DNA of 64,000 nucleotides from an uncultured Ignavibacteriales bacterium (lineage in GTDB: Bacteria > Zixibacteria > MSB-5A5 > GN15 > JAAZOE01). The stretch lies in NCBI GenBank assembly GCA_964611355.1, contig CAZSYD010000006.1, positions 1-64,000 of the forward strand. The letters run 5' to 3'. The position numbers and the translations under genes were made by a program. The notes beneath the pieces were generated by a model. It saw only the letters and a program-made list of their open reading frames with translations, ran no database searches and was not told where the DNA came from. Positions within the stretch are counted from its first letter, which is position 1. Each line of letters opens with the position of its first letter. Shown one piece after another: positions 1-64,000 of this stretch.

Positions 1-127
1 TGGGGATAGTGTATTGATTCATTCTCTGAATAATAATATTTTCAGCAAATAAGTAATTTGATAACAGGATTATGAAAGCCATAGTTAATATTATGATTGA
101 AATAATTAAGTATCTTGACACTTGCAC
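1..127 (-). CDS. 5' part of a secreted protein paralogous to 215..1807 (runs off the window edge)
   Basis: Read manually: (M)QVSRYLIISIIILTMAFIILLSNYLFAENIIIQRMNQYTIP. This is a signal peptide plus a segment matching YAGNIQFQEVLSYTIP of the neighbouring gene, and the upstream region is duplicated. The start may be the GTG at 121. Confidence 0.7.
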   Translation of the reverse strand, partial: MQVSRYLIISIIILTMAFIILLSNYLFAENIIIQRMNQYTIP

Positions 128-179
128 CTTCCTGTTAATTGCAAGAACGGCAAAATCACCGATTTGTCAATAGTAAAAT
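125..179. repeat. 55-bp imperfect direct repeat, copy 1 (upstream/RBS region)
   Basis: 47/55 identical by manual alignment to 1805..1859. On the - strand it contains TTGACA and an AGGAAG RBS. Confidence 0.85.
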
Positions 180-214
180 CCAAGTGCCCTAACTTGAACA
201 ACCAACCGTATCAA

Positions 215-1807
215 TTATTTAAGCAAAACCGATTTCACGACCTTAGTATGCTCGCCGACTGAAGCCTTTATGAAATAAATCCCGGTTGGGATTTCGCCGG
301 GTTCCCAGACAATTTTTATCTCATCGAGACCGGTAACACGGGCATTATGAATACTCTCGATTTTCTGACCAAGCAGATTATAGATATCAACGGTCAATAT
401 ATCTCCGGGCGAGGCTTTGATAGTTATCGTCTGGTTGCTGTTGAAAGGGTTGGGGTAGGGGTTGCCAATACTCAATTTTTCAGGTATCGGTATCTCCTCT
501 CCCTCATCGGCGGCGGTGACAACGGCCGGCTTATAGATTGCAATTTCATTTCCATTTGTGATAACCAGATAAGGTTGATTATCGCCAAAGGGATAATCCC
601 ATTTTCTTTTTCCTGTTGGAATTTCGCTGGTTGATTGAACCTCAGAGCCGTCAGATCCGTTAAACTGTACAAACGCGTCGCCCCGAAAGGCAAAGTAATA
701 TCCGGGGTTGTAAGGGAAATAGATGAAATTAATATCATACTCATATTCCCGGTACCAAACAAGTTCAATGGAATCCGGCGTAATCAGGCGGTACATCCGC
801 AATTGGCTACCCCTGGAATCGATTGCGCCGTCAGATATATCACAATCGACCCACCATGAAAATCGTGCGATCATTTCCGTCTGTGCACAAGTCAAATCTA
901 TATCTCCAAAGCATAAAGGAGTCAAAGACTTTGATATATCCTTGTCAGAAAAATAACTGCATGAATATGGCCAGACCTCGTCCAATATATTGGCCTTATT
1001 TACATAGGGATCATAACAAAGAATGCCTTTATTGCGTATTGTAGGTTCCGGCATATAGCTGGACAAAACGTACCAGGAGTAACTGTATGTGTGATAATTA
1101 GTCATTAGAAATGTATCGCCGTCAATTACACATAATTTGGGATCCGATATATGATACGTACCGGTCCATAACATGGAATCAGGGAAAGATTGATATATAT
1201 AGCTTAACCCTCGTATAGTTTCCTCAATATGAAAACCACAATCGGGAGATCTTCGCATATAATGCCGATGCGAAAAAATAAATTCCTTTTTTCCATCGGA
1301 ATCAATATCCAGGGCTTTCAGGACTGTCAGTATGCCAGGCCCATGAAAACCAGCGAAGCAAGCGCCGCCAATATTATAGCCGGTATTGGAGTAGTAATAT
1401 CTTGATCGTGAATAGTTGGCATTACCATCAAAGAAATCTATTGCAAAAGCAGTATCTGATAATTCTTTGATTGAGTAAGAATACGCAATGGCGATATCAG
1501 GGATAGAATCCCCATTTATATCGGCGAAATTAAACATTCGGTCAAACGCTGTATCGATGCTCGCTTCAAACAATACGGAATCGCCGGTCCCTGAGAAAAC
1601 AACAATTTCATCGCCGCTTCTTGCCAGAACTTCGGGAACAGCGTCACCATCAACGTCAGCAAAACCTTCTGCCGTCACATCAGTATACCCCGGTATAGTG
1701 TAGGATAACACCTCTTGAAACTGAATATTTCCGGCATACGAAAAACCGGACAAAAAAGCCAGAACAAATATTATAATGAACGGATTTAGTATTTTCTGCA
1801 CCGACAC
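215..1807 (-). CDS. secreted protein with FG-GAP-like Ca-binding motifs and a C-terminal T9SS type-A/FlgD-like sorting domain
   Basis: Signal peptide; DVDGDAVPE, DINGDSIPD and DIDSDGKKE motifs; C-terminus PYPNPFN...IYNLLGQ...GIYFIK...KSVLLK. Confidence 0.8.
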   Translation of the reverse strand: MSVQKILNPFIIIFVLAFLSGFSYAGNIQFQEVLSYTIPGYTDVTAEGFADVDGDAVPEVLARSGDEIVVFSGTGDSVLFEASIDTAFDRMFNFADINGDSIPDIAIAYSYSIKELSDTAFAIDFFDGNANYSRSRYYYSNTGYNIGGACFAGFHGPGILTVLKALDIDSDGKKEFIFSHRHYMRRSPDCGFHIEETIRGLSYIYQSFPDSMLWTGTYHISDPKLCVIDGDTFLMTNYHTYSYSWYVLSSYMPEPTIRNKGILCYDPYVNKANILDEVWPYSCSYFSDKDISKSLTPLCFGDIDLTCAQTEMIARFSWWVDCDISDGAIDSRGSQLRMYRLITPDSIELVWYREYEYDINFIYFPYNPGYYFAFRGDAFVQFNGSDGSEVQSTSEIPTGKRKWDYPFGDNQPYLVITNGNEIAIYKPAVVTAADEGEEIPIPEKLSIGNPYPNPFNSNQTITIKASPGDILTVDIYNLLGQKIESIHNARVTGLDEIKIVWEPGEIPTGIYFIKASVGEHTKVVKSVLLK

Positions 1808-1859
1808 CTCCCTGTTAATTATAAGGACGGTAAAAACGCCGATTTGTCAATAGAAAAAT
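1805..1859. repeat. 55-bp imperfect direct repeat, copy 2 (upstream/RBS region)
   Basis: Matches 125..179. On the - strand it contains TTGACA and an AGGGAGG RBS. Confidence 0.85.
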
Positions 1860-1919
1860 TAAATAGAAATGCCCACGGAAAACCGTGCAGGAAGTCATTT
1901 CAGAAAACCAAGCCCCGTA

Positions 1920-2342
1920 TTAAAATCGTTTGCTCAGGTCTTCCCCGCCCCTCTTGGTAAGAGTGATGCTTTTTATTCGGTCTTCAAGCATCTTGACGGT
2001 GTCGGCCAGTTCGCTGTCGATAGAAAGTTCCTGCACCATCAACGTCATGTCAAGCATCGATTTTTGCAGTTGATCGATCCGGCGGCCAAGAGCATTGATC
2101 GTCCCCAGGATTTCCTCGATTCTGATATCCAGATTAGTTGCCGTTCTTTTCAATTCGACAATGCTCTCGTCTATTCCTTTAGAAGAATGGCGCAATGCAT
2201 TAATATCATTGGTGTTAGCCGCCTGCCTGCCGGTCAGTTCGTCAAGACGGCTTTTAATCAATGGCAGGTTTTCGTCAAGAATGGCGCCGATGGCGTCAAG
2301 ACCATCGACCAACTCATCGACCGGCGATTTGCTTCCCATCAT
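1920..2342 (-). CDS. hypothetical coiled-coil protein (~140 aa)
   Basis: C-terminal part of ORF 1920..2492. GAGGAG RBS precedes MMGSKSPVDE; heptad-like L/I periodicity; overlaps the end of the upstream gene. Confidence 0.55.
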   Translation of the reverse strand: MMGSKSPVDELVDGLDAIGAILDENLPLIKSRLDELTGRQAANTNDINALRHSSKGIDESIVELKRTATNLDIRIEEILGTINALGRRIDQLQKSMLDMTLMVQELSIDSELADTVKMLEDRIKSITLTKRGGEDLSKRF

Positions 2343-3246
2343 CTCTCCTCCCGGCTCGCTTAAAGCCGTAATTAGCCAGTTTTTTAGCCACCCTGAAACG
2401 GGTATTGTTGGTGGGTGATCCCAAAACCACCAGGGTAATTTCTTTGCCGGCTTTATCGCGCAGGATCGTCGCCAGGCAATGGTCCGACTCAATAATAAAT
2501 CCCGTCTTGCCGATCATAACATCCCATTTGGAAAGGACCATCCGGTTGGAATTAATGAAGTTTTTGTAACGCTTTTTATTTTTAAGCGGGCAGCGGTATT
2601 TATACTTCGACGTCGCCGTTCTTATCGTGGGGTATTTGACCGCTTCGTTAATCAGGATGGCGATATCGGCGGCAGTTGAAATATTCCGTTCATCCAGGCC
2701 GGTGACTTCGCAGACTTTTGTGTTCATCATTCCAAGTGAGCGGGCTTTTTGGTTCATCCTTTCAACGAAGATTTCACGCGGGATGCCGGAAGCCGTCGCC
2801 AAAGCCCGGGCGGCGCGGTTGTCCGAAGCCATAAGGGCGGCGTGCAATAGATCAACCGCCCGGTACGCTTCCCCTTTATAGAGATGCGATTTGGCTGATT
2901 TGTAGCAGTCGCGCCCGGAAATATAAATGATGGTGTCGAGGTTCGGCCCGGTATCGAGATAAACCATAGCCGTTAAAAGCTTGGTCAGTGAAGCGATCGG
3001 TCGCGCTTTCTGCGGATGTTTGGCGTATATCCAGGCGCCGAGGCTGTTGTCCACTATCAGAGCCGTGCGGGCATTGAGCGACATTTTATTGTACCGGCAA
3101 AGACCAATTTCCTGTTTGGCCTCGCCCGGCGATGGATGATTGTATACGACATGCGGGTGTTCACTCCCCGTGCCGTATACGGCAAGATAGATTATGATAA
3201 AAAGGGCCATAAGCAGGCCGCTTATCATAATTCGCCTGATGGTCAT
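2314..3246 (-). CDS. D-alanyl-D-alanine carboxypeptidase/endopeptidase (peptidase S11, PbpG-like)
   Basis: SxxK (IASLTK), SDN and KTG motifs; N-terminal membrane anchor. Confidence 0.9.
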   Translation of the reverse strand: MTIRRIMISGLLMALFIIIYLAVYGTGSEHPHVVYNHPSPGEAKQEIGLCRYNKMSLNARTALIVDNSLGAWIYAKHPQKARPIASLTKLLTAMVYLDTGPNLDTIIYISGRDCYKSAKSHLYKGEAYRAVDLLHAALMASDNRAARALATASGIPREIFVERMNQKARSLGMMNTKVCEVTGLDERNISTAADIAILINEAVKYPTIRTATSKYKYRCPLKNKKRYKNFINSNRMVLSKWDVMIGKTGFIIESDHCLATILRDKAGKEITLVVLGSPTNNTRFRVAKKLANYGFKRAGRRDDGKQIAGR

Positions 3247-4550
3247 CTATGCCTTACCCATTTCATAATTTCGGGCATGGTCGCCCGCTTGCCATACATC
3301 AATATCCCCACGCGGAAAATCCGGGCCGTCAGCCAGATCAGCGCCAGGGAAAACAAGGCTGCAATAATAAAGCCCAGGGTTGCTTCAAGTACAATCGGAT
3401 CTGAAAAACTGAATGTTTCCGGGGCCGAAATAATCAGCCGCGCCACCATCATGGTCGGGGTAAGGATCGGAATCAGGGACATAATAATCGTCACGGTCGA
3501 ATCCGGCTCCTGAACGATGTACATCAAAAGCACGACAGGCAGAATCAACGACATCGTGATCGGCAGGATGAAATTCTGCGTTTCTTTGTCTGTTGTGCAA
3601 ATCGATCCCACCAGCGCAAACATTGTCGAGTACATTATATAGGCGATCAGCAGAAACAGCACAAAAAAGACGATTAAGACGGGATTAAACATTATGTCGG
3701 CGACCTGCGGCGGGATATCAAGCGGACCACGGAAAGAAAACAGCGCTATACCAATAAGTACCCAGATGCCGATCTGAGTCATGTTGGCGGCGCCCAGCCC
3801 GACCACTTTGCCCATCATCAACTGGAAAGGCGAAACCGAAGAAATCAGAACCTCGATCACACGGGAATTCTTTTCCTCGATTATCGAGCGCATCAATATC
3901 TGTCCGAAGGTGATCACAGAAATAAAAATTATCATAACAAAGATCAGGGCGCCAAAATAGACGCTCAAAAAATCTCGGGTCTTGCCGCCGGGAGACTGGT
4001 GCTGCATATCAATTCGGCGGGTCATGGCCAGAACGGAATCGACCGCCAGATTGATATTCGATTTCTCAAGACGCATAGTGGCCAGGATATCGGACATGCT
4101 GCGATCAAAGCGGGCGACGGTTTTGAAATTGAGCGATTTCGAGACTATCAATGCCAAATCGTTTTCATCGACGCCGGGATATATGACTATATAGTTCTTC
4201 AGTATTTTGGTAAGAAGCATACTGTCCAGAGCGACTCGCAGCGAATCGAGGCGCTCGGTATCGTCAGCCGCTATCTCGTACAGATGCATCAAATGATAGG
4301 CTTTGGTTGTCGTGTCGCTGTCCAGGGTGTATTTTTCCAGAACGTTGGCAAAATCCCGGCCTATCCCCCGACCATCGGCGTCAATTACGGCATAATGCGT
4401 TGGCGTGGAAATGCCGCGTTTGACAAGCAGGGCTGGAATTATTGTTATTAAAATCATGAAAAGCGGAGTGAGGATGATGCCGATAATAAACGACTTTTTC
4501 TTGACGACCTGAGCATATTCGGCCTTTAGTATCGTCCAGAACTTGCTCAC
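3243..4550 (-). CDS. ABC-2 type transporter permease (NatB/YhaP-like)
   Basis: IIEEKNSRVIEVLISSV...MMGKV motif, multiple TM helices, C-terminal RIFRVGILMYGK. Confidence 0.9.
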   Translation of the reverse strand: MSKFWTILKAEYAQVVKKKSFIIGIILTPLFMILITIIPALLVKRGISTPTHYAVIDADGRGIGRDFANVLEKYTLDSDTTTKAYHLMHLYEIAADDTERLDSLRVALDSMLLTKILKNYIVIYPGVDENDLALIVSKSLNFKTVARFDRSMSDILATMRLEKSNINLAVDSVLAMTRRIDMQHQSPGGKTRDFLSVYFGALIFVMIIFISVITFGQILMRSIIEEKNSRVIEVLISSVSPFQLMMGKVVGLGAANMTQIGIWVLIGIALFSFRGPLDIPPQVADIMFNPVLIVFFVLFLLIAYIMYSTMFALVGSICTTDKETQNFILPITMSLILPVVLLMYIVQEPDSTVTIIMSLIPILTPTMMVARLIISAPETFSFSDPIVLEATLGFIIAALFSLALIWLTARIFRVGILMYGKRATMPEIMKWVRHR

Positions 4551-5482
4551 CGGCTTTTCCCCTGTCGAGATTCCTCGTCCCCGGATTTGCGGGCGGCCAG
4601 TTCGATAAAGATATTATAAAGCGAAGGCTCGATGCGTTCAAAGCGGGTAACGGAAACCTTATCAGCGACGGCTTTAAGTACTTCATTGGAACGCGACATT
4701 TCGGAAAGAGTCAACTCGAAGTAATTGGTGAAGCCGGTGACTTTTTCCACGCCCGGCAGCGAAGTAAGAAAAGAACCGTCGCCGTCGATTTCAAGGCGAA
4801 TGCTGTTTTTGCCGTATCTGCTTTTGACTTCGCTCAACGAACCGTCGAGCACCTTGCGGCCATGATTAATCATGCAGATATGATCGCATAACTTCTCGGC
4901 CTGCTCCATCACGTGGGTCGAAAACAGGATAGTGCGGTTTTCCCGTTTCAGTTCAAGGATAACGTTTTTAATCAGTTCGATATTGAGCGGATCAAGCCCG
5001 GAGAAAAGCTCGTCAAGAATAATGATTTCCGGATTATGGATAAGAGTTGTAACAAACTGCAATTTCTGTTGCATCCCTTTGGAAAGTTCCTCTACTTTCT
5101 TGTCCCGGTATGACAGCAGATCCATCCGTTCCAGCCAAGGATCGATACGGTTTTCAATATCCTTTCGGGCGGCGTGTTTCAACCGCCCCAAAAGCAGGAT
5201 CACTTCATGGAGAGTCATCTTTTTATACAGGCCTCTCTCCTCCGGAAGATAACCGACACGGTTTTTGAAATTTCGATCGGTCGGTTGACCATTAAACAAG
5301 ACTTCGCCGGCGTCGGGAGCGATGATATTCATTATCATCCGAATCGTGGTGGTTTTGCCCGCGCCGTTCGGGCCGATTATTCCACAGATACATCCTTTCG
5401 GCACCGACAGATCAAAGTCGTCAACAGCCGCTTTGGAGCCGTATCGTTTGGTTATGCCGCGAAGCTGTAAATATCCTTCCAT
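4547..5482 (-). CDS. ABC transporter ATP-binding protein (YhaQ/NatA-like)
   Basis: Walker A GPNGAGKTT, signature LSKGMQQ, Walker B IIILDE, H-loop STH. The ATG at 5482 is preferred over 5524. Confidence 0.92.
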   Translation of the reverse strand: MEGYLQLRGITKRYGSKAAVDDFDLSVPKGCICGIIGPNGAGKTTTIRMIMNIIAPDAGEVLFNGQPTDRNFKNRVGYLPEERGLYKKMTLHEVILLLGRLKHAARKDIENRIDPWLERMDLLSYRDKKVEELSKGMQQKLQFVTTLIHNPEIIILDELFSGLDPLNIELIKNVILELKRENRTILFSTHVMEQAEKLCDHICMINHGRKVLDGSLSEVKSRYGKNSIRLEIDGDGSFLTSLPGVEKVTGFTNYFELTLSEMSRSNEVLKAVADKVSVTRFERIEPSLYNIFIELAARKSGDEESRQGKSR

Positions 5483-5527
5483 ACCCCGTCTAACTATTTC
5501 TAATTTACGCCTGGTGTCAACCAAAAA

Positions 5528-6298
5528 CTAAAGATCGAGCATACGCATCATATCGCGCGCGTTTTTCACCGCCTGCCCGAGGTGGCAATTATTGAAGAAA
5601 ATGAAAGCCTTTTTAATCTTTTCTTCTTTTAATCTTTTAATTTTCTCTTTCCATTCGCAAAGCTCATCCCGGTTGTAAAGATAATCGTAGCGCAGCGCCC
5701 CTCCTCCCCACCAGTGATCGGCATTGCGGCCGTGAAAACGGATATAGGCAATATCGGTAGTAATTTTCAATTCGGGCGGCAGAAGCCCCTGCAGACTGGG
5801 CCCGTCCACCGAAACGAAGTTGATGCCGTCTTTATTCATGGCGTCGTAAGTTTCTTTTCTCAGCCAACTATCATGGCGGAACTCGACAAAAAACGGATGC
5901 GGTTGCATCAGTTCGCGGCAGATTGATAAATATTTCAAATTGGCCGGCGAATATTTGAATGACCAGGGAAATTGCGCCAGGATGCCTTTCAACTGGCCGC
6001 GGTCAGCTATCGGGCGCACCGCTTTGATGAGTTCCCTGGCCGGCTGTTCGATTTCTTTTCGTTGATGCGTCAGGTTCTGGTTGGCTTTGACGATGAATTC
6101 AAATTCGGGTTTGGTTTTTTTGGCCATGTTGTAAGTTATCGCCGGATGGGGAATGCGATAGTAGGTGGAGTTGATCTCGACGGTATTAAAATAAGCCTGA
6201 TAATGGTCGAGCATTTTCCCTTTGGCGATGCGGGCCGGATAAAATATTCCGCGCCAGTCTTCAAAACTGTAACCTGATGTGCCTATCCTGATTTCCAT
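5528..6298 (-). CDS. DUF72 family protein
   Basis: IGTSGYS..W, VEINSTYY, EFRH, YIRFHGRN, YDYLY and FFNN motifs. Confidence 0.9.
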   Translation of the reverse strand: MEIRIGTSGYSFEDWRGIFYPARIAKGKMLDHYQAYFNTVEINSTYYRIPHPAITYNMAKKTKPEFEFIVKANQNLTHQRKEIEQPARELIKAVRPIADRGQLKGILAQFPWSFKYSPANLKYLSICRELMQPHPFFVEFRHDSWLRKETYDAMNKDGINFVSVDGPSLQGLLPPELKITTDIAYIRFHGRNADHWWGGGALRYDYLYNRDELCEWKEKIKRLKEEKIKKAFIFFNNCHLGQAVKNARDMMRMLDL

Positions 6299-6334
6299 TT
6301 ACATTCGATTATTCGATGATTTTATCAATCGGTT

Positions 6335-6457
6335 TCATTTTTTCGGTTTAACTGGCTGCATTTTGACCGCGCCGCATTTAGGGCATATCCATTTGCGTTT
6401 CTTATGAAACGATCGTTTTTGTTCTTTCATCTTTGTTTTGCACCGACTGCAGATCAT
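6335..6457 (-). CDS. putative 40-aa basic zinc-ribbon microprotein
   Basis: Manual translation MICSRCKTKMKEQKRSFHKKRKWICPKCGAVKMQPVKPKK* with CxxC and CPxCG. It is below the ORF-track size cutoff. Confidence 0.6.
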   Translation of the reverse strand: MICSRCKTKMKEQKRSFHKKRKWICPKCGAVKMQPVKPKK

Positions 6458-6559
6458 ACAGGTAAAATACAAATAAATCCGGCCTATATTCAACTAAAAG
6501 CAGCCGGGTGACAGCTTTTTAAGGTTGACTTGGGGACTTCTCATTTCTATCGTCATTGC

Positions 6560-7786
6560 ATGAAAAGATATCTGATCGCAACCTTGATAACATCACTTCT
6601 ATTGTTATCGTGCGGAGGGGACAGGGCGAATATCATCACTATCAGCTGGTGGCAGTTCTGGACCGACGCCGGTATTAAACCCGCCATCGTTGAGATAATC
6701 GGAGATTTTGAAACGTTGCATCCCGGAGTAAAGGTTGAGTTGGTCGATCTTACCTGGGCCGACGGCCATGATAAAATAGCGATTGCTTTTTCTTCCGGCT
6801 CCGGGCCTGACGTGGTCGAACTTGGCTCGGACTGGATTCCAGAGTTTTCCGCGAGCGGCCATCTCGCCAACATCACCAAAAGAGTCGATTCCATCAAAGC
6901 TGACTACATGATGTGGGATCCGGCTCTCTATGAAGAAGAAGTTTATGCTTTTCCCTGGATTCTCGGTACCCGGGTTCTCTTTGCCAATCCGGAGCTACTG
7001 GTTCGGGCCGGTTATAATGCCGACTTCTCGCCGTTAAGCTGGCATGAATTAAAAAAGGCTGCGCAAGAAATCAACCGGCTCGACGGCGAGACCTTCGGTT
7101 TCGGGTCGAATTCGGCTGAACGGCACCGGCTGTACAAAAAATTCCTTCCTTTTCTCTGGGCCAACGGCGGGTCGATTCTTTCGAGCGATGCTCGTACCTG
7201 CCTGCTCGATTCGCCCGAAGCGATTCAGGCGCTTGAATTCTACATTGAATTATGTCATACCGGTTTGACCGATACGCAAAGACGGCTTGAGGACGCCTTT
7301 ATCGAGGGCCGGATAGGTTTTGTAATTTCGGGCGACTGGCTGCTCAAACGTATTGCTCGTGAAAAGCCGGACATGAAATTTTCCACCCATATGATTCCCG
7401 GGCCGGATGGCCTGGAGACGTCATCCTCTTTTGCCGGCGGCGAGTACCTGGCCATTAACGCCGATTGCAAACATAAGGATGAAGCGTTGGCGTTGATTCG
7501 TCATATCTGTTCTCCGGATAACCAGCTTCTCTTCTGTCTTTGGAACCGGACCGCCAACCCGTCGTCAAGAAAAGCGGCGGTTGATTCAAGCCTGCTGGCT
7601 CAACCGCATTTTGATACTTTTGTTCGGCAGATGAAAACAGCCAGGATGCCTCCGGTTCATACGAAATGGGTTTACATCGAGGACAGGCTGGAAAAGGCAA
7701 TCGAAGCGGCTCTTTATGATACTAAATCGCCGCAACAGGCAATGATCGATGCCAAAAAAGAGATCCGGGAGCTGCTTGATAAATGA
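6560..7786 (+). CDS. carbohydrate ABC transporter extracellular solute-binding lipoprotein (family 1)
   Basis: Lipobox LLLSC; GPDVVELG and SFAGGEYLAI motifs; followed by two CUT1 permeases. Confidence 0.88.
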   Translation: MKRYLIATLITSLLLLSCGGDRANIITISWWQFWTDAGIKPAIVEIIGDFETLHPGVKVELVDLTWADGHDKIAIAFSSGSGPDVVELGSDWIPEFSASGHLANITKRVDSIKADYMMWDPALYEEEVYAFPWILGTRVLFANPELLVRAGYNADFSPLSWHELKKAAQEINRLDGETFGFGSNSAERHRLYKKFLPFLWANGGSILSSDARTCLLDSPEAIQALEFYIELCHTGLTDTQRRLEDAFIEGRIGFVISGDWLLKRIAREKPDMKFSTHMIPGPDGLETSSSFAGGEYLAINADCKHKDEALALIRHICSPDNQLLFCLWNRTANPSSRKAAVDSSLLAQPHFDTFVRQMKTARMPPVHTKWVYIEDRLEKAIEAALYDTKSPQQAMIDAKKEIRELLDK

Positions 7787-8655
7787 ACCGCTCAAATCAT
7801 CTTAAGGGCTGGCTCCTTTTCTCACCGTGGATATTGACCTTTCTGATCTTCTGGCTGTTTCCCCTGGTCTATTCATTCATTCTCAGTTTGACCGATTACC
7901 GGTTAATGTCGTCTCAAACCGACTGGATCGGCCTGGCCAATTATGGAAAACTGTTTTCTGATCCGGATTTCATCACAGCGCTAAAGAACACTTTTGTCTT
8001 CGTTATCGGGACAATACCGTTGACCACAGTAATCGCTCTTTCGCTGGCGTTGCTGCTCAATGAGGGATTCCGGGGACGGACATTTTTCCGGGCGGCCTAT
8101 TTCATGCCGTCGATAACTTCAATGGTGGTGATCGCGCTTATCTTTTCCAACCTTTACGCGCGCGGCGGTTATCTTCACCTGCTGGCTCAAATTATCGGTT
8201 TAAATCCTCCGGCCAGCGGTTTCCTGCTGTCGGAGAAAACGGCGCTGTACTCAATCATGGCGATGGATATCTGGATGGCTTCGGGATATTATATGCTCCT
8301 TTTCCTTGGCGGGCTGCAAACCATTCCAACCGAGCTTTACGAGGCGGCCGGGGTATCGGGCGCTTCGAGATGGCAGCAGTTTTTATATATTACCCTGCCG
8401 ATGCTCAAGCCGGTCACGGTGTTTATTATAGTGATAAACAGCATCAAGTCGTTCCAGGTGTTTGTCGAGATTTTCGTCATGACCCGGGGCGGGCCGCTGA
8501 ACTCAACCTTTACCGGCGTTTACTTTGTGTACGAAACCGGCCTGCGCCGCTTCGATTTCGGATACGCTTCGGCTGCAGCCTATGTGCTGTTCGCTATTAT
8601 AGGCGCGGCATCACTGGTGCAATTCAAACTTCTGAAGACGGGGTGGTCGGCGTAA
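7783..8655 (+). CDS. carbohydrate ABC transporter permease (MalF-like)
   Basis: EAA loop ELYEAAGVSGASRWQQF; MTRGGP; GYASAAA. Confidence 0.9.
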   Translation: MNRSNHLKGWLLFSPWILTFLIFWLFPLVYSFILSLTDYRLMSSQTDWIGLANYGKLFSDPDFITALKNTFVFVIGTIPLTTVIALSLALLLNEGFRGRTFFRAAYFMPSITSMVVIALIFSNLYARGGYLHLLAQIIGLNPPASGFLLSEKTALYSIMAMDIWMASGYYMLLFLGGLQTIPTELYEAAGVSGASRWQQFLYITLPMLKPVTVFIIVINSIKSFQVFVEIFVMTRGGPLNSTFTGVYFVYETGLRRFDFGYASAAAYVLFAIIGAASLVQFKLLKTGWSA

Positions 8656-9440
8656 TGCGTTTTCGCGGATTATTAAAATACCTGCTTCTGATAATTATCC
8701 TGATTGTTATGATCTTCCCGCTTTTACGGATGTTTGCTTTAAGTTTGACGAAAGCGTTATCAGGAAGCGTCACTTTCGATAACTTCGCTTACATATTTTC
8801 GGCTAATAGATTTGGACAATATCTTTTCAATTCGCTTTTGGTCGGCGTTACGGTTACGGTTGGAAATGTTCTGTTCTGTTTTATGTGCGGGTACGCTCTG
8901 GCTCGAAGAAGAATCCCGGGTGACAGATTCTGGTTTTACACGGTGCTGATTGTTTTGATGGTTCCGGTTCATATAATCATCATTCCCATATATTTGCTGA
9001 TGAATAAAATCGGCCTTTATGACAGTTACGGGGCGTTGATTCTGCCCTGGCTGGTCAACCCGATAGGTATCTTCCTGGTCCGGCAATACGTTTCCACGCT
9101 GCCGGCCTCGCTTGAAGAAGCCGCCCGCATTGACGGCGCCGGCGAGATGCGTATCCTGTTTCGTATTGTCATGCCCCTCTGTCGGCCGGCGTTGGCGATA
9201 CTGGCGATTCAGGTTTTCATGACCAACTGGAACAGTTTCCTGTTTCCTTTCATCCTGACATCTTCCGAGCAGTATCGCACCCTGCCGGTGGCGCTGGCGT
9301 TGCTTCTCGGGTATCAGTCGATCGACTGGCACCAGTTAATGGCGGGATCGGTGACGGCGGTAGTGCCGATACTGGCCGTTTTTTTAATCTTCCAGCGGCA
9401 AATTATATCCGGTATCACGGCCGGGGCTTTCAAACAATAA
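8655..9440 (+). CDS. carbohydrate ABC transporter permease (MalG-like)
   Basis: LEEAARIDGA, WNSFLFP, TLPVAL and FQRQIISG motifs. The ATG overlaps the previous stop (TAATG). Confidence 0.9.
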   Translation: MRFRGLLKYLLLIIILIVMIFPLLRMFALSLTKALSGSVTFDNFAYIFSANRFGQYLFNSLLVGVTVTVGNVLFCFMCGYALARRRIPGDRFWFYTVLIVLMVPVHIIIIPIYLLMNKIGLYDSYGALILPWLVNPIGIFLVRQYVSTLPASLEEAARIDGAGEMRILFRIVMPLCRPALAILAIQVFMTNWNSFLFPFILTSSEQYRTLPVALALLLGYQSIDWHQLMAGSVTAVVPILAVFLIFQRQIISGITAGAFKQ

Positions 9441-9522
9441 TCTTAAAAAAAGAAGTTGACACAGGATTTACTTTCTCCGTTCTTTTGGACGATTGTAATC
9501 CGAAACTTAGGGAGGATGTATT

Positions 9523-10134
9523 ATGAAGAGGCACCCGAAGATTATATTGCCTGTGATTTGTCTTTTCGTTCTGGCGATTTTGGCCGGTTGCGGAGCATCT
9601 AAAGGTTATGTCGATCAGGCGATCTCCGGCGAGCGGGACCGAAGCCAGGCGGCTAATGCAAATCTCGAAAAAGATGTCAAAAACAATAAGGCTGTCCTTG
9701 AACGCATGCAGTCGCTCACGGCGCAGCTGGAACAGAAAACGGACATGGCCGTCAACGAAGCCAAGGGATTCGAGAGCTACCAAGTAATCTGGGAAGGCGA
9801 AATTTATTACGAGTTCAATTCCAGCGAACTAACCGTGGCGGCAGGGGAAATTATGGATCAGGCCGGCGATAAAATGGTCGTCAATCGCACCTCAATCATG
9901 GAAATCGCCGGGTACTGCGATCCCAGCGGTTCCTCGGCGTACAACCTGGAACTGGGGCGCAAACGAGCCGCCGCGGCCAAGTATTATCTGGTTGACAACT
10001 ACGGAATAAATCTTTTCCGCATTTACATGGTGAGTAACGGCGAGACCAAGGCGGTTGAAGCCGGCGACACCTCCGTTTCCTACACCAAGCAACGCAAGGT
10101 TATGATGAAACTGTGGGATAAACCCGGTAAATAA
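9523..10134 (+). CDS. OmpA-family peptidoglycan-binding lipoprotein
   Basis: Lipobox LAGC; coiled segment; OmpA_C-like GYCDPSGSSAYNLELGRKRA; GGAGG RBS. Confidence 0.85.
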   Translation: MKRHPKIILPVICLFVLAILAGCGASKGYVDQAISGERDRSQAANANLEKDVKNNKAVLERMQSLTAQLEQKTDMAVNEAKGFESYQVIWEGEIYYEFNSSELTVAAGEIMDQAGDKMVVNRTSIMEIAGYCDPSGSSAYNLELGRKRAAAAKYYLVDNYGINLFRIYMVSNGETKAVEAGDTSVSYTKQRKVMMKLWDKPGK

Positions 10135-10148
10135 TAAAATCTGCCGAT

Positions 10149-10175
10149 AAGGCCGCCGCCGGGCGGCCTTTTTTT
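10149..10175 (+). terminator. intrinsic terminator
   Basis: AAGGCCGCC-gccg-GGCGGCCTTTTTTT between convergent genes. Confidence 0.8.
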
Positions 10176-10221
10176 ATAGATCGTCCGATCTTATTGATTG
10201 AATTGATAGAAAAATCATCCG

Positions 10222-11943
10222 CTAAAACTCAATAATTATGCCGGTTGTTTCGAATCGTGTTCGTACTCGGAAAGTATCGACCGGCGTGGCGAAAGGTTCC
10301 GCCGGCTGATACGGTATTATAGATCCGTAATCAAATCTGCCGTTTCGATTTCTGTCAAGAAAAGCGGATACCGTATAATATCCCGGCAGAAGGTCCGAAA
10401 TAAAATGTTGATGACCGGGTAATAATTCCAATTCCTGCAATCTGCCATCTATGGCCGGTTTAAGGCTTATTATTACCGGATAGACTGCATCTTCGCGGTC
10501 GGAAAACCGCAATTGGCCGCTCAGTTGGCCGAGGGTATCCCTGCCAATGGTGGTGAAAGATATCGTGGTGACGGAATCTCCCATAATATTTCCCGACAGG
10601 TCGCGAACATAACTTTCATCAAGGAGCAATTGATAATCACAGCCATACAGCATTTCGGAAGCCGGAATTGCCTGGTAAACAAATTCGTTCAGGACCTTAA
10701 TCGCTACAACATCGGTGTCACCCGAACAACCGGTAAGCCGAACCGCTCGTTGAAGAGCGGAAGAATCGACCGGCTCCGAAAAAAGAAATCTGAACGTAGA
10801 ATCGACAGCCACATTCTCGGCTCCATCGGCCGGGTCGCTGTCAAGTAGTTCCGGCCTTTTGGAGTCGGTAATTTCCACTGCATTGAAACCGTATGACAAC
10901 ATCCGCAAACTGTCGTCAACGGCAGGGAATAATATTTCAAGATCAAACATCAACCGATAAGATTTTCCCGACTGGAGAGGCCCCGCAGCCAGTAAAAAAT
11001 CAGACGAAGGATACGCGGTTAAGCTCGTAAAGGCAATATCGCCGGATGACAATGCGCTGTCGTCTTCCGCTCGGACAATTGCGCTTTTTAACAGGGCCTC
11101 GGCCTCTTCCCTGTCCAATTTATCGCTGAAGCGAATTTTAATCAGACGATCAGGATTAATCGAAACCGATCGCAACTCGACAGGGCCGGTGTCAATCTTA
11201 TGCAGACGAATGTCAATACCGGTCAGATGCTTTTGCTCATCGTTGATTACCGTCTCGCGAAACGGCAGACCAATCATTTCTTTGCCGGAATTTATCCTGC
11301 GGTTCTTGTTTTGGTCGTTAAACGCCGCCAGATAGTAAATACTTTCAGGCAAATAATCGAATTTGAAATGACCGTTTTCGCCGCTCTGGGTAAAGTAATT
11401 CGGTGCAAGCGAATCGACCGGTTTATTCAACTCGTCTGGTAAGGTTTCGAAAAGGGCAAGGCTGATTGCCGCCGTTCCCTTTCCATCTTTGTAAACCGTT
11501 CCGGCGATTGACCCGGAATCAATAGTGATACCAGTGGAAAAAGCGATGCTGACCGATTGGGCTAAATTGACGTTATGCGCATCTTTCAGGTCGGTTCCCA
11601 CGGTTATTACATAGGTTTTGTCTTTTTTCAGACTGCCCGGCAGGGTTATTACAACGGAATTGCCATTTGTCTTGATCTTTGCTTCAGGATCGGGCTGAGG
11701 AGTTATAAAAACTGATTTTTCAACCGTTTTTTGATCCAGACGTTCGGAGAATTCAATAGTAACGTCGGAATCAAGAGGTACCTGTACCGACCCGGTGGGT
11801 GGTTCCGAGCGGATTATTTCAGGAGGCGTACGATCAATAGGGCCGCCCGGAGGCGGCAGCGACTTGGCACAGCCAATTATCAGAATTAAAAGAAAGGGAA
11901 AAAACAGGGGAAAACGTTTGATGGGCATCCATGCCGATTTCAC
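10222..11943 (-). CDS. Ig-like (Big_5) domain lipoprotein
   Basis: IIGCA..PPPGGPIDRTPP N-terminus; IEFSE and LFSEPV Ig repeats; D.N.NGRFD motif. Confidence 0.8.
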   Translation of the reverse strand: MKSAWMPIKRFPLFFPFLLILIIGCAKSLPPPGGPIDRTPPEIIRSEPPTGSVQVPLDSDVTIEFSERLDQKTVEKSVFITPQPDPEAKIKTNGNSVVITLPGSLKKDKTYVITVGTDLKDAHNVNLAQSVSIAFSTGITIDSGSIAGTVYKDGKGTAAISLALFETLPDELNKPVDSLAPNYFTQSGENGHFKFDYLPESIYYLAAFNDQNKNRRINSGKEMIGLPFRETVINDEQKHLTGIDIRLHKIDTGPVELRSVSINPDRLIKIRFSDKLDREEAEALLKSAIVRAEDDSALSSGDIAFTSLTAYPSSDFLLAAGPLQSGKSYRLMFDLEILFPAVDDSLRMLSYGFNAVEITDSKRPELLDSDPADGAENVAVDSTFRFLFSEPVDSSALQRAVRLTGCSGDTDVVAIKVLNEFVYQAIPASEMLYGCDYQLLLDESYVRDLSGNIMGDSVTTISFTTIGRDTLGQLSGQLRFSDREDAVYPVIISLKPAIDGRLQELELLPGHQHFISDLLPGYYTVSAFLDRNRNGRFDYGSIIPYQPAEPFATPVDTFRVRTRFETTGIIIEF

Positions 11944-13574
11944 TATCTTAGTTTCTCCTCCAGGATAAGGGAGTCGGGGTCGATCTCCAGAGCGCGGTTA
12001 TAGTATCGCAGAGCCTTTTCATTATTGCCCAATGCCTTATAGACGTCGCCAAGATGTTCGAAGATTATCGGGTCGCTGTTAATCAGGGAGGCCGCCTTTT
12101 GCAGTTCGGTCAGGGCCAGATCAAAGTTGCCCATTCTATAGTAAACCCAGCCATAGCTGTCGATATAGGCGCCGTTGTCGGGCGAGATAGCCATGGCTTT
12201 TTCAATCAATTCCAGGGCATAGGTCAACTGCTCGCCACGATCAGCCAGCATATAGCCAAGGTAATTAAGGGCCGGTGCGTGCTCGGAATTTATTCGTATC
12301 AATTCTCGGAAAACTGTTACTGCTTCGTAAAATTGCCCGGCTCTTTCCAGAGAGGCGCCCAGCGCGAAGAGCAGTCGGGTTTTGTCTTTGTCGTCGGCGC
12401 AGAACTCAACCCCCCGCCGCAATATCTCAATAGATTTATCCAGACTGTCCAGTTCCCGGTAAACGAAGCCGAGATTCAGCCAACCATCGGCAAAGGAACT
12501 GTCTTTCCGAATTGTCTGACGGAGAAAGCTCGACGCCTCCGTAAATCGTTTCTCTTCGAAAGCTATTCTTCCGCGATAGAAATAGTTAAGGATGTTCTCA
12601 TCGCCGAATTCGATGCGGCTCTCAAAAAGGGAGTCGGCGCGATCAAGCTGGCCGTCGCTATAAAGAAGAACTCCAAGCCTGCGCTGAGTCACCCAGTCCG
12701 AGGGTACCAGCGACACCAGCTTTTCGGAAGCGGTTATAGCTTTCCTGGCTTCCCCGCGTCCTATATACATCGCCTGCATGTGGCGAAATATTGTGACATC
12801 GTAAGGGTCAAGCTCAACAGCCTTTTCATAAGTTTCTTCCGCTCTTTCAAGCGAATCAAGGGCGTCATAGGTGGTGGCCAGTCCGAGATATGAGTTGATA
12901 TTGTTCTTCCCGGAATTCAACTCGATTGATTTATTATATGCGTCAAGCGCCTCTTTATACCTTTTATTCTGGCCGAGCATTGTGCCCAGTTCCTGCCAGA
13001 TTCGATATGTATCGGAAAGACGAGCCAGTTGATAATAGATATTTATTGCGGAATCGGATTTCCCCGCCTGCCTGTAATAACCGGCCATATACCAGTAGGC
13101 GTTGATATTGTCGGGATCAAGTTCAATCGAGAGGCCGTAATATTTCATCGCCAGGTCGGGCTGCTCCTTCAGGCGGTAGCAATCTCCAATCAGCAGGTTA
13201 ATGTCGGAGGTTTTAGGTTCTATTAAAAGGGCCTGTTCGAGCGCTTCGGCAGTACGTTGAAGACGGAACAATAAACGGGCATAATCGGTTCGGATGGTAG
13301 GCGATTCGGGGAAATATCTGAGAGCGTTTTTGTATTCTTTTAAGGCGTCCGGATACAGCCCGAAAAGTTCGAGAAGGTTGGCGTTGACAAAATGATTGTA
13401 CCCCCTTGCCGACATCGGCTGGGCGGTCCTTGATCGGCTCTCTTCCGGCTGAGACGCCAAACGCCCCTTGCCGCCGCACCCGATCAGGAAAATCAAGGCC
13501 ATGGCCAAAACCGGCCACGCTTTTATCGAGGTACGATTTGTTTTTGGCAGCGTCATATATTTTTTAACGTTCAC
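11943..13574 (-). CDS. tetratricopeptide repeat lipoprotein
   Basis: Lipobox LIGC; many TPRs; ALNYLGYMLAD...AYIDSYGWVYY...EHLGDVY. Confidence 0.88.
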   Translation of the reverse strand: MNVKKYMTLPKTNRTSIKAWPVLAMALIFLIGCGGKGRLASQPEESRSRTAQPMSARGYNHFVNANLLELFGLYPDALKEYKNALRYFPESPTIRTDYARLLFRLQRTAEALEQALLIEPKTSDINLLIGDCYRLKEQPDLAMKYYGLSIELDPDNINAYWYMAGYYRQAGKSDSAINIYYQLARLSDTYRIWQELGTMLGQNKRYKEALDAYNKSIELNSGKNNINSYLGLATTYDALDSLERAEETYEKAVELDPYDVTIFRHMQAMYIGRGEARKAITASEKLVSLVPSDWVTQRRLGVLLYSDGQLDRADSLFESRIEFGDENILNYFYRGRIAFEEKRFTEASSFLRQTIRKDSSFADGWLNLGFVYRELDSLDKSIEILRRGVEFCADDKDKTRLLFALGASLERAGQFYEAVTVFRELIRINSEHAPALNYLGYMLADRGEQLTYALELIEKAMAISPDNGAYIDSYGWVYYRMGNFDLALTELQKAASLINSDPIIFEHLGDVYKALGNNEKALRYYNRALEIDPDSLILEEKLR

Positions 13575-13594
13575 GGGCGGATAAGTTTCCCTGT

Positions 13595-14812
13595 TTATTT
13601 AACGATTTTGAAAAATCTTCGCTTGCCGACCTTGAATAGCATTCCTTCGGAAAGTTTCAGTTCAAGCGATTCATCCGAGATCCGTTCATCGTTCAGATAA
13701 AGCCCCCCTCCTTTAATCAATCGTCTCGCTTCACCGCCCGATTTGACCATCCCGGTTTGGGCCAGAAGTTTTATGACCCAGATTCTCTCTCCAAGTTCGG
13801 ATATGGAATATTCCGGTATATCGTCGGGTATGCCCTTATCGGTGAACATTCGCCTGAACTCCGCCCGGGCTTTTTCCGCCGCTTCTTCGTCGTGGTACAT
13901 CGAAACAAGTCTGAAAGCGAGTTCCTTTTTTGGTATCATCGGGTTGAATTCGAGCGATAAAAGCTTTTCCTTGATCTCTTTCAGGTATGCCGCGTCAACA
14001 TCCGTAACCAACTCAAAATAGGAATAAATCAAATTATCCGGAATCGACATCACCTTACCGTAAATTTCCCTGGCCGATTCGTTGATGCCGATATAATTCC
14101 CCATCGATTTGCTCATTCGTTCAACGCCGTCGGTGCCGACCAGTATAGGGAGTGTAAGTATACACTGCGGCACTTGGCCGTAGGCTTCCTGTATTTGTCT
14201 CCCGGCGACCAGATTGAATTTCTGTTCCGTTGCGCCTATTTCGATATCGGCCTTAATCATGACCGAATCGTAGGCCTGCATCAGAGGATAGAAGAACTCG
14301 TGCAAGGCAATCGGGATGCCTCCTCTGTATCTTTTCTCAAAATCATCTCGCTCCAGCATCCGGGCGATGGTGAAATTGGAAGCCAGTTGCATTATATCTT
14401 TGAGTCCCATTCCCTTAAACCATTCGCCGTTAAAATGAACCTCGGTTTTTGGTTTTTCGACTATCTTGAAAAATTGCTTTTGATACGTTTCCGCGTTTTT
14501 CATCAACTGGTCGTATGAAAGCTGCGGCCGTATGGCCGAACGCCCTGAAGGATCACCCACCATACCGGTATAATCGCCGATAATCAGGATTACCCGGTGG
14601 CCCAGGTCCTGGAACTGCCGTAACTTGCGCAATCCGACGGTATGGCCAAGGTGGATATCCGGGGCGGTCGGATCAAAACCCTGTTTTACCCGAAGGGGCT
14701 TATTATTTTTAATGGAATTGGCCAGTTTTCCCGTAAATTCATCTTCAGGCAGGAGTTCTACGGCTCCTTTTTTGATAATTTCCAACTGGTATCTGACTTC
14801 TTGGTCTGTCAT
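13595..14812 (-). CDS. tyrS: tyrosine--tRNA ligase
   Basis: GFDPTAPDIHLGH (HIGH), YPLMQAYDS, RMSKS (KMSKS), C-terminal S4 domain (VGKRRF). Confidence 0.97.
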   Translation of the reverse strand: MTDQEVRYQLEIIKKGAVELLPEDEFTGKLANSIKNNKPLRVKQGFDPTAPDIHLGHTVGLRKLRQFQDLGHRVILIIGDYTGMVGDPSGRSAIRPQLSYDQLMKNAETYQKQFFKIVEKPKTEVHFNGEWFKGMGLKDIMQLASNFTIARMLERDDFEKRYRGGIPIALHEFFYPLMQAYDSVMIKADIEIGATEQKFNLVAGRQIQEAYGQVPQCILTLPILVGTDGVERMSKSMGNYIGINESAREIYGKVMSIPDNLIYSYFELVTDVDAAYLKEIKEKLLSLEFNPMIPKKELAFRLVSMYHDEEAAEKARAEFRRMFTDKGIPDDIPEYSISELGERIWVIKLLAQTGMVKSGGEARRLIKGGGLYLNDERISDESLELKLSEGMLFKVGKRRFFKIVK

Positions 14813-14941
14813 ACTATCTACAGATCGGCTGTTTTGTTTTACTTTTCACCTTGCTTCAAACTAAACAGGATACACAATGTATAATCAATTGGCAACATTT
14901 TTTCTTGTCTAATGTATTGTGGAGGCATAAGTTCCCGTATA

Positions 14942-17080
14942 ATGGTCCGGCAACCGACAAAACACCCTAATCGTGTAAATCGAAAATGGTACTCTCGACC
15001 TCTCCCCTGGCTTTTGGTCATTCTGTTTGTTCTTCTCGTTCTGGCGGCGAGGCGAACGTACCATATTTATCAATATGAGCTGCCCTCAATTGAAGAGGTT
15101 TACAATATCGAGCCGCCGCTTAAAACAAAAATCTATGCCTCCGACGGCGCGTTGCTTAAAGAATACTATAACCAGAACCGAATTCTGACCCCGTACTCAA
15201 AAATCCCGCCCAATATGGTCGCTATGCTTCTGGCGGTTGAGGATAAGGAATTCCCTGATCACTGGGGAATTAGTCCTCGCCGGATACTGGTAGTCGCCGT
15301 TAATAATCTGCTTAAAATGAGAATTGAGGCCGGCGCCTCGACCATTACCCAACAGCTGGCCCGAATGCTGTTTCTGACTCGAAGGCAGACGTATGAACGA
15401 AAATTCAAGGAAGCCCTGACGTCTATTAAACTTGAACGAACCTATTCCAAGACCGAAATCATCGAAATGTATCTCAACCTTTATTATTTCCATCGAGCCT
15501 ACGGCGTGGCGGCGGCGGCGAAGGTCTGCTTCAGCAAAGATGTCACCGAACTGAATATTAACGATTGCGCCATCCTGCTGGGAATGCTGAAAGGCCCGAC
15601 CATTAACTCTCCTTTCAATAACCCGGAAAAATCCCTGCAGGCCAGAAATAGGGTTTTATACGCCTATTACAAGAATGGCGGAATAAGCCGAATCGTATAC
15701 GATTCACTGAGAGCTCAACCGCTGGAGATAAACCCGCCGGAGGAAGAACCCGGCCAAGCCCCATATTTTACCGAATTTATTCGGCAATATATAGAAAATA
15801 AATATGGCGTGGACAAGCTGTACAACGGCGGCCTGAAGATTCAAACCGCCCTCGACCTGGACCTGCAACGGGCTGCCGAGAAAGCCGTGGCCTGCCACCT
15901 TGATTCTTTACAGGCGCTGATAGAATCGCTGCATAAACCTACCGATCTTCATTATACCATGATTCTTCCGGACACGGTTGATGAGAACGGCGATAGTATC
16001 CGTTCGTACAAGCAAATCCAGGGGTCCGCGATTGTTATTGATAATAAAACGGGCGATGTTATGGCCATGATCGGCGGACGAGATTTTAACGAGACCGAAT
16101 ACAATCGGGCGGTCCAGGCTCCTCGCCAGCCCGGTTCGGCCTTCAAGCCGTTTGTCTATACGGCCGCCATCGACAACGGTTGGACGCCCGACTCAATCCT
16201 CTACGACAACTCCATTGTCCTCGATATTCCCGGCAGTCAGGATTGGCGACCTCATAACTTCGATTACAAATACCTGGGACGTATGACAATCCGCACCGGA
16301 CTGAAAAAGTCACGCAATATGATTGCCATAAAACTGATTTTGAAAATCCGACCGGAACTGGCCGTCTTCTACGCTCAGCAGTTGGGTATTAAAAGCCCCC
16401 TTCGCGCTGTTCCCTCGCTGGCTATCGGAACCAGCGAGGTGCGTCTGGAGGAAATCACTTCGGCTTTCACCGTTTTTCCCAACGGCGGCATAAGAATTCC
16501 ACCCCGTTATATCCTGAGTATAGAAGACCGCTACGGCAATATCCTGGAAGATAACAGCGCCATCCACAAGGAAGAGGTCCTGGCCGAAGAGACCGCTTAT
16601 ATTATGGTAAATCTACTGCAATCGGTTATGGAACCGGGCGGCACCGGCTATGGAGCCAGGTGGCGCGGGTTTACCCGCCCAGCCGGCGGCAAGACCGGAA
16701 CATCCGATGATTTTCGCGACAACTGGTATATAGGTTTTACGCCGCAGGTTACTACCGGCGTGTGGGTCGGTTTTGACGATAATAGGTCCATCGGTCACAA
16801 TATGACCGGGTCCGCCAATGGCCTGCCGATTTGGACCCAAATAATGCTGGCGGCTCATCAGGATAAGCCGGTAGAGGATTTTATCGTTCCACCCGGTATA
16901 ATCTTTGCCGATATTTGCAGCGAAAGCGGAAAGCTGGCAACCAAACATTGCAAGAACGTTGTTACCGAAGTCTATACCATAAATACTGTGCCGACGGATA
17001 GCTGCGATATCCATACCGGCAACTCATACGACAGTAAAGATAATATCCCTGCCGACACTGCCGAATCGATTCGGTTTTAG
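14942..17080 (+). CDS. class A penicillin-binding protein (PBP1A family)
   Basis: Glycosyltransferase motifs EDKEF, GASTITQQL and RKFKE; transpeptidase motifs GSAFKP, SRN and GKTGT. Confidence 0.95.
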   Translation: MVRQPTKHPNRVNRKWYSRPLPWLLVILFVLLVLAARRTYHIYQYELPSIEEVYNIEPPLKTKIYASDGALLKEYYNQNRILTPYSKIPPNMVAMLLAVEDKEFPDHWGISPRRILVVAVNNLLKMRIEAGASTITQQLARMLFLTRRQTYERKFKEALTSIKLERTYSKTEIIEMYLNLYYFHRAYGVAAAAKVCFSKDVTELNINDCAILLGMLKGPTINSPFNNPEKSLQARNRVLYAYYKNGGISRIVYDSLRAQPLEINPPEEEPGQAPYFTEFIRQYIENKYGVDKLYNGGLKIQTALDLDLQRAAEKAVACHLDSLQALIESLHKPTDLHYTMILPDTVDENGDSIRSYKQIQGSAIVIDNKTGDVMAMIGGRDFNETEYNRAVQAPRQPGSAFKPFVYTAAIDNGWTPDSILYDNSIVLDIPGSQDWRPHNFDYKYLGRMTIRTGLKKSRNMIAIKLILKIRPELAVFYAQQLGIKSPLRAVPSLAIGTSEVRLEEITSAFTVFPNGGIRIPPRYILSIEDRYGNILEDNSAIHKEEVLAEETAYIMVNLLQSVMEPGGTGYGARWRGFTRPAGGKTGTSDDFRDNWYIGFTPQVTTGVWVGFDDNRSIGHNMTGSANGLPIWTQIMLAAHQDKPVEDFIVPPGIIFADICSESGKLATKHCKNVVTEVYTINTVPTDSCDIHTGNSYDSKDNIPADTAESIRF

Positions 17081-17183
17081 AATAACTGACACGCGCCGGT
17101 TCTTTTCTAATTTATTCGTGATTACAACAAGAGGGTTATAATTCAATTTGTACCGCTACAGGTCTTTCTACAACATTATCCGC

Positions 17184-17213
17184 TTGACATAAAGCGATAG
17201 CTGAGGCTATTAT
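17184..17213 (+). promoter_or_regulatory. sigma70-type promoter for tRNA-Leu
   Basis: TTGACA-N18-TATTAT, 22 nt upstream of the tRNA. Confidence 0.6.
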
Positions 17214-17235
17214 TACACGCGGTCGAATCTATAAT

Positions 17236-17319
17236 GCCGGAGTGGTGAAACTGGTAGACGCAGGGGACTCAAAATCCCCCGATGGCAACATCATGTCGGT
17301 TCGAGTCCGACCTCCGGCA
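17236..17319 (+). tRNA. tRNA-Leu (CAA)
   Basis: Acceptor stem GCCGGAG/CTCCGGC, D loop, anticodon arm GGGGA-CTCAAAA-TCCCC, long variable arm, GGTTCGAGTCC T arm. CCA is not encoded. Confidence 0.96.
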
Positions 17320-17548
17320 TTGAAAGACCTTAACGTCCAATGGCAATCTGCGAATATAAATCGCACCACCCAAGTCCAAAATCCGTCTCCGAAACAGGAG
17401 CAACGGTTAATTACATCCTATGATTTTCTCTCATAAACAGAGTTTGCCATGTTTGATCTGCTTGCCCCGCCATCGACTTCAACTGCCTCCACCGCCGCGA
17501 AGTGCCTTTAGGGTTGAAAGACTGCATGTACACAAGGCCCTGGACTTA

Positions 17549-19717
17549 TTAGTGTATCGTCAATTCGTCCAACAGTGCTTTCAGGTGGTACACCTTGTCT
17601 ATTACGAACAGCACATACCGGATGTCGACCACAATCGAGCGGGCCAGCTCCGGATTGTACAGGTAGTCGGCTGCCACAGATTCATAATTGCCGTCGAAAT
17701 CCAGACCGATCAACTCACCCATGCCGTTTATTATCGGGCTACCGGAATTACCGCCGGTGCCGTCGTTAGTGGTCAGGAAATTGACCGGAACATCGTTAAT
17801 GGTGGGGTCCACATAGGAACCGAAGTCCTGTCTGGTATAGGCCTTCTTAAGTTCCTCGGGAACAATGAACGGGTCTTCGTCTGTTTCCTTTTCCATAACT
17901 CCGCTCAAGCCGGTCAGGTGGCTGTAATGTATGGCATCACGGGGCGAATAGCCTTTCACCGAACCATAATTGAAGCGCATGGTGCCGTTGGCATCCGGGT
18001 ATAGTTCATCGCCTTTCCATTCGGCATATGCGGCAATCAATCTTGGCTCCAGTTTGGTAGAAGCACCGGAATGTTTCTTGCGGCGTTCTGTTTGCTCATC
18101 GCGTTCCGGTTTGAGCGAGATAGCCAGATCAATGAACGGGTCATCCAGTTCCTCCAGTTCCTTTTTACTTATACCGAACATCTTCATCCGCTGATCAAGA
18201 TCACCGATGGCAGTCTTGCTGTACAGGCTGTCAAGGTATTCGTCGAGCCGGGCTTCTCTCTCCGCGCTCTGCATCCCGGCAAATATTTTATCAATAGCTT
18301 CAATTTTCTGCTCTTGCGGAAGGTCAAAGGCCCTTTTGACGAAGTACCTCAGTATATCTTTGTCGAATGAAGGCACCAAGTTGATCTGGGCATTTTCGAG
18401 CCATTCCCTGTTTGAGATGGAGTCGCGATCTTGATACCCACGCTCCCGCTCCATGTCATCCTTCTCCCGCTCCACAGCCCATTTGTAAATACCGTTGGCC
18501 ATCCCCAGGAAGTCTGACCAGCCAAGCGAGCCGAGCACAAAATCCTTGTCACGGGTCTTGCGTTGCTCATGATAAAGACTGTCCAAACCGGGAAGGACAT
18601 CCGCGTACTTCTTCTTCAAATTGACATCCGCATTTAGGAATTCGACCAGGAGCTTCTCGTCCTCGACTTTCTTCCGCAAAAGACCAGCTTTCGTGAACCC
18701 CTCCAGCATCGCATAGCTGTTCTTCAGACCATTGTTTATCCCAGCATCCATCGATGCCAGCCGTATATCGACAGATGAATCCCTCGCCCCGGCCTGGCTG
18801 ATCAACTCAAGTACGTCTTCGAACATGCGGATTGCATTGGGATAGTGGTAATTGACAAGATCATCAATATAATACGAACTGGTGTACCTGCTCGTACGCC
18901 CCGGGAATCCGATTATCATGGAAAAATCGCCTTCCTTGATGCCGGTCGAGGAGATAGGCAGGTACGTTTCTGACTGGTACGGAACATTTTCCTCGGCGTA
19001 CTCGGCTGAACTGCCGTCCGGGGCAACGTAGGCGCGCAGGAACGAGAAATCCCCTGTGTGACGCGGCCACATCCAATTGTCAATATCGCCGCCGTACTTG
19101 CCGATCGAGGCCGGTGGAACATACACAATGCGGACGTCCCGAATCCTGAAATAGGTATACAGGACATATTGCTTACCGCCGTACATCTTCGCCAGCCGGC
19201 ATCTGACATCCCGGCCTTCTTCGGCTTCCTTGATAATCTCCTTGGTGACTCTGTCAATTTCCTGGTAGCGTTCGAAAGCAGTCATGGAATCATCCAGCAC
19301 GGTCAAAACTCGCTCCGTCATATCATCCATTGTCAGAGTGACGTAGACATTGTACCCGATGGCCGGGATTTCTTCCTCCCGGGTGGCCGCATAGAACCCT
19401 TTGGCAATCAGGTCTTGCTCGACGGTGCTCTGTCTCTGGACGGCGCCGTAAGCGACATGGTGATTCGTAATTATCAGACCCTCGGCGGATACAAAGGAGC
19501 CGGTGGCGCCAACCATGACTACGGCATCGCAGATGCCGCCCCCTTGCGGATTATAGATCTGATCCGGCTCCAGCATCAAGCCTTGAGACTTCAGGCTGTC
19601 GAAGGGAAGCTTGTGGAGGTCATAAAGCGGCCACATGCCCTCATTGGCCGACACATATTTGCCAGCGAGGACGAGGAACAGTAGCATTACCGGCAGCGAA
19701 AAGTATCTTCGATCCAC
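17549..19717 (-). CDS. S46 family dipeptidyl peptidase (DPP7-like)
   Basis: Signal peptide then NEGMW; TNHH; DNWMWPRHTGDF; TGGNSGSP; FDGN; AGGAGG RBS. Confidence 0.95.
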   Translation of the reverse strand: MDRRYFSLPVMLLFLVLAGKYVSANEGMWPLYDLHKLPFDSLKSQGLMLEPDQIYNPQGGGICDAVVMVGATGSFVSAEGLIITNHHVAYGAVQRQSTVEQDLIAKGFYAATREEEIPAIGYNVYVTLTMDDMTERVLTVLDDSMTAFERYQEIDRVTKEIIKEAEEGRDVRCRLAKMYGGKQYVLYTYFRIRDVRIVYVPPASIGKYGGDIDNWMWPRHTGDFSFLRAYVAPDGSSAEYAEENVPYQSETYLPISSTGIKEGDFSMIIGFPGRTSRYTSSYYIDDLVNYHYPNAIRMFEDVLELISQAGARDSSVDIRLASMDAGINNGLKNSYAMLEGFTKAGLLRKKVEDEKLLVEFLNADVNLKKKYADVLPGLDSLYHEQRKTRDKDFVLGSLGWSDFLGMANGIYKWAVEREKDDMERERGYQDRDSISNREWLENAQINLVPSFDKDILRYFVKRAFDLPQEQKIEAIDKIFAGMQSAEREARLDEYLDSLYSKTAIGDLDQRMKMFGISKKELEELDDPFIDLAISLKPERDEQTERRKKHSGASTKLEPRLIAAYAEWKGDELYPDANGTMRFNYGSVKGYSPRDAIHYSHLTGLSGVMEKETDEDPFIVPEELKKAYTRQDFGSYVDPTINDVPVNFLTTNDGTGGNSGSPIINGMGELIGLDFDGNYESVAADYLYNPELARSIVVDIRYVLFVIDKVYHLKALLDELTIH

Positions 19718-20021
19718 AATAAACCTCCTTGCAGAACTGTTTTGCGTTTTTTACATCTTAGGTAATAGAGTATATAAATTAAAATATAGTTGCCATAATC
19801 GCAAGCCTTTTCCCGCACACGCGGAAAATATAAATGCTGATCCAGAAATGTAATACGTGGGGGCTGAATAGTACGCTTTCCATACCTCAAAATAGCCTCC
19901 TGAAATTGAAATCAAGGTATTATCAATAAATTACGCCTGGGCTTCCTCACTATACAACGGTTAATTCAATAGCACTCCCCAATCTACCCTTATGGTGAGT
20001 ATCTACCGGGGATTTGGTCCC

Positions 20022-20114
20022 TGCCGAGATAATAACAATACTATAATCGTCGACGTTGCAGTTTATTCAATTACATACATATCCAACAACAGTCACGCGC
20101 CGCTGGTTGGTTGT
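20022..20114 (+). pseudogene. degenerate dockerin half-repeat relic
   Basis: CRDNNNTIIVDVAVYSITYISNNSHAP aligns with the local dockerin pattern CGDAN...INVGDAVYxINYxFKxGPxP. Confidence 0.4.
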
Positions 20115-20150
20115 GCGGAGCCGGAATCCAAAGCCGGGCCGCGACCTTAT

Positions 20151-20675
20151 CTATCGATGGATAACGAGGTCGTCGAGTGACCTGCGACCGGTTGGGGCCG
20201 GTGTTTCATCCGGGTACCCCAGCGGCAGCATAAGGATCGGAACATGAGTGGCCGGCGCGTCAATTGCCAGCGCCACTCCGGTCTCCTCAAATGCGCCCAC
20301 CATAACACTGCCCAGACCCGAAGCCACCGCCGCCAGGTGCGCAATCGTGGCGGCGATAGTCGCATCCTGAAGGCAGTACAGGGTTTTCCCCCTTTCGCCA
20401 TAGGTTGCCGAGCGATCCGCGTCGGTGCAGAAAACCAGTACGGCCGGTGCGCTCGATACACAGGTCTGGTTGTGCGCCGCCTTCGCAAGCGCCCGGATAA
20501 CCTCCGGAGTTTCGACTAAATATACCTGGTATGCCTGCAGGTTCCCTGCGGTTGGCGCCGACTGAACGGCTTTTAACAATCGCGTCATAATTTCGGGTTC
20601 AATTATTCGCGTTTTAAATGCCCGCACCGACCGGCGTGCTTTGACAGCTTCGTAAAAAAGCATTTCCTTATTCAT
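20151..20675 (-). CDS. nitroreductase family protein
   Basis: RRSVRAF, APTAGNLQ, LQDA...GLGS..VGAF and LGYP motifs. Confidence 0.92.
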   Translation of the reverse strand: MNKEMLFYEAVKARRSVRAFKTRIIEPEIMTRLLKAVQSAPTAGNLQAYQVYLVETPEVIRALAKAAHNQTCVSSAPAVLVFCTDADRSATYGERGKTLYCLQDATIAATIAHLAAVASGLGSVMVGAFEETGVALAIDAPATHVPILMLPLGYPDETPAPTGRRSLDDLVIHR

Positions 20676-21228
20676 AACACTGAGATTCCTCCAAAATAGT
20701 TCCCTTGTCCAATAAAACTGTCAAACTATTTCCGACTTCGCAACCTTTAAAATATACTTTAGCTTTCATTCCGCGCATTGCCTCACAAATATATAGAGCC
20801 TTGAATCAACCTTTTCTTTATAGATTATATAGTACATAAATATTGAATATCTTAAGTTCGCGTGCCAATGCGCCGATATAAATAATGGGGTCGGGCCGGG
20901 CGAAAATGCTATGGCAATTCGTCAAACCATTCGGATAAGCAGCCCGGCCCCTTATTCTTATTATAAGACGCTTTGACAACCTACTTTCGGTCACCTTTTT
21001 TGTGAGGCAATTCACGGGCGGTTTTCGAGCTTGACTTATAGAAATGATTTACTATTATATAGTGAATCCGGCGAGGGCCTGCATTTTTCCGGAGCGGATT
21101 CTAATGCATTTACAAACTCTATAGTAACGACTGCGTTGAGAAAGCATATGGCTATGACCGGGCCCGGCTTCAAATGGCTGATGCAGCCGCCACCCGCGCC
21201 GGTCATGCCCGTATGCAAGGGAGGATCC

Positions 21229-23457
21229 ATGAAACGATGTTATGTTAACGTCATCTTACTTACGGCCATTCTTATTATCTTTGCCGGCGGTATATACGCG
21301 GACGAGAACCCAAAGCAGCCATTGAAAGATCAGGCGGCTATTCCCGCTAATATGGCGCCGTCTTATAGTAATGTCGGCGCGGACAGGGAAATTTCGGATG
21401 TCGCCACAAAAACTCCACCGACGGTTTTGGGCCCGGTCGAGACCAACGCCGTCGGCGTGCAGGTCGGTACCACGACCTTCGATTACCAGCACAACGGTAG
21501 CATGGGTCGTCAGATCGAGCATCGAAGTTCCGATTATCTCCATTTTGACTGGATGATCCAGACCGACATGTTTCTTGGCGGAGATCGAGGCGTCGGTTAC
21601 CAGGTATATGACCTGAGCCAGTGCGATTTTGTATTTGCCGGGGGCGGCATTCGGGTCAACACGGAATATGCCGGTTACGTCAACCTTGACGTCGATCCGG
21701 GCGGATGCGGTATCCCGGCCAGCCACGAGATAAATGCGGGAGACGGCTTTTATTACCCTACCGCCTATTGGGACTCCTGTCTCGCCGGCTCGCCGTCAGA
21801 GAAATTTGATTCCGATGCTCCAAGCGACATTTTTGGTTGGACGCAGCCTTTTGGTAATGAAAATATCTGGCCGATTATTGATTGGCAGGTCGGGACAGAG
21901 ACGGTTTTGCACATGGTTTGCGCTGAGTCCGGCACCCCGTCCGGTGATCCGCATACCATCTCCTACTACCGCCGCGCCGGCGCTTACGGAGTTGAAGACG
22001 GCGGAACCTGGTCGAGCCAGCGTCTGATCGATACCGTCATGGTCATCAGTCCGGTGGTGGCGGCATCTCCATTCAGCGATAAGGTCGCCATAGTCTGGAA
22101 CGCACCGGTTGATTTCTTGCGTGACACGCCGAGCGAGTTTACGGGCGGCATTGCCATCCAGTATCGCAATGATGTCTGGTTCGCCGTTTCGACCAACCAG
22201 GGAGCGGACTGGATTGCCGGAATCGGCAGCGGCTCGATCGGCCATGAGGTAGATAACGGAATCGGCATGGGTTATGATACCGATGGCGGGAATATTACTA
22301 CATACGGCTGGGACGGCGAGTGGAAGGCATATACAAATACTTCGGCGCTTTTTACCCACGACGATAATCTCCATATCGTCTGGAATTGCCGGCGCTGGAC
22401 AGATACTACTAGTCTTTATCGCCGTCAGTCGGGTATTTTTCACTGGTCGGAGGATAATCCGTCTATCAGTACCGTTATTGAAGCCATGTGGGACGCTGAC
22501 GGGTTGTGCTATGCTCACACTTGGGGTAGCGACGCGGACAAACCGTCAATTTCGGAGTGCGATAATAAACTCTATATACTTTATACCCAGTTTGGTAACG
22601 AGCAGTATCCGTGTTATGACCGTTCTTCTGCGCCTAACTACATAATGAACGGCGAACTATATCTGACCGGATCGGAAGACGGCGGAGCAAGCTGGGACGA
22701 ACCGCGGAATCTGACCAATTCGGTCACTCCCCTGTGTGCTGCCGGCGATTGCGAAAGTGACTACTGGCCGACCATGGCCCGGTATGGCCGTATGGAAACC
22801 TGCGGTGATCTGGCCGGTCATAATGTTCTGGACATTCTTTACATCAATGACCGGCATGCCGGCGGTGTAGCTCAAGATGAGGGCGAGTTCACTGTCAACC
22901 CCGTCATGTGGCTGGCGACGGAGTGCCGAGGAATCGGAGAAGATACCTGTGCCGCTCAGAATCTGGGTGACGTTGATAACAACGGCAATATCGAATCTGA
23001 CGACCTGTCATATTTGACTCAATTCCTTTATGAGGGCGGCCCAACGCCTCCGGTTATGCCGAACGCCGATGTCAATGCTGACTGCTGGATCGACGGCGCC
23101 GATATCAAATACCTTGACGATTACCTCAACTGGGGCGGCCCGGATCCCGATGCCTGTACCTGCGTTAATCCGGAGGTTTGTGATTGCAGGGTCGGCGACG
23201 CTAATGGAGATCAGTCTATCAACCTCGGCGACGGGGTTTATATCAACAACATTGTGTTCCATAGCGGTCCGATTCCGACACCGTATGTAATCTGCAGCGG
23301 TGACGCCAACAAGGATTGCACCGTCAACCTCGGAGACGCCGTCTTCATTAACAACGTGGTCTTCCATAACGGGCCGATGCCTGTCTATTGCCACGAATGG
23401 GCTCAGGATCCGCCGGATGGTTGTGGTTCGTTGCAGAAAGATATTAAACAGAGATAA
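21229..23457 (+). CDS. secreted Asp-box (BNR)-containing protein with two C-terminal dockerin domains
   Basis: GGAGG RBS then MKRCYV signal peptide; STNQGADW and SEDGGASW; four GD(V/A)NxD Ca-loop repeats (two dockerins); Cys-rich. Confidence 0.8.
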   Translation: MKRCYVNVILLTAILIIFAGGIYADENPKQPLKDQAAIPANMAPSYSNVGADREISDVATKTPPTVLGPVETNAVGVQVGTTTFDYQHNGSMGRQIEHRSSDYLHFDWMIQTDMFLGGDRGVGYQVYDLSQCDFVFAGGGIRVNTEYAGYVNLDVDPGGCGIPASHEINAGDGFYYPTAYWDSCLAGSPSEKFDSDAPSDIFGWTQPFGNENIWPIIDWQVGTETVLHMVCAESGTPSGDPHTISYYRRAGAYGVEDGGTWSSQRLIDTVMVISPVVAASPFSDKVAIVWNAPVDFLRDTPSEFTGGIAIQYRNDVWFAVSTNQGADWIAGIGSGSIGHEVDNGIGMGYDTDGGNITTYGWDGEWKAYTNTSALFTHDDNLHIVWNCRRWTDTTSLYRRQSGIFHWSEDNPSISTVIEAMWDADGLCYAHTWGSDADKPSISECDNKLYILYTQFGNEQYPCYDRSSAPNYIMNGELYLTGSEDGGASWDEPRNLTNSVTPLCAAGDCESDYWPTMARYGRMETCGDLAGHNVLDILYINDRHAGGVAQDEGEFTVNPVMWLATECRGIGEDTCAAQNLGDVDNNGNIESDDLSYLTQFLYEGGPTPPVMPNADVNADCWIDGADIKYLDDYLNWGGPDPDACTCVNPEVCDCRVGDANGDQSINLGDGVYINNIVFHSGPIPTPYVICSGDANKDCTVNLGDAVFINNVVFHNGPMPVYCHEWAQDPPDGCGSLQKDIKQR

Positions 23458-23467
23458 ACGATAAGTT

Positions 23468-23502
23468 GAACAAGGGGTCATAATCGTTTGGCCCCTTGTT
23501 TA
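23468..23502 (+). terminator. probable terminator hairpin
   Basis: AACAAGGGGTCA...TGGCCCCTTGTT between convergent genes. Confidence 0.65.
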
Positions 23503-23558
23503 TTAACAGTCTCCCCTGCCGGATAAGGGTCACGGCTCCCGGCACTTCCAAGATAATC

Positions 23559-24476
23559 TTAATGTTTTTCTTTACGTTCCCGAAATAACTGACCGATCTC
23601 GGCGCCGAGGATAAACACCAGGGACGTATAATAAATCCAGAAGGCGACAATGATCATGAAAAAGTAAGCGCCGTATATCCGTTTCAGTGTAACGACGTTG
23701 GTGATATAGAAGCCGAACACCCATTCCGCCAGAAGCCATAGTAACGAGGCTGATACCGCGCTGACGACGATTGCTTTTTTGGGCGGTTTTTTGTAAGGAA
23801 TAAAATAATACACTATAAAAAAGCTTACCAAAATGATCAGGATCGAGAAACCGTTCAGGGCGAATTCGCCCAGGAAATCAAGATTAAGGTTTCTTATGAA
23901 TTGGCTCTTTTCGGCGAAATCCTCGATGATTCGCATTGTCGGCAATATCATTGTTGAAATAAGGAAATAAGCCAGCACCAGCAAGACCAGACCCAAATCA
24001 CGCAACTTGCCGATCAGCACCGATTCCGAGGCAGTTACCCGGTAAATTGTATTCAGTGTGGTGCGCATGCTGCTGAACAGACTGCTGGCTGCGAAGAACA
24101 ATCCGGCAATGCCGATTATTCCCGCCAGGTTTTTATATATTGCGAATTCATTCACGCGCGGAAAAACCAGTTGTTTGACGGACTCGGCAAAATCCGCATA
24201 CGGGATAACATTCTCAATGAAAGAGTTTATTTCCTGCGTAATTGAGGGTTTTTCGAGAACGATACCAAGGGCGGCAAAGACTACTAACATCAAGGGTATG
24301 ATACAGACGAATAGAGAAAAAGTCAGTCCGCCCGCCATCAGGAATATGTGGTGTTCGCCGACACGGTGGTATAATCCGGCGGCATAATAGGCGACACTTC
24401 TCCATAATGATTGCAAGTGTTCCTTTAACCTGTTTTTGCGAAATATATCGTCGGTCATCCAATAGTCCCGTCGCAA
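23559..24476 (-). CDS. YihY/virulence factor BrkB family inner-membrane protein
   Basis: A.GL.F..F..IIP, IYGA...FWIYY...ILGAEI; about 6 TM helices. Confidence 0.88.
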   Translation of the reverse strand: MRRDYWMTDDIFRKNRLKEHLQSLWRSVAYYAAGLYHRVGEHHIFLMAGGLTFSLFVCIIPLMLVVFAALGIVLEKPSITQEINSFIENVIPYADFAESVKQLVFPRVNEFAIYKNLAGIIGIAGLFFAASSLFSSMRTTLNTIYRVTASESVLIGKLRDLGLVLLVLAYFLISTMILPTMRIIEDFAEKSQFIRNLNLDFLGEFALNGFSILIILVSFFIVYYFIPYKKPPKKAIVVSAVSASLLWLLAEWVFGFYITNVVTLKRIYGAYFFMIIVAFWIYYTSLVFILGAEIGQLFRERKEKH

Positions 24477-24693
24477 ACTCGCCCTAAAAGACTTAATAAC
24501 ATAACCGAAATATTAGCAGAATACTCCCGGGTCAGCAAGCCTTTTTACGGTCTCTTTTTCGCCCTTATCGATTATTGACTCAGAAGGCTTATTTTTGCGT
24601 GCGGAATGCGAATATTTTGCATATATTCTACGTCATTAAATTGAATAAAGATCGAAACTCGTACGCAACATTTATAAAAAGACAGGAGAAACA

Positions 24694-26586
24694 ATGAAAA
24701 AGTCATCGTTTTGCAAGCCGCGACTGATGTTACTTGTCGTTATGTTCTGGCTTTTGGCCTGCCCGTTGATTTTGGCTGCCGGCACTGACGGTATTCCGCA
24801 GCGTGAGGATATCGAAGACAAGTACAAATGGCAGGTTGAGGACATGTACGAAGATATCTCCGTGTGGGAGGCGGACTTTAAACTGCTCGAATCAGGCCTG
24901 GTCGGTTATGAAAAATATGAAGGTCATCTGGGCGATTCCCCGGAAATGCTGCTGAACTGCCTTAAGCTGTCGGACAGTTTGGGCGTAATCGACGGCAACC
25001 TGTATGTCTATGCCTACCTTAAGCTGGACGAGGACAACCGCCGCAGCGAATACCAGGAACTGGGCGGACGTATTTCAGCCCTGGACGCCAGATTCGAAGA
25101 AGCCGGGGCATTTATCGAGCCCGAACTTTTGACCCTTGATCTGGGAAAGATTGAATCTTTCATGAAAGAAAAGCCGGAGCTTGAAGTTTATCGCTTCTAC
25201 TTCGAAAACATGATGCGGCAAAAGGAACATATCCTCTCCTCCGAGGAAGAAGGCATAATTGCTCAAGCCGCACCGCTTATTCAAACGCCGCTGAAAGTTT
25301 TTAACATGATTGACAACGCCGACCACAAGCTGGGTACGGTTGTCGACAGTTCCGGGAAAAAGATTGAGCTCACCTATGGACGCTATCTCCGAATTCTTAA
25401 AGGCACAGATCGCGAAATGAGGAGGATAGCCAATGACACTGTCCAGCAGTCATGGCTCAGGTATATAAATACCCTGGCAGCCACGTTCGGTTCCTCGCTT
25501 GAGAAGGACCTTTTTCTTACCAAAGTGCGAGAGTACAACAGTACCCTGGAACGAACACTGGATGATGACAACATTCCCCAAGAAGTTTACAACAACCTGA
25601 TTGAAACCGTTAATGCCAACCTGGCTCCGTTGCATAAATGGATTAGCCTGCGGAAAAAGGTTTTGGGATATGATACGCTGTTCACTTATGATCTTTCCGT
25701 TTCGCTGGTGCCGGAATTTGAAAAGAAATATTCTTACGAAGAAACGAAAAGGCTGGTGCTTAAAGGACTTAAACCCCTGGGCAAGCATTACATCGACAAT
25801 TTCAAAGCGGGCTTGAATTCCAGTTGGGTCGACGTTTACGAAAACGAAGGCAAGGGTTCGGGGGCATATCAGTGGGGTACCTACACCTCTCATCCGTATG
25901 TGCTGATGAACTTCGACAGTACCCTGAGCAGCCTGTTTACCCTCGCCCACGAGATGGGACATGCTCTGAACAGTTACTATTCAAACCAAAAAGAGCCATA
26001 TCTTTACCACAATCATTCAACCTTTACGGCCGAGGTGGCTTCGACCTGCAATGAAGCGATTCTGATGAAATACCTTCTGACCAACGCCGAAAGCAAAGAG
26101 GAGAAACTGGTTCTGCTGGAGCATTACATTCGGCAGATCGACGGGACGTTTTTCACCCAGGTGATGTTCTCCGAATTTGAACAGGCGGTTCATGAACACC
26201 TTCAAAACGGCGGGGCGACATCGGTCGATTATTTCCGGAAGACTTATCGGGATATTTTCCAGAAATACTACGGCCCCGACCTGACTGTTGGCATCAACAA
26301 TGACATGAGCGGGATGAAAATCTATCACTTCTATCGCACATTCTATGTCTATCAGTACGCCACGAGTTACGCGGCCGCTCAGATGCTTTCGCAAAAAATC
26401 CTCGAAGGAGATAAAAAAGCGCTGGAGGCTTATATGACGTTCCTTGCCACCGGGTCTTCGAAGTATCCTGTTGATATTCTCAAAGACGCCGGTGTCGATG
26501 TGACCGGTCCGGAGCCGGTGGAAAGAACGATAAGGTTATTTGGCGAACTGGTTGACGAAATGGAACGGTTTCTTGAAGCAAAATAA
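24694..26586 (+). CDS. pepF: oligoendopeptidase F (M3B) with N-terminal signal peptide
   Basis: R.DIEDKYKW, KGSGAY, HPYVLMN, TLAHEMGH, AEVAST.NE and HFY..FYVYQYA motifs. Confidence 0.93.
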   Translation: MKKSSFCKPRLMLLVVMFWLLACPLILAAGTDGIPQREDIEDKYKWQVEDMYEDISVWEADFKLLESGLVGYEKYEGHLGDSPEMLLNCLKLSDSLGVIDGNLYVYAYLKLDEDNRRSEYQELGGRISALDARFEEAGAFIEPELLTLDLGKIESFMKEKPELEVYRFYFENMMRQKEHILSSEEEGIIAQAAPLIQTPLKVFNMIDNADHKLGTVVDSSGKKIELTYGRYLRILKGTDREMRRIANDTVQQSWLRYINTLAATFGSSLEKDLFLTKVREYNSTLERTLDDDNIPQEVYNNLIETVNANLAPLHKWISLRKKVLGYDTLFTYDLSVSLVPEFEKKYSYEETKRLVLKGLKPLGKHYIDNFKAGLNSSWVDVYENEGKGSGAYQWGTYTSHPYVLMNFDSTLSSLFTLAHEMGHALNSYYSNQKEPYLYHNHSTFTAEVASTCNEAILMKYLLTNAESKEEKLVLLEHYIRQIDGTFFTQVMFSEFEQAVHEHLQNGGATSVDYFRKTYRDIFQKYYGPDLTVGINNDMSGMKIYHFYRTFYVYQYATSYAAAQMLSQKILEGDKKALEAYMTFLATGSSKYPVDILKDAGVDVTGPEPVERTIRLFGELVDEMERFLEAK

Positions 26587-26608
26587 CCTGAATCGAACAT
26601 GAGAAAAT

Positions 26609-26641
26609 CGGCCGGCGGATAAATCCGTTGGCCGTTTTTTT
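26609..26641 (+). terminator. intrinsic terminator
   Basis: CGGCCGGCGGAT/ATCCGTTGGCCG hairpin followed by a T-tract. Confidence 0.8.
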
Positions 26642-26822
26642 ATTTACAATACACTAAAGGCTGACATTGCCGGTAGATATGAACCAAATTTCAAGGACCT
26701 GACGAAACATACTGTTTTCAACTTACCCGTGACTTACAATGTAAATGCATATTAGAATAAGGCAGATAAAGCATATTATAAGATAATTGAAATAAGACAA
26801 TCTGTCAGAAAATAACTAAAAA

Positions 26823-28241
26823 TCAATTTAGCGAGAAAGCGTGGACAAGGTTTAATCCGTTTTTGAGAACCCGGTAATCGTCGATATGCGTCACGCCGAC
26901 AATTTCTCCGTGCCTGTCCAGAAACTCAATCGTTAAATTGTATGTTCCCGGTTCGATTTCGAAATCGCCGATAAAGATTTTGCCGGGCAGAAGTCGTGAA
27001 CAGCGCAGGTCGGCGTTTTCGGAAACATCGGTGGCTATATCTACCACAAGCTTTTTTAACCAGCCTCCACCACCACCGGTGTCGGCTTTCTTTTTGAGTT
27101 TATGGGCCGCCAGTCCCTTGGCCACGGCGCGAGCCACCGTGCGAAGATAAACCAGGGATTTCTTCGCTTCAAACGTTTCTTTTGCCACCGCCGCGATATC
27201 TTCAATAAGTCGGAGCTCGCTGATTGGTTGAAGATCAATCAATACTCGCACGCGGTTAATGACCGATGCCCGCGATATAATTTGGGGGATCGAAAACTTG
27301 AAATAGTAATCTTCAGATATAGGCATGGCCAGATGTCCGTATTCGCTGCCTTTTCTTTTCGGATCGGTATATAAAATCTGGACAAGATCGAGGTCTTTAT
27401 CGGTTCGAAGACGAAGATTTAAGGCTTCTTTAACGGGCGACAAGCCGACCAGGGTCACGAAACTAAGTATCGCCTTTCCCCTTGAGGAATATTTGACCTC
27501 GGGCATATCGAAGCTGTAAATATGCGGTTGTTCGATAAAAGCCCGCCGAAGCAGATCATAGTCAATTCGAGCGTCATCCATTTTCCCTTCGGCGGCGTAC
27601 ATGTGCATGCTTAGGTAACGGGCAAACGCATCGTTGTTGAACCTGACTTTTGACGCATTATACTTTATTTCCACGCGAACGGAATCATCCTGAGCACCCT
27701 CGTTGAATTTCCGGGCGGCCCGGCGGTATTTCTGCTCCAGCAGATCAAGCTTCTCGTTGGCCCTTTTTACCTCGACGAAGGCGTCGTCAAAATCATCGAG
27801 AGCGATATAATTGAGGGTCTTGATGAGATTGGCGTAGAGGATTTCGTAATCTTCGCCGGCGTACTCAAGCACGTTATCGTTGAGAATCACAGACGCCGCC
27901 GCCCGCGATACGCTCCTGGTGAAAAGCTCATCGGCGGCATCTTCGGCCAGGGTCAGTTTCTCATTGCTGATTTCGTGACGTGAGGCGTAATGATTGACCA
28001 GCCCGACGTCAAGATAATAGAGAAACCGGTCTTTTGACTTATACTTCCCGGCGGCCAGGGCGGCTTCGACCTTTTCAACGGCCGTGTTAAAATTATGTGC
28101 CCTTAGCTCGGCGGTGATTGGTTCATAGAACGCTTTTTGTGTCGTAACCGAACTGCAGCCGACAAACAGAACCGGGCATACCACCGCCACGACAAAAACC
28201 GGCTTCACGAAACTTATTGATGAACCGGCCGATTTTACCAC
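26823..28241 (-). CDS. TPR-like lipoprotein (COG3014-like)
   Basis: Lipobox FVGC; LNDNVLEYAGEDYE and SENADLR...LP motifs; coupled to the LpoB-like gene. Confidence 0.7.
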   Translation of the reverse strand: MVKSAGSSISFVKPVFVVAVVCPVLFVGCSSVTTQKAFYEPITAELRAHNFNTAVEKVEAALAAGKYKSKDRFLYYLDVGLVNHYASRHEISNEKLTLAEDAADELFTRSVSRAAASVILNDNVLEYAGEDYEILYANLIKTLNYIALDDFDDAFVEVKRANEKLDLLEQKYRRAARKFNEGAQDDSVRVEIKYNASKVRFNNDAFARYLSMHMYAAEGKMDDARIDYDLLRRAFIEQPHIYSFDMPEVKYSSRGKAILSFVTLVGLSPVKEALNLRLRTDKDLDLVQILYTDPKRKGSEYGHLAMPISEDYYFKFSIPQIISRASVINRVRVLIDLQPISELRLIEDIAAVAKETFEAKKSLVYLRTVARAVAKGLAAHKLKKKADTGGGGGWLKKLVVDIATDVSENADLRCSRLLPGKIFIGDFEIEPGTYNLTIEFLDRHGEIVGVTHIDDYRVLKNGLNLVHAFSLN

Positions 28242-28840
28242 TTCGTCTTTTTCTTGGAGATTTCTTTTTTAATCTTCTTTGTCCCGATCCAGACCTTCTC
28301 GTTGCTTTCGATGTTAATCAGTTCCAGATCCGTTTGATAATAAATAACCCGGAGACCTTCGACCTGATCCACGATTGACTTGATGGCCCCGAGAAGAATA
28401 AAGTCGGCGCCGGTTTCATTCCTGATTTGTTTCATCGTTTCCCTGGATGCGAAATCGCGCTGGTCGAACCGTTCCTCGCGGATGTCTTCCCGCTGGGCGC
28501 GCTTGCCCACGAACCTGACCCGCCCGGAGTTAAGGAGTTCCCTCTCGAAATCGGTGGTAAAGGTCTCTGTGTCGACATGTTCGTCGCTCTTATTTCGAAT
28601 CGGCCCGACGGTCACGATCGGTTTCTGGCCGCTGGCCACCACCCAGTCAGTCAGCCATACGCGTGAAAGACAATCCGAAACCATTTCTTCGGCCACCAGC
28701 CGGGCATCGGTATCGTTCCATTTGCCGCTTACGTCGGTAACAGTTTCCGGTTCGAGGCGGTGAACCTTACGGGATGATCCACACCCCACAACCAGGAATG
28801 TCAGGCAAAAGGCAAATAGAATCAAAATTCCCTGTTTCAC
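28235..28840 (-). CDS. penicillin-binding protein activator LpoB-like lipoprotein
   Basis: AGGAGG RBS and GTG; lipobox VVGC; SGKWNDTD, NKSDEHVDT, GADFIL.G.I and KVWIG motifs. Confidence 0.8.
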   Translation of the reverse strand: MKQGILILFAFCLTFLVVGCGSSRKVHRLEPETVTDVSGKWNDTDARLVAEEMVSDCLSRVWLTDWVVASGQKPIVTVGPIRNKSDEHVDTETFTTDFERELLNSGRVRFVGKRAQREDIREERFDQRDFASRETMKQIRNETGADFILLGAIKSIVDQVEGLRVIYYQTDLELINIESNEKVWIGTKKIKKEISKKKTKW

Positions 28841-29297
28841 TGTTCCTCCTTTTTTGAAAAGCCGGATTTGAACCGGGTGTATTCCAAAAATTTCATTATC
28901 CATTAATTCTGATATTAGAACATACGCGAATTATAGACAAGTTTTTTTTAACAGGCATGGGGCAAGTTTATTTCGGCTGCTTTTTCTAACATTATTAATA
29001 ATTCGACGCTAAATGCATAATTTCGGGGAGAAAAATCACGGTTTTCCCTTTCATATCCCGCAACGCCAATTTAGCCAATTTCCGGGATGCGGTCGCATAT
29101 AAACCGATGGTTTAGTATTAATATATAACGTAATGTATTATAACAAGAACGGCTGCTATTTAAATTTAGTAAATTGCTGTTGAACTTAAAATTGATAATA
29201 AAAAAGCGCGGCAGACAGAACGTCTTATCTGCAAAATATCTTCCGCAACGGGCTTGAATTGATTAATTTCAGGCGACATTGATTTACTGGAATATTA

Positions 29298-31337
29298 ATG
29301 AGCAGTAAAATAAATAATCATATATCATTTGGCCTGCTACTGATTCTTTTTGTCCTTTATGTTACAGCCGTCCTGTTCGGCGTCATGCAGCTCTGGGGTT
29401 TGAATATCGCCAAATTCCTGCCCGGCTGGTGGAGCTGGCTGACTATCGCAGTTACAGCCGCCACGCTTTTGCCACGGGTGTCCCGAAAGCTGCTGGCTTT
29501 ACTTGAAAGATTTTCGAGGAAACTCGCCACCGATAAAGCGAAAAGGTTGGTATTTCTGCTTTTGCTTTCATGCGCTCTCTTCCCGATCTGGCTGATTTTC
29601 TATTCGAAAGGATACTTTCTCGGCGATGCCACTCTGCGCCTTAACCTTATCGCCGGCGGACAGCTCTGGCTCCCTACTGAAATTGGAGACTTTTTTATCC
29701 ACTCCATCATTGACCGACTGGCGCTGGAACCGTTTGGATACCAGGTCGCCCTCGGTTATCACATCGTCAGCGCCCTGTGCGGAGTTGCCTTTTTGATCGG
29801 AGCATACCGGCTGGCTCTTTATCTTAAACCATCCCAGTCTTTATTCATCTTTCTAATTATGATGTCGTCGGGGATGACAGTCATGTTTTTCGGTTACATC
29901 GAAAGCTATTCGATCCTCGCCGCGCTTCTGCCATATCTTGTTCTTTCGGCCTTGAAGGTGATTGACGGAAAATCAGGCTCAACTGTCTTTATTATCCTTT
30001 TTATTCTAACCGTCGTTATACACTCGATGGCTATCGCTATTCTGACGGGGTTTTTTATTATGACCCTCGTTGTATCTCGGGTTGGGATTGACCGGGCGCG
30101 CCGGATATCTCTTTGTTTGACGTTCCTGATAATAATTGGAATTGTTTTTGTTTATATCGCTCGCGCCGTCGGTATAGACTGGGCGCAACGATACTTGCTG
30201 GCGCCGCTGCCGTCTGAAGATTACCGACAGGGTATTTTCACTCTTAATCACCCGTTGAATATCTTCAACTGGCTTTGCCTTTCCGCCCTGCCGTCCATGG
30301 TAATATTCGCTTCAATTCCGAGGAAAGGACGAAAAGAAGAGGATGACGCTGTCCACAGGAGGATTATTCCGGCTATATGGATGATCGTACCGGTAGTGGT
30401 ATTTATGTTTTTCTTTATTCCGCAGCTTGGCGGCCCGCGCGACTGGGATCTCTTCTCCCCTGCAGCATTTCTGCTGATACCGGCGGCGTTGATTATCTAC
30501 CTGGCCAAATCAAATAAACGATTACCTCCTCATATACTCCCGATTACGGTGCTATCGCTTTGCATTACAATTTCGTTTGCCGCGGTAAACGCATCGGTAA
30601 CCAGAGCAGCCGATCGCTTTTGCGAAATAATCGAGGTTTCCAAATTCAAGAATCTGTTCAAGGAATACGGCATGCTTTACAATTTCGCCAAAAATACTCC
30701 GGAATTGGAAAGTCGCGCACTGGAATTCGGGTTAAAGGCGTGGGCCGAGCCACCGTATAATAAAAACGATTCCGTACTTATGGCCAATGAACTAGCGGAA
30801 ATCTTTATAAATGCGCAGGACAAAAGTCGGGCTTACCGGTACCTGCGCCATTCTTTTGCCGCCGACAGCGCGGATCTTACAATCCATCTTCTGCTGGTGG
30901 ATTATTACCGTGCTTTTGGCGAGACTGATAAATTGCCTGATCTGGCATCGAGAATGGAACGGCTTTTTTCCAATAATCCGCATGCCCTGTTAAGCGCCGG
31001 AATGATATTTCAGGAACACAACATGATGGAACGGGCGGGAAAAGCATTGGGGCGGGCATACGAACTAAACAGGAACGACCCGCTGATCACACTAAATTAC
31101 GGAATCTATCATTATGATATCGGGGATTATGATCAGTGCATTGAACTTTTGTACGGTATAAAGGAAAGCGACCGTTTCGGCTTCTTTGCCTTTTATTACA
31201 AGGCGAGCGCGTATCTCGAACTGGGTGAAATCGAAAAAGCCCGCGCAAGCTTAGCAATAGCCGAAAGGCTTCAAAAATCCCCTGATGAGAAACGCATGCT
31301 GCAGACATTAAAGCAAAGGCTGAATGACTACCTATAG
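29298..31337 (+). CDS. polytopic membrane protein with C-terminal TPRs (putative GT-C fold glycosyltransferase)
   Basis: About 12 hydrophobic segments; loop motifs LGD, FFGYIESY and RDWDLF; TPR-like tail. Confidence 0.6.
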   Translation: MSSKINNHISFGLLLILFVLYVTAVLFGVMQLWGLNIAKFLPGWWSWLTIAVTAATLLPRVSRKLLALLERFSRKLATDKAKRLVFLLLLSCALFPIWLIFYSKGYFLGDATLRLNLIAGGQLWLPTEIGDFFIHSIIDRLALEPFGYQVALGYHIVSALCGVAFLIGAYRLALYLKPSQSLFIFLIMMSSGMTVMFFGYIESYSILAALLPYLVLSALKVIDGKSGSTVFIILFILTVVIHSMAIAILTGFFIMTLVVSRVGIDRARRISLCLTFLIIIGIVFVYIARAVGIDWAQRYLLAPLPSEDYRQGIFTLNHPLNIFNWLCLSALPSMVIFASIPRKGRKEEDDAVHRRIIPAIWMIVPVVVFMFFFIPQLGGPRDWDLFSPAAFLLIPAALIIYLAKSNKRLPPHILPITVLSLCITISFAAVNASVTRAADRFCEIIEVSKFKNLFKEYGMLYNFAKNTPELESRALEFGLKAWAEPPYNKNDSVLMANELAEIFINAQDKSRAYRYLRHSFAADSADLTIHLLLVDYYRAFGETDKLPDLASRMERLFSNNPHALLSAGMIFQEHNMMERAGKALGRAYELNRNDPLITLNYGIYHYDIGDYDQCIELLYGIKESDRFGFFAFYYKASAYLELGEIEKARASLAIAERLQKSPDEKRMLQTLKQRLNDYL

Positions 31338-31475
31338 AATCATGGATATTATATCTGGCCGACTGTATAATCATTGGAATAGATCGGTGTCTCCTATTGT
31401 GACTTTGATTTACAGTTGTACAATTGACAGCCATGCGAACATTGGCTATTATTAGTCTAATAGAAAGAAGTCAAA

Positions 31476-32654
31476 ATGAAAAGATTTGTTGCCCTGACCG
31501 TTTTTGGAGTTACCCTTCTAATCAGCATCGCCGCTGCGCAGCAGCCGGAAACGTTTGAACAGGCAAAGGCCTTATCGGCCGGGCTGGACAAGCCGATCCT
31601 GTTGAAGTTTGTCCACGAGGATTGCGAATATTGCGATAAGTCCGAACACGAAGCGCAGACGGTTGACGAAATCAAGAATGCCCTTAAGTCGGTGGTATAT
31701 CTATCCTTTGATGTCAACGAGGGCGAGGGGGTTGAACTTTCCGAAAAATACAAGGCAGGAATCAATTTCCCCGTTTTTATATTGACCAACAGTTCCGGCG
31801 AAGAAATTTATCGATGGATCGGGTACAGCTCCGGCGCAGGCTCCTTCGTTTATTCCCTGGAATCGGCTATGGCCGACACGATGACCGTCAAGGGACGCAT
31901 CGCCCGCTTGAAAGCCAATCCGGCTCCAAACGACGCCAAATACCTCGCCAAGTATTATTCCGATATCGATGAACCTCTTAAAGCCGTGGAATTCTACCGC
32001 CGGGCCGCAAACCTGGATAAAAACGTAAATTATACTTTGCAGATATTCACAAATCTCGCCCAAGCCTGTTGGAAGGATATGATTCCGTTTGAGGAAACGC
32101 TCCCAGCAGCTGATTCGGTTATAAATTCAAAACGCGTTATCAAGAATAGTATTGTTAATGTTGCCAAGCTCATTACCCGCCTGGCCAGAAAGAAAGGTAA
32201 AACCGATCGTATCGAAAAATACCTTCAGGCCGGGCTTGACGCTACCGAGGGGAGTCAGAATAAAAGGTTCGTCGAAGCCCGCCATGAGTTCATGGCCGAC
32301 TACACCCTGCACGTCAGAGCCGATACCGCCAAGGTTATTAAAATCAAGAAGGCCAGTCTTGGCGAAGGATGGGAAAACGACCGGGATACCTTTTATCGAT
32401 TCGCCCTGTGGTGCCTGGAGAGAAAGATTAATCTCGAAGAAGCTGAAACGTATGCGCGCAAGACGGTCAACCTTGTTTATACGGGTAAATACCGGGCCAA
32501 AGCGCTCAATACGGTGGCTGAAATCTGCGAGGCCCGCGGCGACATCACGGAAGCGATAAAAGTAATAAACATGGCTATTCAGCAAGACCCGGATAACGAT
32601 TTCTATGTTGAGCAACTGGAGCGATTCACCGAAAAACTACACGGTGACCAATAG
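31476..32654 (+). CDS. exported thioredoxin-fold protein with TPR-like helical region
   Basis: Signal peptide; DKPILLKF..EDCEYC; FPVF cis-Pro loop; helical repeats. Confidence 0.75.
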   Translation: MKRFVALTVFGVTLLISIAAAQQPETFEQAKALSAGLDKPILLKFVHEDCEYCDKSEHEAQTVDEIKNALKSVVYLSFDVNEGEGVELSEKYKAGINFPVFILTNSSGEEIYRWIGYSSGAGSFVYSLESAMADTMTVKGRIARLKANPAPNDAKYLAKYYSDIDEPLKAVEFYRRAANLDKNVNYTLQIFTNLAQACWKDMIPFEETLPAADSVINSKRVIKNSIVNVAKLITRLARKKGKTDRIEKYLQAGLDATEGSQNKRFVEARHEFMADYTLHVRADTAKVIKIKKASLGEGWENDRDTFYRFALWCLERKINLEEAETYARKTVNLVYTGKYRAKALNTVAEICEARGDITEAIKVINMAIQQDPDNDFYVEQLERFTEKLHGDQ

Positions 32655-32715
32655 TCGCGCGGAAAATCAAAAAAATATTCTTTTCGTTATTATTGTCCCG
32701 CCATTTGCATTGTGG

Positions 32716-33651
32716 TCAATCAGGCTGGGTGAGTTCTATCATTATTTGACCCTCCTCGCCCCTGACGACAAACTCATCCGCGTATGCCTTCCAGGTATTT
32801 TGAGTGGCCATGCCTAATTTTTCAATGGCAACCTTTCCATAACCTTGCGGGCCCATTTCATTCTCTTCGAGGAGCTGGCCGTCTTTATAGAAAACAAACG
32901 CGCAAACGGCCTTCGAGTTGCGCATATTCTTGAATCTTACTTTTACTTTCTTCGCAGGATCCAACTCAACCCGTAGCTCCAGCCACTTCGACACGGATTG
33001 CTTTATTGGGGCTTTCATTGTTTTTGTCACCATTTTGTCGGATTGAATCGGTTGGCCTACGGCAGGACCCTGTTCGGCCTCGCCCATTAACGTGTAACCG
33101 GCCGGTATTATAAACAGGCTTTTGTCCAGTTCTTCCTCGCGGATATTCACCAGCTCAAAGGCTTTATCCTTATCGGTATGGTTTACGATTTTAATGGGGA
33201 AATTGAGCTTGTGCGAAACCCACTGGGTAAACAGATCGTCGCCGTCCTTCGATATGCGTATTTTATCGCAAATGCGACCGTCCAGAGTATCTGTTTCAAG
33301 TATTTGGCTTTCACCTGTAGCGGCGGCGGATTTTACGCTCTGGATCGGATCGCCCATAATACTCCTGGGATCATCAATCGGCATTTCCAGATAAGTCTTG
33401 CGCCGCGGTATAAATACCCGGGTCAGGCCGGCATCCTGATCGACAATCAGGAGAAATATCACACTGTCTTCGCCCATTTCCACTCGGTAGTTTGGCTCTC
33501 TGTAAAAAAGCCTGCCGTTCATTGTCTGCTCCCCCTGCGTCATGACAATGTCTGCCGTGAACTTGATGCCGCCATCCGAATCGCAGCCGACCAGTATAGC
33601 AAGGAGAATAAATATTGCATAAAGTATTCCAAAAGCGGTTTTAGCAGCCAT
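32716..33651 (-). CDS. DUF4412-like (LolA-fold) lipoprotein
   Basis: LVGC lipobox; FTADIV, YRVEM, DGRICDK, WVSHKLNFPIK and LFIIPAGY motifs. Start is uncertain (33651 or 33672). Confidence 0.65.
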   Translation of the reverse strand: MAAKTAFGILYAIFILLAILVGCDSDGGIKFTADIVMTQGEQTMNGRLFYREPNYRVEMGEDSVIFLLIVDQDAGLTRVFIPRRKTYLEMPIDDPRSIMGDPIQSVKSAAATGESQILETDTLDGRICDKIRISKDGDDLFTQWVSHKLNFPIKIVNHTDKDKAFELVNIREEELDKSLFIIPAGYTLMGEAEQGPAVGQPIQSDKMVTKTMKAPIKQSVSKWLELRVELDPAKKVKVRFKNMRNSKAVCAFVFYKDGQLLEENEMGPQGYGKVAIEKLGMATQNTWKAYADEFVVRGEEGQIMIELTQPD

Positions 33652-33948
33652 GATTTCTGCCTTTCTAGTCACAAACGGTCCCTAAAGAATCGAGGCATTA
33701 TAAGCGGTTATCCAATGTTGAGTCTGCAAACATTACTTATACAAGCTATCGCAAAAAACGACGTCATCTTGGTACTTTTCAAGATTAAGGGCAAAATCCA
33801 GGCCTGTCAACGTAAAACCTGCCTTTTAATGCCTGTTCTATGATAATCGTAACGGGTGCAGGCGTTATTTAGTGTTGCATTTCAAAGTCCCGTTTAGCTA
33901 TTTATTATCCGTTCGGTTCTTAATTGACGTCCTGACAAGGTGGCAAAC

Positions 33949-35205
33949 ATGGCTGAAGTTCTAAGAAATTGGCTGGCGGCAAAAGGGGTTACCGAAAACC
34001 TGGCCGGGTACATAAGCTGGCTGGCTCTGGCGCTGGCCGTGTTAATCGTAGCGTATGTTTCCAATTATATCGCCAAGCGGTTTCTCCTGACCGGGATCGC
34101 CTACCTGGTTAAGAAAAGCAAGGCCAAATGGGATGATGTTCTTCTCGAACACAAAGTCTTCGCTCGCTTATCTCATCTGGCTCCGGCGCTGGTTATTTAT
34201 TTTTCCGCTTATTTGTTTCCAACAATACAAAATCTCATTCAGCGTTTTTCGATGGTCTATATGATCCTGGTCGGCCTTTATGCCTTTAACTCATTCCTCA
34301 ATGCGGTCGCCGATATCTATCGGTCTTTTGAAATCTCCCGTCAGCGTCCGATCAAGGGATATATCCAGGTTATCAAGATTATCATCTCCGTATTCATGGG
34401 TATAATAGCCCTGGCGACCATGATGGGCCGTTCGCCCTGGCTTCTACTCAGCGGCCTCGGTGCCATGACCGCGGTCTTGATTCTGGTTTTTAAAGATTCA
34501 ATTCTCGGCCTGGTCGCCAGCATTCAGCTCTCCGGCAATGACATGGTCCGTATCGGCGACTGGATCGAAATGCCCAAATATGGAGCCGACGGCGACGTTA
34601 TCGACGTTACCCTTAATACAGTCAAGGTACGGAATTGGGACAAGACCATTACCACCGTCCCGACGTATGCCATGATTTCCGATTCGTTCAAGAACTGGCG
34701 CGGTATGGCTGAATCGGGCGGACGGCGGATTAAACGGGCCGTCAATATCGACATGCGAAGCATCGGGTTTTGCACGCCGCAGATGCTTGACCGCTTCGAA
34801 AAATATCAGCTTATAACCGACAATATCAGATCAAAAAGAAAAGAGATTACCGAATACAATAAAGAACATCACATCGACACCTCCGAACTTATAAACGGCA
34901 GGAATCTAACCAACCTCGGAACCCTGCGGGCATATATCGCCGCCTATCTTCGAGATCATCCAAAGGTTCATCAGAATATGACCTTTCTCATCAGACAGCT
35001 TCCACCGGGCGAGTATGGTCTGCCGCTGGAAATCTATGTTTTCAGCAACGACCAGGAATGGGCCAATTACGAAGCCATCCAGGCCGATATATTCGACCAT
35101 ATCCTGGCCGTAATCCCGATGTTCGACCTGCGCGTCTTCCAGAGACCGAGCGGACACGATCTTGTCGATCTGAGACCGGCAACCGCCCGTCCGGAAGGCG
35201 TATAA
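33949..35205 (+). CDS. mechanosensitive ion channel, MscS family (YbdG-like)
   Basis: LSGLGAMTAVLILVFKDSILG, GDWIEMPKYGADGDV and NWRGM..SGGRRIKR motifs. Confidence 0.93.
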   Translation: MAEVLRNWLAAKGVTENLAGYISWLALALAVLIVAYVSNYIAKRFLLTGIAYLVKKSKAKWDDVLLEHKVFARLSHLAPALVIYFSAYLFPTIQNLIQRFSMVYMILVGLYAFNSFLNAVADIYRSFEISRQRPIKGYIQVIKIIISVFMGIIALATMMGRSPWLLLSGLGAMTAVLILVFKDSILGLVASIQLSGNDMVRIGDWIEMPKYGADGDVIDVTLNTVKVRNWDKTITTVPTYAMISDSFKNWRGMAESGGRRIKRAVNIDMRSIGFCTPQMLDRFEKYQLITDNIRSKRKEITEYNKEHHIDTSELINGRNLTNLGTLRAYIAAYLRDHPKVHQNMTFLIRQLPPGEYGLPLEIYVFSNDQEWANYEAIQADIFDHILAVIPMFDLRVFQRPSGHDLVDLRPATARPEGV

Positions 35206-35345
35206 TTGTGAGAATGTCCCCTTCCGGTTTATCCATGTGTTTCGGTAGAAGCATTTGTCGCAGCATATTTTTGTTGCCAACCGTATCAGAGAGATTTACA
35301 TACTGATTGGTACAACTCATAATAAATCAGGAGGCGGATAACATC

Positions 35346-36890
35346 ATGAAGATAAAACTATCTACCCTTGCCCTGTTAATGGTGCTAATTGTGACCGGAA
35401 CGGCTGTTCCTGCCGCAGAATATGCTGAACTGGCGGCTTTGGAAAAACTGATCGATTCGACCCGGGCGATGGAGGCCACGGTCTTTGCTCCTATCGCATT
35501 CGGCAAGGCGGAGCAGAACCTGCAGAAAGCGCAGGAAATGCATCGGACAGGTAAGAAACAAAGTATCATTGATAAATATATCACCGAGTCGCGCGAATAT
35601 GCCGAGAATGCGATCAAAGCTACGGAACTGGCCAAACTGACTCTGGCCGACTACCTCGATATCAGGGAAAAGGCGAAACAGGCCGAGGCTTCCAAGAACA
35701 TCCCGGAATTATGGCAGGCCGCTGAGAAGCAATTTACAAAAGGCGCGGCCAAAATCGAAGACGGTAACGTCAAAGGCGGCCTGAAGGAAGCAGCCAAGGC
35801 GCAACCGTTATATGATGAAGCCGAATTGGAGGCAATACGGGTTGGTATCCTGGGTAAGGCCGATGCCCTTATAGAAAAAGCAGTAGCCGATGAAGCCGCC
35901 AAGTATGCATTGACTACTCTTGATAAAGCCCGAACAGCGCGGTCCAAAGGGAATTCCATTCTGGAAAATGATCGATACGAACGGATTTCTTCGATCAAGC
36001 GCGCTGCTCTTGCCGAATTTGAAGCCCGGCATGCTTCCAATATCGCCAAATCGGTGCGAACCCTGGAACGCAACGATCAGGCCTGGGAACGTTTAATGCT
36101 GGTGTATGAGCTCCAGATGCAACGCGTGGCTGAGGTTCTGGGGATCGAACTGCTGCCTTTCGATGCAGGGCCGCTGGTGGCGGCCGACAGCCTTGCGGCT
36201 GCGATCCGGTCGTTAAAATCGTCAGGCCGGGAGTCTAACGCAACCTTTGATAGTCTGTCTGTCCGTATGAAAGCCACCCTTTCGAAAACCGGCCGCATCA
36301 CTGATGAAGAGGATGCCATACGACTGGCTCAGATACTGGACGAACAGGTTGACAAACTTCTGGCTGAGAAAGAAACGCTCTCGATAGAAATGGCCGCGCG
36401 TGAGGAAGAGCTGGCCGGCCTCGAGAAGGAACATAAAGAAATTGCCGGTGAGCTTGACAAAAGGCTCGAAAAAGAAGAAAAAATCAAAACGGCCCGAAGT
36501 CTTCTTAACCCGTCGGAATGTGCCGTTATTCGTTCCCCTGCCGACGATATCGTTCTTCGTCTTTTCGGTCTGTCATTCGACGTCGGTTCGAGCGATATCA
36601 AGGACGAACATGTTCCTCTGCTGAAAAAGGTCGAGAAGGTTCTCGGTATGTTCCCTGAGGCCAAGCTGATGATTGAAGGACATACCGATAATCAGGGCGA
36701 TCTGGCGACCAACAAGCGGCTCTCGGAAAATCGGGCTTACGCGGTTATGCAGTACCTGCGCCAGTCCATGTCGATTTCGGCCGGACGTATTCAGTCGAGC
36801 GGTTACGGGCCGGACAAGCCCATCGCATCCAATAAAACGACCGAAGGCCGGGCCAAAAACAGGCGGATAGATATTATTATCATGCAATAA
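35346..36890 (+). CDS. OmpA-family protein with long N-terminal helical/coiled-coil region
   Basis: Signal peptide; C-terminal IEGHTD..G....NKRLSENRA...GRAKNRRIDI. Confidence 0.88.
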   Translation: MKIKLSTLALLMVLIVTGTAVPAAEYAELAALEKLIDSTRAMEATVFAPIAFGKAEQNLQKAQEMHRTGKKQSIIDKYITESREYAENAIKATELAKLTLADYLDIREKAKQAEASKNIPELWQAAEKQFTKGAAKIEDGNVKGGLKEAAKAQPLYDEAELEAIRVGILGKADALIEKAVADEAAKYALTTLDKARTARSKGNSILENDRYERISSIKRAALAEFEARHASNIAKSVRTLERNDQAWERLMLVYELQMQRVAEVLGIELLPFDAGPLVAADSLAAAIRSLKSSGRESNATFDSLSVRMKATLSKTGRITDEEDAIRLAQILDEQVDKLLAEKETLSIEMAAREEELAGLEKEHKEIAGELDKRLEKEEKIKTARSLLNPSECAVIRSPADDIVLRLFGLSFDVGSSDIKDEHVPLLKKVEKVLGMFPEAKLMIEGHTDNQGDLATNKRLSENRAYAVMQYLRQSMSISAGRIQSSGYGPDKPIASNKTTEGRAKNRRIDIIIMQ

Positions 36891-37084
36891 TCGGTCAGAG
36901 GATCGGGGGCTGAGAAAATGCAGTCAGTCCGGGTTCGAGAACCTGAAATACGGGCAGGCGTCGCCCATTCCATATTCTATGCCTTAATCATTCCTATTTA
37001 TAAGCGCTTTTAATTATTGTCATTACAATCCGGCTCTTATACATTACAAAAGAGTTGTCGTAATTCCGGCAGAAGGAGGGGATA

Positions 37085-38395
37085 ATGCCAAATCCGATCA
37101 GCCGCTATTTCCGATTCGAAACGTTGCAAACCAGCTTCAAACAGGAAACCATCGCAGGAGCCACCACCTTTTTCACTATGGCCTATATTATTATTGTCAA
37201 TCCCAAGATTTTAGAGGCGGCCGGAATACCGGTCGGGCCTTCAATGGTGGCCACTGTAATAGCCGCCGTCTTCGGCACGTTAGCTATGGGCATTTACGCC
37301 CGGCGGCCGTTTGCAATTGCGCCGTATATGGGCGAAAATGCCTTTATCGCCTTTACGGTCGTAGGCGTTCTCGGGTACAGTTGGCAAACCGCTTTGGGCG
37401 CAATCTTTATAGGCGGAGTATTGTTTACGCTAATCAGTGTTCTTGGTATCCGCGCCTGGCTGGCCCGCGCCATTCCCGAATCATTGAAAATCGCCTTTGC
37501 AGTCGGAATCGGGTTGTTTCTTACCTTTATCGGCCTGAATGAAACCGGCGTGGTTACTCTCGGGGTCCCCGGTGCGCCCGTGCATGTCGGCAATCTGCAA
37601 AGCACGGCGGTTATTCTATCCATAATTTGTTTCTTTCTAATCGGATTTCTAATGATACGAAAAATAAACGGTGCTCTTCTGATTGGAATTCTTGTTGTTA
37701 CTTTCCTCTCGTTTATATTCGGAATCAGCCAATTGCCCGAAAACTTGATGAGCCTGCCTCCCGGCATCTCTCCTGTATTTTTACAGCTTGATATAGTTGG
37801 CGCCCTGCAATGGAGCTTTTTCCCGATCATCCTGACCGTTCTGGTAATGGACTTTGTCGATACTACCGGAACGCTTCTCGGTTTGGCCTACAAATCCGGT
37901 TTTCTCGACGAAGACGGTCAATTGCCGGAGATCGAAAAGCCGATGGTATGCGATTCGACGGCAACAGTTGTCGGCGCTTTGGTCGGAACGACTACCACCG
38001 GTACATTTATCGAATCGGCTGCGGGAATCGAGGCCGGCGGAAGATCCGGTTTCGCATCGGTGATTACAGCCGGGCTGTTTTTGCTTACGCTGTTTTTTGC
38101 GCCGTTTCTCACTGCCGTTCCGCCCTGCGCTTACGGAGCGGCTTTGATTATGGTCGGGTTGTTGATGATATCGCCCATCGTTAAGTTAAAATTTGACGAT
38201 TTGACGGAGTCGATACCGGCTTTTCTCGTAGTTATCCTTATGAGCTTCACCTATAATCTTGGCATCGGAATGACGGCCGGTTTCGTCGCTTTTCCGCTGG
38301 TGATGCTGTTTTCCGGCCGGGCCGGAGAGGTTCATACGGGGATGTGGATTCTGGCTGCTATATCAGCTCTCTTTTTCATCTTTTACCCGTATTAG
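37085..38395 (+). CDS. NCS2/AzgA family nucleobase (purine) permease
   Basis: GATTFFTMAYIIIVNP, APYMGENAF, GIGLFL and FIESAAGIEAGGRSG motifs. Confidence 0.92.
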   Translation: MPNPISRYFRFETLQTSFKQETIAGATTFFTMAYIIIVNPKILEAAGIPVGPSMVATVIAAVFGTLAMGIYARRPFAIAPYMGENAFIAFTVVGVLGYSWQTALGAIFIGGVLFTLISVLGIRAWLARAIPESLKIAFAVGIGLFLTFIGLNETGVVTLGVPGAPVHVGNLQSTAVILSIICFFLIGFLMIRKINGALLIGILVVTFLSFIFGISQLPENLMSLPPGISPVFLQLDIVGALQWSFFPIILTVLVMDFVDTTGTLLGLAYKSGFLDEDGQLPEIEKPMVCDSTATVVGALVGTTTTGTFIESAAGIEAGGRSGFASVITAGLFLLTLFFAPFLTAVPPCAYGAALIMVGLLMISPIVKLKFDDLTESIPAFLVVILMSFTYNLGIGMTAGFVAFPLVMLFSGRAGEVHTGMWILAAISALFFIFYPY

Positions 38396-38477
38396 TTGAC
38401 CGAACGGGATGGCGATGATCCCGGTTTTTGGTGGACAAATCGCGAATTTTGGCTATATTTCAACGGATAAGGGATAA

Positions 38478-38577
38478 NNNNNNNNNNNNNNNNNNNNNNN
38501 NNNNNNNNNNNNNNNNNNNNNNNNNNNNNNNNNNNNNNNNNNNNNNNNNNNNNNNNNNNNNNNNNNNNNNNNNNNNN
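38478..38577. other. assembly gap (100 N)
   Basis: Run of 100 n characters. Confidence 1.
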
Positions 38578-38593
38578 TTAGGGAGGAACCATT

Positions 38594-41386
38594 ATGCTTC
38601 ACCCATCGGGCCGGTCAAGCAAAGGCCGATATATCCACGCCATATGGCTATCCGTTATAGCGGTAATTTTCATAAATGCAACCCCTGTTCTGGGACAGTT
38701 AAATACCGAAGACATAGAAGTCCTTCGAGAGCTTGCTCGGGAGGAAGGCTGGACCTTTACGGTCGGCGAGAACCCGGCCACGAAATACCCGCTCGAGAAG
38801 TTATGCGGCCTGGTGGTGCCTGACAATTGGCAAGCTACGGCGCGATTTGATCCGATTACACCGGCCAAGGATATCCCCGTATCTTTTGACTGGCGCGATT
38901 CAAATGGCTGCACGCCGGTGAAAGCCCAGGGCAATTGCGGTAGTTGCTGGGCATTTGCCACCGTAGGGGCTTTTGAATGCAACATCAGGATTAAGGATCA
39001 AATGACGGTGGACCTGTCCGAACAATGGCTGGTCAGTTGTAATCAGAGTGGGTGGGGCTGCGATGGCGGATGGTTCGCTCATGATTATCATCAATGGAGA
39101 ACCGACCCCTGTGATAGCACGGGCGCGGTGCTGGAAGCAGATTTTCCTTATGCAGCCAGCGATCTCCCCTGCAACTGTCCCTACCAGCATCAGTTCCTGA
39201 TAAATTCGTGGGCTTTTATTGGAAATCCCTCGAGTATACCGGCCATAAGCGCGATGAAGCAGGCTATTCTGGATTATGGCCCGATAACCGTTGCCGTGGC
39301 GGCCAATTCGGCGATGCAGGCTTATACCGGTGGAATCTTCAACGGATGCGATGCTATTGAAATTAATCATGCGGTTGTCCTTGTCGGCTGGGATGATACC
39401 CAGAGCGAGAGCGGCATCTGGATCATGCGCAACTCCTGGGGATCGGGCTGGGGCGAACAGGGTTATATGCGGATGCCATACGGCTGTTCGGAGATCGGCT
39501 ATGGCGCCTGTTATATCGACTACGCCGGAACCAGAGGACTTACCTTTGACTACCCGAACGGCGTTCCCATAACCGTCTCCCCTGATCAAACAACCTCGTT
39601 CGAAGTAATGGTGAGCGGGCTCGGTATCGGAGAGCCGGTCGCCGGAAGCGGCCAATTGCATTACTCGATAAACGGCGCGGCTTTCCAGGCCGAACCAATG
39701 ACCGAAATCTCGGTCAATCACTATGAAGCTGTTCTGCCTGCAGTTACCTGTAGTCTTGAGGTAAAATTTTACGTCAGCGCGGAGGAAGCCTCAACCGGTT
39801 TGCATTATGATCCCGACCCGGCGTCGCCGCACTGGGCGATTTCGGCGCGCGAGGCTTTTACCGTTTTGGAGGATGATTTCGAAACCGATAAAGGTTGGAC
39901 TGTTTCCGGCGATGCCGCCGACGGCCAGTGGGACCGAGGCGTACCGGTTGGCGGCGGTGATCGGGGCGATCCCGCAACCGATTTTGACGGCTCCGGATCA
40001 TGCCGCCTGACCGATAATGTGGACGGCGATTCTGACGTTGATAACGGAACCACTATCCTCGATTCACCTGTTTTTGATTTAACTGGATATGACGGCATAA
40101 TTCATTATGCCCGCTGGTACTCTAATAATTACGGCGCCGCGCCTAACAGCGACGAGATGAAAATATATATATCGAGCAATGGCGGAACATCGTGGACATT
40201 AGTCGAAACCGTCGGACCGACCGAACAGGCCGCGGGAGGCTGGTATGAAACGATATTCCTCGCCGGTGACTTTATTACTCCTACCGGTCAGATGCGGCTC
40301 CGCTTTGAGGCTTCCGATCTTGGAGATGGATCGGTCGTCGAGGCGGCCGTCGATGCCGTTTATGTAATTGCCTATTCCTGCGGCACGGCGCCGGACCCGC
40401 TGACAATCGTCACGGCAACCCTGCCCGGCTGGACGGCCGGCCATCCCTTCTCGCAGACCCTCGAAGCCGTTGGCGGAGTGGGTGAGTATACCTGGATGGA
40501 TAAAAATAACGACCTTTATGGTACCGGTCTTACACTGTCGCCCGATGGTGTTCTTTCCGGTTCGCCTCTCTCGCCGGGGCTTATCTCGTTTACGGCAATA
40601 GTCACCGATCAACAACCGGATACGGATGAAAAACAGTTCGGCTTTTACATAAATGACGCCATATCTATTATGACCTTGTCTTTGCCGGATTGGACGGTTG
40701 GTATTCCCTATGAGCAGCAGCTTGAAGCCGGCGGCGGAACCGGCAATAAGGTCTGGAGCGACAAAGGAGGCGATCTGACCGGAACGGGACTGAATCTTTC
40801 TTCGCAAGGCATCTTGTCGGGTACACCTTTGACGGCGGGCCCGCTTGAGTTTATTGCCGAAGTCGCAGATCAGGTCGGCGCAACATCCGAGAGGCTTTTC
40901 AATATAACCTTGAATCCCCCCGTAAATATAACCACCGAGTCGCTTCCATCGTGCAACCTTCGAATCGCATACTCTTTCCAGATCGAAGCTACCGGCGGTA
41001 CAGGGACGCGAAGATTTACAGACCGCGACGGCGTTCTGGAAGGAACGGGCCTGACTCTGTCCGAGGATGGACTCCTGTCCGGAGAAGCGACCGTGACCGA
41101 TACATTAGATCTGATTATCCATGTTGAAGACGATCCCGGCAGTTTTGAAGAAGAATCTTTCGGTTTTGAAGTTATTCGTCCTTATGTCTGTGGCGACGCC
41201 AACAATGACGGCAGTATCAATGTCGGCGACGCTGTATTTCTGAACAATCATGTCTTTTTGGACGGGCCGCCGCCTGAGTTCCCCGAAGCGGGCGACTCCA
41301 ATGCCGACGGCAGCATAAATATCGCCGATTCCGTTTACTTGGTCAATTTCATCTTTAACGATGGTGAGCCCCCGCGCTGTCCTTGA
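38594..41386 (+). CDS. secreted papain-family (C1A) cysteine peptidase with Ig-like (He_PIG-type) repeats and C-terminal dockerin
   Basis: FDWR, QGNCGSCWAF, LSEQ, NHAV and RNSWG motifs; three GTGL.LS..G.LSG repeats; CGDANNDGSINVGDAVFL / GDSNADGSINIADSVYL. Confidence 0.92.
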   Translation: MLHPSGRSSKGRYIHAIWLSVIAVIFINATPVLGQLNTEDIEVLRELAREEGWTFTVGENPATKYPLEKLCGLVVPDNWQATARFDPITPAKDIPVSFDWRDSNGCTPVKAQGNCGSCWAFATVGAFECNIRIKDQMTVDLSEQWLVSCNQSGWGCDGGWFAHDYHQWRTDPCDSTGAVLEADFPYAASDLPCNCPYQHQFLINSWAFIGNPSSIPAISAMKQAILDYGPITVAVAANSAMQAYTGGIFNGCDAIEINHAVVLVGWDDTQSESGIWIMRNSWGSGWGEQGYMRMPYGCSEIGYGACYIDYAGTRGLTFDYPNGVPITVSPDQTTSFEVMVSGLGIGEPVAGSGQLHYSINGAAFQAEPMTEISVNHYEAVLPAVTCSLEVKFYVSAEEASTGLHYDPDPASPHWAISAREAFTVLEDDFETDKGWTVSGDAADGQWDRGVPVGGGDRGDPATDFDGSGSCRLTDNVDGDSDVDNGTTILDSPVFDLTGYDGIIHYARWYSNNYGAAPNSDEMKIYISSNGGTSWTLVETVGPTEQAAGGWYETIFLAGDFITPTGQMRLRFEASDLGDGSVVEAAVDAVYVIAYSCGTAPDPLTIVTATLPGWTAGHPFSQTLEAVGGVGEYTWMDKNNDLYGTGLTLSPDGVLSGSPLSPGLISFTAIVTDQQPDTDEKQFGFYINDAISIMTLSLPDWTVGIPYEQQLEAGGGTGNKVWSDKGGDLTGTGLNLSSQGILSGTPLTAGPLEFIAEVADQVGATSERLFNITLNPPVNITTESLPSCNLRIAYSFQIEATGGTGTRRFTDRDGVLEGTGLTLSEDGLLSGEATVTDTLDLIIHVEDDPGSFEEESFGFEVIRPYVCGDANNDGSINVGDAVFLNNHVFLDGPPPEFPEAGDSNADGSINIADSVYLVNFIFNDGEPPRCP

Positions 41387-41414
41387 ATGATAATGACGCG
41401 CCGATTTGATTCGA

Positions 41415-42803
41415 CTACCGGTGTATACCTCGGATAAAATCTCTTATCTCCGGAACGCCTCCCTGGAAAATCAGGTATCCGTCGTACGGTTCCCTCTCCG
41501 TGATATCGTCGCATATCGGCGTTAGCATTATTTCTTTTACTTTTTCCAGATCGTCGGTCTGTCCCAACGCCCAGCCCAGCTTGATATAGGCCACCTCGGG
41601 CAGCATGTTATCGGCAGCGATAATGCCGCGGCTCATCAGGTCGCGACCGGTGTCGTAAACAAACATATGGACATATCCCCAGAGGGTCTGGACGGTCATA
41701 TAGATCGCGACTCCGGCTTTGGTGGCCCTATCAATAGCCGGATAGACCTGTTTGTTGACATGCCCCAAGCCGGTACCCGCAATGACAATACCCCGGTACC
41801 CGTTCTCAACCAGCGAGTTGATAATGTCGGGATTCATGTTGGGATAATAATAGACGAGAGCTACTCTTTCTTCGAAATATGGAAGGACAGTAACGTTTCT
41901 GTCTTTTCGGCGGCGACTATAATTTTTTTGAATCGGGGTAATCTTTTCGCGGTCAACCATGGCCAAAGGAATATCGCCGATAGTCCTGAAAGTGGATCGG
42001 TACGACGAATGCATCTTGCGCACCCTTGTTCCCCTGTGCAGCAGGCCGTATTCATCGGAGGTCGGCCCGAACATACAGACCATTACTTCAGCGATGTCGG
42101 CTTCGGCGGCGACCTTGCAGGCGTGCATCAAATTCAAAGCCGCATCCGACGAGGGTCGATCCGACGAACGTTGGGAACCGACCAGTACAATCGGAACCGG
42201 CGGGTTTTGTATCATAAAAGTCAGGGCCGAAGCCGTATGGTGCATGGTATCGGTGCCGTGCCCGATAATAATACCGTCGATTCCTTTTTCTATTTCCCGC
42301 CCGATGGCTCTGGCCAGGGGAATATACTGCTTCGGCCCCATGTTTTCGCTGAAAACGGCAAACAGTTTTTCCGTGGATAAATTACAAATATCGGCCAGCT
42401 CCGGAACCGCGCCATACAATTCACCGGGAGAAAAAGCGGGAATAACCGCTCCCGTGCGATAATCAAGCCGCGAGGCAATTGTTCCGCCAGTACCGAACAG
42501 TTTAACGTTCGGCTTATCGTCCGAAACGGGGAATTCCTTCTCGGGAATCTTGTAATGAGCTTCCTTATAACCGCACTCTTTCATATCGATAATCGTCTCA
42601 ATGGCGACACCGATGTTGTAACCGTTGGCCAGTTTGAGAACGATATGGCGGTCGTCGTCATTTTCGGCGCGCGGAAGAATAATTCCCTTGAAATCACCCC
42701 TGGTTGATTTGATATGCGTATCGCTCCAGACCCGCACGCTGAATTTCTTCAGCGCTGAAAGAGCCTCGCCTTTATATCCTTTGAACATATCAGTCATGGT
42801 CAT
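41415..42803 (-). CDS. gatD: Glu-tRNA(Gln) amidotransferase subunit D (archaeal-type glutaminase)
   Basis: N-terminal extension (LKLANGYNIG) plus asparaginase fold: GTGGTIASRLDYRTGAV, HGTDT, QRSSDRPSSD, RVRKMH, GTGLGH, MLPEVAYIKL. Start may be 42797. Confidence 0.92.
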   Translation of the reverse strand: MTMTDMFKGYKGEALSALKKFSVRVWSDTHIKSTRGDFKGIILPRAENDDDRHIVLKLANGYNIGVAIETIIDMKECGYKEAHYKIPEKEFPVSDDKPNVKLFGTGGTIASRLDYRTGAVIPAFSPGELYGAVPELADICNLSTEKLFAVFSENMGPKQYIPLARAIGREIEKGIDGIIIGHGTDTMHHTASALTFMIQNPPVPIVLVGSQRSSDRPSSDAALNLMHACKVAAEADIAEVMVCMFGPTSDEYGLLHRGTRVRKMHSSYRSTFRTIGDIPLAMVDREKITPIQKNYSRRRKDRNVTVLPYFEERVALVYYYPNMNPDIINSLVENGYRGIVIAGTGLGHVNKQVYPAIDRATKAGVAIYMTVQTLWGYVHMFVYDTGRDLMSRGIIAADNMLPEVAYIKLGWALGQTDDLEKVKEIMLTPICDDITEREPYDGYLIFQGGVPEIRDFIRGIHR

Positions 42804-44802
42804 TCCCCTTTTCGACGATACCTTTCAGCTCTGAAAGCGGCATATTCCCGATTGTCGTGCCGCGAAGCTGACCCATTATCCAGTCGGTTTCGGCATCGGG
42901 GCGTTTTGACGTATTAATCTCACTAAATTTCTTTTTAAGGACGGGGATATTCGAAATTATTTCTTTTTTGGAGACTTTTCTATACCCGATCGCCGTCAGA
43001 ACGGAATCAAACGCCATTTGAGGATAACTGCAAAGCGTCGGCAGCATTTCTTTGGCTGCCGTTTTCTCCAGGCCTCGTGAACGAATAAACTTAAACAGCC
43101 CGTATATGGTATAATAGTTAAACTTCGCCGCAGGCGTCACCCGCGATTCGATATGTCTGAGATTATGCCCGAACAGAGTCCCGACGAACTTCGGCGATTG
43201 ATCGAAATCATCGATGATCTTCTGGATTATCCAGACCAGGTTTCGCTTTAGAAGGTAGCCATGTGTGTCTTCGGGTATTTCCCACTCTTTTAGTTGCGCC
43301 AGTCGATAATCAATCGCCTGCGGCAGATGTTGTCGTATTTTTTCTATATCCGCATCCTCGATTGGAATCGGCGCGGAATCGGTATCGGGATACATGCGGT
43401 CGGCGCCGGGGAGGACCCGTTCAAAGATGGTGGTGCCGTCCGGAAACGATTTTCTTGTTTCATTCGGAACGCCGGTAAAAGCCATCCGGCAACGTTCCTC
43501 AATCGTTTCGAGGGCTGTTTCCATATCCTCGGAAGGCCCCCAAACGATTATCTGAGCATCATCGTGGCCGGCGTTTAATTTTTCCCTGATGGCATCCCAT
43601 CCATTCTGATCCAAAAACGGCGCTTTCTTTTCCGGCGTGTCTTCATCAAACGGGAATAATTCCGAATGCGTCATGTTTGGTTTTTCGATACAGGCAATAA
43701 CTTTCAAACGATCGCTCAACTCGTTGGCAAACGTCTTTCCCGGCTGCGTGAAAAACGACACGATACCGCCAAACTTCGGGAGATTTACGGCTGCCAGACG
43801 ACGCTTATTCAAGCGCGCTTCCCGGATAAATCCATATCCGTTACGAAGAAGGTTCCGTTCAATATCAATGGCGTTTATCTTCCAGGAAGGAGCATCTTTT
43901 ATTCTTTCGTTCAGGATATTCCTGATCTCCAGCAAAGCCTTCTGACGAAAGGCCTCGTTATGCACCAGTTCCGGTATCCATTTAATGTGCGCGACTCCTT
44001 TGATTTCGACCCGGTCGCCTCCGTCGATACTGACGTTGACATCCTGCCGGGCGGCGCCGATCCCGGTCCGGACTTTGCCGGTGCTCCGAGCCAGATAACG
44101 AAGATAATGACCCGCCTCGGCCGCCTCATCGGGAGTTAGCATGTCGGGATAAGTGATCATTTCGATAAGCGGTATCCCCAGGCGGTCGGTAGTATAAATC
44201 CTCCAATGCCCAGTGTCGGACACTTCCCGGCAGGCATCCTCTTCTATATTAAGCTGAATTATTCGGATATTTTTATTTTTAAGAGGTATCTCCCCTTCTA
44301 TCCCGACAATGGCCGTTCGTTGAAACCCGGTCGGAATCGAACCGTCGAGATACTGTTTTCTGGTGATATGCAATTCTCCGACGATGTTGGTTTTGAGAAG
44401 CAGGGAGATTTCAACGGCGATATCAAGCGCCTCGCGGTTGATAGAAAACGGCGGCGTATCATCAATATCATAAGTACACGCCGATTCGTCCTTGATCCGG
44501 TAGATGATATTCTTTTTGGTCTTGAATTCCATCAAGGCGGTGCCGTCATACTCGCCAAGTTCGCTGAGAGTGGGGCGCATATGCCGAACGACCTCGGCAT
44601 CGTAGTCATTACCATCCTGATACAGCCCTGCAGGACAGCGGCAGAACAGCTTTTTCGCCGTTTTTAATTGTTGATGAATCTCAATGCCGCATTTGAAACC
44701 GAGCTGGCAATAGATTTCCGGGCCTGCGTTATGACGAGAAACGTAACCTATTTTTCGTTTAGTCTGCTCGTAATTGTCCCGGGGATTAACCTGCCGCATC
44801 AT
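42790..44802 (-). CDS. gatE: Glu-tRNA(Gln) amidotransferase subunit E (archaeal-type)
   Basis: GIEIHQQL, KLFC.CP, RPTLSELGEYD, DGSIPTGFQRT, EEDA, DRLGIPLIE, RQDVNVSI..G.RVEIKGV, central insertion, GVPNETR and PGADRMYPDTD. Confidence 0.92.
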   Translation of the reverse strand: MMRQVNPRDNYEQTKRKIGYVSRHNAGPEIYCQLGFKCGIEIHQQLKTAKKLFCRCPAGLYQDGNDYDAEVVRHMRPTLSELGEYDGTALMEFKTKKNIIYRIKDESACTYDIDDTPPFSINREALDIAVEISLLLKTNIVGELHITRKQYLDGSIPTGFQRTAIVGIEGEIPLKNKNIRIIQLNIEEDACREVSDTGHWRIYTTDRLGIPLIEMITYPDMLTPDEAAEAGHYLRYLARSTGKVRTGIGAARQDVNVSIDGGDRVEIKGVAHIKWIPELVHNEAFRQKALLEIRNILNERIKDAPSWKINAIDIERNLLRNGYGFIREARLNKRRLAAVNLPKFGGIVSFFTQPGKTFANELSDRLKVIACIEKPNMTHSELFPFDEDTPEKKAPFLDQNGWDAIREKLNAGHDDAQIIVWGPSEDMETALETIEERCRMAFTGVPNETRKSFPDGTTIFERVLPGADRMYPDTDSAPIPIEDADIEKIRQHLPQAIDYRLAQLKEWEIPEDTHGYLLKRNLVWIIQKIIDDFDQSPKFVGTLFGHNLRHIESRVTPAAKFNYYTIYGLFKFIRSRGLEKTAAKEMLPTLCSYPQMAFDSVLTAIGYRKVSKKEIISNIPVLKKKFSEINTSKRPDAETDWIMGQLRGTTIGNMPLSELKGIVEKGNDHD

Positions 44803-45060
44803 TATTTGTCCTGGGCCATGCCGCCTATACTTACCCTCGATGAGCCTGCTCTGCCGTTTTGAGATAGAAGGTAAGAGAAATATTCACCCATATCAAGCCT
44901 TTTTAGGAATCATATCGTTGCATATCATTGATATTTGCGTATGGATATCATCAATTGGTTTGATGAAGTAAATTAATATCTAATGCATTTTTTGATTGAC
45001 ATCAGGCATCATGAACGGTTAGTTTTAAGGGAATCAATCATATTTGATGGAGTGTTGTTT

Positions 45061-45363
45061 ATGCGCAAAATTAAAAAGAGAGTTGCAGGGAGAAAAGCCG
45101 CGCCAAAACGTACCGGGAAAACGACGACCAAAGCCAAAAAGACGACCCGCAAGAGAAGGATCAGGCTGTGGACCGCGAAAGAAATAAGCGTACTCAGGAA
45201 GGCGTACAAAACCACGCCCACGAAGGAAATCGCCAAAGAGCTGAAAAGAACAGTCATCGCGGTTCGCGGCAAAGCCGTCACCCTTGGATTGAAAAAACGT
45301 GCGATTAAAAAAGCCGCACCAAAGAGGAAAAAAGCAGCCAAAAAGAAAATTCGGAGACGTTAA
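45061..45363 (+). CDS. very basic histone-H1-like protein with central Myb/HTH-like module
   Basis: 100 aa, 43 Lys+Arg, 3 acidic residues; core WTAKEISVLRKAY..TPTKEIAKELKRTVIAVRGKAVTLGL; GGAG RBS; own terminator. Confidence 0.75.
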   Translation: MRKIKKRVAGRKAAPKRTGKTTTKAKKTTRKRRIRLWTAKEISVLRKAYKTTPTKEIAKELKRTVIAVRGKAVTLGLKKRAIKKAAPKRKKAAKKKIRRR

Positions 45364-45393
45364 AATCTGCTATCGGATTTTCTATTCGGAATT

Positions 45394-45420
45394 AAAAGCC
45401 CGCCAAAGAGCGGGCTTTTT
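45394..45420 (+). terminator. intrinsic terminator
   Basis: AAAAGCCCGC-caaaga-GCGGGCTTTTT. Confidence 0.85.
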
Positions 45421-45495
45421 CAATGAAGCGTACTCGACTTGAACAACAGCCATTTCCCGGGGCGCAATCTTTTTCGGGCGACTAACGTTTTTTTC

Positions 45496-45524
45496 TTGAC
45501 AAAATAATGTCATTTTGGTAGATT
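45496..45524 (+). promoter_or_regulatory. sigma70-type promoter
   Basis: TTGACA-N17-TAGATT with TGn extension. Confidence 0.6.
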
Positions 45525-45665
45525 AAAAATAGCTGCAAATACTGCTAAAGTAAGTCTGACACAAATACCCGTTTTCGGGTAAAGCATTTTATAGGGCAAG
45601 CCTATAATTCTACAGGTAAGGGACAGCGAAAATACAGTTATCCTTCACACAAATAAGGAGGAACC

Positions 45666-47819
45666 ATGTCACATCCCTGTAATCTCTTTCAAAGGATACT
45701 ACCGGGCATTATCCTGTTTTCGTTATTAGGGGGAACGCTTCAAGCCCAGCCTCCGGACAGCAGTAACGTACCGTTTGAAATTGAAATAGGGTTACTACAG
45801 GACAGCCCCCTGGGTCAAATCGTGTCGGTGCCGGTGACAAAGACGGCCGGTTCTGAGGATATGTACGGATTTGATTTCCTGATTGGATTTGATGCTTCCG
45901 CCCTGACACTGGTAAACGTAACGGCCGGCGAGATATTCGACAGTTCCGGAGCTTATCAATGGGAGTACTTTTCATTTCGCTCGGATACGGCCTTTGTTTA
46001 CGATGACGACTCTTGCCTTACGGCGTTGATCCGAGCCGTCGGCGTGGCCGAGATAAACAATGGCGCTCACCATCCACTGGAATTCAACATTCCGGACGGC
46101 GCGACCGTGTTCACTCTTGATTTTTTGGTCACCGATGACTCGTCTTATCAGTGCTTTTACAGTCCTGTCCGGTTTTTCTGGATGGATTGCGGAGACAATG
46201 CCATTGCCATGGAGGACACACTTTCGACACTCCTGGCGATTTCCGACCGGGTGTATGACATTTTTGGAATCGACATCACCAATCCAAACGCTGACTTCCC
46301 TACCTATTTCGGCGCCCCCGATCTTTGCGTCGGCGACAGTAACAACGGGGTGGTACGTTTCATCGACTACTACAACGGCGGCGTTAACATCATCTGTAAC
46401 GATTCAATCGAATATACAGGTGATATCAATCTCAATGGCATTGCCTATGAGATTGCCGACATGGTTGTCTTCACTAATTATTTCTATTATGGATTGGAGG
46501 CTTTTGGAGACCATTACGAGGCCAGCGCGGCGGCTTCCGATGTCAATTACGACGGCATTGTCCTCCAGTTCGAGGATTTGATCTATCTGTATCGAGTTGT
46601 CTGTGGAGACGCCATGCCAGGCTACCCCCTGATGAATCCGCCTGTTCCGGATTCGGCACTCTTTACGCAGGACATTGAAACCAGTACCGTTTCGGTCGGT
46701 TACCACGATACCCTGGCCGGGTGTTTTCTACTGTTTGACGGAGAAATTACGCCACACTTCCTTCTTGACACTGCCTCTCATACATGCGGTTTCGAACATG
46801 ACAGCGGGCTTACCCGGGTAATAATCACGCCTCCGCTGGGCGGTATGCAGGATAGCTGCTGTAGAGGGTTTACCAGCGGCCCGCTGTTTACTTATTCGGG
46901 TGATGGTCTTTTGATAGAAGCTCAGACTGCCGATTTCAATAACCACGTCTTTGCGACCGGGATCGAGATTACAGGTTACGAGCCGCCCGATGTGGTATTG
47001 AAGGTTGCGATTGACAGCACAATCGCCTTTCCCGGTGAGTCGCCGGTATATATCGATGTTTATATGGATAATCCTTTTGATACGGTGGTCGGCTTCACCC
47101 TGTTGATAAACCTGGATCGAACCGACCTGATAGAGTTCCTGCCCCCCACCGGGGATACAATCATCGACACTACCGTCTGGCGTTATTGCGGCGAATGGTC
47201 AGGCGATACCTGCCTGTACTGGGTTGACACGACCATAATTGAAACATGGCCATCATCGGGGGCCGTTGATACAACAGGTACTATGATATCCGGATGGAAT
47301 CTGGTTACCTCCCGTTCGCCTTCGGGAACGAATCACGATTTGAAAGTCACCGGCATCGCCAACACTTTTGGCAGAACCCTACCCGGTATTGCACCTCAAG
47401 AGGGCGGCCTGCTGTTGCGATTAATGGCAAGAGCATATCACGAAGTTCCCGACTCAACTGCCGGTTTGACGGCGCGACTGCTTATCGTCGATAATCCCTC
47501 GGAAACCGACTTTTCCGATCAGTTGGGATATATTATCGGACTGCAGAGCGAGCCATATCCTCATTATGATACCGCAACTGTTTCATTTATCGACGGGATG
47601 GTGCAAGTTGTACCAGTTAGGCCGGGCGATGCCAACGGCGACGATTTTGTCAATATCGGCGATGTGGTATTTCTCGTCAAACATGTTTTTGCGTCCGGAC
47701 CGGCCCCTGAGCCGGAATTTCGCGGAGATGCCAATTTCGACGGTGAGGTTAATATTGGAGATGGCGTGTACCTGATAAACTATATTTTTAAAAGCGGTCC
47801 TCCCCCCTGGGACCAGTAA
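45666..47819 (+). CDS. secreted protein with two cohesin-like and two dockerin domains (scaffoldin/adaptor-like)
   Basis: Signal peptide; VSVPV...GFDFLIGFDASALTLVNVTAG; internal GDINLNG/SDVNYDG dockerin; AFPGESPVYIDVYM..VVGFTLLI; C-terminal GDANGDDFVNIGDVVFL/GDANFDGEVNIGDGVYL. Confidence 0.72.
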   Translation: MSHPCNLFQRILPGIILFSLLGGTLQAQPPDSSNVPFEIEIGLLQDSPLGQIVSVPVTKTAGSEDMYGFDFLIGFDASALTLVNVTAGEIFDSSGAYQWEYFSFRSDTAFVYDDDSCLTALIRAVGVAEINNGAHHPLEFNIPDGATVFTLDFLVTDDSSYQCFYSPVRFFWMDCGDNAIAMEDTLSTLLAISDRVYDIFGIDITNPNADFPTYFGAPDLCVGDSNNGVVRFIDYYNGGVNIICNDSIEYTGDINLNGIAYEIADMVVFTNYFYYGLEAFGDHYEASAAASDVNYDGIVLQFEDLIYLYRVVCGDAMPGYPLMNPPVPDSALFTQDIETSTVSVGYHDTLAGCFLLFDGEITPHFLLDTASHTCGFEHDSGLTRVIITPPLGGMQDSCCRGFTSGPLFTYSGDGLLIEAQTADFNNHVFATGIEITGYEPPDVVLKVAIDSTIAFPGESPVYIDVYMDNPFDTVVGFTLLINLDRTDLIEFLPPTGDTIIDTTVWRYCGEWSGDTCLYWVDTTIIETWPSSGAVDTTGTMISGWNLVTSRSPSGTNHDLKVTGIANTFGRTLPGIAPQEGGLLLRLMARAYHEVPDSTAGLTARLLIVDNPSETDFSDQLGYIIGLQSEPYPHYDTATVSFIDGMVQVVPVRPGDANGDDFVNIGDVVFLVKHVFASGPAPEPEFRGDANFDGEVNIGDGVYLINYIFKSGPPPWDQ

Positions 47820-47845
47820 ACAATTCCTCTTGGGGAATTGTTTTT

Positions 47846-47874
47846 CGGGCCGGCACCGTGCCGGCCCGTTTTTT
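47846..47874 (+). terminator. intrinsic terminator
   Basis: CGGGCCGGCAC/GTGCCGGCCCG followed by TTTTTT. Confidence 0.85.
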
Positions 47875-48026
47875 ATTTCAGGGGTTTATTTAATAATCTC
47901 GTCTTAAGACTGATTGAAAAACTTCCCGGCAACCATTTACGGATAATCAGCATCAAATTGTCAAAAGCATTCAATATCATTAGAATAAATCCAAGTTTAT
48001 TGCTCGCATGGATGGAGGATTCCCAA

Positions 48027-50471
48027 ATGCCGCATAAAGGCAGAACTATTTGGCTATTTCTGTTGTCATCCTTTCTATTGTTCAGCCTGCCGGCAACTGC
48101 TTCGACTACAAAGGAAGAAAAACCTGTCCCTGAAATCAGGGCAATGCGGACTAATCCCGACAGGCCGATTATTGACGGCCACCTCAACGATCCGGTCTGG
48201 AAAAACACTAATTTGCAATTCGCCCACGGTTTCACCCAGGTCGAACCTGACGAAGGCCATCCGGCCACAGAATCAACCCTGGTGGCGGTGGTTTACGATG
48301 ACGATGCAGTCTATTTTGCATTTTGGAACTTCGATTCCGAACCTGACAAAATCGCGGGGCAACTTGTCAGGCGTGACCGCGAGGCTGAGTCGGACTGGGT
48401 ATCGGTTCGTCTCGACCCGTACCATGACCATCAGACAGGTTACTACTTCGGACTAAGCGCCGCCGGTGTCCAGCGTGACCTGCGGCTGTTTGACGACGTC
48501 AATCAGGATCCAGCCTGGGATGGTGTCTGGGAAAGCGCCGTCGAAATGCATCCGTGGGGATGGTCGGCTGAAATACGCATACCGTACCATTGCCTTCGCT
48601 TCCCCGAGAAGGACGAGCACATCTGGGGAATGAACGTCACCCGTTATATCAGCCGCAAGAACGAATCCGTCCTGTGGGCGTTTTCCCCTTCCACTGAAGG
48701 CGGGCATATTTCCCGTTTCGGGCATTTGACCGGCCTTTCGGGGATAAAACCGGCCGGACATTTGGAAATACTACCTTATGTCGTCTCGAGCGTTGAAACC
48801 GAACCAAAACATGAAGGTAATCCCGACGGAAAAGATTTTTTCAACAATACGGGTTTCGATGTCAAATATGCTCTGTCGTCGAATTTAATTTTCGATGCGA
48901 CTATTAATCCAGACTTCGGCCAGGTCGAACTTGACGAGCCGGTACTAAATCTCTCTTCGTATGAAACCTGGTATCCTGAAAAAAGGCCGTTTTTTCTCGA
49001 AGGCGCCAACCTGTTTGATACTCAATTCATGCTTTTTTATTCTCGCCGGATCGGCCGTCCGCCATCGGACCTGGAAGATGACGGTGATGTTGATTACTTC
49101 ACTGATTATCCGGCCTCAACGTCGATTCTCGGAGCCGCCAAATTAACGGGCAAGCTTAGAAGCGGAACATCAATAGGTATCCTTAATGCCCTCACTGCCG
49201 AAGAAAAAGCAGAGTACGTTGATACCTCAGGTGTCGCCCGCAGGGAGATTGTCGAGCCGCCGGCCGACTACTCGGTATTCCGGGTCAAGCAGGATGTTTT
49301 TTCCAATTCGTATATCGGCGGCATGTTTACCATGGCCGGCAGGGATGGCCGGCATCCGGCTCATACCGGAGGTATCGATTGGCGGTTGTTTACCGACAAT
49401 TCGGTATGGGGGGCAAACGGTCAGGTAGTATTCAGCCGGGTTGATGAAGAAGAAGCAGGTTTTGGCTTTACGGGCGAGATTAGAAAAGACGCCGGAAAAC
49501 ACGTCCGGGGAGCTGTCGGCTGGACAATCAAAGACCCACACCTTGAAATAAATCGTCTGGGGTTCACGTCTCGCAATGACGTTCGAAATATCTCGAGCTG
49601 GGTACAGTATCGAACCCAGGACGACTGGTGGATAATCCGCAATAGTTGGAATAATTTCAATTTTTATGCCAGTTGGAACTATAACGGCAATAATATAGAA
49701 AGAGGCGGCAATTTCAATTTCTGTATTGAATTTATCAACAACTGGGAACTGGAGGGCGGCGTTGACATTAATGCTGACGAATATGATGACCGCGAAACCC
49801 GCGACAACGGCCTGTGGGAGCGGCCTCAGTCACCCTCATATGGTTGGTGGGCAAACTTAGACACCGATTTACGTAAAAAAATTTCTTTTAATCTCAATCC
49901 GGGTAGCGGAAACGGCCGCGAAGGCTCCTGGTGGGCCAATTATATCGGGATGGAATATCGCCCGCAAAGTAATATCGAGCTTTCGACCGGCGTCAATTTC
50001 GTTCGCAATTTCGGTGAAACGCGCTGGGTCGAAAACAACGGCGACAGCGCCATTTTCGCCTCACTCGACAAGAATCAGATTAATCCCGATATTTCGGCAA
50101 GTATCATGTTTCATCGCAATCTCTCGCTTCAACTATCCGCCGAAGCGATAATGGCAGGGCTTGATTATCGAAACGCCCGCCGCTATATGGGCGGCAATCA
50201 ATATGATACTTTTGGACCTGACGCAACAGATCCCGAAGGTGAATTATACGAGGACAAATACGATCGCAATTGCTCGATGATAAATTCAACCCTGATTATG
50301 CGCTGGGAATATCTCCCGGGCAGTACCCTATACCTGGTCTGGACCAGGTCGCGGATGGAAAACGATCGGACGGTTAACGACCTCGATTTCAATCGCGATT
50401 TCGACCGGCTCTTCAGCGGCGGCGGTGACAATGTTTTCCTCGTAAAGGCCTCTTACTGGTGGAATATTTAA
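48027..50471 (+). CDS. CBM9-like + DUF5916 domain protein (probable outer-membrane beta-barrel)
   Basis: IDGHLNDPVW, GWSAEIRIPY..LRF, TINPDFGQVELD, PEKRPFFLEG, FYSRRIG and RWEYLPGS motifs; aromatic C-terminus. Confidence 0.85.
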   Translation: MPHKGRTIWLFLLSSFLLFSLPATASTTKEEKPVPEIRAMRTNPDRPIIDGHLNDPVWKNTNLQFAHGFTQVEPDEGHPATESTLVAVVYDDDAVYFAFWNFDSEPDKIAGQLVRRDREAESDWVSVRLDPYHDHQTGYYFGLSAAGVQRDLRLFDDVNQDPAWDGVWESAVEMHPWGWSAEIRIPYHCLRFPEKDEHIWGMNVTRYISRKNESVLWAFSPSTEGGHISRFGHLTGLSGIKPAGHLEILPYVVSSVETEPKHEGNPDGKDFFNNTGFDVKYALSSNLIFDATINPDFGQVELDEPVLNLSSYETWYPEKRPFFLEGANLFDTQFMLFYSRRIGRPPSDLEDDGDVDYFTDYPASTSILGAAKLTGKLRSGTSIGILNALTAEEKAEYVDTSGVARREIVEPPADYSVFRVKQDVFSNSYIGGMFTMAGRDGRHPAHTGGIDWRLFTDNSVWGANGQVVFSRVDEEEAGFGFTGEIRKDAGKHVRGAVGWTIKDPHLEINRLGFTSRNDVRNISSWVQYRTQDDWWIIRNSWNNFNFYASWNYNGNNIERGGNFNFCIEFINNWELEGGVDINADEYDDRETRDNGLWERPQSPSYGWWANLDTDLRKKISFNLNPGSGNGREGSWWANYIGMEYRPQSNIELSTGVNFVRNFGETRWVENNGDSAIFASLDKNQINPDISASIMFHRNLSLQLSAEAIMAGLDYRNARRYMGGNQYDTFGPDATDPEGELYEDKYDRNCSMINSTLIMRWEYLPGSTLYLVWTRSRMENDRTVNDLDFNRDFDRLFSGGGDNVFLVKASYWWNI

Positions 50472-50647
50472 GCTCCCGGCGGAAGTCTGCTTTTGCGATC
50501 AGGCAACGCATGCCTTTTTGAAAAATTATACAATCCATAATTTTATATCTTCTTAATGCTTCCTCAATCCAGCCGATATAGAAAATATATGCGCCGGCAA
50601 TCGGCATAATTCGAATGCAATAAGGGGTTGGAACTTCGGAGGAGTTT

Positions 50648-51916
50648 ATGATCTTATCGCGGTTTTCAAAATTTACGTCAGGTATGATATATGGCGGGAC
50701 TTTCCTGTTGTCGATATTATCGTTTTTTACCACCTTTTTCGGGCTAAAAATACTGCTTGCATTTCCTCTGGCTCTAGTCGGTTCTCTCGGCCTTCAAATC
50801 GCCATGCTCGGTATCGCCTGGAATTTAATGAAAATCCGCGAAAACCGTTTCGCCTACGTGTCGGTTTTCCTGACGGCGGCCCTTTTTTCCGTATTTTTTT
50901 CCTATGCTAACTTCGATTCTTCGCTCAAAGCCAACACTCGTATGCACGAGGCTCGCCGCGAGTACGCTTCCGCAGTTCGGCCGATTCTGACGGAATACTC
51001 CTCTCTTGCCAAAAAAGCGGCACTGCAGGGTCAATACCAGGTTGATCGGCTCGAAAAACTAATCAGGCTGGAACAGGAGAAAGGCTGGACCACGGTTGTT
51101 GATGAAGGTTCGAAGGATCAATTCATTCAGTCGGTTATCGATGGCGCCCGTCTGATGGTTAAATCCTGGAAGATTCACAGCGGGCGGGAATATCATCAGG
51201 GCATAGGTCGGGGAATAATCGTTGACTACCTCGAAAGCAGCCGCAATCGCGCCCGCATAAACCTTGATAGAATAGACGAATACGCAAGCCTGCTTGACTC
51301 TGTTTCGCTCCAATACTCCGGCGGCCTGCCGGTGGAAGATCAGTTCGAACTGGCCAATGCCGCTCGGATCAAATTCCCGGTTGGTGTACTGGCTGCCATC
51401 ACATCCGGTTCCTGTCGTCTGCCGCTCCCCCCTGATCGGGCCGATTTTGTCGAGAAGCCGGTCAACCGCCAGCAGGCATTCATGCTGGTTATGAATGATC
51501 TCTTTGAAATGGATTACCTGGCGGCCTTTTCGCTTTTGCTTGCCGTTGCAATCGACCTGATCGTCATCCTGATGGCGCTGGCCGGAAGTTTTATACTGGA
51601 CGATGAGGATCATCTCTTTAATCGTGTTCGGCGCGACGCCGCTGCACGGGTAAACCACCTCCCTCTGGAAAATACAGAGGAGTTTACCGAAGCCCTGCAG
51701 GATAACATAAGACGATTCGAGAAAGCCGGCGAATACGGACTGAATATCATGCACGTCCTCGAGGATTACAAAAACGAAAAAAATAAATTCAGAATAACCC
51801 TCAATCGATCGAACGAGGAAAATACCGAGCAGGATAAGCCGGTGAGACTTACGCTGTGGTCGAAAAAATCCAAAAACAAGGAAGAAACGGAAGATAAAAA
51901 CATTATTGTGATATAA
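50648..51916 (+). CDS. hypothetical membrane protein
   Basis: GGAGGAG RBS; three N-terminal TM helices, a large soluble loop, one further TM helix and a charged tail. Confidence 0.7.
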   Translation: MILSRFSKFTSGMIYGGTFLLSILSFFTTFFGLKILLAFPLALVGSLGLQIAMLGIAWNLMKIRENRFAYVSVFLTAALFSVFFSYANFDSSLKANTRMHEARREYASAVRPILTEYSSLAKKAALQGQYQVDRLEKLIRLEQEKGWTTVVDEGSKDQFIQSVIDGARLMVKSWKIHSGREYHQGIGRGIIVDYLESSRNRARINLDRIDEYASLLDSVSLQYSGGLPVEDQFELANAARIKFPVGVLAAITSGSCRLPLPPDRADFVEKPVNRQQAFMLVMNDLFEMDYLAAFSLLLAVAIDLIVILMALAGSFILDDEDHLFNRVRRDAAARVNHLPLENTEEFTEALQDNIRRFEKAGEYGLNIMHVLEDYKNEKNKFRITLNRSNEENTEQDKPVRLTLWSKKSKNKEETEDKNIIVI

Positions 51917-51948
51917 CCCGCCAATCGAGTCCTCTAATCTGTAATCAA

Positions 51949-51978
51949 TGCAACCATTCACAGCCGATCCGCGTCTAA
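51949..51978 (+). promoter_or_regulatory. ECF sigma-type promoter
   Basis: TGCAACC-N16-CGTCTAA, 31 nt before the DUF4097 start; mirrored at 53966..53995. Confidence 0.65.
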
Positions 51979-52009
51979 CTATACAAATCTGCTATTTGAG
52001 GGAATTTAT

Positions 52010-52840
52010 ATGAAAGAGTCAATTATTGCTCTATTAGGCGTTTTTATCTTCTTTGCGCCGGTCTTTGCCGACTATTCCGAAACCCGAAATCTATCGATTT
52101 CAGCCGAAGATATCAAAAGGCTCGAAATTGACTGCGGCGCCGGTTTCTTGAAAGTTGCAGGCATAGATGGTCTTAAGGAAATTGAGGTCGAAGCGGAAAT
52201 TATCGTTGACGGGATAAATAAAAAGAAAGCGAAGGATTATATAAGAAACAATACCCGGCTCGATCTTAAGGCCAAAGGCTCAAGAGCGGTACTGGAAAGC
52301 TATTTCAAGGATTCCGATTCTTTTCTGTCCAATCTGTTTTCCAGTAAATCGGCCAGAATAAACCTGACGGTCAGGATACCAAAAACTACGGCTATCGATA
52401 TCGAAGACGGTTCCGGTTTTGTCCATATCCGCGATATTGATAATGATATAACGATTGACGACGGGTCCGGTGATGTTTCCTTAGAAAATATCCTCGGCAA
52501 TCTCGATATGAACGACGGCTCCGGCGGCATCGAACTTGAACATATCGTTGGCGATGTTGATATTGAAGACGCATCCGGTGAGATTGAAGCTTTTGACGTT
52601 GACGGAGACCTTGCTATTGAGGACGGTTCCGGGTCGATCCGGGTTAAAGACGTTTCCGCTAATGTTAGAATTGAGGACGGCTCCGGGGATATTATAATAA
52701 GAAATGTGTCCGGCAGTGTAATAGTGGACGACGGTTCGGGAGATATCAGAATTAACTACGTTGGGAAGGACGTGAGAATCATCGACGACGGTTCCGGCGA
52801 ATGCGACATTTCGCACGTAGAGGGCGAAGTAATCAGGTAA
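52010..52840 (+). CDS. DUF4097 family beta-strand repeat protein
   Basis: Signal peptide; eight I(E/D)D(G/A)SG repeats. Confidence 0.85.
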   Translation: MKESIIALLGVFIFFAPVFADYSETRNLSISAEDIKRLEIDCGAGFLKVAGIDGLKEIEVEAEIIVDGINKKKAKDYIRNNTRLDLKAKGSRAVLESYFKDSDSFLSNLFSSKSARINLTVRIPKTTAIDIEDGSGFVHIRDIDNDITIDDGSGDVSLENILGNLDMNDGSGGIELEHIVGDVDIEDASGEIEAFDVDGDLAIEDGSGSIRVKDVSANVRIEDGSGDIIIRNVSGSVIVDDGSGDIRINYVGKDVRIIDDGSGECDISHVEGEVIR

Positions 52841-52904
52841 CGCCGGTAAATTCAGCCAGAATATACCGGTAATTCACACCATTATTGATGCGTTATGGAT
52901 AAAC

Positions 52905-52932
52905 AAAGGGCCGATCGCCGATCGGCCCTTTT
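52905..52932. terminator. bidirectional terminator
   Basis: AAAGGGCCGATC-gcc-GATCGGCCCTTTT between the convergent DUF4097 genes. Confidence 0.8.
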
Positions 52933-52971
52933 CCGGCATAGGTCGAGTAATAATGGAAACTACGCAGCGTT

Positions 52972-53931
52972 TTATAATTCCCGCAAGTGGATATTGCCGC
53001 CGGAAGTGCGCAAATACAACTCCGGCCCGCCGCCGTTAATTGCCGCATCCAGGGACGTCCTGGATACACAGCCTTTTACCTCAAGCGGGAAATCGTTTTT
53101 TACCCTGCCCCCGCTGGTTTTGGCGTTGATATCGGCGGCGATATCCTTTGCCATGTAAACGGTAACATTACCGCCGGATGTAGTCAGACGGCAGTCGTCT
53201 TTTGGCTGTCTGGTCAAGCGCGCCGTTACGCTTCCGCCGGAAGTAGAGGCGTCGATCGATCCCAGGGCTTCCTCTATGCTGATACTGCCGCCGGAGGTAT
53301 GGGCCGCCACGTCGCCGTCAACCCGCCCGATCGAAATACTACCGCCGGAAGTGCGAATATCAGCCGTACCGGCACAGCTTACCAGTTCAACGCTTCCTCC
53401 CGATGTTTTTCCCCGAACCGGCCCGTTGATATTTTCAAAGTTCAGGTTGCCGCCTGAGGAAACGACGCGGACTCTGCCCTCCAAATCGCCGACCGTGACA
53501 CTCCCGCCGCTGGTCTGAAGGTTGACATCATACGCGACGGGCACGGTAATAAAATATTTGACGCGAAGCCGCGAGCGTTTGCGATCCCAGAACCGCAAGC
53601 CGCCGCGCTTATAATCATATTCCGCCAGGACATAGACGTCGTCACCCTCCTGTTTGAATTCGATATGGAAATCGTCAAAGATTTCTTCCGCCCGATCACG
53701 ATTCCCTGTTTTTGCCTCCAGGATCACCCGTACTTCGACCTTATTATTGCGGCCCGAAGTCAATTCCACCGAGCCGAGATCCGTTTCCAGGGTCAGTTGA
53801 CCGCCGGGAGAAACGTCAAAAACACGGTTGATTTCCTGCCGCTCGTCGGCAAAAGCGTTCAATGAAAGGAATATTACCAGTATAGCCGCCGCCATAACCA
53901 AGCCAAATGATTTCAAAAACCGAGAACTCAT
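52972..53931 (-). CDS. DUF4097 family beta-strand repeat protein
   Basis: Signal peptide; repeated TSGG motifs; INGGGP.L.LRTSGGNI. Confidence 0.85.
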   Translation of the reverse strand: MSSRFLKSFGLVMAAAILVIFLSLNAFADERQEINRVFDVSPGGQLTLETDLGSVELTSGRNNKVEVRVILEAKTGNRDRAEEIFDDFHIEFKQEGDDVYVLAEYDYKRGGLRFWDRKRSRLRVKYFITVPVAYDVNLQTSGGSVTVGDLEGRVRVVSSGGNLNFENINGPVRGKTSGGSVELVSCAGTADIRTSGGSISIGRVDGDVAAHTSGGSISIEEALGSIDASTSGGSVTARLTRQPKDDCRLTTSGGNVTVYMAKDIAADINAKTSGGRVKNDFPLEVKGCVSRTSLDAAINGGGPELYLRTSGGNIHLREL

Positions 53932-53965
53932 TATATCCTCCCCGACTAATTCTTATCGTTTCTAA

Positions 53966-53995
53966 TTTGACGCGGCTCTCGTATGAAAGGTTTAC
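53966..53995 (-). promoter_or_regulatory. ECF sigma-type promoter
   Basis: GTAAACC-N16-CGTCAAA on the - strand, 34 nt before the DUF4097 start. Confidence 0.65.
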
Positions 53996-54139
53996 CCTCA
54001 ATTCTTCTGGATGATAGAATACCTTTTATTGAATACGAAATCGAGATAAGATTGTTTCTTATAATAGCGGCTTTTAGGGGACGCGTATAGGCCAAAACGA
54101 CCCTAATCGGTTTATGTAACCTGCCGATCTATAAAATGA

Positions 54140-54168
54140 TTGCTAAGATTTATGCTTTATGCTATATT
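54140..54168 (+). promoter_or_regulatory. sigma70-type promoter of the C10 peptidase gene
   Basis: TTGCTA-N17-TATATT with TGn extension. Confidence 0.5.
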
Positions 54169-54383
54169 AGGTTTGTTGGGAGAATTCGTCAACATGGTTT
54201 TCAGATTCCTTACCATCATTGTCCCGGTCATACAACGATAGAAAAAGAGCTATGTGGAAAAGGCTTTTTTCAACAAGTATGGAAATACGGCAAAAGGCTC
54301 TTAAGCCCTTGCCGTTTTTGGCTTTTTGGCAAATGCGAGTCCTGCGCCTATCTTGGGTCAATTGAAATTCAATGGAGAAAAAG

Positions 54384-57300
54384 ATGAATAAAAAGCATGC
54401 ATGGGAAAGCAAACTCGGTTATAGCAGGCTATTAAAGTCATTCCTGATACTGGCCTGCGTCCTGGTCATACATATGGCCGGACTGCAATCGGTTTATGCT
54501 GAGACGGCCACCGTTGATGAAATGGAGCGGGTCTGCCAAAACTGGCTCTCGTATATTGTATCCGAACAAGGCCGGTGGGGTGGGGGATTCTATCCCAACA
54601 TAATTTCGGTTCAGGATATCATTGAAAACGATACCCTCCTTGGCCGTTATTACGCCATATCGCCAAAGGGGTACGTTATTGTCCCGGTACTCAAGGAATT
54701 ACCCCCCGTTAAGGTGTATTCCGACGAGTGCTCGCTCGATATCAATGAGCCGGATGGATTTGCCCTGATGATTAGGCAGGTATTGAAAGACCGGCTCAGG
54801 TTATATACGAAGTTTTACGGTTCTCTCGAGGCCGGTCAGGATGCTACGGATCAACCATTGTTTGGCCACATCAACAGCGAGAAATGGGACGCTCTCAGTG
54901 TTCCTTCGGGCTCGTTTAAGCTTGGCGGAACCAAGTCGCAAATGGAATCGCTTGACCAGGCCGGACCGCTTCTGACTACCGGCTGGCACCAGGACGCTCC
55001 GTATAACAATCTCTGTCCCCTGGGTTACCAGGATGATCGGTGTGTGGTAGGGTGCGTAGCCACCGCCGCCGCGCAGATCGTCTGGCATCACCAATGGCCT
55101 CCCGTGGGAGAAGGAAGTCACTCCTACTACTGGAACGGGGACAACTCCTGCGAAGGCGGAAGCACCCCCGGCGAGCAGCTTTCGGCCGATTTTTCCGATC
55201 CTTACTCGTATGAAAGCGGCGCCGACGCGGCCGAGCTCTGTTACGAAATGGGCGTTGCTTTTGATATGGATTACGGCGTGTGCGGGTCCGGAGCCTATAC
55301 CCTGGATGGCGCAACCGTATTTCCCACCTATTTCCGATACGACTGGTCCACCACAGCGTTACATCGCGATAATTACAACCAGCCGGCCTGGTTTAACATC
55401 ATTAAAAACGAAATAAACCGTGGCCGGCCGATCCTGTATCAAATATACACTCACGCTATAGTTTGCGACGGTTGGAGAGAGGCCGGCGAGTTGATGGAAT
55501 ATCATTTCAACTACGGCTGGGGCGGCAGCCATAACGCATGGTACGCAGTCGACAACCTCTACTGCCCTTGGGAGGGCTGCGATCCCATGGTTGAAGCTAT
55601 GGTAGTAAATATAATCCCGAAAACAGCCCTGTTGATGCTTGGCAGCGATGAAATATCGGATGTTGCCGGTGGTGACGGAGACGGTATTCCCGAGGCGGGC
55701 GAAACGATCGAGATTACCATTACCGTGGCTAATTTCGGCGCCGATGCTGTCTCCGATCTCTCGGTTGAGATGTTTATGGACGATGGCTCGATCAGCGTGA
55801 TCGACGGGACAACCCAAATCGGTTACATCGCCGCCAATGATTCCGCCGACAACAGCAGCGACCCATTTGAGATAACGATACCACCTGACTATATATCGCG
55901 TATCGACTCTCTATTATTTGAAATGACATGGATCGCCGGTGAGGAACAAAAGACAGACACGATGGCTATTGAAAGAGTCATTGGCGCAGTCTCCATCCTG
56001 TTGGTCGATGACGACGTCAATGACACTCTCGACGTCTTTTATCGTAACAACTTCGAAAACCTGCGCCTGCCTTATGACATGCGGGTCCCCTATACTCAGG
56101 GCAGTCCCGATTCAGCCTTGTTGTGCGATTATGATATTGTTTGCTGGTTTACCGGCGATTTTCAGACTCAGCCGCTGACCGGCAATGAAATCGCGGCCAC
56201 GAGAGGTTACATGAATGCCGGCGGCAAGCTGTTTTTAACGGGTCAGGGGATTGCCGCCGCGTTAAACGCCAGCGATCCCGATTTCCTGAACAACTACCTG
56301 CGATCGGAATATGTCAAAACGGACTATGTCCCGCTGCTTATGGCTGTGCCAGGTGCCCAACTCTTTGATATCGCCGATACGCTTGTTATCTACGGAAGCG
56401 GCGGAGCCTCCAATCAGACCGCTCCTGATTATATCGCTCCAATAAACGGCAGCGTCGCAGAATTGTCTTATCATAGTTCAACCGACAACGCCGCAGTATC
56501 CTACTCGGCCAGCTACAGGCTGGTCTTTTTTGCCTTCGGATTTGAATCGATATCCGTCTATAGCGGCCAAAAAGTTAACCAGGATGTCGTTTTCGCCAGA
56601 ATACTTGACTTCTTCAGTTATCAAAACCCTGCTCAGTGTCCCGAGATCGTCAATCTCGTACCATGGCCCGGCGAACCGATGAACCTTGTTGAACATAACC
56701 CGGATATTATCTGGTCTTATTACGATGAAAGTTCCGCGCCCCAAACCGCATATCACCTTCAGGTTGACGACGACAGCAACTGGGCCGCCATAGGTATGTG
56801 GGACCTTGGCCCGATTTCAGGGGACGATACCTCAGTGGTATATGCCGGATCCGAATTGCTGGACGGCGAAAAATACTATATTCGGGTTCGCGCCTACAAC
56901 GGAAATCTTTGGTCGGGCTGGCGTTATTTAGGCATCCGGATGAATTCGCGCCCGTCGATACCGACCAATTTAACCCCCCGAGATTTGGACGGCGTAACCG
57001 ACGCCACGCCGCTTCTATCTCTGGATAACTCAATCGACAATGAATTCGACGCCGTAACCTACTCCTTTGAAGTATACGATGATACCTTAATGACCACTCT
57101 GATAACCAGCATTGATGGTATTGTTCAGGGATATATCGGCGTTACCACCTGGGAAGTGGACGTCACGCTGGATGACGATGAAGACTATTTCTGGCGCGTA
57201 ATGGCCAACGACGGTTATGAAACCACCGATTGGACTGAGTTGGTACGATTCTGGGTTAATTCCTTCAACCATGAACCGACAGCGTTCAATTTGGTTTCTC

Positions 57301-57767
57301 CGGAAAACGAGGGCGGTGGAAGCGTGCTGCCCACATTTGTCTGGGAAGTGTCGACCGACGCGGACCTGTATGACATTGTTTATTACACGCTTTATTACGC
57401 CGATAATCCCGCCTTCTACCAACCGGTTACGGTCTCCGGTCTGACGACGAGTGAATATACCGTCACCGATACCCTGCGGGACAGTCTTTACTACTGGAAG
57501 GTCGCCGCCGAAGATCTGTTCAACGGGAGAACAACAAGCGACAGTACCTTTATTATTATTACCGTATTTCGGGGCGATGCCAACAGTGACGGGAACATCA
57601 ATATCGGTGATGCCGTTTACGTGATAAATTTAGTTTTCAAAGACGGGCCGCCGCCTCAGACGTTGACGCATGGTGATGCCAATTGTGATGGGAATGTCAA
57701 CATCGGTGATGCCGTTTATGTGATCAACTTCGTTTTCAAAGACGGGCCTGGACCGGGCTGTCCGTAA
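54384..57767 (+). CDS. secreted C10 (streptopain-family) cysteine peptidase with prodomain, Ig/FN3-like domains and C-terminal dockerin
   Basis: PLLTTGWHQDAPYN, VGCVATAAAQ, THAIVCDG and HFNYGWGG motifs; YYIRVRA/YFWRV/YYWKV repeats; two GDANxDGNxNIGDAVYVIN.VFKDGP. Confidence 0.92.
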   Translation: MNKKHAWESKLGYSRLLKSFLILACVLVIHMAGLQSVYAETATVDEMERVCQNWLSYIVSEQGRWGGGFYPNIISVQDIIENDTLLGRYYAISPKGYVIVPVLKELPPVKVYSDECSLDINEPDGFALMIRQVLKDRLRLYTKFYGSLEAGQDATDQPLFGHINSEKWDALSVPSGSFKLGGTKSQMESLDQAGPLLTTGWHQDAPYNNLCPLGYQDDRCVVGCVATAAAQIVWHHQWPPVGEGSHSYYWNGDNSCEGGSTPGEQLSADFSDPYSYESGADAAELCYEMGVAFDMDYGVCGSGAYTLDGATVFPTYFRYDWSTTALHRDNYNQPAWFNIIKNEINRGRPILYQIYTHAIVCDGWREAGELMEYHFNYGWGGSHNAWYAVDNLYCPWEGCDPMVEAMVVNIIPKTALLMLGSDEISDVAGGDGDGIPEAGETIEITITVANFGADAVSDLSVEMFMDDGSISVIDGTTQIGYIAANDSADNSSDPFEITIPPDYISRIDSLLFEMTWIAGEEQKTDTMAIERVIGAVSILLVDDDVNDTLDVFYRNNFENLRLPYDMRVPYTQGSPDSALLCDYDIVCWFTGDFQTQPLTGNEIAATRGYMNAGGKLFLTGQGIAAALNASDPDFLNNYLRSEYVKTDYVPLLMAVPGAQLFDIADTLVIYGSGGASNQTAPDYIAPINGSVAELSYHSSTDNAAVSYSASYRLVFFAFGFESISVYSGQKVNQDVVFARILDFFSYQNPAQCPEIVNLVPWPGEPMNLVEHNPDIIWSYYDESSAPQTAYHLQVDDDSNWAAIGMWDLGPISGDDTSVVYAGSELLDGEKYYIRVRAYNGNLWSGWRYLGIRMNSRPSIPTNLTPRDLDGVTDATPLLSLDNSIDNEFDAVTYSFEVYDDTLMTTLITSIDGIVQGYIGVTTWEVDVTLDDDEDYFWRVMANDGYETTDWTELVRFWVNSFNHEPTAFNLVSPENEGGGSVLPTFVWEVSTDADLYDIVYYTLYYADNPAFYQPVTVSGLTTSEYTVTDTLRDSLYYWKVAAEDLFNGRTTSDSTFIIITVFRGDANSDGNINIGDAVYVINLVFKDGPPPQTLTHGDANCDGNVNIGDAVYVINFVFKDGPGPGCP

Positions 57768-57787
57768 AAACTTTTTAAATGTAGGTG

Positions 57788-57816
57788 AAAGGGTCGGCTC
57801 AAACCGGCCCTTTTTT
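57788..57816 (+). terminator. intrinsic terminator
   Basis: AAAGGGTCGG-ctcaaa-CCGGCCCTTTTTT. Confidence 0.8.
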
Positions 57817-57889
57817 GTCATCGTCAACGTCTCATTTCGCACGGTTTCTCTTACCGTCTATAGCGTGAAGAACCAAAAGTGAATACTCG

Positions 57890-57918
57890 TTGACAGCTAA
57901 ATAACCTTAAGATATATT
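57890..57918 (+). promoter_or_regulatory. sigma70-type promoter
   Basis: TTGACA-N17-TATATT. Confidence 0.7.
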
Positions 57919-58059
57919 GCTGTTGAGTAATCGCATTACGTTTTCAGATCGAATTTGGCCGGCAGAACACGGTAGCAGGCGGAAAAAGTCCCGCATACGC
58001 AGACGACTTGTCGGCAATCTGATGGTAGCGACATCTTTAGACTCATGGAGGGTATACGG

Positions 58060-59982
58060 ATGCGTAAGATAACAGCTACAGGCAGGATAAGTTTAATATG
58101 CGCCATATTTACATTCGCCGCACTATTGATCGCTGACATCTGCTACAGAAAAGCGCATTCCACCGACTATATTCCATCCATTGAAGCCAAAACGGTGAAA
58201 TATGCCGGGCTTGCCAGTGTAAATACCGTAAACGAACAACCATTTCGGCAAATAGTAGCCGCCAAAACTCTCGATTTGACCGTCCGGCGAGGTCCCGGCT
58301 CCAAAGCAGGCATTCCCGAACTGCCGCCGGGCAAAGCGGCTGATTATTCCTGGTATTTGCATCCCGCTTTTGGAGGCTCACCCGGTGGAACGCTCCTGCG
58401 GGGATATGACTATTATGAGAACGGAACCGGTCCCGGCCTGGTCTGGTGGCAAAGCTCAACCGATAACGGGGCCACATGGAGCACGGCCTGTCGTTTTTTT
58501 CTTGAGGGCCAGTTAAATGGCGGCTCCCATCCTTCGGTCGATTACCGGGATTCAGGCACGGAATTTTTTGGTACTCACGTTTCACCGCCGGGGTTTCTTG
58601 GTGGCGGCGGGGTTGTCTTGTTCAAATTCGGCGACCCAACCGATCCCGGCACTTGGGAAGGATTCTGGTCCGACTTCTCGGATAATGGCTGGCGCAATAT
58701 GAGCATGAGTGAAATAGCCTGCGGTAACAGCCAGCAACCCTGGAACTGGGGATTGATTTCAATTATTATGAGCCGCTCGTATCCTTCGGTTGAGGACGCG
58801 CCGCACATTTACAGCCGACTGAATGCCTCCGGTTATACCCAGCTCAGCTCTTACGCTAATTACCCGGGATGCCTGAGCACAACCGCCGACATTGACCCGG
58901 TCACTTCCAGGACGTATGCGATCTACGACCGTTACGACACGGATTCGAGTCAATGGCAGCTTTTTATTCGCAAGGATCATTTCGAAGACTGGTACCTGCC
59001 GACCGAAGCGGCTTCGTTGTTTTACGGCGATCTGCAGTGGCATCTTAAACACCCGGCCATTGCAACATGGGGCGATACAGTGGTAATTGTCGCCCAGGCA
59101 TATAATGAAAGCAATCCTTCCGATAAGGATATTGTCTGCTGGGGATCGTTCACCGGCGAGTTGGACGATATCGATTTCTTGAGCGTCGTGGCCGGCAGCG
59201 TTGATCCTGAAAACTATCCCGAGCTGTCTCATATTGAAGGCAATGATTTCGTTTGTACTTTCACCAAAAACGGGGAGCTTTACGCGGCGATGACAATGAA
59301 TGGCGGAATCGGCTGGAGCGCCCATTATAAGATAAGCGGAACCGAAGAAACGGTCGTCGACGAGTACCGCACGGCGGATATTTCGGACGGCGGTATCAGC
59401 GCCATGTGGGAATATGAATCCGGCGATAATATCCTGCTGGACATGGCCGGCCTGGAGTGCATCGACGGCGATGGCGACGGCGTCTGCGACGACGTGGACA
59501 ACTGCCCTTCAGTCAGCAATCCGAATCAGGAAGATGCCGATGGCGACGACATCGGAGATGTCTGCGATAATTGTCCGGGCGCTTCCAATCCGGATCAGGA
59601 AGACGCCGATGCCGACGGGACGGGTGATTCGTGCGATATTTGCACCGATACCGATGGCGACGGTTACGGCAACCCCGGATTTCCAGCCAATATCTGCCCG
59701 CTTGATAATTGCCCGCCATGTTTCAATCCGGATCAGGCCGATTCCAACGGTGACGGGGTCGGTGACGCCTGCGATTCATATATGTGCGGCGATGCCAACA
59801 GCGACACTAACATAAACGTCGGCGACGCGGTCTATATTATCAATTATGTCTTCAAAAATGGGCCGGAACCGTATCCGGTCGAATCCGGGGATGCCAACGA
59901 CGATAGCAATGTAAACGTCGGCGATGCGGTATATCTGGTCAACCATGTTTTCAAAGATGGCCCTGAACCGTGCGCCCCTTAA
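58060..59982 (+). CDS. secreted Asp-box protein with thrombospondin type-3 repeats and C-terminal dockerin
   Basis: STDNGATW; repeated DNCP..SNP.QED.DGD.IGD.C; CGDANSDTNINVGDAVYIINYVFKNGP / GDANDDSNVNVGDAVYLVNHVFKDGP. Confidence 0.85.
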   Translation: MRKITATGRISLICAIFTFAALLIADICYRKAHSTDYIPSIEAKTVKYAGLASVNTVNEQPFRQIVAAKTLDLTVRRGPGSKAGIPELPPGKAADYSWYLHPAFGGSPGGTLLRGYDYYENGTGPGLVWWQSSTDNGATWSTACRFFLEGQLNGGSHPSVDYRDSGTEFFGTHVSPPGFLGGGGVVLFKFGDPTDPGTWEGFWSDFSDNGWRNMSMSEIACGNSQQPWNWGLISIIMSRSYPSVEDAPHIYSRLNASGYTQLSSYANYPGCLSTTADIDPVTSRTYAIYDRYDTDSSQWQLFIRKDHFEDWYLPTEAASLFYGDLQWHLKHPAIATWGDTVVIVAQAYNESNPSDKDIVCWGSFTGELDDIDFLSVVAGSVDPENYPELSHIEGNDFVCTFTKNGELYAAMTMNGGIGWSAHYKISGTEETVVDEYRTADISDGGISAMWEYESGDNILLDMAGLECIDGDGDGVCDDVDNCPSVSNPNQEDADGDDIGDVCDNCPGASNPDQEDADADGTGDSCDICTDTDGDGYGNPGFPANICPLDNCPPCFNPDQADSNGDGVGDACDSYMCGDANSDTNINVGDAVYIINYVFKNGPEPYPVESGDANDDSNVNVGDAVYLVNHVFKDGPEPCAP

Positions 59983-60002
59983 GGCCGACAATAGCTTGAC
60001 CA

Positions 60003-60027
60003 AAAAGGCCGGTACAACCGGCCTTTT
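60003..60027 (+). terminator. intrinsic terminator
   Basis: AAAAGGCCGGT-aca-ACCGGCCTTTT. Confidence 0.8.
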
Positions 60028-60198
60028 CTTATCCGGCAGGATGCCATAAAAATAATTAGATTCCGAGGTCGAGAAGAAGATGTTGCTTTTTTTAATAATT
60101 TTGCTACTTTATTTGTTTGGAAGCTAATCGTATTTCAAAGGCCGGTCAATTCGAATATGATAAAGAATTTTGTGTAATCTTTTTCCGGGAGGTCAAGA

Positions 60199-60918
60199 AT
60201 GTCAGGATTATCCAGTGGCCATGGAAAATGTATCGGTGGAAGTCTCTTTCTGCTGGCTGCGCTCTCTTTTGTGCTAATCCTAAACTTTGCGCCGGTGTCT
60301 GCCGACGACGATGAGTTGGGCGATAAAATGGATGTCGGGGTCTCGCTTGACGGGACTCCAATCTCGAACACTGATACAATTTGGGCCGGTGTCCCGGCCA
60401 CCTTTGATATCTATTTTGAAAACGCCGACACCCTTGGGGGTTATTCGACGGGATTCGTAATTTACTCGCCGGATGGCGCGACTTGGGAATGGGAGGAAGA
60501 AATCCTCGATTATAAGCTAATCTCAAATTCGCCCCTGAAAATGGATACGATGTACTCCATAGTTACTACCGTTAAAGGGTCGCGGCAACATCCGCCCTCA
60601 ATGGTACTGGACAATGGCGGCCTACAGGTCTATCTGGCGGATACCAATGGTTCTCCCAAGGACACCATACTCTTTGGCGGTACCCGCAAGGTTCAGGGAG
60701 TGTCGCCCGGACCGCTTGAAAAGGCAATGCAATTACACTTTAAGGCAGGCGGTGTTGTAGGAGATAAGGTTACAACCATTTGTATCGACAGCGCCAAGGT
60801 CGGTCCTGTTGGCGAATTCATCTTTATCGATATCGCCGGTATGACCCTGGTACCGAAGGTACTCTGGCCTCAAAAAGGACGTTGCTGGATGGTGGCAACC
60901 CCCCCCAAGAAAAAATAG
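60199..60918 (+). CDS. exported single-domain beta-sandwich protein, possibly cohesin-like
   Basis: GGGAGG RBS; signal peptide; AGVPATFDIYFEN.DTLGG.STGF...ICIDSA beta-rich pattern. Confidence 0.55.
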   Translation: MSGLSSGHGKCIGGSLFLLAALSFVLILNFAPVSADDDELGDKMDVGVSLDGTPISNTDTIWAGVPATFDIYFENADTLGGYSTGFVIYSPDGATWEWEEEILDYKLISNSPLKMDTMYSIVTTVKGSRQHPPSMVLDNGGLQVYLADTNGSPKDTILFGGTRKVQGVSPGPLEKAMQLHFKAGGVVGDKVTTICIDSAKVGPVGEFIFIDIAGMTLVPKVLWPQKGRCWMVATPPKKK

Positions 60919-61315
60919 AAAGACTATCCTGTCCCGATGATATCCCAAATCATCAGGCTCTTCAGACTCTCTTCGCCGGATGGATAAACGGACTTTCGCA
61001 AGGCCGATATGGTTGTATCGGCCTTGCCGTATAAGCCTGACTCCGCCAGGAAGAAGCAGGGAAATATATTATCACAAAGCTCCAATCCAAAACAGACTTC
61101 GTACATTCCTGCATTTGCCGGCATTTAAATCCCGACTAATTCAATAGCCCAGTACGGCTGACAGGCCCGACGCGTTAATACGGTCTGGAAAACAGATGCA
61201 CTTTAATCGGAGTATTTTAGGTTTGATTAATCACAATTAGTTAAGAATAATCATGGTTGTCATTCAGTGAAAGAACGGCATTTCTGAAACATGAAAAAAT
61301 AGATTTATGCGACTC

Positions 61316-61344
61316 TTGACACGAATTCGATCATCGGATATAAT
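61316..61344 (+). promoter_or_regulatory. consensus sigma70 promoter of the sdh operon
   Basis: Perfect TTGACA-N17-TATAAT. Confidence 0.8.
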
Positions 61345-61380
61345 ACGCCAATTATTATTGAAAGATAAAGGTAAACCGCT

Positions 61381-62106
61381 ATGAGTAATGTTCAGGTTAA
61401 ACCCACTCCCGCTCAGCGCCAGCTAACGTTCATCAGTTCCTCGATCGGAAAGAAGATCTCCCAAGCCGTAACCGGCTTTCTCATGTTCGTCTTCGTGGTG
61501 GGGCATATGGTGGGCAATCTCCAGATTTTCATCGGTCAGGACCAGTTGAACGCTTACGCACAGGCGCTAAAAGACCTGCCGGCTCTGACCTGGTCGGTTC
61601 GTGTTGTGATGTTTGTCTGCCTGGTAATTCACGTCTGGCGCGGCATCCAGCTATACTTCGAGAACCGGTTCTCGCGGCCCATTCGCTACGTCGTTAACGC
61701 GACCGTTCAGGCACCGCTGGCTTCGCGCACGATGATTTTCACGGGTGGCGGGGTCTTCCTCTACTTAATCTATCACCTTCTCCACTATACGTTCATCGTC
61801 ACGAACCCGCAATACGCCAACCTCCATGACACTCTGGGGCGGCATGACGTCTACTCGATGGTTATACTCGGTTTCCAGAATGGGTTGATATCAGCCGTCT
61901 ATTTCCTGGCGCTCTTCTCCCTCTGCTATCATCTGACCCACGCCATTCCTTCGCTCTTCCAGACTCTGGGGCTCAACAATGAGAAGACCAAAACGAAGTT
62001 CAAAGTTCTGGGATGGCTTGTGGCAATAGCGATATTCGTCGGGTACTCCGTTATACCGGCGGCAACTCTGTTGAAGATCATCAAACTACCGGAAGGAGTG
62101 CTCTGA
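61381..62106 (+). CDS. sdhC: succinate dehydrogenase/fumarate reductase cytochrome b subunit
   Basis: SSIGKK..AVTG..HMVGNL; four His in TM helices; HL.HA..SLFQTLG. Confidence 0.92.
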
Positions 62107-62107
62107 T

Positions 62108-64000
62108 ATGAAGCTTGAGTCGAAAGTTCCATCCGGTCCGCTCGCCGAGAAATGGGATAAACACCGCTTCGAGATGAAGCTGGTCAACCCAGCCAACAAG
62201 CGCAAATACAGTGCTATCGTAGTCGGTACGGGCCTGGCCGGCGCATCGACGGCCGCCTCGATGGCCGAACTCGGCTACAACGTAAAGGCCTTCTGTTTCC
62301 AGGACAGTCCCCGACGGGCGCACTCCATCGGCGCGCAGGGGGGAATTAATGCAGCCAAAAACTACCAGAACGATGGCGATTCCATCTGGCGCTTGTTCTT
62401 CGATACGATCAAGGGGGGAGATTTCCGCTCGCGAGAAGCCAACACATACCGCTTGGCGCAAGTGTCGGTCGATATCATAGACCAGTGCGCCGCTCAGGGG
62501 GTGCCGTTTGCGCGCGAATACGGCGGCACACTGGCCAACCGTTCCTTTGGGGGAGCCCAGGTATCGCGCACATTCTATGCTCGCGGGCAGACCGGACAGC
62601 AGTTGTTGTTAGGTGCCTACTCAGCACTCCAGCGCCAGATCGGCCTTGGAAAAGTGCATATGTTCCCCCGCACCGAGATGCTTGATCTCGTGCTGATTGA
62701 CGGTCACGCTAAGGGAATTGTCGTGCGCGACCTCGTAACAGGTAAAATCAGTTCGCACGCCGCCGATGCCGTCGTATTGGCCACCGGCGGATACGCACGG
62801 GTGTTTAACCTTTCTACGATGGGCCTGGGATGCAACGTCACCGCTATCTATCAAGCCTATAAGAGAGGAGCGCTCTTTGCCAATCCGTGTTTTACCCAGA
62901 TACATCCTACTTGCATCCCGCACACGGGAGACTATCAGTCGAAGCTTACCCTGATGTCCGAGTCATTGCGCAACGACGGCCGTATCTGGGTGCCCAGGAA
63001 TAAGGGCGACAAGCGCCTGCCCGGAGAAATCCCAGAAGAAGAACGCGATTACTATCTGGAACGAAAATATCCCAGTTTCGGTAACCTTGCCCCCCGCGAT
63101 ATTTCATCGCGCTCCGCCAAGGAGGTCTGTGATGATGGATGCGGAGTTGGTTCATCCGGATATAGTGTGTACCTGGACTTCGCCGAAGCTATTGAGCGCT
63201 TGGGTCGAGAGGTGATTACCGAACGATATGGAAATCTCTTTGAAATGTACCATCTCATAACCGATGAAGACCCTTACAAGGTCCCAATGCGCATATATCC
63301 AGCCGCCCATTATGCTATGGGCGGGTTATGGGTCGATTACAATCTGATGAGCAATATTCCCGGCCTCCATGTTATCGGCGAGGCCAACTTCTCTGACCAC
63401 GGTGCCAACCGCCTGGGAGCTTCGGCTTTGATGCAAGGGTTGGCCGACGGTTATTTCGTCCTGCCGTATACGATTGGCGACTACTTCGCCCGGGTAGGGG
63501 CACAGAGTATCTCTACCGACCGCTCCGAGTTTGGCGAGGCCGAAGAAGCCGTCGCCGCGCGCATAAAGAAACTTCTGTCGGTTAACGGCGAACGCACGGT
63601 CGACTCTTTCCACAAGGCGCTGGGTGAAATAATGTGGGAGAAAGCCGGCATGGCCCGCAACGAAACCGACTTGAAAGAAGCGGTCGAACAGATTACGGCG
63701 CTGAGGAATGAATTCTGGCAGAATGTCAGGGTTATAGGGAGCACTAACGAAATGAACCAGACGCTGGAGAAAGCGGGCCGCGTGGCTGATTTCCTCGAGT
63801 TCGCCGAGATCTTCTGCTATGACGCTCTCAACCGGGAAGAGTCCTGCGGCGCTCACTTCCGCGAGGAGTATCAGACTGAAGATGGAGAAGCCCTGCGCAA
63901 CGACAAGAAGTTCGCATACGTCGCCGCATGGGAATACAAGGGCGATGGTGTCAAACCGGAACTGCATAAGGAGGAGCTCGAGTTTGAGAATGTTGAGCTG
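62108..64000 (+). CDS. sdhA: succinate dehydrogenase/fumarate reductase flavoprotein subunit (3'-truncated by the window)
   Basis: Manual translation [42 protein letters not shown]...[18 protein letters not shown]; further [19 protein letters not shown] and ESCGAHFR motifs. Confidence 0.95.

Follow-up and report, generated by a model that had tools for sequence, protein, structure and literature searches.

Full-length genes for both subunits of GatDE, an amidotransferase known from archaea, form an operon in the stretch of bacterial DNA analysed here, which is 64,000 nucleotides long and is referred to as the window. On sequence evidence the operon is a resident, vertically inherited part of the genome of a Zixibacteria-type bacterium, and we put at roughly 55% the probability that its product is an auxiliary amidotransferase that acts on Glu-tRNAGln and is adapted to tRNA of the bacterial kind, with a substrate and role that we infer. 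Reviews up to 2022 treat GatDE as archaea-only (PMC9499178, PMC2811023), and co-evolution arguments concerning the A1-U72 pair of tRNA-Gln and the lack of GlnRS in archaea rest on that restriction. A search of the non-subscription literature returned no work on bacterial GatDE, and among the papers listed for GatDE since 2016 none concerns bacteria by its title. Hundreds of bacterial GatDE operons are nevertheless already in public databases, and both genes of the window operon are of a known kind. New here are the inventory of redundant routes in the host, its bacterial tRNA-Gln, the co-occurrence of GatE with GlnRS or GatB in 105 of 106 genomes, and the differences in the GatE loop and tail.

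The gatE–gatD locus and its proteins

A preliminary description of this DNA had reported two full-length, overlapping gatE and gatD reading frames, which the coordinates in Table 1 bear out. At gene level the pairing is that of a holoenzyme, both subunits being encoded by overlapping genes on one strand, and the overlap suggests one transcription unit with probable translational coupling. The operon promoter presumably lies in the region upstream of gatE, in which we found no leader RNA (no Rfam match at E <= 0.1) and, by consensus scan, no promoter-like sites exceeding those in shuffles. The same scan of positions 41,000–45,700 gave 8 promoter-like sites (5.6 ± 2.7 in shuffles) and 4 terminator-like sites (5.5 ± 2.1), so the sigma70 promoters and intrinsic terminators previously offered as support carry no weight. 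No RNA runs carrying operon DNA were found.

Table 1 Features of the gatE–gatD locus in the window.
Feature	Coordinates	Strand	Description	Basis
gatE	42790..44802	(-)	670 aa; tRNA-dependent kinase/amidotransferase subunit	ORF, profile, PDB, AlphaFold
gatD	41415..42803	(-)	462 aa; asparaginase-type glutaminase subunit with GatD N-terminal domain	ORF, profile, Pfam
gatE stop/gatD start overlap	42790..42803	(-)	14 nt	ORF coordinates, sequence
Intergenic region, gatE to divergent Lys-rich ORF	44803..44982	.	180 nt; promoter presumed inside

GatE passes two NCBIfam equivalogs, with 492.2 bits on NF003107, whose cut-off is 456, and 422.1 bits on TIGR00134, whose cut-off is 319.55. Against PDB chains it scores 305 bits for 2D6F_C and 280 bits for 1ZQ1_C, while no GatB chain exceeds 74 bits. 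Identification as GatB is rejected because every GatB model stays under its own cut-off (cut-offs 315–680; best score 139.6 bits, cut-off 338). GatD scores 512.1 bits on TIGR02153 and 510.9 bits on NF003217, above their respective cut-offs of 324 and 310. Against 2D6F_A it scores 401 bits and against 1ZQ1_A 395 bits, with free asparaginases at 137 bits or less. A model of the type I asparaginase subfamily is passed too (383.9 bits; cut-off 260.5). A free type I asparaginase (AnsA) is nevertheless rejected given the 512 bits on the GatD equivalogs and the GatD_N domain (PF18195, residues 31–71), which Pfam gives together with Asparaginase and Asparaginase_C domains. In the comparison of GatD/GatE with AnsA/GatB models that had been proposed as a check, the proteins thus side with GatD and GatE. 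The motifs quoted earlier are all present, far beyond chance: EIHQQL (41), DGSIPTGFQRT (153), RQDVNVSI (252) and PGADRMYPDTD (465) in GatE, and TGGTIASR (105), HGTDTM (182) and SSDRPSSD (213) in GatD.

The AlphaFold model of GatE (pLDDT 82.6) has 1ZQ1_C (E 5e-43) and 2D6F_D as its best Foldseek matches, and GatE chains are its top matches with a TM on target of 0.78–0.84. The protein comprises cradle, inserted, helical and tail domains. The inserted domain (about 296–440) is seen in the way Pfam GatB_N, a model of 277 positions, is stretched across residues 37–486, and the alignment with 2D6F_C and 1ZQ1_C is unbroken through 296–440. We take this domain to be AspRS-like; AspRS matches of the model in Foldseek are weak (probability 0.2–0.57). 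At the C-terminal end the helical and YqeY-like tail parts are both found: the match to NF003107 continues as far as residue 655, where the profile is at position 616 of 630, the 1ZQ1_C alignment extends to residue 633, and the model has helices at 483–668. Pfam PF02637 has no match in the window GatE and is recorded for 9 of its 120 closest homologues.

Both subunits are confirmed, by profile and alignment, as full-length and intact with the catalytic residues all in place. GatE H43, E187 and E214 align with His15, Glu157 and Glu184 of Methanothermobacter thermautotrophicus GatE, given as the Mg ligands of the kinase site in PMC2330236. E187 and E214 are present in all 116 bacterial rows and H43 in 114, the other two being gaps, and all three are invariant in a separate GatE alignment. 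The GatD active-site residues T105, T108, T184, D185 and K263 are identical in 71/71 aligned bacterial GatD.

Residence in the genome and the bacterial GatDE clade

The source genome is a 110-contig metagenome-assembled genome (MAG), and a scaffold gap of 100 N (38,478–38,577) lies 2.8 kb from gatD, both of which would suit an artefact in which archaeal DNA was binned or assembled wrongly with that of a bacterium, or else an archaeal island of very recent arrival. We give this next to no credence. Logan contigs from four metagenome runs cross the pepC1/gatD, gatD/gatE and gatE/upstream junctions, and one crosses the N gap, with 90 letters there. The order gatE–gatD is kept in all four family genomes examined, each time beside two or three of the genes that flank the operon in the window (DUF5916 in 3, orf422 in 2, a LiaG-like gene in 2 and a permease in 3); these relatives span genera of the family, include a one-contig genome, and have 64–71% identity in GatE and 83–86% in GatD. 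The GC content of the operon (0.498) is close to that of the window (0.491), and its GC3 falls inside the range of the neighbours. The nearest homologues are bacterial (60–92% identity), compared with 33–34% to the two solved archaeal GatE chains over the Foldseek alignment and at most about 39% to rows named archaeal. Family synteny and the junction-bridging contigs refute an archaeal insert or chimera, the possibility against which read coverage of the flanks had been suggested. In agreement with the first account, sdhC (61,381–62,106) and sdhA (62,108–64,000) are on the operon side of the gap; no mobile elements occur among the 18 annotated flanking ORFs from 33.9 to 64 kb. Its central observation, a true intact GatDE in a truly bacterial genome, is therefore upheld by profiles, fold, synteny and bridging contigs.

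The surmise that similar annotations might exist elsewhere proved right, for uncultured and cultured bacteria alike. At least 598 confirmed loci belong to a database-annotated bacterial GatDE clade, with hosts in Zixibacteria, Bacteroidales, Ignavibacteria, Aminicenantes, Cloacimonadota, Planctomycetota and other groups, among them the cultured Bacteroidales Marinifilum flexuosum, Perlabentimonas gracilis and Labilibaculum sp. Identity across phyla is 50–71%, and 70 of 80 bacterial loci have both genes on one strand in the order gatE, then gatD. In the phylum of the host GatE is above cut-off in 157/257 genomes, and within the family all 13 members have a match at E <= 1e-94. Bacterial GatE rows form a single clade (100% SH-aLRT), so any acquisition would be far older than the host lineage; with synteny across the genera of the family, this leaves the proposal that 'this lineage' acquired GatDE unsupported as worded. 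In the rooted tree the closest branch outside the bacteria is a Heimdallarchaeota GatE cluster (98% SH-aLRT), although this sister position is statistically insecure (AU p = 0.336) and the bacterial clade may or may not be of archaeal origin. By its sequence the window operon is an ordinary member of the clade, with no feature that sets it apart.

Gene neighbourhood in the 80 bacterial loci gives an auxiliary Glu-tRNAGln role no support: gltX and tRNA-Gln are adjacent in none, and glnS and glnA in one each.

Glutamine-tRNA routes and the probable role of GatDE

The host genome encodes a full-length GlnRS (790.5 bits, cut-off 426) adjoining gltX, a complete GatCAB (GatB 590, GatA 614, GatC 81 bits), AsnRS (474 bits), two GlnA and two AsnB. 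Its sole GluRS is bacterial-type (TIGR00464, 525 bits), and the glnS model, which detects archaeal GluRS in control genomes, finds no archaeal-type GluRS. With GlnRS and GatCAB encoded, GatDE is not the sole source of Gln-tRNAGln and probably not the main one; in this host it looks like an addition to other routes. The obligatory archaeal route contemplated at the outset, in which GatDE and a non-discriminating GluRS would be the main source of Gln-tRNAGln, is accordingly very unlikely given this inventory and the bacterial tRNA-Gln described below, even though the enzyme is intact and conserved and archaeal GatDE performs exactly such a reaction (PMC2330236, PMC9499178).

The same holds across carriers. 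GlnRS evidence exists for 97 of the 106 GatE-bearing bacterial genomes and GatB for 8 of the remaining 9; the exception, lacking both, is a fragmented MAG of unknown completeness. All eight GlnRS-less carriers with adequate data keep GatCAB, which fits a GatDE unable to replace GlnRS and counts against a full Glu-AdT. In a sample of the phylum, 12/35 genomes keep both GatCAB and GlnRS.

An Arg at position R358 marks discriminating GluRS in T. thermophilus. The host GluRS has the corresponding Arg, as do all 33 GluRS examined, which were drawn from 32 genomes of the phylum; since five of these genomes are GlnRS-less, the rule decides nothing here. Were the GluRS discriminating, GatDE would be without its canonical substrate.

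Both host tRNA-Gln genes are U1-A72/G73, the bacterial type, as are both tRNA-Gln among the 44 tRNAs of the one-contig family genome; the A1-U72 pair of the archaeal indirect pathway is found in neither. Of the two alternatives raised earlier, altered tRNA identity thus falls away. Altered enzyme specificity agrees with the changes that the clade shows in two tRNA-recognition elements of GatE, a loop and a tail motif whose roles are described in PMC2811023. The first-base-pair loop of the window GatE reads K243-V-R-T246-G247. Of 77 archaeal rows, 96% have Arg just before the Gly, whereas of 116 bacterial rows 72% have Thr there and 20% have Arg. The tail motif, at 644–656 in the window, changes from archaeal R-G-K/R-x-D-G-K to x-G-N-I/V-x-L in the crown bacterial clade.

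These changes also bear on a second substrate, Asp-tRNAAsn, which GatDE might amidate alone or along with Glu-tRNAGln for tRNA-dependent asparagine synthesis. In the one-contig family genome tRNA-Asn has the same U1-A72/G73 as both tRNA-Gln. The first base pair is the cue by which archaeal GatDE rejects tRNA-Asn (PMC2330236), and retuning to U1-A72 would lose it; the replaced tail motif is the element implicated in separating Glu-tRNAGln from Asp-tRNAAsn (PMC2811023). We still consider this unlikely: AsnRS is present in the host and in 16/18 directly tested genomes with GatE and no GatB (the two misses being 80% and 87% complete), the host has two AsnB, no feature of the active site speaks for Asp, and Asp-tRNAAsn is not a substrate of archaeal GatDE according to PMC2330236.

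A wider repurposing, towards another aminoacyl-tRNA, a non-translational acceptor or a regulated glutaminase/asparaginase, would make sense of at least 76 carriers that have GlnRS and no GatCAB (for 36 genomes counted GatB-less, absence means that there was no weak GatB match), in which the indirect pathway is formally unneeded, and of the divergence in tRNA-recognition elements. It is a decidedly doubtful reading in view of the conserved kinase and amidotransferase residues and tRNA-binding architecture, the lack in the 80 bacterial loci of any recurrent neighbour pointing to another pathway, and the inactivity of archaeal GatD without Glu-tRNAGln (PMC2330236).

As an auxiliary Glu-tRNAGln amidotransferase, which we favour, GatD would free ammonia from Gln or Asn, and GatE would phosphorylate the side-chain carboxyl of tRNA-Gln-bound glutamate and then amidate it to Gln-tRNAGln. 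The enzyme could serve as a second tRNA-dependent route or clean up Glu-tRNAGln from the single bacterial-type GluRS, whose mischarging of tRNA-Gln is a presumed step, and the changed loop and tail motif may ease action on U1-A72 tRNA-Gln.

Comparison with known systems

We tentatively suggest, as a possibility that falls short of even odds, that bacterial GatDE is no transplant of the archaeal pathway but a separate ancient branch of the family, retuned from A1-U72 to U1-A72 and purely accessory to GlnRS or GatCAB across phyla. It might remove the Glu-tRNAGln of a leaky GluRS, provide Gln-tRNAGln under scarce glutamine, or act on tRNA-Asn too. If this is true, the textbook link of GatDE as an archaeal signature would be up for revision, together with the argument that GatDE co-evolved with A1-U72 and so kept GlnRS from archaea, and the Arg-to-Thr loop and tail-motif changes would be a specificity switch. 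The question is thereby sharpened to why so many GlnRS-bearing bacteria have an intact GatDE and how it reads a U1-A72 tRNA, and the cultured Bacteroidales that carry the operon make this experimentally approachable.

The window GatDE has its subunits and domain order in common with archaeal GatDE (M. thermautotrophicus, 2D6F; Pyrococcus abyssi, 1ZQ1), along with the Mg-site His/Glu/Glu of GatE and the Thr plus Thr-Lys-Asp of GatD; PDB scores are about 400 bits for GatD and 300 for GatE, and no other structures match the fold better. It differs in its host, a bacterium with GlnRS and GatCAB, a bacterial-type GluRS and U1-A72 tRNA-Gln, in a GatE loop with Thr for the archaeal Arg, in the tail motif, and in genes that overlap within one operon. 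GlnRS is absent from archaea (PMC9499178), and the archaeal indirect pathway combines GatDE with an archaeal-type ND-GluRS, A1-U72 and no GlnRS, three traits of which the window host has none. Heimdallarchaeota GatE, 39% identical to the window GatE, retains archaeal sequence in both elements, with V-K-R-G in the loop and R-G-K-I-D-G-K in the tail. Within the database-annotated bacterial clade, the window genome is among those with GatCAB plus GlnRS.

Bacterial GatCAB, which also reads U1-A72 (PMC2811023), contains in GatB a paralogue of GatE with the cradle, tail domains and chemistry in common. GatE is set apart from GatB by its inserted domain and by a short loop in place of the 3-10 turn, and the glutaminase is the asparaginase-type GatD, not the amidase-type GatA. 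GatCAB is likewise apparently redundant beside GlnRS and AsnRS in Deinococcus, Thermus and Bdellovibrio (PMC4206432), where it is explained by tRNA-dependent asparagine synthesis, whereas the window host has GatDE and AsnB.

Identity and residency of the gatE-gatD operon

The window carries a genuine GatDE pair, as the preliminary description had held, and the pair is native to its bacterial host and, judged from its sequence, active-looking. The two ORFs overlap by 14 nt with gatE as the upstream member, and the motifs on which the original claim rested all lie where they had been placed in the two proteins. In the HMM comparison it had proposed, GatE passed both NCBIfam equivalogs (NF003107, 492.2 bits with a cut-off of 456; TIGR00134, 422.1 bits with a cut-off of 319.55) and fell below the cut-off on every GatB model (top score 139.6 bits versus 338), and GatD exceeded both of its equivalogs (512.1 and 510.9 bits versus 324 and 310) and contains the Pfam GatD N-terminal domain. 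Against PDB chains, GatE scored 305 bits with 2D6F_C and 280 bits with 1ZQ1_C versus at most 74 bits with GatB chains, and GatD scored 401 bits with 2D6F_A and 395 bits with 1ZQ1_A versus at most 137 bits with free asparaginases. Modelled with AlphaFold2 (mean pLDDT 82.6, pTM 0.81), GatE retrieved 1ZQ1_C and 2D6F_D/C as top structural matches (E 5e-43 to 3e-40), with GatB chains ranking after them (E 1e-22 and weaker).

Locations of the operon, its surroundings and associated observations. Plain coordinates are in the window, C denotes a contig (of the window's own genome unless a genome is named), G a genome and L a bacterial GatE locus from the species scan.
Feature	Location	Strand	Remarks
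gatE ORF	42790..44802	-	670 aa; GatE equivalogs passed
gatD ORF	41415..42803	-	462 aa; GatD equivalogs passed
Lys/Ala-rich ORF	44983-45363	+	126 aa; divergent from gatE; without Pfam or NCBIfam family
isrJ match	45360-45419		Rfam, sub-threshold; 29.1 bits versus gathering score 37
N gap	38478-38577		100 N
Contig branch points	38742-38787; 41192-41231		within peptidase/dockerin gene
gltX-glnS	C11:14205-17331		head to tail, ~140 nt apart
glnA (second copy), gatA, gatB	C10:54520-59540		glnA directly upstream of gatA; gatB ~0.8 kb beyond
gatC	C14:23384-23653		apart from gatA/gatB
tRNA-Glu(CUC)	C91:3804-3879		G1-U72 wobble pair, discriminator A73
tRNA-Sec(UCA)	C10:36181-36275		
Divergent GluRS	G058:C2:335526-336941; G249:C2:432590-434005; G035:C1:965654-966817		gltX_bact 431-473 bits
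gatE in 1172-codon open frame	L066:2473-5989; G252:C39:13123-14664		usual length 650-700 codons

The Mg-site residues of Methanothermobacter thermautotrophicus GatE are given as His15, Glu157 and Glu184 in a 2008 review (PMC2330236), and their alignment counterparts in the window GatE are H43, E187 and E214. Among 116 bacterial GatE rows, H43 is kept in 114 (the other two have gaps) and both glutamates in all 116; in GatD, all 71 sequences aligned share T105, T108, T184, D185 and K263. As judged from these alignments, the catalytic machinery of bacterial GatDE is evidently under constraint.

The genome holding the window comprises 2.57 Mb in 110 contigs (96.4% complete, 1.7% contaminated), and the bacterial character ascribed to the flanks was borne out: they encode a papain-like peptidase with dockerin, a cohesin/dockerin protein, DUF5916 and OmpA-like proteins, sdhC of the b558 family and a Bacillus-type sdhA. 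The nearest GatE homologues (61–92% identity) come, where a source label is given, from Zixibacteria, Aminicenantes or Acidobacteria MAGs, and the phylum name rests on these labels. Operon GC is 0.498 (window 0.491), and its GC3 of 0.55–0.59 compares with 0.54–0.65 in neighbouring genes. Each of the four family genomes compared, including a single-contig one, has gatE-gatD alongside two to three genes that also flank the operon in the window (DUF5916 in 3, a 422-aa ORF in 2, LiaG-like in 2, a permease in 3), at identities to the window of 64–71% for GatE and 83–86% for GatD. Logan contigs from four salt-marsh metagenome runs bridge the peptidase/gatD junction in 2 records, the gatD/gatE junction in 3 and the junction of gatE with its upstream sequence in 3; the best-matching run may be the source sample, which makes this evidence partly non-independent. 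Of 257 phylum genomes at least 80% complete, 157 have a GatE above the family cut-off, and each of the 13 other family members gives a match at E <= 1e-94. Hence composition, family synteny, junction-bridging contigs and the spread through phylum and family mark the operon as resident and exclude the chimeric or recent archaeal insert that had been raised as a possibility, given that metagenome contigs span the gatD/gatE junction and both operon borders.

The scaffold join across the N gap also looks right, since one metagenome contig bridges its sides with 90 letters and the permease beyond it, on the far side in the window, is syntenic in three of the four relatives. Contig branch points occur in the peptidase/dockerin gene in all four runs. 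They mark forks in the assembly graph rather than breaks, and they probably reflect short repeats common to other genes, because matches of 65–93 aa from four window proteins coincide on the loci of the relatives.

An Rfam scan of 40500-46000 for a leader RNA returned no family at threshold; the sub-threshold isrJ match lies directly after the divergent Lys/Ala-rich ORF. The 24 sequencing runs listed for this DNA include no RNA run, a result that bears on expression in neither direction. The promoters and terminators reported previously did not hold up, as scans for both near the operon scored no higher than shuffled sequence.

Spread and phylogeny of bacterial GatDE

The window GatDE belongs to a large bacterial clade, in which it is an ordinary member. 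Scanning one genome per prokaryotic species gave at least 600 stretches with at least 598 confirmed GatE loci, of which the best 80 are all bacterial by title. Bacteroidota (Bacteroidales and others) account for most of these 80, with Perlabentimonas gracilis, Marinifilum flexuosum DSM 21950 and Labilibaculum sp. K2S as cultured representatives, and the others belong to Ignavibacteria, Aminicenantes, Omnitrophota, Cloacimonadota, WOR-3, Acidobacteriota, Planctomycetota and Fermentibacteria/Aegiribacteria. In 70 of the 80, gatD comes next after gatE on the same strand, and in several of the remaining ten the 3' flank is too short to tell. The adjacent genes were considered as a clue to function and set aside, because glnS (1), glnA (1), gltX (0) and tRNA-Gln (0) are too rare next to the 80 loci to inform. 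Two gatE genes sit in 1172-codon open frames, which could be N-terminal fusions or mere long stop-free leaders; at one of them (L066) a divergent glnS lies just upstream.

The preliminary description guessed rightly that bacterial annotations might exist: NCBI and JGI already call such proteins GatE. GatDE 'occurs exclusively in archaea' according to the abstract of a 2009 paper (PMC2811023). The literature searched yielded no paper with the phrase 'bacterial GatDE', and among the matches listed for GatDE since 2016 no title concerns bacteria. The clade is annotated in databases and still overlooked by the literature.

For phylogeny we aligned 206 rows: the window, 80 scan loci, 7 homologue or cluster rows, 114 representatives of 50% clusters without a taxon label and 4 GatB rows as outgroup. 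FastTree separated a 77-row GatE group with all four archaeal-labelled rows from a 125-row group with all 84 bacterial-labelled rows; the rows basal to bacterial GatE are Heimdallarchaeota, Hodarchaeales, Thorarchaeota and Odinarchaeota, as assigned after that tree. In a second tree of 54 rows (IQ-TREE, LG+C20 PMSF, with a quick search that makes support less reliable), 25 bacterial rows, five of them assigned by FastTree placement (P0123, P0127, P0130, P0140 and P0160), form one clade with 100% SH-aLRT. This clade is sister to a Heimdallarchaeota row (98%) within an Asgard or Asgard-like group (86%), and together they are separated from 16 other archaeal or archaeal-like rows (97%); 12 of these 16 rows and, among the 9 Asgard-like ones, 5 were likewise assigned by FastTree placement. 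Monophyly of bacterial GatE is thus well supported by the sequence data. Nesting within Asgard archaea appears in both trees and was not retained, as the data do not reject a tree that unites the archaea (lnL difference 5.99, AU p = 0.336, for an archaeal group defined only after the first tree was known). Because the AU test leaves that tree standing, a transfer of GatE from Asgard-like archaea to bacteria may be pursued as a lead and is not a result.

Other routes to Gln-tRNAGln

The own genome encodes GlnRS (790.5 bits), GatCAB (GatA 614, GatB 590 and GatC 81 bits), AsnRS (474.5 bits), a bacterial AspRS, a single bacterial-type GluRS directly upstream of GlnRS, two GlnA and two AsnB-type asparagine synthetases, so that all direct and indirect routes to Gln-tRNAGln and Asn-tRNAAsn are encoded. 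The head-to-tail gltX-glnS arrangement, or close linkage of the two genes, recurs in eight further genomes (G125, G126, G127, G128, G134, G135, G136 and G137) and in several of other families, so that it is seen within the family and elsewhere in the phylum. The second glnA adjoins gatA, and gatC stands apart.

Co-occurrence of GatE with GlnRS or GatB holds across families and phyla: one or the other is present in 105 of 106 GatE-bearing genomes, a count in which related genomes are non-independent and gene absence from a MAG is weak evidence. Sample A comprised the own genome and 39 others of the phylum, namely all 13 family members and a further 26 with at most 10 contigs, selected prior to inspecting other genes. 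GatE is present in 35 of these 40, and GlnRS in 30 of the 35; the five GlnRS-less genomes (82, 83, 98, 99 and 99% complete) all have GatB. All 18 genomes with GatE and no GatB have GlnRS, and 12, the own genome included, combine GatE, GatB and GlnRS. Sample B added 37 GatE-bearing genomes without a weak GatB-type match (GatB absence was directly re-tested in one), of which 36 have GlnRS. The 37th, G236, is GatB-less and was rejected as a GatDE-only genome, since a C-terminal glnS fragment matches at 23118-23297 of the 23298-nt contig C34, where the assembly cuts the gene. Among four further genomes of its family, one lacks GlnRS and has GatB, and three have GlnRS, two of them without GatB. Sample C, 30 GatE-bearing genomes of other phyla chosen from the scan loci for taxonomic spread, has GlnRS in 27 (24 above cut-off, 3 as fragments) and GatB in 8; GatB is present in two of the three without GlnRS, among them a complete Phycisphaerales chromosome. 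The remaining genome, G273 (an Aegiribacteria MAG with neither gene), was discounted, its completeness being unknown and its gatE contig only 5.9 kb.

GluRS discrimination was assessed at the column of Thermus thermophilus R358, where Arg marks a discriminating enzyme (the 'Arg358' rule). The own GluRS has Arg there versus Gly in the non-discriminating T. elongatus enzyme. The same Arg occurs in all 33 GluRS of 32 phylum genomes, five of them without GlnRS, and the rule is therefore uninformative here. Three GlnRS-less phylum genomes carry a divergent GluRS with lower gltX_bact scores and distinct sequence near the anticodon-binding column; one of them (G035) has both types, with a TGA within the divergent copy.

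Transfer RNAs, recognition elements and a proposed role

ARAGORN found 40 tRNAs in the own genome; those for Asn, Cys and Ile are missing, in keeping with MAG incompleteness. U1-A72, G2-C71, G3-C70 and G73 occur in both of its tRNA-Gln genes, with anticodons CUG and UUG. A tRNA search with Rfam in the one-contig family genome gave 44 tRNA genes, with two tRNA-Gln, both U1-A72/G73, and no archaeal-type A1-U72 tRNA-Gln among the 44. Of the own tRNA-Glu genes, the UUC gene has the usual G1-C72 and G73 and the CUC gene an unusual acceptor end. A tRNA-Sec(UCA) gene indicates that the organism probably uses selenocysteine.

In GatE, a short, conserved, positively charged loop replaces the 3-10 turn of bacterial GatB beside the first base pair, and a Gly-rich tail motif (GXXAXGX) is implicated in discriminating Glu-tRNAGln from Asp-tRNAAsn, according to passages of the 2009 paper (PMC2811023). 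The loop reads V-K-R-G in archaeal GatE (Arg in 96% of 77 rows), V-R/K-R-G in Asgard rows and V-R-T-G in bacterial GatE (of 116 rows, 72% have Thr and 20% Arg), with K243-V-R-T246-G247 in the window. By position, we infer that the tail motif is the R-G-K/R-x-D-G-K of the archaeal rows; most bacterial rows have x-G-N-I/V-x-L, and the window I651-G-N-M-P-L656. Both changes would be expected of a substrate shift from A1-U72 to U1-A72, short of proving one.

We propose that bacterial GatDE would perform its canonical chemistry on bacterial U1-A72 Glu-tRNAGln, auxiliary to GlnRS, and consider this the most likely mechanism at slightly better than even odds (roughly 0.55). A specificity widened towards tRNA-Asn is a live rival: in its favour, the sole tRNA-Asn of the one-contig family genome also has U1-A72/G73; against it, AsnRS is present in 16 of the 18 genomes of Sample A with GatE and no GatB, the two misses being 80% and 87% complete. 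A repurposed role is likewise a live rival, for which the altered loop and tail speak and against which the conserved catalytic residues do. The archaeal GatDE structures (2D6F and 1ZQ1) are the closest PDB chains to the window proteins by sequence and, for GatE, also by fold, whereas the recognition elements differ: archaeal GatE combines an Arg loop with an R-G-K/R-x-D-G-K tail, and bacterial GatE mostly a Thr loop with an x-G-N-I/V-x-L tail.
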